A stretch of 64,000 nt of DNA from the NCBI GenBank assembly GCA_030390025.1, contig CM059432.1, positions 35,714,001 through 35,778,000 of the forward strand, in the 5' to 3' direction. A program made the position numbers and the translations under genes. This DNA comes from Squalus acanthias (lineage: Eukaryota). Shown in pieces: positions 1 through 64,000 of the stretch; position 1 is the stretch's first letter; each line of letters starts with the position of its first letter. Under the pieces are notes generated by a model. That model was given only the letters and a program-made list of their open reading frames with translations, was not told where the DNA came from and did not search any database.

Positions 1-90
<90 letters not shown>

Positions 91-417
91 TAGTGAAAAG
101 AATGACATTGTAAGAGTGTGTTGGAGCTGCTGACCAGAGCGCTTTTCGGTGATGGGACAAAAGCAAAATCCTCGGATGCTGGAAATTTGAAATAAAAACA
201 GAAAATGCTGGAAATACTCAACAGGTCATGTAGCATCAGTGATGGGAGATTGGTTTGCACTCTCATCCCATTTCATCTCCTCTCCTGCCCCATCTCAGGC
301 AGGGAGAGGGCACGCCAAGGGGAGTCTGGGGGCCGCCTTCTGTGTTTGTTTTTCATGAACTCGCATACTCAATATATGTTGGATGGTCAGATATTGTTTT
401 TAGTTTTTCACTGGTCT

Positions 418-1108
<691 letters not shown>

Positions 1109-1184
1109 TAAGTTAGTATCATTTAGTGCCTCGGATGTTGAAGCTGAGCAGGATCCGTCTGCTGTCCACCCTGTATATGTAGCC

Positions 1185-1490
1185 TCCTTCACCCTGCAAC
1201 CCTCAGAGAACTCTGCGTGCCTCCGACTCTGGTCTTTTGTCCATCCCCCACTTCTTTCACCCCATCATTGGTGGCTGTGCCTTCAGCCATCTAGGCCCTA
1301 AGCTCAGGAATTCCCTCTCCGCCTCTCCCTCCTCCTTTAAAACCCTCCTTAAAACCTACCTCTTTGACCAAACTTTTAATATCTCCTTCTTTGGCTGGGT
1401 ATCAGCTTTGGCCAATTCCACTCCTGTGAAGCGCCTTGGGATGTTTTCTGCATTAAAGACACCTTATAACTGTAAGTTGTTGTTGTTGTT
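1185..1490 (+). mobile_element. L2-type LINE 3' end (similar copy at 42125-42345)
   Basis: GGCAFSHLGPKLRNSL...FKTLLKTYLF peptide and a (ttg)n tail; tail resembles that of the Deu-SINEs. Confidence 0.65.
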
Positions 1491-2879
1491 GAGGCTGGAG
1501 CAGCAATTGTGGCCCTACAATTAACCTCGGAACCTGTGGTCTAGGGTAGTATTGTCTAACAGGTTAGCTACTAATCACATGCGGCTAATTGGGAATCTAG
1601 ATGTGGATAATTGTATTTCTAATTAGTAATTAAAAAATGAGTAACAGACACTATCGTTAGGCACGTGATCGTAATACTCATAATCACGGCGTATGCACGT
1701 GGATTGTTAACCTTTTTGTACATTTGTTGGTAAAATGGTAAGACAAGAAATAGTGTGCGCGCGCACGAGTGTTTTTTGATCGTTGAGTGCTTTACTTCCT
1801 TAGTCACTGAATGGTGCTCAATGTTTAAGTAAAATATACACACATGAAGTGCATGTACCTGCATTGTGTGAATGTGTGTAAGGCGCTTTCTATTAAAAAT
1901 AGTGCATATGGCTAAAACAGTGTTGCCGTAGTCACACCTATAGCTAGGTGATGATTTCTACTTGGCAACACTGGTCTAGGGAGGGAAGAAATATAAGCCG
2001 GGATTTGTGCTCCTCCTAGCTTTCTAGAGGCCTTTGCTGGTGAGTGTGTGCCTGGATGCTGTGTGTATGTACATGTTTGTGTATATAAAATGTTGGATGT
2101 GGACAGAATCGGGCTCTATTGTGACGCCCCTTCGGCTGTGGTCAAATTACCTGCTGACAGTCACTCTCTTAAGATGTGGTCCCAATTCAGGCCCGAGTTG
2201 GACCTGTGAGATCAAATGCCATTTCTCAAAGAGCATGACCACAAGTAGCCAGTTTGAAGCAAGGCCTGTGCTGTCAAATATCTAACGGAGTGGTACTATT
2301 TTTGCAGGGGAGGAGGAGGGAAAGGAATAGCTTCATTCCAAAGTACTCTCCATCCATCCTTCAGATATTGTAACAAATACATCAGAAACATCATATTCAG
2401 AGCATGTAAATACACTGATCACTGTAGTACTAACCCATAGAGAGTATAAGGTCCTGATTCGATCCCAGTTTGAGCTGCATTAGCTGATCTTCACTTTAGC
2501 AGCAATTCGGGTGCTGCACTTTTTTTAATTCATTCTCGGGATGTGGGTAGCGCTGGCAAGGCCAGCATTTATTATCCATCCCTAGTTGCCCTGGGTAGGT
2601 GGTGGTGGGCCTTCTTAAAGCGGTTTGATACAACTGAGTGACTTGCTAGGCCACTACAGAGGGCATTTAAGACTCCACCACATTGTTGTGGGTCTGGAGT
2701 CACTCACAAGCCAGACCAGGGAAGGACGGCAGGTTTCCTAATGGACATTCGTGAACCAGTTGGGTTTTTAAACTGATACCAGGTTTTTATTTCCAGAATT
2801 TTAAACTGAATTCAAATTCTCAAACTGCCATGGTTAGCAAAAATGAAATTTTAGCCTCAATTTGTTTCTTCTTCTACAG

Positions 2880-3041
2880 GATGGCACAGTCATTGTGCAC
2901 ACAGTTCGGCGAGGTCAGTTCATGCGAACCCTGCGGCCCCCCTGTGAAAGCACGCTGCCCTTGACCATCAGTGACCTTGTCGTTGGACATGAGGGCCAGA
3001 TCGTTGTCCACAGTACCATAGAAAGCAGGGCTTCATCAAAG
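2880..3041 (+). CDS. NBEAL2: NBEAL2 coding exon (WD40)
   Basis: cttctacag| acceptor; DGTVIVHTVRRGQFMRTLRPPCESTLPLTISDLVVGHEGQIVVHSTIESRASSK; |gtaac donor; 162 bp. Confidence 0.93.
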
Positions 3042-3682
3042 GTAACAACACAACTCTCAAATCAACATGCATCAAACTTTTTCTTGTTCCTTGAGAAACA
3101 CAAGAAAGAATCATAGGAGTGACAATGGCATTAGTACTTGTGGTAATAGTCAGGGTATAACACAAGCTTGGACTACAATACCTCAGTAATAGCTGGGTTG
3201 GGTGAATGAAACCAGAAGATCGACAGGATAGAAGAAAATGCTCGTAATCTGATGGCCAACTCCCACTTTTAACCTCTAACGCCCCTCTGCATCATGGTTT
3301 TCTCAGCTTTATTTTATCCATCATACTATGGGAACAGCTCCTTTAATTCTTTCTCTCCTGTTCCTCCCACCATCTCCCTAAACACTCTTCCTCATCTCTG
3401 GCCTCTCGCTCTGCTGAAATCAAGACTCATCGCAACATCTCCTTATTCTTTCCCGGGACCTCAAAACTGTGGAGCTCCTTACCTCCTTCATTCATCCATT
3501 CCTTTTACAATCCATGGGTTATTTTTTAAACCCAAGCATGCTGTCATCAAATCAATACTCGATTCATCTTGGCCACCCGTGCAGAATACCTCTTCACAAC
3601 ATCTTTAAGAGGGGTTTGACCAAAAGGCCAGCCCGTCTTTTCCCTCTACAAGTGCTGACTCATCTTGTGTATTTCCACAATT

Positions 3683-4025
3683 GTGTCAATTTGGCTCAGT
3701 AGTAGTGCACTCTCCTTTGTTCCATATAGCCCTCGAGGCTAACACTTCAGTGCAGTACTGAGGGAGCGCTGCATTGTTGGAAGTGCTGTCTTTCGGATGA
3801 GACATTAACTGAAACCCCATCTGTCTGTTCAGGTGGACATAAAAAAAATCCCATGGAACTATTTGAAGAAAAGCAAGGGAGTTCTCCTTGTGTCCTGGTC
3901 AACCTACTTATCCCTCAACCAATAACAGCAGCAAAAATAGATTAATTGGTCATTTATGTCATTGCTGTTTGTGGGAATTTGCTGAGCACAAATTGGATGC
4001 AGTGTTTGCCTAAATAGAAACACTG
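3683..4025 (+). repeat. Deu-domain SINE
   Basis: tgcagtactgagggagcgctgc...ctttcggatgagac...caggtggac core. Confidence 0.75.
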
Positions 4026-4597
4026 GGGTAGATTTTGACTTGAACGGCCGACCGGCAGAGCGCACTGGTCAGCCACACGTTCCGCCGGCAAAGTGGCCCT
4101 ACCTGATTTTGAGGCTCTGCCGTCATTTACATTTGCCAGGTGAGCTGCAGGGCGCCAAACAGGCATCCCAATGCAGCTCACCAGATTCAGCAAAGGAAAA
4201 CGGACTGGAGCTGCCACCATGGAGATAAATGGTGGGGGTGGGGGGTCATTGTGATCGCTGAGGATGGGTGCCTAGGGGCTGCAGTGGCCCAGATTATTTT
4301 AGTGGGCCCTGGAGGAGCACTCTTGCTCCCACAGAAATAATTCAAAACTTACCTTATCTGTTGCATCGCCCATTGCACAGTTCCTATCTAAAATGACAAC
4401 CAGGGTCCTAGTTACCTCAAAGGACCCCAATTTATATATTAAAAGGGGCCTGTGTCATATACTGTATCCCAAAAATGTTATTTTATTAAAGAAATCTAGT
4501 TAATTTGCATTTGAATGAATAAACATTACAGTATCTGCTTCCACCGTCTCCCTAGGCAGTCTGTTCCATAGATTGGCCACTCGCTCACTGAAATAAT

Positions 4598-5369
4598 GGC
4601 CCGGATTTTATGGTAGGAATAACGGTGAGGCTATCAGCGTTCACCGTTATTAAATCGGACAGCAACTTCCAGCGTTCGCACATGCACTGTTAAACACGGA
4701 AATCAGGAAGTTGCTGTCCGATTTGCCCTGCTCCTCCATAAGCTTCACTACACCGGTACCTCGCGGAGAGATTCGGCATTCAAACACATGAAGGATGTTA
4801 AGTTGCGGTACTAACCCACTAGATACCTATTAAACACACCAGAAAAGGTTAGGGCCTGTCCATTCAAGCGTACGTGAATTTTTAATGGCGTGATAAGTCT
4901 TAATTACTACCAAACAACTTCTTTGGCACTTAAAATTTACTTTTACAAGTGTGGAGTCTCATTCCTTCAGATTTTAATTATTGTTGGAGATTATTTTAAA
5001 AAAATTTAAATTATTTTTTTTTACTTTTTCTTTTTGTCTCTTTTATCTCTCTCTCTTAACCTCATCTTTCTTTCCCTCTCTTTATTTTGCTTTCTGTACA
5101 TGATTTTACATTGAATTAAATATTGCAACTTACACTTCCTGGTTTATGCTGCGTGTCTCAGTAAGGATTCTTCAATCTTGTTGGTTGAAGAGACACGCTG
5201 TTTGATTGCCCTGTTCACAGAGGTCCACACCCCCAATAGAGGGCACGTGCTGAAATGACTCTAATTAATGTAAATTGCCGCACAAAAGCCCCCTAAAAGT
5301 TTGTGGGCAGCTTCAAGAATAATCAACGACAAGCGCCATTCGTTCGCCGCTGACCGCAAAACCCCGGCC
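4598..5369. mobile_element. Harbinger-type MITE
   Basis: Ends ggcccggatttt / aaaaccccggcc; 3-bp flanks AAT/AAT; non-coding. Confidence 0.7.
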
Positions 5370-5372
5370 AAT

Positions 5373-6102
5373 GGCCCAGAAATTGCTGGAGCAGGGCCCT
5401 GTTAGCTAGACTTATTCTGGCATCCTTCAGCTCTAAATAGTTTTGCCCACCCACAAAGTTGCTGGAAGTGCGAGGGCAACAGGGCATTTGGGACCTTGGT
5501 GAACAAGATAAACAGTGTATCTCCTTAACCAATAAGATTATAAGATTGAGAAATAAACAAAAGAAGGACCGAGAAGGAGGCTGAATTGGAATGAGTGAAT
5601 TCAACGTCAAATGAGATACAGAAAGAGAAATAAAGTGAAAGATTGGATTAAGAGAGAGAGAAAAAGGAGACAACGGAAAAGTAAGAAAAAAGATTAAAAT
5701 CTGACGTTTTTAAAATCTCCAACAACAATTCACTACCTAAAGGAATGAGATTCCAGACTTTTAATTGTTCACTTTCATGGGCAAGAGAGGTTGATTGGCA
5801 GTCATCAACAATTATCATGTTGTTAAAGGGTACTTGCTATTAATTACTAGACTTATCTTTCTGTGGTGAGTTTAATGGGCAATTAATGTGCAACTACAGC
5901 AACTTAAAAAAAAATGGGGTTTTTAAGGGTGAAATGCCCTTTTCGCAAAGCTAACAGCGTAGCAGCACAAATCAGCCAGCAACTTGTGGCAATTCACAAT
6001 TCACGAGGTATCTCTTCCTTACTACAAGTTGGTAGCCGATTTGCGCATTAATAATGGCATGCGTCGTTCAGACGCTGTTATTTTTTCAGCAAGTTCTGGG
6101 CC
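5373..6102. mobile_element. Related Harbinger-type MITE in the opposite orientation
   Basis: TIR ggcccagaaattgctg / cagcaagttctgggcc (15/16); flanks AAT/ATT; interior resembles the reverse complement of 4598-5369. Confidence 0.7.
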
Positions 6103-6507
6103 ATTGTTTTTGCAGATAAGTTTTGAATTTACGCCTCTTTAAGCACAGATGGAAAGGTGCCAGGTTCGACCCCTGGTTTGTGCTGAGTTAGCTGAACTCT
6201 TCTGTTACTATAATGTTTTGAGCCTACAGAACTCAACGTGCGTTTCAGTCTCTTGATTCTTCAGCAGCGATCCACAGACTGGCTTAATGCTGAGATCGTG
6301 TAAATGTAGTAGAGCAGGTGTTGGGAATTGGGTACAGTAGCGTAGTGCTTATATTACTGGTTTGAGATTATCTACATTTTTACTTCCCACCTGACCCAAA
6401 CCCACCTGTTTTTGGTGATTAAAATTCCCCACAAGCATTCTACTACTGAGCCAAGGCTGACACTACCATACCCAAATGTCAATTTCATATCGTAATCCTT
6501 CTATGTA

Positions 6508-9220
6508 GGAAACATAGGAACAGGGGTAGGCCATTCAGTTAAATCATGGATGATCTGTATCTTAACTCCATCTACCTGCCTTGGATCTGTAACCCTTAAT
6601 ACCCTTGCCTAACAAAATTCTATTCATCTCAGTTTCGAAATTTTCAATTGACCTAGTCTCAACAGCTTTTTGGGAGAGAGAGTTCCAGATTTCCACTATC
6701 ATTGTGTGAAGAAGTGCTTTCTGACCTCACCCATGAACAGCCTAGCTCTAATTTTAAGTTTATCCCCCTTGTTCTGGACTCCCCCACCAGTGGAAATAGT
6801 TTCTCTCTATCTACCCTTTGATCATCTTAAATACCTCAATTAGATCACCCCTTAATCTTCTTTATTCAAGGGAATACAAACCTAGTCTATGCAACCTGTC
6901 CTCATAATTTAACCCTTTTAGCCTTGATATCATTCTAATGAATCTGCGCTGCACCCTCTCCAAGGCCAGTGTATCCTTCCTGAGGTGCGGCGCCCAGAAC
7001 TGAACGCAGTACTTCAGATGGGGTCTAACCAGAGCTCTGTACAGCTGTAGCATAACTTCCACCCCTTTGTATTCCAGCCATCTTGAGATAAAGGCCAATA
7101 TTCCATTAGTCTTTCTAATTATTTTTGTACCTGTCCACTAGCTTTTAGTGATTTATGTACTTTGACCCCTAAATCTCTCTGCTCTTCCACAGTTCAAAGT
7201 ATCACCAAGTATTTACAGCACAGAAACAGGCCAGTCGGCGCAACAGGTCGATGCCGGTGTTTATGCTCCACATGAGCCTCCTCTTACCCCATTTCATATA
7301 ACCCTATCAACATATCCTTCTATTCCTTTTTCCCTCATGTGTTTATCTAGCTTCCCCTTGAATGCATCTATGCTATTCGCCTCAACTACTCCTGTGGTAG
7401 TGAAGTCCACATTCTAACCACTCTGGGTAAAGAGGCTTCTCCTAAATTCTCTATTGGATTTATTGGTGACTATCTTATATTTATGGCCCCTAGTTCTGGT
7501 CTCGCCCTCAAGTAGAAACGTCTTCTCTACATCTACCCTATCAAACCCTTTCATAATCTTAAAGACCTCTATCAGGTCACCCCTCAGTCTTCTCTTTTCG
7601 AGAGAAAAGAGCCCCAGCCTGTTCAATCTTTCCTGATAGGTGTAACCTCTCAGTTTTTGGTATCATTCTAGTAAAAAAAATGTTGTACCTTCTCCAGTGC
7701 CTCTATATCCTTGTTATATTATGGAGACCAGAACTGTTCACAGTACTTCAAGTGTGGTCTAACCAAGGTTCTATACAAGTTGAACGTAACTTCTCTGCTT
7801 TTCAATTCTATCCCTCTAGAATTGAACCCACCTGCTTTGTTTGCTTTTTTTATGGCCTCATTAACCTGCGTCACTACTTTTAGTGATCTACGTATCTGTA
7901 CCCCCGGGTCCCTCTGTTCCTCTATCCCATTTAGACACTTATTTTCCGAGAAGTATGTGGCCTTCTTATTTTTCCTAACAAAATGTACTATCTCGCATTT
8001 ATCTATATTGAAGTTAATTTGTCAATTACATGCCCATTCTGCAAGTTTATTACTGTCTTCCTGTATTTTGTCGCAGTCCTCCTCTGCGTTAACTACACCT
8101 CCCAATTTGGTGTCATCCGCAAAATTTGAAATTGTACTTCCGATTCCCGAGGCCAAATCGCTTATGTAAATAGTGAACAACAGTGGTCCCAGCACAGATC
8201 CTTGTGGAACACCACTTCCTACCATTTGCCAATCTGTGTAACTACCTTTAACCTTTACTCTATGTTTTCTGCTTTGTAGCCAGCTTGCTATCCATTCTGC
8301 TACTTGTCCCCTGACTCCATATGTCCTGACCTTAGTCATGAGTCTACTATGCGGTACCTTATCAAAGGCTTTTTGGAAATCCAAATATATTACATCTATT
8401 ACATTTCTTCAAAGAATTCAATAAGGTTGGTCAAGCATGACCTTCCCTTTTGGAATCCGTGCTGACTATTTATTATATTTTCAGTTTCTAGATGTTATAT
8501 TATAACTTTGAGTAAGGGTTCCATTATCTTTCCTACCACCGACATTAAGCTAATTGCTCTACAGTTCCCTGGACTTGTTCTATCTCCCTTTTTATATATA
8601 GGAATCATATTAGCTGAGGCCCCAGTACAGATCCCTGGGGCTCACCACTAGTCACATCCTGCCAATTTGAGTGCATACCCATTATCCCTACTCTTTGTCT
8701 CCTACCTTCTAAATAATTTCCTATCCAAGCCAATAGGTTGCCTCTAATTCCATGCGCTCTCATTTCTGATCCTCGCTTCTCGCCATTTTGAAAATTCTCT
8801 GATCTATCTTTCTTTGGTCCAAAGTGGTCACTCCGTCCCTAATGAAAGATTCTAGTAATTTCCCCATAACTGACGTTAGACTAATAGGCCTATTATTTCC
8901 TAGTTTATCTCTTCTACCCTTCTTAATAATGGAGTGATATTGGCAGTTTTCCAATACAAAGGGTTAACTCCTGAATCGAGCGAGCTTTGGAAGATCATGA
9001 ATAATGCATCAACAATTTCCTCACCTACTTCTTTTAATACCCTGGAGTGGAAATCATCGGGCCCTGGAGATTTATCTATCTTTAGTCTCAGTAGTTTCTC
9101 CATTACCATTTTTAAAAAACTTATATTGAATCTAGTTAGTTCCTCCCCATGATTTATTTTATTTTTCCTCATATCTCTGGTACTTTATCCTCATCTTCTA
9201 CTGTGAAGACCGATACATTT
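6508..9220 (-). mobile_element. Mosaic of nested CR1 LINE fragments
   Basis: Minus-strand RT peptides (DFQKAFDKVPH, GVPQGSVLGP, FADDTKLGG, RPHLKYCVQFW); two separate 3' ends at ~6508 and ~7200. Confidence 0.88.
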
Positions 9221-9377
9221 GTGTGAAGAATTAGCGATAAATTGGCCTTTTAGCGATTTGAATCAGTGTCCCTTCATCTTACTGTCAGTTTAAGTAGTCT
9301 TCTGTGCTATTTAATATCCCATGTCAGCCATCTCCTTTCTTCAGTCTCTCCTCAGTCTGTCATTTTTTTAAATCTAG

Positions 9378-9526
9378 GATAAAATCTTCTTGCACCTCTA
9401 TTCTGTGAACGGCAAGCACCTGGCCTCCGTGACGATGGATGAGCAGGTGTCCGCAATGTGCATCGTTGAAGAGTTCGTGGTGCTGGGCACTGAGCAGTGC
9501 TCACTGTATGTCCGGGACCTTCAGAG
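9378..9526 (+). CDS. NBEAL2: NBEAL2 coding exon
   Basis: aatctag| acceptor; DKIFLHLYSVNGKHLASVTMDEQVSAMCIVEEFVVLGTEQCSLYVRDLQ; ag|gtaagg donor in phase 2, compatible with the next exon. Confidence 0.92.
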
Positions 9527-9794
9527 GTAAGGTGCTCCAGGCTTCCACTTCATTATGTGTGGCACAAAGGAGAGATCTGCTTCGCACTGAACTTCGGGGA
9601 GGGTGAAATCTTGGAGAAACATCATCAACTCAAATTTTTAAAAAATGTTGTAAATACATTTATTGGCACGCCATGGCTCAGTGTGTAAAGGCACTATGAG
9701 GTGTGGTACTGAGCCATACAGATGAAGGTGGTCCCAGGTTCGATTCCCAGTCAGTGCTGAGTTCCAGCTAAGCTGGGTGTTGGCCAAACGAGTT

Positions 9795-9965
9795 AAACTG
9801 AGAATGCTGATGGGACAGTGTAGCGGGGTTTTTACTCTGTTGCTCTGGGAGTGTCTGATGGGACAATGTACAAGAAGCTTTACTTTGTTAAGTGACCCGT
9901 GCTGTACCTGAACTGGGAGTGTTTGATGGAGCAGTGTAGAGGGAGCTTTACTCTGTATCTAATCT
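9795..9965 (+). repeat. Degenerate tandem repeat, 3 units of ~50-70 bp
   Basis: Unit core gggagtgtttgatgggacagtgtagagggagctttactctgt repeated with variation. Confidence 0.7.
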
Positions 9966-10194
9966 ATTCCAAATTTGGCCCAATTATTTCACTCCATTGT
10001 CAGCCTGATGAGTATCCTGAATATTTTCTTCACAATGTAAGGACTGACATTCCATACTCTGGTGGCAGGCGACGCTCACTTTTTCACAGATCTCATGAAC
10101 TGACACGTGACTCTCCAGCTCCGCTTTTGGTCTGTGTATGGCATCAGGTGGAAAAGTAAATGAGAGAGAAACACCACGCTGGTACCGAAATCGG

Positions 10195-10610
10195 GGCAGG
10201 AAAGATATATTGGCCTTTGAGTGGCGCAGATTCGCCTGAATAACACAGGGGCATAAAGGGTTAAATTGTGAGGACGGGTCGCATAAACGTGGCTTGTATT
10301 CCCTGGTTTGGAAAGTTGAGGGGTGAGCTAATCAAGGTGTTTAAAATGATAAAGGGATTTGATAGGGTAGATACAGAGAAACTAATTCCTCTGGTGGGGA
10401 ATTCAGAACAAGAGGGCACAATCTTTAAATTAGAGCTCGGCCATTTAGAAAATCAGGAAACTAATTTTCACACAAAGGGTAGTGGAAATCTGTAATTCTC
10501 TCCCTCAAAAGGCTGTGGTTGCTGGGTCAATTGAAACTTTCAAATTGAGTTTGATAGATTTCTGTTGGGTAAGGGTATCAAGGGATATGGACCAAAGGTG
10601 GGTAAATGGA
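10195..10610 (+). mobile_element. CR1 3' fragment (continues at 15064-15155)
   Basis: LRGELIKVFKMIKGFDRVD; 3' UTR resumes after the nested insertions. Confidence 0.75.
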
Positions 10611-11220
10611 ATAAAAACAGAAAATGCTGGAAATACTCAGCAGGTCAGGCAGCATCTGTGAAGAGAGAAACAGAGTTAACGGCCGCGATTTTGCCGGCGC
10701 GCAGAGGGTGGGTTTGGAGGCGGATCCGGAGTTAAAATCAAAATGATTGACGGCGGGTTGCGAACCCGCCACCATCCCGCCTCCACGCAACTTTACAAAG
10801 TGTCGGGTCTGCGACTTCCGATCAGACCCGACACCAAGCAGTGGGAGAGCCATTTAAGGCAGTTAACAGCTTATTAACTACCTGGATAATCCTATTATGA
10901 GAGGCTTTTTCCATTTTGCAACATTTTCAGCGTGTTCCACGTTGTTTGACAAATACGCCAGCTGATTGTGTCGGGTACAGCAACAATCTGAATAGTTGAC
11001 AGCTGCAACTGCAACATAAAAGCTGACCTGCACCATGAATTCACTTTCAGATGCCAGAACTTTCTGTTTTGAGGATTTAGAACACATTTTCCAGGTGTAT
11101 TGAGGTTGTAAGTGTTTATTCTGAGATCCATATGCACTGTGACCTCCTTGGAATACCCTCTCCCCACATTGACTGAGCGCTTATAAAATCTCTTCCTCAA
11201 CTGCCATATATACCAGCAGA

Positions 11221-12453
11221 ATGGGAACCATTTATACTCTCTCATCCTGGTCCTCAGAATCGGAGGAAGAGCAGCCACGGCAGCAGCAGAACCAGGCACA
11301 CCAGCAGCACCAACAACCGGAGTGCCAACCTTCTCCTCAGCCACCTGATGCTGCACAGGGCAGAGGGCGTCAGTGCAGGAATGTACCGCGCCGCAGGAGA
11401 TACCCCCAACACAAGGTTTACAGGCCGAGGATGAGCTTCCTCAACATGAGTGAGCAGCAGTGCCAAAGGAGGCTGAGACTTTCGCGAGAGGTAGTCGCTG
11501 ACATTTGCACAATGCTGCAACAACACCTGCAGCCCAGAGAAGCGGGTGGACACTCCTTACCAGTGGCTGTCAAAGTCACCACCGCACTCAACTTCTTTGC
11601 TTCAGGGTCCTTTCAGGGATCAGCAGCAGACATCAGCGGCATTTCCCAGTCGGCCGCACACACTTGCATCACACAGGTTACCGATTCCCTGTTTGCCAAG
11701 TCGCACAATTACATCCACTTCTCAACGGATGAAGCAAGTGTTACCGCACGTGCGGTTGGCTTTGCAAATATGGCAGGCTTCCCAAGGGTGCAGGGCGTCA
11801 TAGACTGCACACATGTGGCCATTAGGGCACCCCATCACAACCCAGCTGTATTTGTGAACCGCACGGGCTTCCACTCCCTTAACGTCCAGCTGGTGTGTAA
11901 CCACAGGAAGAACATTATGCATGTTTGCGCCAAGTTCCCTGGCAGCTGCCATGACTCGTTCATCCTGCGGCAGTCCACTGTGCCTCAGCTGTTCAATCCG
12001 CCGACCCAACTTTCTGGATGGCTCCTTGGAGACAAGGGCTATCCCTTGAAGAAGTGGCTAATGACATCAATGAGGAGGCCATCAAACAAAGCTGAGGAGT
12101 GCTACAATGTGAGCCACATTTCCACCAGAAGCATCATAGAGCAAACCAGAGGCTTGCTCAAAATGCGATTCAGATGCCTGGACAGATCTGGTGGAGCCCG
12201 ACAGTACGCACCAGCCAGGGTGTCCAGAATCATCGTGGTCTGCTGTGCCCTGCACAACATCGCACAGCAGCGTGGCTTAGCGCTGCCTGAGAAACAAGTG
12301 GCTCAGCGCACAGCCTCCTCCTCAGAGGAGGAGCTGAGTGAGGCAGCAGATGAGGAAATCCTTGCGGAGGCGGCTGTGCCAGTGCCACCAGCACGCGAGC
12401 ACATTGCCGGCCATGAGGCAAGGGATACACTAATCCATGCCAGATTCGTGTAA
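11221..12453 (+). CDS. Harbinger DDE transposase (HARBI1-like), uninterrupted 410-aa ORF
   Basis: Motifs [73 protein letters not shown]. Confidence 0.92.
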
Positions 12454-12739
12454 CTTTACGCAGCACTCACATGTGGCTGGCACATGGATATGAGTATTTG
12501 CACGACCTTCTTAACACACCATACACAATCTGTACAATAAACTGCGGGTTCCCATCACTCTCCCCACCATCACTGCAGATGAAAGGCGCCCTGACCCCTC
12601 ACTGTGCAACTTCCATTTCTGAGCACACATAGGCCAACTCTTTGAATCTTTGATATCGCATTTCTTTAATACCATTGAAATAATGATGACTAATGTAACT
12701 TTGAATTATATCAAAACATCCAAGTGACTACCCTTGTGA

Positions 12740-14620
12740 CTATTTGTGTGTTAACTTTCTCTTACTCGTGCTTCTATGTGGTGCTTCCCCTGTGGCTTTA
12801 GCAGATGTAGAAGCAGCTTGCTCACTTCTCTGCTGCGCCTGCTTAGATGCCTTTGGCGGACGTCCTCTGGGTTTGGGAGCCTGGGAGGGCTCCGCAAAAG
12901 TCTGCTCCTCCTGCAGCTGTGCAGGGGCTGAAACAGCCATCTCAGTTGGGTGAGGAATCTGGGGCTCTGACTGAGGACTCCGCAGTGGCATGGGAGTGTG
13001 AGCAATTGGAGAGGAGTCCACACTTCCTTGTTGTCGACCACCAACATCCCTCTCATGGTCACCCGCACTTCACTAATAGCAAGTAGCTGGAGAGCACCTT
13101 GCTGCACTGCACATCAGTGGGGCCATGAGGACCCATTTCTGTGCTGACATTCCTCATAACAAGGAAGTCGATGAACTTCTGGTTTCTCTCCTCAATAGAT
13201 GACCATCTATTTAGAAGTGTTACCATGTTCTGCTGTGTCTGGCGATTTATGTCCTCCATGGAGATTGCCATCCTTTCCGTGGCGGCACCTACATTCGCCA
13301 TTGCGTGCACCACGGCATTGCTCATGTTTGACATGGAATCCTCCATTCTCTGCACACTTGCAAACCCTGTCGGAGCCTTCTGCACTTGTTCCTGAAGCTC
13401 CAGCACTGCTCTCTTTCTGGTTAGCCCCAGAGGCACAGCGTTCACATGCAGCTGAGCAGAGCTAGAAGCGTTCAGCACCAACCGACGAGGACGCTCCTCT
13501 GCTGTTCCTGTCTCCACCATCTGCTAATGCTCACTTGTGAGCTGTGATACACCAGGTGACAACACTACTCTATATCGCAAACTACCCACCGAGGTGTGCG
13601 TCTCTGCGCTGGTGCTGGGTGCGCTCATTTCCGCTGACGCTGCTCCCTCAGAGGCTGCAGCTTCATCTGAGGAGTCGTCTGGCTCTTCCTCCTGAACAGT
13701 GGGGAGGGGGGCTCTCGATGGTCCTGTGGGGAGTAAAGGCATGAGTTAGACATGTGATATTTAGGTAGCAGACACATCCCATTGTGCAGATGATCAGAAC
13801 TCAATCTGTATGAACATCAGATGCCATATCAGTCACTCATGAAATCTAAATGAGAGGGTTGCAAATCTGTTCTGTCACCAGCTTGCTGTACTGCGCCCAT
13901 CTCTCCGTCCCCCACTTCCAGCTCCTCTGCACCTCCGACGATCTCGATAGCAGCCTCCTCAGCGTTAGTTAAATGCGCCATGGAAGGTGGGCCTTCTCCT
14001 GTCCTCCCCCTCTCCCTCTTATTGTGGGCTCTCTTTTCCTGCAATGAGGGAACAAGTGGAGTTTGAGCGAAAATGTTGGAGTGAGTGTAGAGAATCCATA
14101 GCATAGATGCTTAGAGGGAGACAAAGATGGAGTGAGGTGCCAATACCAAGGGCCCTCCCTGTGCATTGTTAGTTGTTGTCATTGCATAACCGTGAGAGCG
14201 AGTGTGAGGGGTGCATAGTAGAATAGTGAAGTGATTCTGTACATAGAGAGAGAGGGATGGTTAAGGGTGCAATGGATGTAAGGGTAAGTTGGGATGTGCA
14301 GGAATAGGTTGACAATGCAGAGTGCTGGTGATGAGAAGAGATGGGAAGCAGATTGAAGGTAAGTGTGATGTTATACTCACTTGCTGAGCGTAGCAGATCA
14401 TTTAACCTTTTCCTGCACTGCACCCAGGTGCGTGCACACAAAGACCTAGCGCTAACATCCTCAGCAATTTGCAGACAGGCTGCCTTTGTGTGCTGAGGAG
14501 GCTTCCTCTCTCCATTGGAGGGGAACAGAACCTCCTTGCGCCCTCTTACTCCCTCCACAAGAGCATGGAGGGATTCATCATCAGAGCGGGGAGAAGCCTT
14601 TGTTCTTGGAGCAGTCATCT
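12740..14620 (-). pseudogene. Harbinger Myb/SANT-like DNA-binding partner gene, spliced and degenerate
   Basis: SANT-like segment LHALVEGV...LQIAEDVSARSLCARTWVQCRKRLNDL; gtgagt donor near 14380; acceptor at 14038 (EKRAHNKRERGRTG); in-frame TAG at 13524-13526; frameshift near 13060-13100. Confidence 0.8.
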
Positions 14621-15189
14621 CGCAAAGAATAGCACTCAGGAGCATCAGAAAGTTACTAAAACCCAAAGGCTGCATGGGCCCCTTAAATGCAGCTGAATCG
14701 AAGATGTCAGCAGAGGCGAGCAGCAGACCCAAACCCACTGATTGGGCCGGGTAACACGCATGGCGGGCTTAATAAGCTCATTAAAATTAAAATCGTTATC
14801 TCGGTGCGGCTGAAACCGGCAGCAGGACCAGAACCCACCAAACAACGAACCCAACGCGAACCCGCCTCCGCTGGGAAAATCCAGCCCAACGTTTCAGGTC
14901 GATGACCCTCCATCAGAACAACGGTCATCGACCTGAAACGTTAACTATGTTTCTCTCTCCACAGATGCTGCCTGACCTGCTTAAACCAACTTCATATGAG
15001 TATTTCCAGCATTTTCTGTTTTTATTTCAGATTTCCAGCATCCGCAGTATATTGCTTTTGTATAGGTGGGTAAATGGAGTTGAGGTACAGATCAGCCATG
15101 ATGTAATTGAATGATGAAACAGGCTTGAGGGGCTGAATTGCCTACTCCTGTTCCTAAGTGCTGTGATACATGATATAGAAACAAGTTGA

Positions 15190-15459
<270 letters not shown>

Positions 15460-16179
15460 TAGGAAAACGTCTCATGGTCCTTTATCGAAGTGTAAAAGTT
15501 AACATCGAGCCAAAGAAAAAATTAGATGGGGTGATTGAAAGCTTGGTCAAAGAAATAGGTTTTAAGGAGGGTTTTAAAGAAGGAGAGGTGGAAACATCTC
15601 AACTTCATATGTGTCAATTTGGATCAGTCGGTCGAACTAAGGCCATGGGTTCAAGACCCACTCCAGAGACTTGAGCACATCATCTAGGCTAACTCGTAGG
15701 TGCAATGGGAGTGCTGCAATGTCAGAGGTACCATTCCATCAGATGAGATATTTGCATGTTGTAGAAAGTTTGAAGAGCGGCAAGTTATTCCAGCCAATGT
15801 TTTTCCAGCCACCAACACCACCGAACCAGAATAACAGGCTGTTTATCTCATTTTCTGTTCATGGGACCTTTCTGTGTACAAATTGGCTGGTATGTTTGGC
15901 TATATAACAATGGTGACTATATCTCAAAAAGTAATGCATTGACTGAAAAGTGCTTTGGGACGTCCAAAGGACATGAAAGGCCCTATATAAATGCAAGCTC
16001 TTCCTTTTGTGCATTGGGTGGTTACAGGGATCTGGATGGTCTAGTTTGTCAAAATGTTGTTCATTTACACCTTTGGGACCTGGGTTTGAATGCAGCTCAG
16101 ATTAATGGAATGGCAGTGTCCCATCTCTGCCCCCTTCCATTTTCCACACCAGCCATGCCTCCCAGCATAGTACACATAC

Positions 16180-17650
16180 TGGTGCTGCTCTCCCCCAAAA
16201 TGTTGTGAATGCTGTGTCAATTAAAATTTTCAAGACTTAAATCAATAGATGTTTTTGTTAGGTAATCATATCAAGGGATCTGGAGTAAAAGCAGGTAAAT
16301 CATGAAAGGGAAATCATATTTAACAAACTTGCTGGAGTTCTTTGAGGAGGTAACTAGCAAGGTGGACAAAGGTGAACCAGTGGATGTGGTGTATTTCGAT
16401 TTCCAGAAGGCATTCGATAAGGTGCCACATAAAAGGTTACTGCATAAGATAAGAGCTCACGGAATTGGGGATAATATATTAGCATGGATAGAGAATTGGC
16501 TAACTAACAGAAAGCAGAGAGTCGGGATAAATGGGTCATTTTCCGGTTGGCAAACGGTAACTAGTGGGGTGCCACAGGGATCGGTGCTGGGGCCTCAACT
16601 ATTTACAACCTATATTAATGACTTGGATGAAGGGATCGAGTGTAATGTAGCCAAGTTTGCGGATGATACAAAGATGGGTGGGAAAGCAAGTTGTGCAGAG
16701 GACTCAAAGAACCTGCAAAGGGATATAAACAGGCTAAGTGAGTGGGCAAACATTTGGCAGATGGAGTATAATGTGGGAAAGTGCGAGGTTATACACTTTG
16801 GCAGGAAAAATAAAAAAGCAAATTATTATTTAAATGGAGAGAGATTACAAAATGCTACAGTTCAGAGGGACCTGGGGTCCTTGTGCATGAAACACAAAAA
16901 GTTAGCATGCAGGTACAGCAAGTAATCAAAAAGGCAAATGGAATGTTGGCCTTTATTTCAAAGGGGTTGGAGTATAAAAGCAGGGAAGTCCTGCTACAAC
17001 TGTATAGGGTATTGGTGAGACCACACCTTGAGTACTGCGTACAGTTTTGGTCTCCTTATTTAAGGAAAGATATACTTGAATTGGAGGCAGTTCAGAGACG
17101 ATTCACTAGGTTAATTCCAGAGAGGAGGGGGTTGACTTATGAGGAAAGGTTGAGCAGATCATTGGAATTTAGAAGAATGAGAGGTGATCTTATTGAAACA
17201 TATAAGATACTGAGGGGGCACGACAAGGTAGATGCAGAGAAGATAATTCCCCTCGTGGGGAAATCTAGAATGTGGGGGCACAGTTTTAGAATAAAGGGTC
17301 ACCCTTTTAGAACTGAGAGGAGGAATTTCTTCTCTCAGAGGGTCGCAAATCTGTGGAATTCTCGGCCCCAGATAGCTGTGGAGGCTGGGTCATTAAATAC
17401 ATTTAAGGTGGAGATAGACAAATTTTTGCAAGATAAGGGAGTGAAGGGTTATGGGGAGCGGGCGGGGAAGTGGCTTTGAGCCCAAGATCAGCCATGATCT
17501 TATTGAATGGCGGAGCAGGCTCGAGGGGCCAAGTGGCCGATTCCTGCTCCTATTTCTTATGTTCTTAAATGGAATTGAGGTACAGATTAGCCAGGATCTA
17601 ATTAAATGGTGGAACAGGCACAAGGGACTGAATGGCCTATTTCTATTCTT
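16180..17650 (+). mobile_element. 5'-truncated CR1 (16300-17565) inserted in an older CR1 3' end
   Basis: RT ORFs 16302-16925 and 16883-17479 separated by one frameshift; CR1 3' UTR and tail. Confidence 0.9.
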
Positions 17651-17669
17651 AAGTTCCAGTTAGTGTTTA

Positions 17670-17985
17670 ACATAGAAACATAGAAACATAGAATCTAGGA
17701 GCAGGAGTAGGCCATTCGGCCCGTCGAGCCTGCTCCGCCATTCAATACGATCATGGCTGATCATCCAAATCCAGTACCCTGTCCCTGCTTTAATCCCCAC
17801 AGTACACATATCCCACCCTACCCCCGTAACCCCACGTATTTAATTCCCCCTAACATATCCCATCCTATCCCCATAACCCCACATATTTAATCCCCCCTAA
17901 CACTAAGGGTCAATTTATCATAGCCAAATCAACCTGACCCGCACATTTTTGGACTGTGGGAGGAAACCGGAGCACCCGGAGGAAA
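17670..17985 (-). mobile_element. CR1 3' tail plus HE1-like V-SINE fragment
   Basis: (catagaaa)n tail; V-domain-like ggactgtgggaggaaaccggagcacccggaggaaa. Confidence 0.65.
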
Positions 17986-18572
17986 TTGGTTTCATGATAT
18001 GGATTCAAACCCATTCGGATCTAGATTGAGGTTTTTCTCTTCTAGATGGGGTTAAGATGATGATTTCTCAATCTGAGGTTGTATTCAAGTTCAGGGCCAG
18101 TGTTAAAAGGACAGTGTCCCAATCAACTACGTTACCCCGCTCTCCACAAGCCCTTTGAAAAAAGCTCCCAAATACACCTAATGGAAGTTTAGTACCTTCT
18201 AGGGATGAGAAAGCCCAGGTTTAAACCTTGGTCTTTGCTGAGTTAGGTGCTCTCTGCCAAGGCAGTAGTGCTCTTTCAGTGACCTTAACACCATGATTTA
18301 AAGAGAGGAAAAATTCAGCCAGGGCTCCTGCTAATCCACTGACCCTGCTGAAAAGTGAAGATCACATTTGGCAATGATACAATCAGGCTTGGCTACCGTG
18401 CCCTCCACGGTCCAACAACCTGACGGCGCTCAACATCTAGGGTCACACATGTGGGCAAGTTACTGGAAGGGTGTTATGTTCACGGACTCACAGCTCAACA
18501 ACAGTCAGCTCCTTCAGGAGAGGAGGGAAGAAGAGGGGATATAGACGGTCGGTAGCAGCACCTTTATTTTAA

Positions 18573-18698
<126 letters not shown>

Positions 18699-20418
18699 AA
18701 CTCGCCCATGACGGGCCGCATTCCACTGAGAATCCACCCACTGTTACAATCTGCAAAAAAAAATCTTTTCTATTTATTTAAAAAGAAAAAAAATGAAAAC
18801 TCAGCAAAGCTGGCAGCACGAAAAAGCGGAATGCTGTGCTTCTTCATCCACGTGTGATGAGCTGCTTTCACCAACCAAAGCGCCTGCTCAGATCCAAAGG
18901 ATTTAAAGGGTTGAATGTTTACAAGGAAAGTGGAAAAAGGATCAGATGCCTTAATAATGCGAGAATCTTTCAAATCTTTGTGTAGAGAATTGTCGATCTT
19001 TGACAACAATCTAGTGCGAACTACTGAATCATGTAGAATGATGTGGTTGTTATGAGGGTGTGAAGAGGTTACTAACTGAGTTGGAAGGGATTTTTTGTGG
19101 TGGCAGGACACTTTTTTAACAATTGGTCTGAATCTTCGTCTTTTCTACTTTTTTGTCACGGTTACACATTGGGAAAATTATAACACTGTAACAGCTGGTA
19201 AAGAAGTCACCTACTAACAGCTGGTGTATATGTCATCCATTTTCCTACTTTAAATCTCCCATATGTGCAGATTTACTGTATCTGTTGATGCTGAGTAGAA
19301 TGTGACTTATTGTTAGATCAAGGACTCTGAAACCAGGAGCCCACTCGGGCCTCCCTCTCCAATTTATACAACTGAGTATTGGATTGAAAGGTTTTGCTGC
19401 AGAGGGAGCCAGTGCAATGATAATGCTGTTCTTGCCCCTTGCTGCAGCTAACTCTTTTAGTCAATATAAGGGCTGGTGCCACGCTTCCAGCAGGGAGCAC
19501 CACTCCTAGCGAGCATATGACAGGAAGCTGTGGGCTGTGATTTTCCCTCAGTTTATTTTGAAATCGCGCTATTCGCCCGTGATCTACAATTGTGCACCGT
19601 TCACTCCTGGAAGTGTCGAAATTATCTCCATTATCCTCTGTCAATTTATTTTTCACAAAGCACGATATCCAGAGATGGATCAACATTACTGCAACAGTGC
19701 CTTCCCCAATCTTGTCATCTGGGAGGCAATTCTTCTCTCCCATCTGGTCTCCAACTTCTCTCTGTTGCAACTTTTCCTGTATCTTTCCCTATTTTAAAGA
19801 TGACGGCTCCTTTCCTTTGACCCTTCAAAGCTCTAAACGCACACTCTTCTCCCTTACATTCTTAACATGTTTAAATCGAGGCTTAAGTCACTGACTCCTA
19901 CTCTTAACCCAATTTTTTTCCTCCAAGACTGCAGAACTGTGAAAGTCCTGACTTGCCATTCCTACCGCAATCTACATACTTTTAAAACGAAAGCTTGCAA
20001 TCACCTAATTACTATTTCTTGATTTACTTATCTTCCCTTCCACTATTCTCAATCAATAAAGCAGTACAAGCCTTCGGCCTTCATTTTCACTTCTCAACAA
20101 TAGAGAATTAAGTTGACTCCTTGAACCCAACAAAATTTGGATACGGCTGCCTGACTGGTTTCAGAATCTCGATTGAATGTTGGGGGATGATGCCAATCAC
20201 CCGAGACTAAATACGCATCTGCAATTGGGGTGTGACAGTTTGTCTTAGTCCTCTTAAGCGGTAGGGGAAGAGGGGGCAGAGTCAGCCAGGGTTCCCTCTC
20301 TTGATCACTATACAATCACTTTAGGGTGGGATTGAGCTTGTCTGTCAGGGCCTTGTGGTTAAACAACATCCTGACACTTACTGTCTGGGCTCAGATGTAA
20401 CGAATGGGCATTTGGGTG

Positions 20419-21518
20419 AAATTACAGTGTCATGAGCCCCTGGCATGAATCCGCATCTTCAGGAAAGAAATGGAAAGGTAAAAGAAACTAGATGTTGGAA
20501 GATCAGAGGATGAATGATAACTACTTCATTTGGTTATAGGCCATTTTAATATATTTTACTTTTGCACATTGGCTTGGTTGTAAACTTGGAATGTTGCTGA
20601 AATAGAAGTGGGGAATCGTTTATCAGTCATCGATCTAGATGAGGTTCTCTTCATTTCTCACAGGATTGAGCTGTTAATATGGCGCATTTTCATTCCCTGC
20701 CCCCCACCTCGTCTCTCTCTCGTGGTTCAACAAACCTTATCTTCTTAATAATGGAGTGCTCAACTGCAGTTCCTGATTATTCGTTTGTGGCTGGGGGGAT
20801 ACCCAATTGGGAAACTCCCTGGTTTCTTCATGTCAGTTTCCTTTAGCAAAACTTCTCTTTAAAATTCATCGAAAATGTTTCATTTGTTTTTATTCAATGG
20901 ACGTTTAGGGCCTGTTATGCCATTGGTTTTAAAGTGCATTTTAAGATAATGGATCTTTTTAAAAATAATTTTGATAGAAAGACCCCAACCACTTCAATTT
21001 CGAACAATCAGATTTGTGGGGAAATGGTTATAGGTCCGCACACTATTCAGTTCCAAGGCTTCTTCAGCTGCAACTCCTAAACCTGGGATCTTCCACACCT
21101 AGAAGAACAAGGGTAGCATGTGCATGGGAACATCATCACCTCCCAAGTTCCCCTCCAAATCACATACCATTCTGACTTGTATATATATTACCATTCCTTC
21201 ATCGCCACTGCATTTAAATCCTGGAACTCCCTACCTAACACCATTGTGGAGCACTTTAACCACATGGACTGCATCGGTTCAAGAAGGAGGCCCACCAACA
21301 CCTTCTCAGGGCAACTAGGGCTTGGCAATAAATGCCAGCCTTGCCAAAGACAAGTTTACAACCAAGTCAATGTGCAAAAGTAAAATATATTAAAATGGCC
21401 TATAACCAAATGAAGTGGTTATTATTCATTCTCTGATCTTCCAACATCTAGTTTCTTTTACCTTTCCATTTCCTTCCTGAAGATGCGGATTCATGCCAGG
21501 GGCTCGACTCTGTAATTT
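20419..21518. repeat. Inverted duplication, ~170-bp arms (20419-20588 and 21351-21518)
   Basis: Arms are reverse complements with about 6 substitutions and one 2-bp indel by eye; spacer ~760 bp. Confidence 0.92.
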
Positions 21519-21714
21519 TTTTTAAACAGGTTGCATATACGACATGTGGCCTTGGGAGGGGCTTGTGGCCTTGGCCCAGCAAGGAGCAACAGCAGGCAGG
21601 GTACTGTGATTTGACGTGGGGGATACATGTGCATTGAATAACAGACTAGTCTCGCTGTTTGATCAAAGACTTAACTGTGAATATATCATGTAAAGGTTAT
21701 TCCAGTGAGGCTCC

Positions 21715-22040
21715 CCTTTTGAGGCCTCAAGTGCGCAACGTGAGTCTGAGCCGCACAGACCAGGAAGGTCACAGTTTCAATCCTTGATCCGGGCCAAGTA
21801 GGCGGATCTCAGTTTGGGCAGTGGTGAAGGCACCAAAATTGGCCTCAACAACCTTGGGCTAAGGGGGGGTAGTGGGTAAATCAGGGAGGATTCCTCCTCC
21901 TCTATCCAGTGACTCCAATTGGAATCACGCATGTGTGAACATTGATGGGGATGAATTGGGCTTGGCTTCTATGATCATCAGATGAGATATTGGAGGACTG
22001 CAGACACCTCCGTGTGAGTCGCTGCTTCTGGTTAGGAGAA
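21715..22040 (+). repeat. Old tRNA-derived SINE, AmnSINE2-like (many degenerate copies)
   Basis: Motifs ctgagcc..acagaccaggaaggtc...gttc, aattggcctca and tatccagtgac recur at ~1950-2330, 9665-9790, 18200-18540, 20130-20480, 23590-23920, 27040-27405 and 36780-36978/39586-39680; family name is from memory only. Confidence 0.5.
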
Positions 22041-24264
22041 AAGCCCTGCCTGGATTTTTAGGTATAAAATTTCCACATTAGTGAATTACCAACAGCACTA
22101 GCTCCAAGTCTTGTGGTCTTGAAATTAAGCCTGCACTCATTACAGGTGGCTGCTAGGGCCGCTTAATAAAAGGCCCTGACCAATTTAGCAGAGGCCTGAA
22201 CTCCCGTAGAGATCAGCCGCGGGCCACTGCCCTACTAAATTGGTTATCGCCATGCCCGTTGGACCCATAAAACAGGCGCAACAATATTACATTTGGACCC
22301 CAGTGTCACAAATACACGTGGTGTGAGGTTATTATTGGGCCAAACAGTTCAAGAGAGATGAACTAATATCAGTAGAATACAGCCAAATATCCGTGGGCTG
22401 TTCATCCCAACAAAGTTCACGGGATCAGGGAGATCCTTTATTTACGTGCCCCCCACCCCCCCAGATGAATGTCTGCACCACTCAGTTTCCAGTGCATCCA
22501 CCTGTCCGAGGGAACCGAAAATCCCAAGCGCAGTCGGCTTTTGAGAGGGCGCCTCAAAGAAAGTTTCAGCTCTTTCCCCGCCCCTTTGTAAAGAGGCCAA
22601 AATAATTGCTAAAATGTAAAAAATATTTGGAGATGTGGTTATAAACTGTGTCCCAGGCCTGAAACCACCATTCTCAAGTATGGTACACTACCATCCTCTG
22701 GGCATCGGCTGCCAATCCCCAGCCCTCTGTTTCCCAGGTGAGGGATGTGGGAATTCCTGGCATTGGGAAGCCCTGTTCTAGTTCCTCTCCCTTTGTGTAG
22801 AGGCTCCACCACCAACTAAGGCCGCAGGCCCTGGCGTCTCCTGGTCCTGACCTAATTTGTGGCCCTTCCTCCACACTCCTGGCAGAGTTTTAATGGGAAT
22901 GCACCCAATAGGCCTGTGGATTTTTGGACCTACAGTTGGGAAAGCAGTGTGCTGGCTGGGAGCAGTCACTGGGCCCAACAATTCAAATTTGAGTGCACTT
23001 TTGGGCTCAGTCACTTCTCCCAGCCAAGACCCTACCTATTCTGACTGTCGTTCCAATAATGTTAATCCAGCTCTTTATCAACACCAGGCTCAGTAAAAGC
23101 TGAGCTAGGGAGAGGGGAACAGTTAGCCAGTTTCTCGCACCTGATCATTATCCAGTCATTACTGCCAGAATGTGCACGTATGTGGTTGTTATCTTAAAAT
23201 AAGGGAAAATCAATTTCAAACTTACTGCTGGCAGGATGAAAACTTTTTTTTTGTATAAACCTTTAATGTATATGTGGATTGAACTGCTTAGGCTTGTCGG
23301 AGACATGAGAGAAAAATAACATGATTGTCGGAAAAGGCTAGAAATTTAACGGAAGATTTGTCACTATCTATTTGAGCACTGTGATTTGTACAAAAAAAGT
23401 TGATTCTATGTGGATCTGTGATTTGTGTAGCAGATTTTTTTTTGGAGGAGTTTTGACAACCGAGAGTAGTTAAGCTTTCAACCTTGGTGTCCTGCACTAT
23501 GGGCCTTAGCCCTTCATCTAGGCTCCTCAGCAATAAAAGTAGCGATGGTTGATTCAGAGAGTAAGACCCTTATAGACTTTGTGCTCAATCTCCTCCAATG
23601 TCTGAGCCATAGAGAACCCAGGTTTTGACCCTCATCGGCAATGGGTTTGTTCATCTTAGCTGAGGTTAGCAGTTGGGGAAGCCACCACTATTGGACTCAG
23701 TGCTCCTGGATTGGGAGTAGGGAGGGGAATCAGCCATGGTTACTACTCCTGATCACTAATAACTGACCATTGCTGCAAAGCGTCCTTGCGTATGTGAGCA
23801 CTGGGCTCTGATGTCCCTCAGAGGACTTGGTATCTAGTCTTGGACAGTCAAGGTACTCATAGGGCTGACATCAGTCATGGGACTATATACCAGTGAGAGG
23901 CAGGAGAACAGGATGGGGTGGGTGGGGGTGTGTAGAATTTGGTACAAAGATTGTTGGTTTCAAGATCGGGGGCGGGAGGGTCTTTTATCTGAACAGCTGT
24001 GAACATCAAGGCATGCAGCTGTAGGTAATTTTTCTGTCAGCATTTTGTTTTGAAATGAGGTAAAGTCAAAAAGCGAATACAGACACTGCTTGGATTAGAA
24101 GTTTAACTTTTTTTAAAAAAAGAACGCCTGCCTTTGTGTTTATTCCACTGCCCAATCGCAGAGTAGATGTTTTGATGAGTACATTCCCATAGACATTGAG
24201 CAATTTTTTGAATCTCAGTGAATCTATGTACAGGTGAAAATTGTTTCTTTACTTTCTATTTGTC

Positions 24265-24293
24265 TGTGTGTGTGTGTGTGTGTGTGCGTGTGT
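24265..24293. repeat. (TG)n microsatellite
   Basis: Run of tg dinucleotides. Confidence 0.9.
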
Positions 24294-25597
24294 ATATATG
24301 CGGATTATATTAAAAAGGGAAAAATGCCTTAAATGTAAAAAAAATCAGTGGCCTTTTATTGACCTGTGTTTGTTCTCTTACTGCTTGTGGTGTATGTGAC
24401 TTGAACTTTTGCTTTGAAAAACACTGAAAATGGAAAACCTAAAAAATGCCTCTGTTTCGATTGTCTCTGTACACATTAAGGAGTTACCTTGCTGAGTTTT
24501 AAGGTCACACACTTTTTATGAGAAGATTTCTACAGTTGCCAAATCTCACTTTCATTTTCTTCCTCCGATTTCTCATTTTCTGGATTTCTGTTCCTCTTTA
24601 ATTCTTGTTTATTATTATTACTATTCCAGTTCCTCCTGTCTCGTTTCCTTCTAGTCTATTATTAAAGCATAGGCAGAATAAGAATGCTACAATTTTCTTT
24701 TAAGCACAGTCAGGTCTGAGAAAGTACAGTCTGGCTCTGCACTTCTGCATAAAGCACTACCTGGTCAGGCATATTGGGTATGGTAGTACACTAGTTATGT
24801 AACTGAACTGACAATCGAGCAAAGCGTCTGTTAAAATCCAATCGTGGAAATTTGAGAATTTGAATTCAGTTTTTAATAAAACAATCTGGAAATTAAAAGC
24901 TGGTATCAGTAAAAGTGTCCATGAAGCTATCAGATTGTCATAAAAACACACTGGTTCACTTGTGTCCTTCAGAGAAGGAAATTTTGATGCATGATCAAAC
25001 CCAATCTACTCCTGTGCACAGACATGCCCTGCCCCATATTGTTTTTTTTTATTCGTTCATGGGATGTGGGCGTCGCTGGCAAGGCCAGAATTTATTGCCC
25101 ATCCCTAATTGCCCTTGAGAAGGTGGTGGTGAGCCGCCTTCTTGAACCGCTGTAGTCCGTGTGGTGAAGGTACTCCCACAGTGCTGTTAGGGAGAGAGTT
25201 CCAGGATTTTGACCCAGCAACGATGAAGGAACGGCGATATACTTCCAAGTCAGGATGGTGTGTGGCTTGGAGGGCATTGTATTGGGCAAAATAAGGCAAC
25301 CTGTGCCCACAGAACCATATCACAACTTACATAGCGCCTTTAACATTGAAAAACATCTCTAGACACTTCATAAAGATGTAAGGAAAAAACATATGGAGGC
25401 CGAATCAAGGAAGGAGATATCAGGCGGGGTGATCAAAATCTCAACAGTAATAGGCAAAAAAAAACTTATCTCTGCCCATGGGTGTGTCGGTAGTTCTCTA
25501 CTTATATTTACTTCTCTTTCCCTGTGAGACATTCCCTGGAGGAGTGGTGCGATGAAGTGCTGTTAGCTTTGGGTCTGAAATGCAAAGGAACAGTGTC

Positions 25598-26020
25598 AAC
25601 GGTAGCATAGTGGTTATGTTACTGGACTAGCAATCCAGAGGCTCTGGCTTGATGATCCAGAGATGTGAGTTCACGGCAGCTAGGGTGGTTTAAATTCAGT
25701 TAAATAAATCTGGAATAAAAAGCTAGTATCAGTAATGGTGACCATGAAACTACTGGACTGTTGTAAAAACCCATCTGGTTCACTAATTCCCTTTAGGGAA
25801 GGAAATCTGCTGTCCTTACCTGGTCTGGCCTATATGTGACTCCAGCAATGTGGTTGACTCTTACTGCTCTCTGAAATGGCCCAGCGAGCCACTCAGTTAT
25901 CCCAAACTGCTACTGTAGCGGTTCAAGAAGGTGGCTCACCACCACCTTCTTGAGGGCAATTAGGGATGGGTGATAAATGCTGGCCTTGCCAGCGATGCCC
26001 ACATCCCGTGAACAACATTT
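25598..26020 (+). repeat. tRNA-derived SINE with a LINE-derived tail
   Basis: Head ggtagcatagtggttatgttactggactag; tail gggcaattagggatggg...gatgcccacatccc shared with LINE 3' fragments at 21050-21350, 25050-25275 and 50330-50612; other copies at 2522-2835(-), 24775-24985(+), 51470-52000(-). Confidence 0.7.
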
Positions 26021-26559
26021 TTTTTAAAAAACGAGGTCAAGTGTGGCGGTCATTCAAACTGGCCCAGATCAAAAGAACTTGCGCCTTTCACAACCTCAGG
26101 CTGTCCCAAAGTGCTTTTAAGTACTTTTGAAGTTTAGTCATTAATGTAATTGTACAGAAGCCAATTTGTGCATAGCAAGGTTCCACAAACAACAATGAGA
26201 TAAATGACCTGTTTTAGTGAAGATGGTTGAGGGATAAATGTTGGGCAGGACATTCTTCGAATAGTGCTGTGTGATCTTTAAAATCCAATTGAGAGGGCAG
26301 ACAGAACCTCAATTTAACGTCTCATCCAAAAGACTGTCAGACCATGGGACCTAGGCAGCTGAAGGCACGGCCACCAATGATGGGGCGAAGGGGGCTGCTC
26401 TGATGATATACAGTAAGCTATTTTCCCCAGTCCTCAACTGCCCCATGTTTATGTGTGCCCAGTTCTTCCCCCATTTTTAATTTCAAAATGGCCAATACTG
26501 CCCCCTTCCCTACCTTTTAACTAGTCGCCAAAGACTGACAGATTGGCAGCGCGTGGGGA

Positions 26560-26905
26560 TAAATTGGGGGGGAAGAGACGCTTACAGATGGTGTCACGTG
26601 ACGACGTACACGTTCTTGTCTTGCGCGCGTCGCGTTTCCACAGTGACCGCGGCCTTGGCAACGGCCGCTTGTCTTAGCGCGAATGTGAACGCCAGAGTTT
26701 AGAGTCGAGAAAAAATAAACCCGCCCGCGCGGCGCCAATGGAACCCGCTTAAATTAAACCCTCCGGCGGATTCGGTGAAGCGGTCGGCGGTTTACTTACA
26801 GGGAAGCGGTTTGGTGCTGTCGCCTTGGGTACTGTTTGCATAGTGACGGCGGCCCGGCCTTGGGAGGCTCGAGCTTCCTGAGTGAGTGAGAGGACTCCGG
26901 GGACA
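26560..26905 (+). promoter_or_regulatory. KIF9: CpG-rich KIF9 promoter and probable non-coding first exon
   Basis: Non-repeat CpG-dense patch with palindromic E-box GTCACGTGAC (26593-26602), X-box-like motifs (26649-26662, 26819-26832, 26834-26847), GC box CCGCCC (26721) and donor ggaca|gtaagt at 26905/26906; the ATG exon begins with an acceptor, so an upstream exon is required. Confidence 0.7.
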
Positions 26906-27413
26906 GTAAGTCTTCAGCATTTCACTCATTTCCAGGGAGAAAGAGGGAACTGCAGCTACCCTCCGGCCACCCCATGGCTCAGTGTGGTAATGCTGGTTCA
27001 ATCTTACCTCTTCCTTTTTTTTGTTTAGGGTGCTGCTGTTGGCTTCAGTACCCCGGGGGGGGGGGGTTTGGCTGGGAAGGAATTAGATTGATCTCGATTT
27101 GCCATAAAGCTACCCCTGCTGTAAAGTGGGCCTGGGCAGGTACAGGGCGAGAAATAAGGACACCAACTCGGCTGTGATGCACCCTGCGGTCAACCAGCTT
27201 GCTGATGTTTGGCGCGTTGGGCTCGCCCACATGAAGAACACACACTACCCACCCCGCCCCCCCCCCACCCCACACCCCCACTCCCCACTCCATGCCATCC
27301 TCCCATCCACCACCCCCACTACCCAAGTGAGGCGCTGGAGGGCGCCCATGGAGCCTGTACCTCCGCAAACGATCAACGTCTTCAGGAGTGGAGACATTTG
27401 GGAAAGAAAGATC

Positions 27414-27857
27414 ATGCATTTATGTAGCGCCTTTCGTGACATCCCAAAGCAATTCACAGCTGTTGAAGTACTTTTTGAAGTGTAGTCACTGTTGTAATGT
27501 AGGAAACGTGGCAGCCAAAATTTGTGCACAACAAGCAGTAGTGAGATAGATATATGACCAGACAATCTGTTTTTTTTTCCAGTGAGGTTGGTTGAGGGAT
27601 AAATATTGGCCACAAGACCAGGCAAACTCCCCTGCTCTTCTTCGAATAGTGCCGTAGGATTACATCCACCTGAGAGGGCAGACGGTACCTCAGTTTAACA
27701 TCTCATCCAAAAGATGGCTTGTATCACAGTGCAACATTCCCTCAGTATTGTCCTGAAGTGTCAGTCAAAATTATGTGCTCAGGTCCCTGGAGTGGGGCTT
27801 GAACCCAAGCCACTATCTAACTTAGAGTTAGGAGTGTGGCTGTTGAGCCAAGGCTGG
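27414..27857 (-). repeat. Deu-domain SINE, near full length
   Basis: Same core plus tRNA-like head; further copies at ~15612-16008(+), 26075-26335(-), 41098-41392(-), 45195-45608(-), 52213-52560(-). Confidence 0.75.
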
Positions 27858-28344
27858 TACCTAAAGAAAGGCTGATAGCTTCACCACTTTTTAGTAAGTT
27901 TAAAAAAAGTGGATCTTGATAGAATTCCTGGCTGCAGTTTCTGATTTTTAGCAGATTTCAAATTTCATGACAGGCAAAGCCATCATCTGATGCCAATGAC
28001 AGGTCAGGATTGCTATTAAGCCTCAAATAAATGCTGGGTTTAGAACTCGGGTGAGGCAGTGGTGGGAGCAGGCTCGAAGGGCCGGATGGCCTACTCCTGC
28101 TCCTATCTTCTATGTATCTATGTATCTATGTAAATGAACATTCCTGGGCTGGGGTCCTGCTCCTGATTGCTATCCAGCAACCCCCACTGGAAAGGGAGCA
28201 CATATGGATGTCAGCTATGCCTTCTGTAGTTGAATGGCTTGTCAGTACAGTCCAGGTTCTCATATTAACAACTTCAGGATTATTACCCACTGTGAAATGA
28301 GTAGACATGTTAGTAAAACAGCAGTGCTCTAACTTCAAAGAAAT

Positions 28345-28750
28345 AACTTGCATTTATACAGCACATTTCATAACCTCAGGACATGCCAATGAAGTGTAGT
28401 CACTGATGTAATGTAGGAAACGCGGCAGCCAATTTACACACAAGGTCCCACAAACAGCAATAATCATCTGTTCTTTTAGTGATGTTGGTTGAAGGATAAG
28501 AATTAGGCAGGACATAGGAGAACTCCCCTGCTTTTCTTCAAAAAGTGCCATGGGATTCTTTATGTCCACCTGAGAGGGCATATGGGACCTCGATGTAACG
28601 TCTCACCCAAAAGACACCACCTCCAGCAGTGCAGCACTCCCTCAGTACTGCCTAAGTGTCAGCCTAGATTATGTGCTCACGTCTCTGGAGTGGAGCTTGA
28701 ACCCGCAACTTTCTGACTTAGAGGTGAGAGTTCTACCACTGAGCCAAGGT
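28345..28750 (-). repeat. Deu-domain SINE, near full length
   Basis: Same core and head as 27414-27857. Confidence 0.75.
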
Positions 28751-29064
28751 TTGCTACTCATGGGTCACTGAGATACGAGCCTGCTATCGCCACACAGGTT
28801 CTAACTGGGTTTATCGTTTGGTTAACTGATTAAGTACAGGTAGTGGGTACTGATTAACTGTTCTTTAGATTGTTTATTCATCCAGCTGTTGGTGTGGTGC
28901 GGAATCGACCGTATAGGTGTGTTCTATTCTCAATATAGAAAAATGGCAGACCTATGTTCACCTCCTCATACCCGTTGACAGCAGATTCAAGTCAGGATTT
29001 CACTATGTAGTGAGCCATTATATACTACCACTGGGTGAACGCAGTCCTTGACTGAGACTGTATC

Positions 29065-32000
29065 AACCAATTTGGGAACAGATGAGAGAACATTCTGAGG
29101 GGGGGAGGGTGAACAGCCAGAGGTCGTGGTCCATATCGGTATCAACGACATAGGTAGAAAGAGGGATGAGGTCCGGCAGGCAGATTTTAGGGAGCTAGGA
29201 AAGAGATTCAAAAAGTAGGACCTCAAAGGTGGTAATCTCCGGATTACTCCTGGTGCCATGAGCTAGTGAGTATAGACATAGGAGGATAGAGCAGATAAAT
29301 GTGTGGCTGGAGAGATGGTGCAAGAGGGAGGACTTTAGATTCATGCGACCGGTTCTGGGGGAGGTGGGACCTGTACAAGCCGGACAGGTTGCACCTCAAC
29401 AGAGCCGGGACCAATATTCTCACGGGGGGTTTGCTAGTGCTGTTGGGGAGGGTTTAAAATAATTTGGCAGGGGAATGGGCACCAGGATGTACCATTAGAA
29501 AGGAGAAACAGAGTGCACAAAGGATTGGGAGAGACAGATAGCACTAGAGTAAGAAATAGTAAGGTATTAGGTGGGGTCAGACTGAGAGAGAATACAAGAA
29601 GGTGTAAGAGAGGTTTGCAGTGCATGTGTGTAAACGCACGAAGCGTGGTTAATAAGGTTGATGAGCTGCAGGCGCAAATAGCCTCATGGGAATATGATGT
29701 CGTGGCGATAACGGAGACCTGGCTCAAAAAAGGGCAGGATTGGGTATTAAATATTCCTGGATATAAGGTGTTCACGAAAGATATGGAAGGAAAGAAAGGA
29801 GGTGGGGTGGCAGTATTGGTTAAGGAGAATGTTACAGTGCTGGAGAGAGAGGATGTCCTGGAGGGATCAAGGACAGAATCTATTTGGTTAGAGTTGAGAA
29901 ATAATAGGGGTGCCATTACACTGCTGGGTTTATTCCATATGCCACCAACTAGTGGGAAGGATATAGAGGAGCAAATTTGCAGGGAAATTACAGAGAGGTG
30001 CAAGAACTATAGAGTAGTAATGGGGGACTTCAACTATCCTAATATAGACTGGGATAGCAATGTAAAGGGCAGAGAGGAGGAAGAATTTCTGAAGTGTGTT
30101 CAGGAGAACTATCTTGATCAGTACGTTTCCGGCCCAACGAGGAAGGAGGCATTGCTGGATCTGGTTCTGGTGAATGAGGTGGAGCAAGTGTCAGTAGGGG
30201 AACATTTATCATAGTATCATTAGGTTTAGATTAGCTATGGAAAAGGACAGGGAGCAATCTAGAGTAAAAAATACTTAATTGGAGGAAAGCCAATTTCAGT
30301 GGCCCAGGTAAATTGGAATCAAAGATTGGCAGGCAAAACTGTAATCGAACAATGGGCCTGCCTTTAAAAGGAGATGTTTGGAGTACAGTCGAGGTACATT
30401 CCCACAAGGGGAGAAAGGTAGGGCAACTAAAGCCACAGCTCCCTGGATGATGAAAGAGATAGAGAGTAGAATGTGTATGACAGATGTCAGGTTGAGAAAA
30501 CAAGTGAGAATCAGGCTGAATATAGAAAGTTCAGAGGGGAAGTGAAAAAGAAAATAAGAGGGGCAAAGAGAAAGTATGAGAATAGATTGGCAGCTAACAT
30601 AAAAGGGAATTTAAAAGTCTTCTATAGGCATATAAATAGTAAACGGGTAGTCAGAGGAGGGGTGGGGCCAATTAGGGACTAAAAAGGAGACCTACACATG
30701 GAGGCAGAGGGCATGGCTGAGGTACTAAATGAGTACTTTGCATCTGTCTTCACCAAGGAAGAAGATGCTGCCAAAGTCATAGTGAAAGAGGAGATAGTGG
30801 AGCTACTGGATGGGATAAAAATTAATAGAGGATGTACTAGAAAGGCTGGCTGTACTTAAAGTAGATAAGTCACCAGGACTGGATGGGATGCATCCTAGGA
30901 TGCTGAGGAAAGTTAAGGTGGAAATCGCGGAGGTACTGGCCATAATCTTCCAATCCTCCTTAGATACGGAATGGTGCCAGAGGACTGGAGAATTGCAAAA
31001 GTTACACCCTTGTTCAAAAAAGGGTGTAAAGATAAACCCAGCAACTACAGGCCAATCAGTTTAACCTCAGTAGTGGGGAAGCTTTTAGAAACAATAATCA
31101 GGGACAAAAGTAACAATCACTTACAAGTGTGAATTAATTAAGGAAAGCCAGCACGGATTTGTTAAAGACAAATCGTATTTCACTAACTTGATTGAGTTTT
31201 TTGATGAGATGACAGAGAGGGTTGATGAGGGCAATGTGGTTGATGTGGTGTACATGGACTTCCAAAAGGCGTTTGATAAAGTGCCACATAATAGGCTTGC
31301 CAGCAAAGTTGAAGCCCACAGAATAAAAGGGACAGTGGCAGCATGGATTCGAAATTGGCTAAGTAACAGGAAACAGAGAGTAGTGGTGAACGGTTGATTT
31401 TCGGACTGGAGGAAGGTATACAGTGGTGTTCCCCAGGGGTCGGTACCAGGGCCACGGCTTTTCTTGATGCATATAAATGACTTGGACTTGGGTGTACAGG
31501 GCACAATTTCAAAATTTGCAGATGACACAAAACTTGGAAGTATAGTGAACAGTGAGGAGAATAGTGATAGACTTCAAGAGGACATTGACAGGCTGGTGAA
31601 ATGGGCTGACACGTGGCAGATGAAATTTAATGCAGAAAAGTGCGAAGTGATACATTTTGGTTGGAAGAATGAAGAGAAGCAATATAAACTAAAGGCTACA
31701 ATTCTAAAGGGGATGCATGAACAGAGAGACCTGGGGGTATATGTGCACAAATTATTGAAGGTGGCAGGGCAGGTTGAGAAAGTGGTTAAAAAAGCAGACG
31801 GGATCTTGAGCTTCATAAATAGAGGCGTAGAGTACAAAATAGAGGCGTAGAGTACAAAAGCAAGGAAGTTATGATGAACCTTTATAAAACACTGGTTTGG
31901 CCTCAACTGGATTATTGTGTCTAATTCTGGGCACCACACGTTAAGAAGGATGTGAAGGCCTTAGAGAGGGTGCAGAAAAGATTTACGAGATTGATTCCAG

Positions 32001-32336
32001 GGATGAGGAACTTCAGTTACATGGATAGACTGGAGAAGCTGGGGCTGTTCTCCTTGGAGCAGAGAAGGTTGAGAGGAGATTTGATAAAGGTGTTCAAAAT
32101 CATGAGGGGTCTAGACTGAGTAGATAGAGAGAAACTGTTCCCATTGGTGGAAGGGTCGAGAACCAGAGGACACAGATTTAAGGTGATTCACGGAAGAACC
32201 AAAGGCAACATGAGGAGTGAGTGGTTAGGATCTGGAATGCACTGCCTGAAAGGATGGTGGCGGCAGACTCAATCGTGGCTTTCAAAAGGAAATTGGACAA
32301 GTACCTAAAAGGAAAAAAATTTGCAGAGCTACAGGG
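29065..32336 (+). mobile_element. Long degenerate CR1 (ORF1 esterase end, ORF2); its 3' end resumes at 36172-36279
   Basis: Endonuclease motifs NARS, AITETW, MGDFNYP and RT motifs with several frameshifts; interrupted by the younger CR1. Confidence 0.9.
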
Positions 32337-35300
32337 ATTACTCATTTAGTGAGTTGAACACACCGCGGGTAAAGGCTAGGTCAGACAGTAAATGGGTGAC
32401 CAAGAGGCAGGGCAATATCAGAAGGTAGTGCAGGAGTCCCCTGCGGTCGTCTCCCTCCAAAACAGATATACCGTTTTGGATACTGTTGGGGGAAATGACC
32501 TACCAGGGGAAGGCACCAGCAGCCAGGTTCATGGCACCATGGCTGGCTCTGCTGCACAGCAGGGCGGGAAAAAGAGTGGTAGAGCTATAGTGATAGGGGA
32601 CTCAATTGTAAGGGGAATAGACAGGAGTTTCTATGGCCGCAACCGAGATTCCAGGATGGTATGTTGCCTCCCTGGTGCAAGGGTCAAGGATGTCTCGGAG
32701 CGGCTGCAGAACATTCTGGAAAGGGAGGGTGAAGAGCCAGCTGTCGTGGTGCATGTAGGTACCAACGATATAGGTAAAAAGCGGGAAGAGGTCCTACAAG
32801 CAGAATTTAGGGAGCTAGGAGCTAAATTGAAAAGTAGGACCTCAAAGGTAGTAATCTCTGGGTTGCTACCAGTGCCACGTGCTAATCAGAGTAGCATGAA
32901 CAGGATAGCGAGATTAAATACGTGGCTTGAGCAGTGGTGCAGGAGGGAGGGATTCAAATACCTGAGGCATTGGAACCAGTTCTGGGGAAGTGGGACCTGT
33001 ACAAAAGGGACGGTCTGCACTTGGGCAGGACTGGAACCGATGTCCTCGGGGTAATATTTGCTAAGGCAGTTCGGGAGGATTTAAACTAATATGGCAGGGG
33101 AATGGGAACCTATGTAGCGAAACAGGGGGAAGTAATATGCAGTCAGAAACAAATGTTAGAAGGGTGAGAAACAATAAGGGAAATCCGAGTAAACAAAGGC
33201 AAGAAACACAAAGGGCCATACTAAATCATAAGTCTAAAAGGACAAAGGGTGTTAATAAAACAAGCCTAAAGGCTCTGTGTCTTAATGCAAGGAGTATCCG
33301 TAATAAGGTGGATGAATTGACTGTGCAAATTGATGTTAACGGATATGATGTGATTGGGATTACAGAGACGTGGCTCCAGAACAATCAAGGCTGGGAACTG
33401 AATATCCAGGGGTATTCAACATTCAGGAAGGATAGAATAAAAGGAAAAGGGGGTGGGGTAGCATTGCTGGTTAAAAAGGAGATTAATGCAATAGCTAGGA
33501 AGGACATTAGCTTGGAGGATGTGGAATCAATATGGGTCGAGCTGCAGAACACCAAAGGGCAGAAAACGTTAGTGGGGGTTGTGTACAGACCTCCAAACAG
33601 TAGTAGTGAGGTGGGGGAGGGTATGAAATAGGAAATCAGAGGTGCATGCAAAAAAGGCGCAGCAGTTATCATGGGTGACTTTAATATGCATATAGATTGG
33701 GCTACTCAAACTGGAAGCAATACGGTGGAGGAGGATTTCCTGGAGTGTTTAAGGGATGGTTTCCTAAACCAATATGTTGAGGAAACAACTAGAGGGGAGG
33801 CCATCCTGGACTGGGTGTTGTGTAATGAGGAAGGACTAATCAGCAATCTTGTGGTACGAGGCCCCTTGGGGAAGAGTGATCATAGTATGGTGGAGTTCTA
33901 CATTAGGATGGAGAAGGAAACAGTTAATTCAGAGACCATGGTCCAGAACTTAAATAAGGGCAACTTTGAGGGTATGAGGCGTGAATTGGCGAGGTTAGAT
34001 TGGCAAGCGATATTTAAGGGGTTATCAGTGGAAGGGCAATGGCAGACATTTAGAGATCGCATGGATGAACTACAGCAATTGTACATCCCTGTCTGGCGTA
34101 AAAATAAAAAAGGGAAGGTGGCTCAACCATGGCTAACAAGGGAAATCAGGGATAGTATTAAAAGCAAGGAAGTGGCATACAAATTGGCCAGAAGTAGCAG
34201 CAAACCCGGGACTGGGAGAACTTTAAAACTCAGCAGAGGAGGACGAAGGGTTTGATTAGGGCAGGGAAAATAAAATATGAAAGGAAGCTTGCGGAGAACA
34301 TTAAAACGGACTGCAAAAGCTTCTATAAATATGTAAAAAGAAAGAGGTTAGTAAAAACAAACGTAGGTCCCCTGCAGTCAGAAACAGGGGAAGTCATAAT
34401 GGGGAACAAAGAAATGGCAGATCAATTGAACAAGTACTTTGGTTCGGTGTTTACTGTGGAGGACACAAACAACCTTCCGGAAATAAAAGAGATCAAAGGA
34501 TCTGGTAAGAGGGAGGAGCTGAGGGAAATCCTTATCAGTCGGGAAAAGGTGTTGGGGAAATTGATGGGACTGAAGGCTGATAAATCCCCAGGGCCTGATG
34601 GTCTGCATCCCAGAGTACTTAAGGAGGTGGCCTTGGAAATAGTGGATGCATTGACGATCATTTTCCAACATTCCTTAGACTCTGGATCAGTTCCGAAGGA
34701 GTGGAGGGTGGCTAATGTAACCCCTCTTTTTAAAAAAGGAGGGAGGGAGAAAGCAGGGAATTATAGACCAGTCAGCCTGACATCGGTGGTGGGTAAAATG
34801 ATGGAATCAATTATTAAAGATGTCATAACAGACCATTTGGAAAGTGGCGACATGATAGGTCCAAGTCAGCATGGATTTGTGATAGGGAAATCATGCTTGA
34901 CAAATCTTCTGGAATTTTTTGAGGGTGTTTCCAATAGGGTGGACGGGGGGGAACCAGTAGATGTGGTGTATTTGGACTTTCAGAAGGCCTTCGACAAGGT
35001 CCCACACAAGAGATTGGTGTGCAAAGTTAAAGCACATGGGATTGGGGGTAATGTGTTGACGTGGATTGAGAACTGGTTGGCACACAGGAAACAAAGAGTA
35101 GGAGTAAATGGGTACTTTTCAGAATGGCAGGCAGTGACCAGCGGGGTACCGCAGGGTTCGGTGCTGGGGCCCCAGCTGTTTACATTATATATTAATGATT
35201 TGGACGAAGGGATTAATTGTAATATCTCCAAATTTGCGGATGACACTAAATTGGGAGGCAGTGTGAACAATGAGGAGGATGCTAGGAGGCTACAGAGTGA

Positions 35301-36171
35301 CTTGGACAGGTTGGGTGAATGGGCAAATGTATGGCAGATGAAGTACAATGTGGATAAATGTGAGGTTATCCACTTTGGTGGTAAAAATAGGGAGGCAGAC
35401 TATTACCTGAATGGTGGCAGATTAGGGAAAGGGGAGGTGCAACGAGACCTGGGCGTCATGGTACATCAGTCACTGAAGGTGGGAAGGCAAGTGCAGCAGG
35501 CAGTCAAGAAAGCAAATGGCATGATGGCCTTCATAGCAAGGGGATTTGAGTACAGGAGTAGGGAGGTGATGCTACAGTTGTACAGGGCCTTGGTGAGGCC
35601 ACACCTGGAGTATTGTGTGCAGTTTTGGTCTCCTAACTTGAGGAAGGACATTCTTGCTATTGAGGGAGTGCAACGAAGGTTCACTAGATTGATTCCTGGG
35701 ATGGCCAGACTGACATATCAAGAAAGACTGGATCAACTGAACTTGTATCCTCTGGAGTTCAGAAGAATGAGGGGGGATCTTATAGAGACGTTTAAAATCC
35801 TGACTGGTTTAGACAAATTAGATGCGGGCAGAATGTTTCCAATGTTAGGGAAAACTAAAACCAGGGGTCACAGTCTAAGGATAAAGGGGAAGCCATTTAA
35901 GACTGAGATGAGGAGGAACTTCTTCACCCAGAGAGTGGTGAATCTGTGGAATTCTCTACCACAGAAGGTTGTTGAGGCCAGTTCGCTAAATATATTCAAA
36001 AGGGAGTTAGATATAATACTCACAACTAGGGGGATCAAGGGGTATGGCGAGAAAGCAGGAATGGGGTACTGAGGTAGCATGTTCAGCCAGGAACGCATTG
36101 AATGGCGGTGCAGGCTCGAAGGACCGAATGGTCTACTCCTGCACCTATTTTCTATGTTTCTATGTTTCTAT
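32337..36171 (+). mobile_element. Young near-full-length CR1 (ORF1 SGNH esterase, ORF2 APE-RT)
   Basis: GDSIVRG and VHVGTND esterase motifs; ORF2 33080-36072 with one stop (33629) and one frameshift (~34205); 606-aa open RT; (tttctatg)n tail. Confidence 0.95.
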
Positions 36172-36978
36172 GAAAGGGCGGGGAGTGGGATTAGCTGAAG
36201 TGCTCTTGCAGAGAGCCGGCACAGGCTCGACGGGCCGAATGACCTCCTTCTGTGCTGTAACCATTCTACGATTCTATGAGGAAGACAATGTTGGAATGAG
36301 GATGAGAAACCTCCACAGGGCAAGGGGAGATCCCAACAGTCTATTCATCTTGATTGAATTTCAGTTCCCTTCCACAATGTGGGTCTGGGCTGTTCTGGGA
36401 GCAGAGAGGAGTCCCTTTTTCTCATTTATTGAGTTCCATTAGAAGTGTTGGAGTATTGTTGGAATCTACTGACCATTAATTCCATTCTTCGTTATGTTGA
36501 TATTCTACATGTTGGAATGAATGACAGTTTCTATTTACACAGTTGGCTATCTGTTTTTTGTAATTGGTGGTTCCAGTTTAAACCTATAACTTATTTAAAA
36601 CAAGAAAGAACTTGTAGGCACCAGGGAGGGTTATAGGCACCAAGCCAGCATCACCCCTTTGTGTGGCACAATTCGCCAACGCACTCCGTCAACATTGAGT
36701 ATTATTTTACCCCTCCAAAGAAGCATCTGAGGCGTTCCCCAAAAGCTTAGCTGTTTGAGGCATTAAATACTCCAGTCACAGGGATCTGGAAGGTCCCAGG
36801 TTTGTTTCTTGACATGTGCTAAGTTGATTGATCAGAGCCTTTATAGCATTGCGGGTGCTACTACTGGTCTTCGAATTTTGGAGTTGGAGAAATTGGCCAG
36901 AGGTGGTCCTCCTGATTGGTACCTAGCAACTGTATGCCTACATCGGGTGAGGACAGGATTGGATTTGACTCTGACACC

Positions 36979-39577
36979 TAGGGTTGCAAAATTCCGGGAA
37001 TTTTTAAAAGAGGAAACTTTCCATGGGAATTTTCGGGAATTTATGGGAATTTTGGGAATTTATGGGAATTTTGAGTTTTTTTGCACACTGATGGTTTTTG
37101 TCTCTGACCCTTATAACAAAATAGACATACTGTTCCATACAAATAAAAACAGGCTTTCAAAACTTTATTTAGGTTATAATTTTGAACTTTATTGAACCCC
37201 CACAAAAAAGACCCATCTAAAATAAAATAAAAAGAGCGTCAGCTTATTTAGCCTGTAATTTGTTCTTATTTTGTCCCTTTGAGTCTTCTACTCATGAGTT
37301 TTCTGAGTCTTCTACTCATCATTGCTCCTCCTGATTCTCTGACTCTGGCTCTGACGTGTCCATTTCCTCCTCTGTGTCACTGTCTAGCTGTGTGGTGGAC
37401 ACTTCTGTATCTGGCTCAATAAGTTGTAGGTTCGCCCGGATAGCCACCAGTTTCTCCACTCTCTTGTTAGTCAACCTGTTGCGCACCTTTTGTATGCGTA
37501 TTCCCAGTTTCGTTCAGAGGCCGCTGATGAAGGTGGGATTTGGAGTATCGCCGATGCAATGGGTGACAGGGCCTCAGATGCACAAAGTCCCTTCCACCAG
37601 GTATGTGCACTGATATGCTTGCATGATTCCCATATCCCGTCCCCATTCCAAAGACCTTGCTTGGTAGAGAACTTTGCCAGACTTCCCAGAACTTTGCCCA
37701 CGTCCAGATTGAGGTGGCGTGAGAGGGTAGAAATCACACTGTAAGCGCTGTTGATCTGTTCTCCAGAAAGTATTGGTCTCCCAACATGCTTTGGGTCCAG
37801 CATGTATGCTGCAGCATGAATCAGCTTGACACAAAATTCTTGACGCATCTGTATGAATTGAACAATTGCCTTCTCCTCTGCTTTGAGCAGTAGGGATGTG
37901 GGTAGGGCAATGCTGATTTGTTCTTTTAAAACAGCAAAAAGCCTGAGAACATCTGACAAGACAGCGTCATCTCCTTCAATCTGAGCAATTGCAGATGCTA
38001 CTGGTGAGAGTAGTTAAAGGCTGCTAACCACTCTCTCCCAAAACACATCATCCAGCAGTATTTTCTTGATGGTGGTTTCCATATCCACAGACTGGGATAT
38101 TGCCATTTCTTGCAGCGACTCCTTACCCTCCAGAAGGCTGTTGTACATTATGACAACGCCACCCCATCTAGTGTTGCTGGGCAGCTTCAGTGTGGTGTTC
38201 TTGTTCTTTGTTGTTTGCTTGGAGTTGTAGGTTGCTGCAACTACCTGTTTTCCCCTGACATACTAAACAACTTGCTTGGCTCTCTTGTACAGTGTTTCCA
38301 TGGTTCTCAAACCCATGATGTCCTTGAGGAGCAGGTTGAGCCCATGAGCTGCGCACCCAATAGATGAGGGTAGGCCTCCTCCACTTAAGCCCAAGCAGCC
38401 TTCATATTCGCAGCATTGTCAGTAACTACTGCAAAGACCTTTTGTGATCCAAGATCGTTGATGACCGCTTTCAGCTCATCAGCAATGTATGTGCCTGTGT
38501 GTCTGTTGTCCTTCGTGTCTGTGCTCTTGAAGAACACTGGGAGAGGAGTGGAGACGATGTAGTTTATGATGCCCTCCCCTCGTACATTTGACCACCCATC
38601 TGAGATAACTGCAACACAGTCTGCCATCTCTATTGTTTCTCTGAGCTTTCCTTGGACTCTGTTATACTCAGCCTCCAGCAAATAAGTAGACAAAGCATGT
38701 CTGGTGGGAGGACAGTATGCAGGGCGAATAACATTGAAAAATCTCTTCCAGTACACATTGGCTGTGAGCATGAGGGGTGAGCCTGTCGCATATACAGCTC
38801 GAGCAAGGCACTCATCTGCATTCTTCTGGCTATGGTTATCCATTGTATCAAAGAACCTTCCAAGTGGGCCAGGAGTTGCTGATGATAAGGAGCCTGATGC
38901 TGAATGTGAACCATCATCTTCTTGAATGGAAGCAGGGGAACTCTGGGCTGACTGCTGTGAGCTTTGAGTGAAGTTGTTGCATTTGGATAAATGCTGCTGC
39001 ATCTTTGTGGCATTCTTTACATATGGCTTTGTACAGTGTTTGCACATGTACACAGTCTTTCCATCTTTAATGCCTGGGGTAAAATGCTTCCACACATCCG
39101 ACGGTAAACGTGGCATTGTTCTATGCAGAGAAATAAAGGGCATTCGTCTCTGTGTCGAACTGCGGTCGATCAGCACGATTGCAACAGGCCAGGGTGAGTA
39201 AATTTTTCCTGATGCTCCATGTGATGGAAGCATGACCTGTGCACGCACGATGCTACATCACCATTAGAGGGAGCTAATCGCTCATCCACTCATCTAACCA
39301 ATCAGGACACATTTGTTCACAGTCACACACAAAACTTGTAATTATTAAAACAAGCCAAGTAAGAAGATAAACATATATTGATTAAGAAATTCCTTAATAA
39401 TTAAGATTCCATCTCTGTTAGTAATTTTAAGAGAGGACCTGTGGGAAAAAAAAGAAAAGACAAAAAAAAAACAATATTATGCTAGCATGTGCTTTTTTGG
39501 GCAAAATTCCCAAGCTAAACTTCCTGTGGAAAATTTCCGGAAATTTACCGGAAACTTTCCACCCCTTTGCAACCCTA
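36979..39577 (-). mobile_element. hAT DNA transposon, full length (2.6 kb)
   Basis: Perfect 12-bp TIR TAGGGTTGCAAA; perfect 8-bp TSD ctgacacc (36971-36978, 39578-39585); subterminal gggaattt/ggaaattt repeats. Confidence 0.95.
37330..39116 (-). pseudogene. hAT transposase (BED finger, DUF659-type core, dimerization domain), disrupted
   Basis: VWKHF...CKHC...H...C BED finger; ISDGWSN; VVTDNAANMKAAW; AAYMLDP; WWKGLC...LQIPPSSAASERNW; split across frames by stops and frameshifts. Confidence 0.85.
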
Positions 39578-39733
39578 CTGACACCCCCACAACCAAATAA
39601 CCTAGCAACCACTCACTGTCTGGCCTCACATGTGAAAATAGGTAATTTGGTGACGGTTGAAAATGGGCACAGGATAAAAGGGTCATCTAATGTTTTGTGC
39701 TCTAACTGTTCTTCATTTCACTTTCAGTTGAAA

Positions 39734-39829
39734 ATGGGCAGCAAAAACAGTGGTGTGAAGGTGTTGGTGAGAATCAGGGCAACATCTAATTTTGCAACGG
39801 ATATGATTGAGTGTTGCCCTGACAATGAG
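39734..39829 (+). CDS. KIF9: KIF9 first coding exon (exon starts 39728)
   Basis: ctttcag| acceptor, ATG at 39734; MGSKNSGVKVLVRIRATSNFATDMIECCPDNE (kinesin N-terminal V-x-V-R-I-R strand); |gtaaga donor. Confidence 0.88.
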
Positions 39830-40582
39830 GTAAGAAACAGCAATACAGAGGAGCATTGTGTGTTTCTTTTAAAATTGAGACATCATGGTGAAGATCCAAG
39901 GCCCACGGCGTAGTATCTATCAACTCCGACTGGAAAGTGAGCATCCCCAGGTCGAATAGCTTGTCAAAAGAATCCAGGCTCACACATTTACAACTTCAGG
40001 AGATTTAACTACTAATAGCCTGTATTAAATCAGTAGTGCTGTTACTTCTGCTCTCTAATCACACAATTATGGAATCTAACTGGGTTCATCAGCTGGTGAA
40101 CAGATTAAGTACAGGTATCTAGGTACTGATTACCTGTTCTTTGGATTGCTCATTCATGTCCTCTCCTGCAGTGCTCAGAGCAGGTATATACTGTCATTAA
40201 AACTTCAGGGGTGAAATTCCTCTTTTAATAAAAAATGAAAGGATGCTTCTTTTTAGGAACATAGGAATTGCTAGATGAAGAAAGACTAAGGTCCATCTAA
40301 TTCACATTCTACCATCCTGGTAGTCGCGTGATACACTAATGAAATTCTTGACTAATCATAGCAATCAATCTGTATCAATTAATCTACAACAGACCCAGAT
40401 ATGACATGAGCAAAACCCCTAATAGCAGAGAGCTTTGGGAACCATAGGTCCAAAGTCACCTGTTCCTCCCAAGCATGCTACACTTACCACACATTTTGTC
40501 TCAAACTACTGTTTTTCTCTGCGATTACCAATCCACTAATGAAATTGCCTGTTTCAAAGTGGCCTGATCACACAATCTAATT

Positions 40583-40726
40583 TGCCCCTGCACTTGCTTA
40601 AAAACCTGTTCCATCTCCAGCTTTTTCCAGTTCTGACGAAGGGTCATCGACCTGAAACATTAACTCTGTTTCTCTCTCCACAGATGCTGCCTGACCTGCT
40701 GAATATTTCTAGCATTTTCTGTTTTT
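40583..40726 (+). mobile_element. Short retroposed repeat carrying a hammerhead motif (PLE-like)
   Basis: 16-bp TSD atcacacaatctaatt (40567-40582, 40727-40742); same family as 10611-15063 and 51499-51604. Confidence 0.75.
40629..40665 (+). ncRNA. Putative minimal type I hammerhead ribozyme
   Basis: agtt-CTGACGA-a-gggtc(atc)gacct-GAAA-ca-TT-aact: stem I agtt/aact, conserved core boxes, stem II hairpin, minimal stem III. Confidence 0.6.
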
Positions 40727-41560
40727 ATCACACAATCTAATTATTGGCTTGTTAAAGACAGATAAAAACAGTCACTGTCCCATTTTTCATCAGATGATGA
40801 TATGCGTGCCCCAATAAGTTTTTGTTTTTCTCTCCAATTTTCCCTCACATTTTTTCCCTTTTGTTTTCTCCTGAAGGAATTCCCTGATTTGTTTTTCATT
40901 GAGTAACCTAAGTTAATAGCCAAAGCTCATTGTGCAGGACACTGCCAAGACCCTATAGTTGTAATAGAGGACCTTCACTACAGCCATGAATGCTGGGATG
41001 GCCAAACTTCCATAGTATTTATTCTCAGAAGAGACATCGGCAATTACTGGCACATTCTATACACAAGTGAGGTTGTGACCCTGAGTTACGCTATCACTTG
41101 CATTTATATAAAACTTCAAAATGCTTTACATGGTCCATTTTGAAGTGCAGTGATTAATATGTTGAAAAGCACAGCAGCTATTCTACAACAGCATGCATTA
41201 CAAACGGCAATGAGTTCAGCTGTTTTTGGCAGTTGAGGGAGAACTCCCTCTTCTTCCTTGATTAGTGCCATTGAGTTTTTAATGTTTACCTGAACTACTG
41301 GAATAGCCAAAAAGTAACCCAGAAGTTGTGAGTTCAAGTCCCAGTGTCAAACTTGAGCCCACAACTTTCTGACCCAGAGACAACTGAGCCACACAAAGCT
41401 GCCTCACACTTAAGTCTACCACTGCATATGGGAGAGTTGGTCGGCCTGCCTTCAAACAGCTTCTTTGTTAATATGAACTATCAGTATAAGCTTTAGCTTG
41501 AATATATTTTTCAAATTTATTCAAATGATTTGAGTTCACATTTAACATATCTCATTGCAG

Positions 41561-41726
41561 ACAATAAAAATTCACACCAGACGAGATCAGCGTAAGGAGG
41601 TGGTCAACAACCAACACTGCGACTGGTCATTCAAAGTAGACGGGATTCTACACGATGCACCGCAGGATGTTGTGTACAATGCCGTCGCAAGGAATATGGT
41701 CTCTAGCACAATAAATGGCTTCAGCA
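41561..41726 (+). CDS. KIF9: KIF9 coding exon 2
   Basis: TIKIHTRRDQRKEVVNNQHCDWSFKVDGILHDAPQDVVYNAVARNMVSSTINGFS; VVNNQxxDWSFK is typical of kinesin-9; 166 bp, phase-1 donor gtacgt. Confidence 0.92.
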
Positions 41727-42436
41727 GTACGTACGTCTAAATCCAGGGCATTTTAGTGAGTTTAAGGCTCTTGTTGCTGACCTCACAAGGGATTGAGCCT
41801 GTTGCCGATGACATCGAAAGAGTAACCTGTTTCTGATGTGTGAACGTTGAAGTAAAGTTGCAGTTGGCAGTGCAGTTGCTGTGTATAAACACCCTACTTT
41901 GCTAATACCCGCTATGAATGACATGGAGTATTCGAACTTCCAATGTGGTGCAGGTTCATGCCTACAAGCCCTTGTATGGTGAGCTATTGGCCTAGGATGT
42001 GCCGTCAGCAGAGCTCCGAGTGGAGGCTGGTTACTTCCCCAAAGGTGGATAGGGCGACTCTGCAAAAGCTTAGTTGTTAAAGTTACTGTAGCGCTGAGCC
42101 ATAAACAGGAAGAACCTGCGATCGACCTCTATTCCACCATCAGTGGCAGAGCTATCAGCCATCTATCCTCCATACCCTTACTCCATCTCTCCCCATCATC
42201 AAAAGACTCCTTAAAACCTACCTTTTTGACCGCACCTTCGGTCAGTTCCTCTAACTCTTCCCCTGTTGCTGCTCCGGTTCGATCCTTCACCTTGTGAAGT
42301 GTTTTGGGACTTTTTTTTTAACATTGAAAGTGCTCTCTAAGTGACAATTAAAGACACATGTGCTTTGTGGAGATAAGGTATATTGTTGGAACACTGTTAG
42401 GAACTCGATGCTGCATTTTAGCTCATGCTATTCCTG

Positions 42437-43485
42437 TCTAGCATCAATTGCCATTTGTGGAAGAGAGTTCCAAACTTCTATTACCCTTTGTGTGTAGAAG
42501 TGTTTCGTAATTTCACTCCTGAAAGGTCTGGCTCTAATTTTTAGACTATGCCCCCTAGTCCTAGAATCCCCAACCAGCAGAAATAGTTTCTCTCTATCTA
42601 CCCTATCTGTTCCCCTTAATATCCTGAAAACTTCGATCAGATCACCCCTTAACCTTCTAAATTCTAGGGAATACAACCCTAATTTGTGTAATCTCGCCTC
42701 GTAAATTAACCCTTGATGTCCAGGTATCATTCTGGTAAATCTACTCTGCACTCTCTCCAAGGCCAATATATCCTTCCTAAGGTGTGGTGCCCAGAACTGC
42801 TCACAGTACTCCAGGTGTGGTTTAACCAGGGTTTTGTATAGCTGCAGCATAACTTCTACCCCCTTGTATTCTAGTCCTCTAGATATAAAGGCCAGCATTC
42901 CATTAGCTTTTTTGATTATTTTCTGGACCTGTTCATGACATTTTAATGATCTATGTACCTGGACCCCCATGTCTCTTTGGACCTCCACTGTTTTTAGCCT
43001 TTCACCATTTAGAAAGAACCCTGTTCTATCCTTGTTAGGTCCAAAGTGGATGACCTCACATTTGCTTACATTGAAATCCATTTGCCACAGTTTTGCCCAT
43101 TCACTTAATCTGTCGATATCCCTTTGTAATTTTATGCTTTCATGTACACTGCCTACAGTGCTGCCTATCTTTGTGTCATCGGCAAATTTGGATATATGTC
43201 TTTCTATGCCATCATCTAAGTCGTTAATAAATATTGTGAATAGTTGAGGCCCCAACACAGGTCCCTGCGGGGCACCATTAGTCACATCCTGATAATTTGA
43301 GTATCTGCCCATTATCCCTACTCTCTGTCTCCTACTGCTCAGCCAACTTCCAAACCAAGTCAATAATTTGCCCTCAATTCCGTGGGCTTTACCTTAGATA
43401 ACAGTCTCTTATGTGGGACTTTATCAAATGCCTTCTGGAAGTCCATATAAATAACATCCATAGATATTCCCTTGTCCACTACTTT
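42437..43485 (-). mobile_element. CR1 RT fragment, inverted near-twin of 47440-49180
   Basis: 311-aa RT ORF nearly identical to the + strand copy downstream. Confidence 0.9.
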
Positions 43486-43775
43486 AGGACACAGATTTAA
43501 GGTGATTGGCAAAAGAACCAGCAGCAACATGAGGAAACTTTTTTTTACGCAGCGAGTTGTTGTGTCTGGAATGTACTGCCTGAAAGGGTGGTGGAAGCAG
43601 ATTCAATAGTAACATTCAAAAGAGAGTTGGATAAATACTTGAACAGAAAACTTTACAGGGCTATGGGGAAAGACCAAGGGAGTGAGACTAATTGGGTAGC
43701 TCTACCAAACAGCCGGCACAAGCACAAGGTGCCGAATGGCCTCCTCCTGTGCTGTATCATTCTACGATTCTGTGA
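43486..43775 (+). mobile_element. CR1 3' fragment
   Basis: VVEADSIVTFKRELDKYL followed by CR1 3' UTR. Confidence 0.8.
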
Positions 43776-44520
43776 ATACTTCGGGTGTAGACTCTTCAGA
43801 ACGGAAAAGTAGAAAATAAGTGAGCCAGGTAATGGTACTAAACAAAACAAAAGGGAGGGCTGAAGGGAGAGATAGTTGCTCGGATACCTAAATAGGCTTA
43901 ATTGAAAAGCTGGGAAAGAGATAAAAGCTGGTGGAGAATCAATGAAGATCATCTCAGTGAGAAAGTGAAAATGAATTATAAGAAGAAAGGGGCATAAAAA
44001 TAGAAAATGAGAAAAGCTAGAAACACAAATTCTGAAATAAAATCAGAAAGTACTGGAAAGACACAGCACACTACCAGAACCCAGACCCAAAAATGGAAAA
44101 GGCGAGCCAATGTCCTTTGTGCTCTTGCGGGGTGAGGGGGAGTCCTCAGCTGGAGTGTTGACATGTCTTTTCTCTTTTCAGGTGCTGACGACCTGCTTGC
44201 GTGTTCCCAGCATTTTCTGTTGTTTTAATTTCAGATTTCAGCATCTGCATCATTACCATTTAAGGGCTGACTTATTTTCCAGTTCTGACGAATTTTCAAC
44301 AGATGCAATCGGACCTGGTGTGCATTTCCAGTATTTCCAGTTTCTTTTTATTTGCATTGAGAATGTCTGTGTTCAACCCTTGGTGCTTAAATGGAACAGT
44401 CTTTAATTCCTCAACATTTACACCCCTCACCTTGATGACCACACAAAAAATCTGGGGAGGAGGGGACAGGAAAACAAATATCATGTATAAATGACAGACT
44501 GTTCTTCACATTTCCTGTAG

Positions 44521-44627
44521 GTACAATAATGTGTTATGGGCAAACAGGGGCAGGAAAAACCTACACAATGACTGGAGCTACGGAGAAGTACAACTACCGG
44601 GGTATCATCCCCAGGGCAATTCAACAG
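44521..44627 (+). CDS. KIF9: KIF9 coding exon 3 (P-loop)
   Basis: cctgtag| acceptor; TIMCYGQTGAGKTYTMTGATEKYNYRGIIPRAIQQ containing the Walker A motif; |gtactg donor; 107 bp. Confidence 0.95.
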
Positions 44628-46337
44628 GTACTGATTTGCAATGGCAGAACTACAGTCATTGGTTCATTGAGATTTTGTCTCCGGTTCACCCTGAGCTCCA
44701 GATACACCGTCCTACCCATGTTCCTTCTTCCTGCATTGTCATGTGTTAATCAACACTCATCGCCCCGCTTCCTACTGTAACACATTCTTCCACAGGTTCT
44801 CAAAACTGGAAATCTTTCCTTCCCTTATCTTCCCTCCATCCAGCAATCCATGGGCTTTAAAAAGCCAAGCCTGGCTTCGTCTAATCACTGTGGTATAAAT
44901 TTGACGGCACCCGGTTTCGGGTGTGAATGGGCGACGAGGCCAGAGACCGGCCCTGAAATTAAGCCTCGGCCTCATTAATATGGCCTGTCATGCCATCAAG
45001 GGATGGATTGGCAGGATTCTGGGGCTGCTTGTGACCTCAGGGTCGCAATTTGGCCATTCCTGCTGAATGGATGAGTAAGAGGCTATAGTAGTATAGATAA
45101 AGAGAGATAAGATAGCTTGCAATGAAATGATAGAAGCTGGAGGCTAGAGATGAAAGGAACTGCCCATCAGCAAACAAGATATTTCTTGCAAAGAAGAATT
45201 TGCATTAATATAGTGCCTTACATTATCCTCAAAACATCCAATGAATTACTTTTGAAGTGTAGTCACAGTTGATATGTAGACAATGCAGCAGCCAATTTAC
45301 AAACAACAAGGTCCTACAAAGAACAAATGAGATAAATTACCAACTAATCTCTTGGTGGTGTTGGTTTAAGAATGATTGTTGGCCAGGACACCAGCCGAAC
45401 TCCCTTCTATTTGTCGAATAGTGGTATGGGATCACGTCCATTTGAACAGGCAGATGGGATTTGGTTTAACGTCTCATCTAAAAGAAGGCACTACCAACAA
45501 AGTAACACTGTCTCAGTACTGCATTGAAGTGACAGCCTAGATTTATTTTCTCAAGTCCTGGAATGGAACTATTTTCCACAACCTTCTAACTTAGAGACAA
45601 GAGTGCAAAGGGTGTCGGGGACGGAGGTAAGAGGAGGGAGTGGAGGATGGGGAATGGGAAGATGACAGCAGTCAAAGGCTGAGAAACTACCTCGGTGGAG
45701 GTGGGAGGGTTGCTCCCCTTCCATTCTGCAGGGATGGATTTCCCTCAGTATGGGTGGGCGGTGGTCAGCCACTATGTTTCATCAGACTCATGTTCCTTAC
45801 AACAAGAAGGGTGGGTGCTGGGTGGAGGGTCCGGTTTCTGGTTCGAGGAGGGGGGGAGCAGAAGGCCCATTATTCTGTTGAATGGGGATGTGTGAGGAAG
45901 ACCTGTTTTTCTTCTCTCTAGGGGAGCAGGACTCTCTTTTCTGTCTCAGTAGTGAGACCATTTCTGTACTCCATGGAGGTGTGTATGCCCTGTTTTACAA
46001 CTCCTTGAACTGGGGGGAGGGAGCCGCAGGCGTTTCTCAATGTTTGGTGCTTCTCCAGTGATAAGCATGGAATAGGGAAGTTTCCCTGTCAGCAGAGTGG
46101 CTGGGGGGTTATTATCAATTATACAAAGTTAAGTTTAATTCAATGTGTCATTGATCCAGTGGTAGCGCTCTCGCCGCTGTGTCATAATGTCATGGGTTCA
46201 AACACCACCCAAAAGAGTTAGCACATAATCTAGGCCGACACTTCAGTGCAGTACTGAAGGAGCACTGCACTGTCGGAGGTGCCATCTTTCGGTTGAGACG
46301 CTAAACCGAGGCCTCGTCTTCTCTCTCAGGTGGATGT

Positions 46338-49300
46338 TAAACAAACTAACTGTGCGTGAACATTTATCCAATAGTGATTATAACATGATCGAGTTCAACG
46401 TAGCGTTTGAAAGGGAGAAACGTGAAACCGATACTAAGATTCTAGATTTGGGTAAGACTGACTTCACCGGGATGAGGCAGAAACTGTCCACAGTAAACTG
46501 GGCAAATCTGTTAATGGGTAAAACAACAGAAGATCAGTGGGAGATGTTCAAAAAAGAATATAATGTGATACAGAACCAGTTTAGACCCCTAAGCGGTAAG
46601 AGCTCTACTTACCAAAAAAAACAGTCATGGACGACTAAAGAGGTAAGGGACAGCATAAAACTAAAAGAAAAGCATACAAAAATGCAAAAACTAGCACAGA
46701 TCCTGACGAATGCGAAAGATACAAAGAACAGCAAAGGGTCACAAAACATAGTAAGAGCTACAAAAAGGGAGTATGATAAGAAACTTGCAAGGGATGTCAA
46801 AATCAATACAAAGAAATTTTACAATTACATTAGAAAAAAAGTGTAGTCAGGAGCAATGTTGGCCCCTTAAAAACTGAAAGCGGTGATATTGTCAATGATA
46901 ATAAGGAAATGGCGGACATGTTGAATAATTACTTTGCGTCAGTATTTACAGTAGAAGAAGAGGATAGCATGCCAGAAAGCCCAAGTAAACTAATACTGAA
47001 TCGGGGACAGGGACTCAATAAAATTAACATAAGTAAAATAACAGTAATGAAGAAAATAATGGCACTAATGAGTGACAAATCCCCAGGACCAGATGGTTCC
47101 ATCTCAGGGTTTTAAAGGAAGTGGGTGAGCACATTGCAGATGCCCTAACTATAATCTTCCAAAGTTCTCTCGATTCAGGAACCGTTCCTTTAGATTGGAA
47201 AATTGCGAATGTCACTCTGCTATTTAAGAATGGCAAGAGAGGAAAACCAGGGAATTATAGATCAGTTAGCCTAACAGCTGTTGTCAGGAAATTGCTAGAG
47301 CCTGTAATTAAGGATAGGGTGACTGAACACCTTGAAAATGTTCAGTTGATCAGAGAGAGTCAGCGTGGATTTGTGAAAGGTAGGTCATGCCTGACAAACC
47401 TGATTGAATTTTTTGAAGAGGTGACAAAAGTAGTAGACAGGAAAATGACTATGGCTGTTGTTTATATGGACTTCCAGAAGGCATTTGATAAAGTCCCACA
47501 TAAGAGACTGTTATCTAAGGTAAAGCCCACGGAATTGAGGGCAAATTATTGACTTGGTTTGGAAATTGGCTGAGCAGTAGGAGACGGAGAGTAGGGATAA
47601 TGGGCAGATACTCAAATTGGCAGGATGTGACTAATGGTGTCCCGCAGGGACCTGTGTTGGGGCCTCAACTATTCACAATATTTATTAACGACTTAGATGA
47701 TGGCATAGAAAGACATATATCCAGATTTGCCGATGACACAAAGATAGGCAGCATTGTAGGCAGTGTAGATGAAAGCATAAAATTACAAAGGGATATCGAC
47801 AGATTAAGTGAATGGGCAAAACTGTGGCAAATGGATTTCAATGTAAGCAAATGTGAGGTCATCCACTTTGGACCTATAAAGGATAGAACAGGGTACTTTC
47901 TAAATGGTGAAAAGCTAAAAACAGTGGAGGTCCAAAGAGACATGGGGGTTCAGGTACATAGATCATTAAAATGTCATGAACAGGTACAGAAAATAATCAG
48001 AAAAGCTAATGGAATGCTGGTCTTTATATTTAGAGGACTAGAATACAAGGGGTAGAAGTTATGCTGCAGCTATACAAAACCCTGGTTAAACCACACCTGG
48101 AGTACTGTGAGCAGTTCTGGGCACCACACCTTAGGAAGGATATATTGGCCTTGGAGGGAGTGCAGAGTAGGTTTACCAGAATGATACCTGGACATCAAGG
48201 GTTAAGTTACAAGGAGAGACTACATAAATTAGGGTTGTCTTCCCTAGAATTTATCTGATCTGATCAAAGTTTTCAGGATATTAAGGGGAACAGATAGGGT
48301 AGCTAGAGAGAAACTATTTCTGCTGGTTGGGGATTCTAGGACTAGGGGCCATAGTCTAAAAATTAGAGCCCAACCTTTCAGGAGTGAAATTAGGAAACAC
48401 TTCACACACGGGGAGAAATTCGGTATTGCCCCGTTTGGGACGCTAACTTTTAAAAGTTGAAAAAATTAGTGCCAGGCGCTAATGCTTTTCAAATTTAAAA
48501 AAATTCGGGGTTTGCACTCCTGGAAGGAAGTGGAGCGCTTGATTTAGCACTCCACTTCGTTCCTGGAGCGCAACAGGCAGCAGCAGGCGGAGCGGTAGAT
48601 GTGCAGCCCTGCACAATGGGCCGTGCAGCGCTGCCCCGTTGGAAGGCTCCTTCTCTCCCTTAAAGGGAAGGGCCGTCACTACTGGCTCTGCAAGAGGAAA
48701 CCTTACCTGGTCCCCGACGGCAGCCGCGGTCCGACCCGATCAGCCCGATGCACTGCAGCAGAGTGCCAGGCTGATCAATCGCTGACGAAGAGAAATGAAA
48801 AAAAAAGATAGAGCATTTCAGAATTCTTTTCACTTACCTCGGCCACCTCGCCTTTAAGTATCGCGCCCGGCCTCCCAATGAGCGCCTCCTGCAGCTGCCG
48901 GTATTTTCGCCCAGCGATGCTGCAGGGGGCGGAACCGAAGTTCGGGTCTAGGGTGACGACGCACGGTGAAGACGTCAAGATCTCCAGGTGAAGGAGATCG
49001 GGGCGCAACGCCATACCGCTGTTGCAAACCTCCCACTGAATATAGCAGGAGTCGATCTTCTCGCCACGCTTACTGCTTAGCTCCCGGAGGCGATAACGGG
49101 AGGCGCTAAGGAGGCCAATTTCTAGCCCATAGGGTGGTAGAAGTTTGGAACACTCTTCTGCAAATGGCAATTGATGCTAGATCAATTGTTAATTTTAAAT
49201 CTGAAATTGATAGCTTTTTGTTAACCAAAGGTATTAAGGAATATGAGCCAAAGGTGGGTATATGGAGTTAGGTCGCAGACCAGCCATGATCTCATTGAAT

Positions 49301-49355
49301 GGCGGAACAAGCTCGAGGGGCTGAATGGCCTACTCCTGTTCCTATGTTCCTGTTC
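46338..49355 (+). mobile_element. 5'-truncated CR1 inserted in a Deu-SINE and carrying a MITE
   Basis: ORF2 fragments 46334-48258; host SINE sequence caggtggatgttaa resumes as taaagatcccatg at ~49357. Confidence 0.9.
48409..49128. mobile_element. GC-rich Harbinger-type MITE inserted in a CR1 3' region
   Basis: Ends (c)ggggagaaatt / aatttctagccc; interrupts the CR1 sequence cacttc..acaca|..gggtggtagaagtttgg. Confidence 0.7.
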
Positions 49356-49611
49356 CTAAAGATCCCATGACACTATTTGAAGAAGAGCAGGGGAGTTCTC
49401 CCGGTGTCCTGGCCAACACTTATCCCTCAACCAACATCACTAAAACAGATGATCTGGTCATGTATCTCATTCCTGTTTGTGGGACCTTACTGCCATGTTT
49501 CCCTATATTACGACAGTGACTACACTTCAAAAGTACATCATTGGCTGTGAAGTCTTTTGGGATGTTCTGAGGTCATGAAAGGTGCTATGTAAATACACAT
49601 TTTCTTTCTAT

Positions 49612-50830
49612 CTCGCCGTCTTTCGGATGAGACGTTAAACTGAGGCCCCATCTGCTCTCTCAGGTGGACGTAAAAGATCCCATGGCACTATTTCGAAGAA
49701 GAGCAGGGGAGTGTGGCTGCAGTGTGTACCATCTACAAGATGCACTGCAGCAACTCGCCAAGGCTTCTTCGGCAGCACCTCCCAAACCCGCGACCTCTTC
49801 CACCTGTCGAAGTTTCGACTTCCGAGTAAGACTCTTTAAACAATAATATCGTCAAAGAAGGCTTTTTATTATATTTTACTTGCAAGGAGACTGCAACCAT
49901 AGCCCAATTAGCTATGATGACAGACTGCAGAGTCACAGAAAATGGAGTATTCTTATACACTGATAATATCACATGACATGTTGTTTAAGGTAAGCTAAGT
50001 TAAAAGTTTAAAAAAAAACACATAAGAAATGCCTTACGGTGAAACTAACTAATCCCTATAAAATGGAGTCTATCTGTCCTTTTCTCACCAAGGCCAAGGC
50101 CCTGGTTGTTTACTTCACTAGCCCTTGGTTATCTCAATTTAAGCCTGTTGTTTTCTTTTGTGCTAGCAGACTTTGCTGACAGCATAGTCTAAAACTTTAA
50201 ATTTATTTTCATGAAAAACATAACAATGGATTTTTTCCTTTCCACACAAGTCAGAGTCGGGCATTTTGTATCAGTTTAAATTCAAGGAAGCCATTTTGTC
50301 CGAGACAAAAAACTGCACTTCCACACACCTAGAAGGACAAGGGCAGCAGGCGCATGGGAACACCACCACCTCCAAGTTCCCCTCCAAGTCACACACCATC
50401 CTGACTTAGAAGTATATCGCCAATCCTTCATCATCACTAGGTCAAAATCCTGGAACTCCCTACCTAACAGCACTGTGGGAGTACCTTCACCACACGGACT
50501 GTAGCGGTTCAAGAAGGCGGCTCACCACCACCTTCTCAAGGGCTACTAGGGATGGGCAATAAATGCTGGCCTTGCCAGCGACGCCCAGATCCCATAAGCG
50601 AATAAAAAAAAAGTTATCCCCGGTGTCCTGGCCAATATTTATCCCTCAACCAACATAACAAAAACATTATCTGGTCATTATCACATTGCTGTTTGTGGGA
50701 CCTTGCTGTGCGCAAATTGGCTGCCGCGTTTCCCACATTACAACAGTGACTCCACTTCAAAAAGTGGCTGTAAAGTGCTTTGAGACGTCTGGTGCTCGTG
50801 AAAGGCACTATATAAATGCAAGTCTTTCTT
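49612..50830 (+). repeat. Deu-SINE split by a LINE 3' fragment (49711-50612), which is itself split by the solo LTR
   Basis: gaagagcagggga|...|gttatccccggtgtcctggcc rejoins the SINE core; the LINE ends in an A-rich tail at 50601-50612. Confidence 0.75.
49805..50325 (-). mobile_element. Solo LTR (Gypsy- or ERV-type)
   Basis: TG...CA ends with short inverted repeat tgtcgaag/cttccaca; 4-bp TSD cacc (49801-49804, 50326-50329); removing it restores the host LINE sequence cttccacctagaagg; minus-strand AATAAA near 49865. Confidence 0.75.
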
Positions 50831-51154
50831 TCTCAATGAATTGAATGAATCCGATCATAACTGTATGTTTACGTAGTATGAAATGCAACAGTTTAATCAC
50901 TCATATCTGGCCTTGTCTTCCCAAGTGTTTCCTCAGTTCATCTTTGAAGAGATTGAAGAAGTACACGTGCAAAAGACATGGATATCCAGTTTGGATCACA
51001 AGGGGATACTTTTGTTACAGTGCTTATGGGAGTGTCTAGCACCGCTGTACCTGAGAGAATATCTAAGGCAGGACCCTAAACTTGTAACAGAGGGAATGGG
51101 AAAAAATTGGAAAAAGAACAAGAAGGAAAAATGTTCTACTGTTTTTTCCCGCAG

Positions 51155-51379
51155 ATATTTAAAGAGATGGAAGAACAGGCAGACCTCTCCCTCACCGTGT
51201 ACGTCTCTTACCTGGAGATCTACAATGAGACACTCTTTGACCTCCTGTCCAGCCTGCCTGACAGTCCGACCCCTGATGCGCACATGACAATAGTGGAGGA
51301 CAGCCACGGCGTGCACATCAGAGGGCTCTCCATCCACCTGGTCAGCAATGAGGAAGATGCCCTCAACTATCTGTTTGAG
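51155..51379 (+). CDS. KIF9: KIF9 coding exon 4
   Basis: ttcccgcag| acceptor; IFKEMEEQADLSLTVYVSYLEIYNETLFDLL...EEDALNYLFE; |gtgaga donor; 225 bp. Confidence 0.95.
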
Positions 51380-51498
51380 GTGAGAAAGCTCAGGAGAGGT
51401 GGAGAGGCCTGGCAGTGGAATCAACAATTGGGGGGCGGGGGGGGGAATTAAAAAAAAATCATTCTCTGAATGTGTCAAGGCCAGCATATATTGCCCAT

Positions 51499-51604
51499 CT
51501 GATGGATTTTGATGGAAGGTCATTGACCTGAAATGTTAACTGTTTCTCTCTGCACAGATTCTGCCTGACCTGCTGAGTGTTTTCTAGCATTTTCTGTTAT
51601 TATT
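51499..51604 (+). mobile_element. Degenerate copy of the hammerhead/PLE-like repeat
   Basis: ttgatggaaggtcattgacctgaaatgttaac...; 10-bp TSD tattgcccat (51489-51498, 51605-51614) inside a SINE. Confidence 0.65.
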
Positions 51605-53005
51605 TATTGCCCATTCCTAGTTTCCCTTGAGAGAAGTTGGTGAGCCTTCTTCTTGAACCACTGCAGTGTAGCGGTTTGATACAACTGAGTGGCTTGCTAG
51701 GCCATTTCAGAGAGCAGTTAAGAGTCAACCACGCTGGTGTGGGACTGGAGTTATATATAGGCCAAACCAGATAAGGACAGCAGGTTTCCTTCCCTAAAGG
51801 ACGTTAGGGAACTAGTTGGGGTTTTACAACAACTTGATAGCTTCATGGTCAGTTTTAACTGATTTTTAAAGAATATATTCATTTCCTCAAACTGCCATGG
51901 TGGGATTTGAACTCTCACTGTCTGGGCTATGAGTCCAGACCTCTTGGTTTGTACTAGTTATGTTACTAGTCCAGTAACATAACTATCACACCACCATACC
52001 CAGAATGAAATGGATTGGACAGTCAGAACTTTTAAGAACCAGAAAAAAGCATCACTCCCAACCAACTTGTTCATTTTTCATAGATCAACTGCCCCTCATC
52101 TGTCCTTCAAACCCTTCTCTCTTTAGAAACACATCAGATTGTCTATCGAACCCCATAAGTGTCAATGCCTTTCCCCAATAACTTATTCCATAAATCTGTA
52201 ACAATTGGAAAGGAAGAACTTGCATTTAATACCTCTCAGAAACATCCCAAAGTGCTTCACATACAATGAATTGTTTCTTTGAAGTGCAGTCACTGTTGTA
52301 ACATAGGCAAATTCAGCGCAGGTTTTCACACAGCAAGATCCCACAAACAGCAATGAGATAAACGACCAGTTAATCTGTTTTTGGAGGTATTGTTTGAGGG
52401 ATGAGTATTGGCCAGGACACCGAGAAAACTCCCTGCTGTTCTTTAAATAGTGCAAGGGGGGTCAATAATACTGACCAGAAATGGCAGATAGGGCCTTGGT
52501 TTAACACCTCATCCAAAGGATCGCACTTATGACAATGTAGCATTCCTTCAGTTGGCAGAGGAGAATGAGGCATAATAGCACTTGATGTGGTTCAGCCAGA
52601 TCGGGTAATTGGATGCTAAAATAGTTGTGCACCAGATACGTTCATGTCTGCACCCTTTGAACTTGAGAGAGCAAAGATGGGGTGTCATGGTGAATGGAGA
52701 GCCAAAGGCTAGGCAATTGGGTGTTTAAGACTGCTGCTGTAAGTGATTTGGGGAAGAGTTTTTTCCTGGGCTGAACACAGAAGCTAGTGGTGTTAGAAGG
52801 AGGAAGCGGGATGTGGATGTTGAGGGATACAAGGAAGTGGTTGGAGATGGCCTTGTCAGTCATTGAGACCATGGAAATAGAGAGGCTGAAGCCTCGTGCA
52901 GTATTAAGGGAGTGCTGCATTGTCGGAGGTGCCATTCTTCAGATGAGACATTAAACCTAGGCTCTGTCTATTCAGGTGGATGTAAAAGATCCCATGTCGC
53001 TATTT

Positions 53006-53318
53006 ACAGGGCCTGACAGGGTATATGCACGGAGGATGTTTCCCCTGGCTGGGGAGTCTAGAACCAGGGGTCACAGAATAAGGGGTTGGCCATTTAGGAC
53101 TGAGATGAGGAGAAATTTCTTCACTCGGAGGGTGGTGAATCTTTGGAATTCTCTACCCCAGAGGGCTGTGGAGGCTCAGTCGTTGAGTATTTTCAAGACC
53201 GAGATCGATAGATTTTTGGATATTAAGGGAATCAAGGGATATGGAGATAGTGCAGGAAAGTGGAGATGAGGTAGAAGATCAGCCATTATTGAATGGCGGA
53301 GCAGGCTCGAGGGGCTTA
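53006..53318 (+). mobile_element. CR1 3' fragment inserted in a Deu-SINE
   Basis: RMFPLAGESRTRGH...WNSLPQRAVEA; SINE halves at 52895-53005 and 53320-53500. Confidence 0.8.
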
Positions 53319-53664
53319 AAGAGTTCTCCTGGTGTCCTGGCCAACATGCCTCCCCCAATCAACACCACCAAGCACAAGTGGTCGTTCATCTCATTGCTGT
53401 TTGTGAGACCTTGCTGTGCGTTAAATTGGCTGCCACATTCACCTCCAAAGAATGGTGACTACACTTCAGAAGTAATTTATTCGCTGTGAATGGCTTTGGT
53501 GGGGGGGGGGGGGCCTCGTGCTAAATATATGAAAGTTATTTATGAAAGCAGTGCACCCTTGCATTTGATTTTTTTTTTAAAGAAGCTTGGTGTAATTTTA
53601 TTCATCATCAGCAGCTCCTGTTCTAAATGCTGAAGGAAGGGTTTTAACTTAAGTTGGAATTGTT

Positions 53665-54072
53665 CTCCTCAGAGCAGAGAAGGTTAAGGGGAAATTCAAT
53701 AGAGGTAGTCAAAATTATGAGGGATTTCGATGGAGTAAATGAGGAGAAACTGTTTTCACTTGCAGATGGGTCGTTAACCAAAGGACACAGATTTAAAATA
53801 ATTGGCAAAAGATGAGGAGGAGAAGGGGAAAATTAAGAGAATTTTTTTTACGGAACGAGTTGTTATGATCTGGAATGCACTGCCTGAAAGTATGGTGGAA
53901 GCAGATTCAAAGCAACTTTCAAAAGGGAATCGGATATATACTTGAAAAGGAAAGATTTTCAGGACTATGGGGAAAAAGCAGGGGATTGGGATTAATTCGA
54001 TAGCTCTTCAAAGAACCGGCACAGGCATGATGGTTCGAATGGCCTCCTTCTGTGCTCTAAGATTCTATGATT
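53665..54072 (+). mobile_element. CR1 3' fragment
   Basis: Degenerate ORF2 C-terminus and (attctatg) tail. Confidence 0.75.
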
Positions 54073-54685
54073 CGGCAATGAGACTGGCAGACGGCACGAG
54101 GTGGGAGTGTTGGCAGCTGCTTCACTGCAAACTCACTTTCAGAGTAATCCAACAGTGGGTGAATTCAAAATTAAAATATCTAAAATAAATTGAAGGAAGC
54201 AGGACAGAAGTGTGAGAGAGACACTGAAAGAACTTCCACAGGTCAAGTCTGTACCAAAGCAGGCCACCACCATCTAGTGGTAGGATGGAGTACCTCAAGT
54301 CGGGTCCACTTAACATAGAGCTGAAATTCTGGGGTGAATTTCCGAGGGAGCATTGTTCGGTGGGCAATCTGAACGCACAAAAATCGCAACATCAGGAGCG
54401 CGCTGCCCACAATTTTCCAGCACGCTCTGACGGCAGCCAAGGATGCCCACTAGCAGAGCCAGATTGGAAAATGACACCCTCGTTTTGAACTCCAAAATAA
54501 ACTCACCAAAAAAATAAAGTAGTGCCTCACTGTATTTATATAACATTGTAAACAGTTAATCCTTGCTTTATGTATAATTCATCATGTGTGTTGTGCAATC
54601 CTTATTTTGGCTTCACCATTCTGTGACACACGGGCATGCTATGAGCTGTGCACTTCTACTACTAGGTGTAGCTTCATAATCTCCA

Positions 54686-57322
54686 GGGGCTAAAAATTCG
54701 ATTGCATAGTTATTTGGGCGCTACGGGTGCCGTTTTGGGTCAAAAATGGCATTTGAGCCACGCGTGCACACTTATGGTGTAGGCCGTGCCAGTTGCCATC
54801 TTGGTGAGGATGTTAGCATCGGCGTTGCAAGCGTGCACCAGAAGTATGTAGAGTAGGTAGATCGTGATGTCAATCAATGCGCAGCCATTTTCGTCTTCAA
54901 CACAGGAACTAAAGCCCTATGTTAACCTCGCACAGCTGAACATGCATTCAGCAGCTGCAAGGATCCCCTACCAGCGATATTTAAAGGGATCATCAACCAC
55001 ACTCAGGTGAGTTGCTGATTAATTTCTACTGACTCTGTAAGTTTGTGGAAGTGTTTGGAGCTTTCTAGAAGTGTGTAAAGTTGGTGAGGTGATGGAGTGG
55101 TGCTGCAAGTGGAGAAGGCTTTGGGCTGGATTTTCAATGACCCGTGGAGCCGGGTTTGGAGGCGTGTGGGGGGTTAAAGTTGCAGATTCGGGGGTCCCGA
55201 CTCCATTCCGCCTCCACACAATTTTGACAAAATCGGTCGCAGGGGTTCCCGACTCCGTCCCGCCTCCAAGAGGCGGGAGAGGCCATTAAAGCCCTTAACA
55301 AGCCCTAAATTGGCTCTGTAATGCCATTTTGAAACGTTTTAGCTAGTTTAACCCTTTTCCGACGTGAAGTACGCCTGATGTGAAACACGCCAGTGAAACC
55401 TGGCGGGAGCACAAGTGGATAGCTGACTATCAGCTGCAGGTCCACTATTAGAACGGAGATGTGATGAAGGTAGTAGTAGTATTAGGTCTGAAAGTCGCCT
55501 CTGATGCTGCTGCATTGAATGTCTTCAGAGACTGCATGGGAGCACTTGGTTGCAAAAAAAAGTCTGTCTGTCTGTGTCTCTCTGTGTCTCTCTGTCTGTG
55601 TCTGTCTCTCTGAGATGCTGCTCATTTTGCATCCAGGTCCTCTCACAGCAAAGGCCAGGCAATCTCTGAGACCAGGCAGTCTCTGACCTGCAATGATGAC
55701 ATCATCAGAGGCGACTTTCAGACTGAAACCACTAATTGGTTCATGGGTTCCCACATGCTGGAACTCAATTGCCCAATTAAGTGAAAATTGCATCAATCTC
55801 CCACATCCAATTGCAGGCGGGTGGATAACACGAAATGCGGATGACACGACCCCAACCCGACCCCAAGACAAAATCCAGCCCTATGGTTCTGACTTCAAGG
55901 GTTCTGGTCAGACCACTTGCTCCTAGTCAAGGTGCTCTAGCTGTCATCCCCCTTAGCCTGCAACATGACAAGGAGATTGAGCAAAGGCAGCGAAGAAGAG
56001 GACAAGCTGCTCGCAGAGGGAGGGGGAGAAGGGCTCTCATCAGGAGGCCTTACCCCCCCCCCTGTGGTTTTCCAAGAGCAATTCTCTTACTTCAACCTGA
56101 GCCAGGAGCAGTGTATGAGGCGTCTGTGTTTTATGAAGGAGGTGCTCACAGAACTCTGTCACTTCTTGCAACCAGACCTGCAGCCTTCCACCAGGGCAAG
56201 GACAGCGCTGCCAGTGGCTGTTAAGGTGACCGTGGCCCTGAATTTCTTGGCGTCGGGATCTTTCCAGGCTGGAGCAGGCAACATCTGTAACATCTCCCAG
56301 TTCGCCAACCGCTGCTGCATAAGAGAGGTGACAGACGCTCTTTATGCCAGGAGAGGGGAGTTCATTGCCTTCTCTATGACCAGCGAGAAGCAGGCAGAGC
56401 GTGCATGTGGTTTTGCCAAGGTAGTGGGCTTTCCCCATGGTGCAGGGCGCCTTTGCATGCACATGGCTTTACATCTAAATGCTGAGATGTACCTCAACCG
56501 CAAAGGTTATCGCTCGCTGAATGTCCAGTTGGTGTGCGACCATGCTCCGCACATCATGATGGTGAATGCCCGGTATCCTGGCAGAACATAAGAACATAAG
56601 AAATAGGAGTAGGAGTAGGCCATTCGGCCCTCGAGCCTGCTCCACCATTCAATAAGATCATGGCTGATCTGATCTCGGCCTCAACTGCACTTCCCTGCAG
56701 TCATGATGCTTTTATTCTGCACCAGTTCGCTGTTCCCTCAGTCTTTGAACCACCAAGACAAACCAAAGGGTGGCTACTGGGCAAAAAGGGCTATCCGCTG
56801 ACTACGTGTCTCATGATTCCGCTCTGCAACCCAACCACACATGGGCAGCATGCGTACAATGAGAGCCATGCTGCGACACAAAATCTGGCATCCTTAAACA
56901 ATGCTTATGCTGCCTGGACCGCTCTGGAGGAGCCTTGCAGTACTTCCCAAAGCGCGTCCCAATGCTGCATGCTCCACAACCTCGCCATCATGAGGGCACA
57001 GCACTTTCCACCAGGCATACTGCGACCAGCTGAAAGATGAGGACGCGGAAGGGAGGAAGCAACCCAGACAGCCCCACTGTGCCCGGGCTGTCCGTGATCG
57101 GCTCATCGACTGCGGTACAAATGAACGCAGCCCCAATTCCCCATTCAACAATACTCCTACACCTTACCTTCCCTCTGTTACTGACCATCACAGCGTCCTC
57201 TTAGCTTGCATGACAGAAGTCTGAGCTTCCACTGCAGCACTCGGACGTTGGGTGGCTTGTGCTTGTGCTCCAATGGAAGCGATCCCCGTGCCCATTTTCG
57301 GGGGCAAACTAATTTCTATGCC
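54686..57322 (+). mobile_element. Degenerate Harbinger transposon with transposase remnants (55965-57040)
   Basis: [47 protein letters not shown] fragments; ends ggggctaaaaatt / aatttctatgcc; CR1 3' tail inserted at ~56586-56695. Confidence 0.8.
55123..55881. mobile_element. Harbinger MITE nested in the degenerate Harbinger
   Basis: Perfect 12-bp TIR gggctggatttt / aaaatccagccc, identical to the right end of element 10681-14887; flanks TTT/TAT. Confidence 0.8.
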
Positions 57323-58313
57323 TAGATCTTTATACCTGTGCAAGTACCTAAAGCTTCAGCGTCCATAGTTGCCAATCCACGGGATTGCTCTGAGTCTCCT
57401 AGAATTAAAGATTAATATTCCGAGAGCAGCCCAGGAGAAAAAACTCAGTGTGCACATTTTCTTCTCCTGTTTCGCTCCAGCTGGACTCTCAAACAACAGG
57501 GATGTAACACGCCTAGGATGCAATGTGCCCCTGTCCTCCTGCGCGCTCGAACCTGTAAAAGCACATGATGGATCGAGCGATTTCCAGCACGCAGAGGATT
57601 CTGGGTATTGAAGCAGCCAATGGGCCAATTGCCGCGAGGTTTCATGTGTCGGGAAACCAATGGTGGGGGCAGGGTTATTATAAGCGGGACGTCGCATGAT
57701 GAAACCTCCCAGAATATGGTCCAACCAGAGCTGGCAATTCGAACAGCATGCTCTCTGAGGAAAATTCACTTCATCCTGACTCTCCACAGGCAATGCAATG
57801 GGAGATCAATAGTATGTTATGTGATTGATTGACTTTAGCATAGAGTAAACACTGTACACAATTTGGAACATATAATCTGTACATTATAGGCTGGAAATCA
57901 TTAAAAACATTAAAAACAGGTACCTAGTAAGTAGGATCACCTGTGCATAGATTGCACTCTATTCCTACATACGAACAATGACGGACAGGTAAAGACCCTC
58001 TGGTCCGTCAAGCCTGTCCCACACAATTGCGATACCTTGTGTATCACAACATATACACTCCACCCCACCCGAAGCCATGTGATCTCCTGGGAGAGGCAAA
58101 AAAACAAATAAAAAACCCAGGCCAATTTGAAAGAGAAAAACTGGGAAATTCCTCTCTGACCCATCTAGGCGATCGAAACTAGTCCAGGAGATCTAGACAG
58201 GGTATTGTACCCCTGTATTTATAACAGCTCAGTTGGCTTGCCTTGCCCTGTAATCCATCTCTGCATCTTGTTGACAGTGCACTGACTGAGTTTGCGATTG
58301 TTTCATGTTATAG

Positions 58314-58397
58314 GGTGAAACCAACCGAATTATTGCATCCCACACAATGAATAAGAACTCTTCCAGGTCTCACTGCATCTTCACAGTGTACGTCGAG
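58314..58397 (+). CDS. KIF9: KIF9 coding exon 5 (switch I)
   Basis: ttatag| acceptor; GETNRIIASHTMNKNSSRSHCIFTVYVE (NxxSSRSH); |gtaagc donor. Confidence 0.95.
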
Positions 58398-59388
58398 GTA
58401 AGCTCAGTTTTGATCTCTTTGGCTTGCAGTCCTCTGAGCCATTCCTTCATACAGGAATAGATTCTTGTTACTTATGGACCAATCTCACAGGCTACCAGAA
58501 CAAATCCCAAATGTTAGTGATTTATTTAAATTCTGTACATTCCAGAACTTGAGCCAACAGGATAAATGTGAAAGCTGGTGTGGTGCGAAGTTACAGTTTG
58601 TGTTTTAAAGCAAAGTGTATTCACACAAGTTTTGTTTTGAAGTGGTAGAAATGCTAATGAGCTAGGATTCCCATACTGGGTAAATAATTTTTTTTTAATT
58701 GTTGGCCTGCCTCAGGAATCGATAAATACCTTACACCCATTGTGTTGGGATGACCCGGTGCCAGGTGCTCAGAAGTTGTCTGGTGTAGGCCTTCCTTTCA
58801 GGTTGTGAACACAGGAAGATAAAAGACCGAGGGCAAGCTTTCACCAGGCTCATAGGTTTGACATGCAGTATAGTAGTCAGAAGTATTTTATTTAAGCCAA
58901 GTACGATGACCCACTGATATGGGGAAGCGTAGCATTTTCATTATTCTTGAATTAAGTGAGTTCAGTCATAGCTGTTGCTCTGTATGTTCACTTGTTGTGG
59001 TATAAAGCAGTTTAACGATATGTATCTGGCCTCTTCTTAACAGATGTTTTCTCAATCCACCTTTGAGAAGATTGCAGAGGCACACGTACAAAAGACATGA
59101 ATATCCAGTTCAGGTCATAAGGGTACTATTATTACACCCCTGGATTATGCTATCACATAAGTAGATATTGGGCAGTGTGAGTCTGGGGCATGGGATCACC
59201 TACTGATTATCACTGCCAACTGAACCATCGGGGGAACTGACGAATAGTTTAACGTCCCTTCACCTACCCAAAACGTTAACCTTTCTCTTTCAGTTGCTGA
59301 TTGACCTACTGACCATTTCCAGCAGTTTCTGTTTTTAAGAAAAGCCTCATTATGTGGATATACTTTAATTCTCCTCCTTTGTTTGCAG

Positions 59389-59481
59389 ACTCGATGGAAG
59401 GAGACTTCAGAAGTCAAGTACTTGTCCTCAAAGCTCAACATGGTGGATCTCGCCGGTTCTGAGCGCCTGGGAAAGACTGGA
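59389..59481 (+). CDS. KIF9: KIF9 coding exon 6 (switch II); gene continues beyond the window
   Basis: gtttgcag| acceptor; TRWKETSEVKYLSSKLNMVDLAGSERLGKTG (DLAGSE); |gtgagt donor. Confidence 0.95.
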
Positions 59482-59584
59482 GTGAGTGACAATCAAAATG
59501 TGTTATTTCGCTGGTTATTGTGTCAGTTTGGCTCAGTTGGTAGTTCTCCAGGTCAGATAGTTGTGGACTTGCGGCCCACACGAT

Positions 59585-60043
59585 GAGACAGGACTGGTCA
59601 TGTGGGCAGAAAAATGTCAAATGGAATTCAACCCGGAGAAGTGTGAGGTATTGCATTTGGAGAGGGCTAATAAGGCAAGGTTTGGGGAGGGCTAATAAGG
59701 CAAGGGAATACACAGTAAATGGTAGGATACTGAGAAGTGTAGAAGAACAGAGGAACCTTGGAGTGCATGTCCACAGATCCCTGAAGGTAGCAGGACAGGT
59801 AGATGGTTAAGAAGGCATACGGGATACTTTCCTTTATTAGCCGAAGCATAGAATATAAGAGCAGGGAGGTTATGCTAGAACTGTATAAAACACTAGTTAG
59901 CAGCTAGAGTACTGTGTACAGTTCTGGTCACCACATTATAGGAACGATGTGATGGCACTAGAGAGGGTACAGAGGAAACTTACGAGGATGTTGCCAGGAC
60001 TGGAGAATTTTAGCTATGAGGAAAGATTGGATAGGTTGGGGTT
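59585..60043 (+). mobile_element. CR1 RT fragment, interrupted by the young minus-strand CR1
   Basis: QRNLGVHVHRSLKVAGQVD and LEYCVQFWSPHY-like sequence. Confidence 0.8.
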
Positions 60044-63000
60044 AGAGTCATAGAGTCATACAGCACGGATAGAGGCCCTTCGGCCCATCGTGTCCGCGCC
60101 GGCCATCAAGCCCTGTCTAATCTAATCCCATATTCCAGCATTTGGTCCGTAGCCTTGTATGCTATGGCATTTCAAGTGCTCATCCAAATGCTTCTTGAAT
60201 GTTGTGAGGGTTCCTGCCTCCACAACCCTTTCAAGCAGTGAGTTCCAGACTCCAACCACCCTCTGGGTGAAAAAGTTCTTTCTCAAATCCCTTCTAAACC
60301 TCCCGCCCTTTACCTTGAATCTATGCCCCCTTGTTATAGACCCCTCTACTAAGGGAAAAAGCTCCTTAGTATCCATCCTATCTATGCCCCTCATGATTTT
60401 GTACACCTCAATCATGTCCCCCCTCAGCCTCCTCTGCTCCAAGGAAAACAAACCCAATCTGCCCAGTCTCTCTTCATAGCTGAAGCACTCCAGCCCGGGT
60501 AACATTCTGGTGAATCTCCTCTGCACCCTCTCCAAAGCGATCACATCCTTCCTGTAGTGTGGCGACCAGAACTGCACACAGTATTCCAGATGTGGCCTAA
60601 CCAGTGTTTTATACAGCTCCATCATAACCTCCTTGCTCTTGCATTCATTAGCCGAGGCATAGAATATAAGTATCCCATATGCCTTTTTTACCACCTTATC
60701 CACCTGTTCCGCCGCCTTCAGGGATCTGTGTACTTGCACACCAAGATCCCTCTGACCCTCCGTCTTGCCTAGGGTCTTACCATTCATTGTATATTCCCTT
60801 GCCTTGTTAGTCCCTACAAAGTGCATCACCTCGCACTTTTCCGGATTAAATTCCATTTGCCACTGTTCCGCCCATCTGACCAACCCATCTATATCATCCT
60901 GCAGACTGAGGTTACCCTCCTCGCTATTTACCACCCTACCAATTTTTGTATCATCCGCGAACTTACTGATCATACCTTTTACATTCATATCCAAGTCGTT
61001 AATGTAGACCACAAACAGCAAGGGACCCAGCACTGATCCCTGTGGTACCCCACTGGCCACAGGCTTCCAGTCACAAAAACAACCTTCGACCATCACCCTC
61101 TGCCTTCTGCCACTGAGCCAGTTTTGTATCCAATGTGCCAAGGCACCCTGGATTCCATGGGCTCTTACCTTCTTGACCAGTCTCCTGTGCGGGACTTTAT
61201 CGAAGGCCTTACTGAAATCCATGTATACCACATCCACTGCGTTACCCTCATCCACACACCTAGTCACCCCCTCAAAAAATTCAATCAAATTAGTCAGACA
61301 TGATCTTCCCTTGACAAAGCCATGTTGGCTAACCCTGATTAATCCTTGCCTCTCCAAGTGGAGACTGATTTTGTCCCTCAGAATTTTTTCCAATAATTTT
61401 CCTGCCACTGATGTTAGGCTCACTGGCCTGTAGTTCCCCGGTTTTTCCCTACTCCCTTTCTTGAATAATGGTACTACATTAGCGGTACTCCAGTCCTCTG
61501 GCACATCCCCTGTGGCCAGAGAGGTTCTGAATATATGTGTTAGAGCCCCCGCAATCTCCTCCTTTGCCTCACACAGCAGCCTGGGATACATTTCGTCCGG
61601 ACCTGGGGATTTATCCATTTTCAGACCTGCTAAAACCGCCAATACCTCCTCCCTCTCGATGTTAAAATGTTCGAGTATATCACAGTCCCCCTGCCCTAAT
61701 TTTATGTCTGCATCGTCCTTCTCCATAGTGAAAATAGATGCAAAAAATTCATTTAGAACCCCACCTACATCTTCCGGCTCCACACACAGATTGCCACTTT
61801 TGTCCCTAATGGGCCCTATTTTTTCCCTAGTTATCCTCTTACCCTTAATATACTTATAAAACATCTTAGGATTTTCCTTTATTTTGCTCGCCCCTCTTTG
61901 ATCTCCTAATTTCTTTTTTAAGTATCCCCCTGCACTTTTTGTACTCCTCTAGTGCTTCCTCCTTCTTTAGCATTTTGTATCTGCCAAAAGCCCTCCTTTT
62001 TTTCCTGATCCATTCTCATATATCCCCTGACATCCAAGGTTCCCTGCGGTTTTTGGAACCACCCTTGACCTTTACGGGAACATGCTGCCATTGTATGATC
62101 ACAATCTCCCTTCTGAAAGAATCCCATTGCTCCGATGCGGATTTTCCTACAAGCAGCTGATCCCAGTCCATTTTGGCCAGATCCTGCCTTATCCTATTAA
62201 AATCGGCCTTCCCCCAATTTAGAACCTTTATTTCCGGCCCATCCCTGTCCTTTTCCATGACCACCTTAAATCTCACCGTATTATGGTCACTGTCACCAAA
62301 GTGCTCACCTACTAGCACTTCTTCCACTTGGCCGGCCACATTCCCTAGAATTAGGTCCAGTACCACCCCCTCTCTTGTAGGACTTTCTACATGCTGGCTC
62401 AAAAAGCTCTCCTGGATGCACTTTAAGAATTCCGCACCCTCTAAGCCTTTCACACTCTGACTATCCCAGTTAATATTGGGGAAGTTGAAATCCCCCATTA
62501 TTATTACCCTATTATTTGCACATTTCTCTGAGATTTGCCTACATATCTGTTCCTCTATCTCCCCCTGACTGTTTGGGGGCCTATAGTACGCTCCCAGCAA
62601 AGTGCTTGCCCCCTTTTTGTTTTTAACCTCCACCCATATAGCCTCATTGGAGGAACCTGCTAATATATCATCCCTCCTTATGGCAGTAATTGATTCGTTA
62701 ATTAATATTGCGACACCCCCTCCTCTTATACCTCCCCCTCTGTCTCGCCTCAAGATTCTGTACCCCGGAATATTGAGCTGCCAGTCTTGCCCCTCCCTCA
62801 ACCATGTCTCCGTGATAGCAACAATATCATACTCCCATGTGTTTATCAACACCTTCAGTTCATCCACCTTATTCGCTAGACTCCTTGCATTAAAATAGAT
62901 GCCTTCCAGCCTTGCTCTTACATGTTTGCCCTGTCTTCCAAGCGGACTTGTTTTTTTCTCTATATTTGACTGTACATCACCCCCTATTGTAGCTCCACTC

Positions 63001-64000
63001 TGAATCCCATCCCCCTGCCAAGTTAGTTTAAACCCCCTCCCAACAGTGCTAGCAAACCTCCCCGCAAGGATATTTGTCTCGCTCTGGTTCAGGTGCAAAC
63101 CGTCCGACTTGTACAAGTCCCACCTTCCCCAGAAGCAGGCCCAGTGATCCAGGAAACTAAAACCCTCCCTCCTGCACCAACTCTTTAGCCACGCATTCAT
63201 CTGTTCTATCCTCCTATTCCTATACTCACTAGCACGTGGCACTGGGAGTAATCCAGAGATTACAACCTTTGAGGTCCTGCTCTTTAATCTGCTGCCTAGC
63301 TCCCTAAATTCTTGATGCAGGACCTCATCCCCCTTCCTACCTATGTCGTTGGTCCCAATGTGAACCACGACCTCTGCCTGCTCACCCTCCCCCTTAAGAA
63401 TGCCCTGTAGCCGCTCAGTGACATCCATGACCCTGGCCCCAGGGAGGCAACAAACCATCCTGGAGTCACTTTTACGGCCACAGAAACGCCTATCTGTTCC
63501 CCTTACGATAGAATCCCCTACCACTATTGCTCTCCCACTCTTTTTCCTCCCTTTCTGAGCAGCAGAAGCAACCCTGGTGCCAGGAAGTTGGCTGCTGCCG
63601 CTCTCCCCTGGTGAGTCATCCCCCTCAACAGTATCCAAATCGGTATACCTGTTTGAAAGGGGGATGACCGCAGGGGTTCCCTGTACTCCCTGCCTGCCTC
63701 TGCTGCTCCGCCTGATGGTCACCCATTTCCCTTCTGCCTGTGCAGCCCTACCCTGCGGCGTGACCAACTCGTTAAACGTGCTATCCACGACCCTCTCAGC
63801 ATCGCGTATGCTCCAAAACTCATCCACCCGCAGCTCAAGCGCCGCAATGCGGTCTACAAGTAGCTGCAACTCGATGCATTTCTCGCACACGTGGTCCCCA
63901 GGGACACTGGCAGCGTCCCTGAATTCCCACATGGAGCAAGAGGAGCATAACACGGGGCTGATCTCACCTGTCATGACCTACTCCCTTAATTAAATTTAAA
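60044..64000 (-). mobile_element. Young near-full-length CR1 (zinc finger/leucine zipper/esterase ORF1, APE-RT ORF2)
   Basis: ORF 62016-63974 (CxxC...CxxC, GDSIVRG, HIGTND, then the endonuclease in the same frame); 580-aa RT ORF 60122-61864; (tatgactc)n tail at ~60044-60060. Confidence 0.95.

Follow-up and report, generated by a model that had tools for sequence, protein, structure and literature searches.

How the second open reading frame (ORF2) of LINE retrotransposons is translated is considered an open and important question, with reinitiation and IRES ideas among those listed (PMC3894237). This question is raised by a stretch of 64,000 nt from Squalus acanthias (contig CM059432.1, positions 35,714,001 to 35,778,000; hereafter, the window), in which three divergent copies of CR1-like elements (A, B and C) carry TTTAAAC or a close variant at the boundary of ORF1 and ORF2, followed directly by a stop codon. 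A sequence-only reading of the window had proposed that here ORF1 and ORF2 are joined by programmed -1 ribosomal frameshifting.

Elements and junctions in the window

ORF1 of these elements contains an SGNH esterase domain (Pfam PF13472; PDB 4C1B, E 7e-41), and ORF2 encodes an APE endonuclease, then a reverse transcriptase (PF03372, PF14529, PF00078). Copies A and C end in short 8-base tandem repeats without poly(A), as is usual for CR1. The closest ORF1 homologues come from cartilaginous fishes. The elements appear to be vertebrate CR1 LINEs, a label based on ORF1 homology and the 3' end. Vertebrate CR1 elements have been described with two ORFs (PMC4120745, PMC2734521, PMC11835228), and those with a type IVB ORF1 (zinc finger/leucine zipper and esterase; subgroup CR1_7, PMC4120745) share with the window copies an esterase ORF1 with Cys pairs; the APE endonuclease and reverse transcriptase of ORF2 and the 8-base 3' repeats are likewise common to both, and the window-type ORF1 is homologous to those of bird and turtle elements. 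The features of the three copies are as follows.

32392..33089, plus strand: 3' part of the CR1 ORF1 of copy A with the SGNH/GDSL esterase domain (Pfam Lipase_GDSL_2, E 6.8e-12), 5'-truncated and disrupted by a one-base loss near 32983
33062..33064, plus strand: stop codon of the ORF2 (-1) frame in copy A, closing the overlap upstream (the sixth codon before the heptamer in 9/10 shark lineages, the third in amniote loci)
33080..33086, plus strand: slippery heptamer T_TTA_AAC of copy A (last base of an Asp codon, Leu, Asn), present in 30/30 family copies
33087..33089, plus strand: ORF1 stop codon of copy A, TAA (TAG in other lineages), adjoining the heptamer
33097..33106, plus strand: G-rich tract of copy A starting 11 nt after the heptamer, candidate stimulator (from the column profile; position kept from shark to bird-like copies)
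33086..33283, plus strand: open -1-frame linker to the endonuclease in copy A, with length and residues varying between lineages
33284..36072, plus strand: ORF2 of copy A, encoding endonuclease and reverse transcriptase, interrupted by a stop (33629-33631) and, near 34207, by a frameshift
36150..36172, plus strand: 3'-terminal tandem repeats of copy A, with a unit of 8 bases
29453..29462, plus strand: junction of copy B, variant T_TTA_AAA and TAA (family form T_TTA_AAC)
29470..29479, plus strand: G-rich tract of copy B
63023..63032, minus strand: junction TTTAAAC-TAA of copy C, out of slippery phase in this copy
63033..63041, minus strand: G run of variable length preceding the heptamer of copy C, with 8 bases in the modal form and 9 in this copy, the latter fusing ORF1 and ORF2
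63006..63015, minus strand: G-rich tract of copy C
62016..63977, minus strand: 653-codon frame of copy C with a zinc-finger-like N terminus, esterase and endonuclease

All three copies are damaged, and this limits what each of them can tell about the junction. In copy A (at 33 kb) TTTAAAC at 33080-33086 and TAA at 33087-33089 lie exactly where they had been reported, while the claim that ORF1 ends there holds for the family of copy A and not for the copy itself: a base is missing near 32983 (in 36/40 best genome matches the sequence is longer by one base), which makes ORF1 of this copy end at 33054, so that reading through to the heptamer is a property of the family only. The junction TTTAAAA-TAA of copy B (at 29 kb) is likewise correctly placed at 29453-29462; its AAA is private to this copy, the family having TTTAAAC in 27/30, TTTAAGC in 2/30 and TTTAAAA in 1/30 cases, and its ORF1 is decayed. 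In copy C (at 63 kb) TTTAAAC-TAA is indeed present at 63032-63023 of the minus strand, but as a slippery site it fails there, because a 9-base G-rich run at 63041-63033 (minus strand) puts ORF1 and ORF2 in a single frame of 653 codons (63977-62016) and the heptamer out of phase. The remaining observations on the window were reproduced: all three copies keep TGGCAGGGG(G/A)ATGGG downstream of the heptamer, their -1 frames run stop-free into the endonuclease (Pfam Exo_endo_phos), and copy C has no Met upstream of IIMGDFN. A 10-mer of the TTTAAAC-TAA type is not rare per se (5 matches in the window, 2 of them outside any junction), so the evidence resides in its position and codon choice.

Copy A starts immediately after copy B, near 32335, and its tail is adjoined by another short element with a CR1-like 3' end (36174-36278). 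An exact 20-base tandem duplication is seen at 31820-31859, in the 3' part of copy B coding for reverse transcriptase. Elsewhere the window contains frames that resemble, by their motifs, PIF/Harbinger transposases and a facing Myb/SANT-like partner (11173-12453, plus strand; 13059-14768, minus strand; 55941-56591, plus strand), and others that resemble a broken hAT-type transposase with a zinc finger (37471-39257, minus strand).

Conservation of the heptamer in the shark and across vertebrates

Junctions were gathered by DNA and protein searches of the same genome and from 40 evenly spaced 10-kb stretches; most of the sample comes from the similarity searches, as the 40 stretches gave only 4 junctions (TTTAAAC and a stop in 4/4, one of them mis-anchored in later placement). 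The end of ORF1 was placed by tblastn with the last 8 residues omitted from the anchor. Among the 202 junctions found (a few loci were fetched twice), 151 are in phase, that is, have Leu-Asn or the stop at the predicted place, and the remaining 51 are indel-displaced or decayed. At the in-phase junctions, whose copies are not independent, the Leu codon is TTA in 146/146 cases and the Asn codon is AAC in 143/145, compared with TTA in 20/142 Leu codons (14%) and AAC in 23/64 Asn codons (36%) elsewhere in ORF1. The base before TTA is T in 147/151, though its codon varies, encoding Gly, Ala, Asp, Cys, Ser, Arg or Val.

As copies within a family are not independent, the junctions were clustered by linker, and ten real copies served as lineage representatives, picked for an open linker, with one (L223, TTTAAGC) swapped for a modal copy (L255). 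With this swap, all ten have T_TTA_AAC followed by TAA or TAG, while 4-fold sites of ORF1 agree among the ten lineages at 0.59 (642/1096), and other invariant Leu and Gly columns of ORF1 use four codons each.

In Gly-ending lineages (29447-29459 in the window, family C junctions) a second heptamer, G_GGT_TTA, overlaps the first one codon upstream; its counterpart in family A is G_GAT_TTA, and Ala-ending lineages have none. Tandem slip sites are thus possible in the Gly-ending lineages.

Beyond the shark, 113/183 ORF1 homologues end in Leu-Asn; most of the other 70/183 appear to be truncated or mis-modelled. In the first search, of 46 homologues in which DxLHL lies 20-32 residues before the C terminus, 43 have this end. 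The sources of Leu-Asn-type ORF1 include sharks, rays, Callorhinchus, Xenopus, Leptobrachium, Zootoca, Podarcis, Varanus, turtles and birds, and both residues are invariant in 20/20 aligned proteins. The DNA-level comparison covers sharks and bird-like loci, and frogs, lizards and turtles were compared by protein. The bird-like loci come from a metagenome scan (44 loci, bird-like by best protein matches, most from one sample), in which 27/44 could be anchored and 3 of these end before the junction. The 24 junction sequences left comprise 13 with exact TTTAAAC in phase, 2 exact but indel-displaced nearby, 5 with 1-3 substitutions and 4 unreadable; they are the fair amniote count, the five amniote representatives used below having been chosen by the motif itself. 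Shark and amniote 4-fold sites agree at 0.32 (141/445), which is near saturation. The phase of the heptamer, whose loss across CR1 junctions had been named as an argument against frameshifting, is thus held. By these comparisons the heptamer is ancient and under selection at the nucleotide level, beyond the need of the protein.

In the zebrafish LINE esterase chain of known structure (4C1B, 171 residues), the last residue lies two profile columns short of Leu-Asn. This suggests that the esterase fold does not need these residues, although the end of the construct may not be the native terminus. On the other side, the Leu may lie on the hydrophobic face of the last helix, and the outcome of an NNT-only test on the residue before Leu-Asn (incompatible in 1/113 proteins) is matched by the buried positions -6, -7 and -9 (2/113 each).

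Some CR1 ORF1 proteins are filed as SGNH hydrolases of Pseudomonas aeruginosa or Klebsiella pneumoniae on 3-4 kb contigs (P0007, P0103), probably due to contamination with host DNA. No relative was found in viral contigs searched with shark and amniote ORF1, and prokaryote genome contigs gave a single 506-base piece without the junction.

The start of ORF2 and the rival explanations

ORF1 and ORF2 overlap by 13-22 nt (22 or 13) with the heptamer inside, and downstream of it the -1 frame is preferentially open. In the first 40 linker codons of 201 unselected copies there are 86 stops in the -1 frame vs 614 and 527 in the other frames, and the linker is open in 169/201 copies in the -1 frame vs 6 and 11 in the others. 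Sharks have linkers of 44-66 codons and amniote copies of 36-94, and the residues show little similarity; from the heptamer onward the linker behaves as coding sequence.

A conserved AUG start of ORF2, which would speak against frameshifting, was looked for and none was found, the Met codons being absent or unaligned. No Met precedes the first endonuclease Asn in 4/10 shark lineages and 3/5 amniote copies, nor in any of the 30 copies of family C (30/30). Where present, Met lies at -3 to -68 codons from this Asn, with no position common to lineages; in families A and D an in-frame Met is seen 16-19 codons into the linker (25/31 and 25/30 copies), which makes the case less clean. Without a Met aligned across lineages, a conserved AUG start for ORF2 is excluded; the same argument has been used for closterovirus ORF2 (PMC3542737).

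Frozen synonymous positions of the heptamer, the overlap of 13-22 nt, the coding linker and the absent or unaligned Met codons favour -1 frameshifting, and the fusion proposed initially from the window fits this comparative evidence. It is therefore likely that CR1 elements with an esterase ORF1 produce an ORF1-ORF2 fusion by programmed -1 frameshifting at U_UUA_AAC with the adjoining stop.

Termination-reinitiation without a fixed AUG, in which ribosomes restart at or near the ORF1 stop in the -1 frame, with the heptamer and the G tract serving as a cis signal, would account for the open linker and the missing Met as well; loss of the AUG fits reinitiation of the L1 type, and L1 ORF2 is not known to need an AUG for its restart. 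The stop adjoins the motif in every lineage, no frameshift-stimulating structure was found, and the stop-start of SART1 (PMC3894237) is a further precedent. However, restarting leaves unexplained why an exact X_XXY_YYZ stands in the phase of the 0 frame with ORF2 always in -1, and an ORF2-frame AUG near the stop is absent in most lineages. We consider this explanation, the main rival, unlikely. Two specific forms of it were rejected: the UGGGA element of viral reinitiation is not conserved, being absent within 130 nt upstream in 4/5 amniote copies, and coupling of the SART1 type does not agree with an ORF2-frame ATG within 10 nt of the ORF1 stop in only 1/15 representatives.

All readings other than frameshifting and reinitiation have, even jointly, a low probability, slightly below that of reinitiation. 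A protein constraint in two frames, namely the Leu-Asn end of ORF1 and a Phe-Lys-Leu N terminus of ORF2 begun upstream, would freeze synonymous sites, and the Leu fits the last helix. Yet a stop closes the ORF2 frame 6 codons before the heptamer in 9/10 shark lineages and 3 codons before it in amniote copies, and the interval contains no Met; moreover, TTC and AAG would be tolerable for Phe and Lys and are not seen as lineage forms, and the related solved esterase lacks the Leu-Asn positions, making such a constraint very improbable.

Equally hard to credit is a separate ORF2 RNA, arising by splicing into the junction or from an internal promoter, with the motif as an RNA-processing signal. 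AG does precede the G tract in most lineages, and G runs act as splicing signals, but neither a polypyrimidine tract nor a conserved GT is seen, and AG is missing at this place in families D. Contigs bridging the junction without a joint or a heptamer change weigh weakly against it, as they come from four runs guessed to be RNA and maybe DNA (two studies, two organisms).

The last candidate, polymerase slippage in the upstream G run yielding a share of fused transcripts, draws on the G8 run of family C and on its 9-base copies fused in the genome, but families A, D and F and the amniote copies keep the heptamer without such a run, and on a tree of limited resolution the fused copies do not group together (9 changes vs 11.2 shuffled, 39/500 shuffles as low), so that we give this explanation hardly any weight.

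The fused copies of family C deserve a separate description. The 30 copies nearest to copy C, a query that favours the 9-base form, include 15 in phase, 11 fused and 4 otherwise shifted; among 28 C-like copies picked by protein search, 15 have the modal 8-base in-phase form and 6 are fused. Depending on the way of selection, the fused share of family C is about a tenth to a third (L032, L033, L040-L047, L214, L278, L280). Open frames of >400 codons were seen in 13/130 matches, one of them, a fused family C copy, being of 1290 codons. A single fused lineage was considered and is not supported, the fused copies being scattered on the poorly resolved tree of 40 copies, as expected from repeated slips in the G run. 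A predicted protein of Hypanus sabinus (P0034) also has ORF1, linker and the beginning of the endonuclease in a single frame, like copy C.

The downstream region, the proposed mechanism and its relatives

In a textbook -1 signal the slip site is followed, at 5-9 nt, by a stimulatory structure that it requires (PMC3542737), and the stimulator is the weakest part of the frameshift model. The suggested search for a downstream hairpin or pseudoknot came out negative: in the 90 nt after the stop, no fold is shared by the 15 representatives (z-scores of -2.1 to +1.84 vs shuffles, from folding of nested structures; the region is poor in C), and no conserved hairpin or pseudoknot was found. The G-quadruplex scores of the tract (1.0-1.52) are unremarkable, as similar values occur elsewhere in these G-rich elements. 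Nor is a long-range pairing partner of the G tract shared by six near-complete copies, whose best partners differ; 3/6 have a match about 655-666 nt upstream in ORF1, with energy no better than others and without a shuffled control. The description of the signal as gag-pol style thus suits the slip site and not the RNA downstream. What is conserved is the G-rich tract 11-20 bases after the heptamer, with G at four positions in 15/15 representatives. Two of the four are third-codon positions, and the codon at one of these encodes Gln, Lys or Gly; conservation falls off after about base 22 downstream of the heptamer.

Under -1 frameshifting, most ribosomes translating ORF1 would reach UUA AAC, terminate at the adjoining stop and release ORF1p. 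In a minority, tRNA-Leu and tRNA-Asn would shift from UUA AAC to UUU AAA, the heptamer being among the most shift-prone ones on mammalian ribosomes (PMC5009743). After such tandem slippage the first new codon past Asn would be the linker Leu (CTA), the Phe-Lys of the -1 frame overlapping the slip site, and the slipped ribosomes would read through the linker into the endonuclease and reverse transcriptase, producing a fusion of roughly 1,300 residues. This would set a high ratio of ORF1p to ORF2p and keep the enzyme attached to the particle formed by ORF1p. More tentatively, a pause might be caused by the G-rich tract when it reaches the entry channel of the ribosome, through a bound protein or a G-quadruplex, with the adjoining stop possibly adding to it and no role for a pseudoknot.

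As an X_XXY_YYZ site between a structural ORF and the ORF of a polymerase, the proposed signal resembles coronavirus 1a/1b and retroviral gag-pol, and the heptamer is the same U_UUA_AAC as in the coronavirus IBV (PMC5009743). Unlike these systems, the CR1 junction has no downstream pseudoknot or hairpin that could be found, the overlap is 13-22 nt, and the element has no protease, so any fusion would remain uncleaved, barring cleavage of the linker by a host enzyme. In nsp2 of the arterivirus PRRSV, too, a short primary-sequence motif takes the place of a structure, at 11 nt 3' of the slip site (PMC5009743), and the CR1 tract may be analogous to it; however, the C-rich motif of PRRSV binds nsp1beta with PCBP, whereas the tract of CR1 is G-rich, and its binder is only hypothetical.

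Among LINEs, L1 and SART1 share with CR1 a bicistronic RNA and low ORF2 output. L1 has a spacer between the ORFs and uses termination-reinitiation, and both L1 and SART1 give free ORF2p. SART1 has a UAAUG stop-start (PMC3894237), whereas in CR1 the frames overlap on a slippery heptamer with no common AUG. ORF2 of Dictyostelium TRE5-A and TRE3-A is stated to require a -1 frameshift (PMC5911963), so this kind of expression is already known among LINEs; these are APE-type non-LTR elements as well, but of another clade and with another ORF1.

No proposal of frameshifting for CR1 was found in the literature searched; the original 1997 papers on chicken and turtle CR1, which lie outside its coverage, may remark on the overlap, as may Repbase-type consensus descriptions. 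A 2016 review of frameshifting (PMC5009743) names HeT-A and TART among non-LTR elements, with no mention of CR1 in the part searched, and in passages of PMC2734521, PMC4120745, PMC11835228, PMC4255032 and PMC8764243 no mechanism of CR1 ORF2 translation is given.

Where annotation takes the first Met as the beginning of ORF2, a part of the endonuclease is lost in several lineages. If -1 frameshifting is true, the CR1 answer to the translation of ORF2 differs from that of L1, the enzyme would have to be redefined as a fusion with the ORF1 domains, and the junction would be a natural vertebrate -1 signal without evident structure. In its broadest form, which we put forward as a speculation with the balance of probability against it, such a fusion may have been made since the origin of jawed vertebrates by the LINE that dominates in sharks, amphibians, reptiles and birds, using a structure-free signal with a host G-run-binding protein or a quadruplex as the switch at the ribosome entry channel; this would mirror the C-rich signal of arteriviruses and place retrotransposition under host control.
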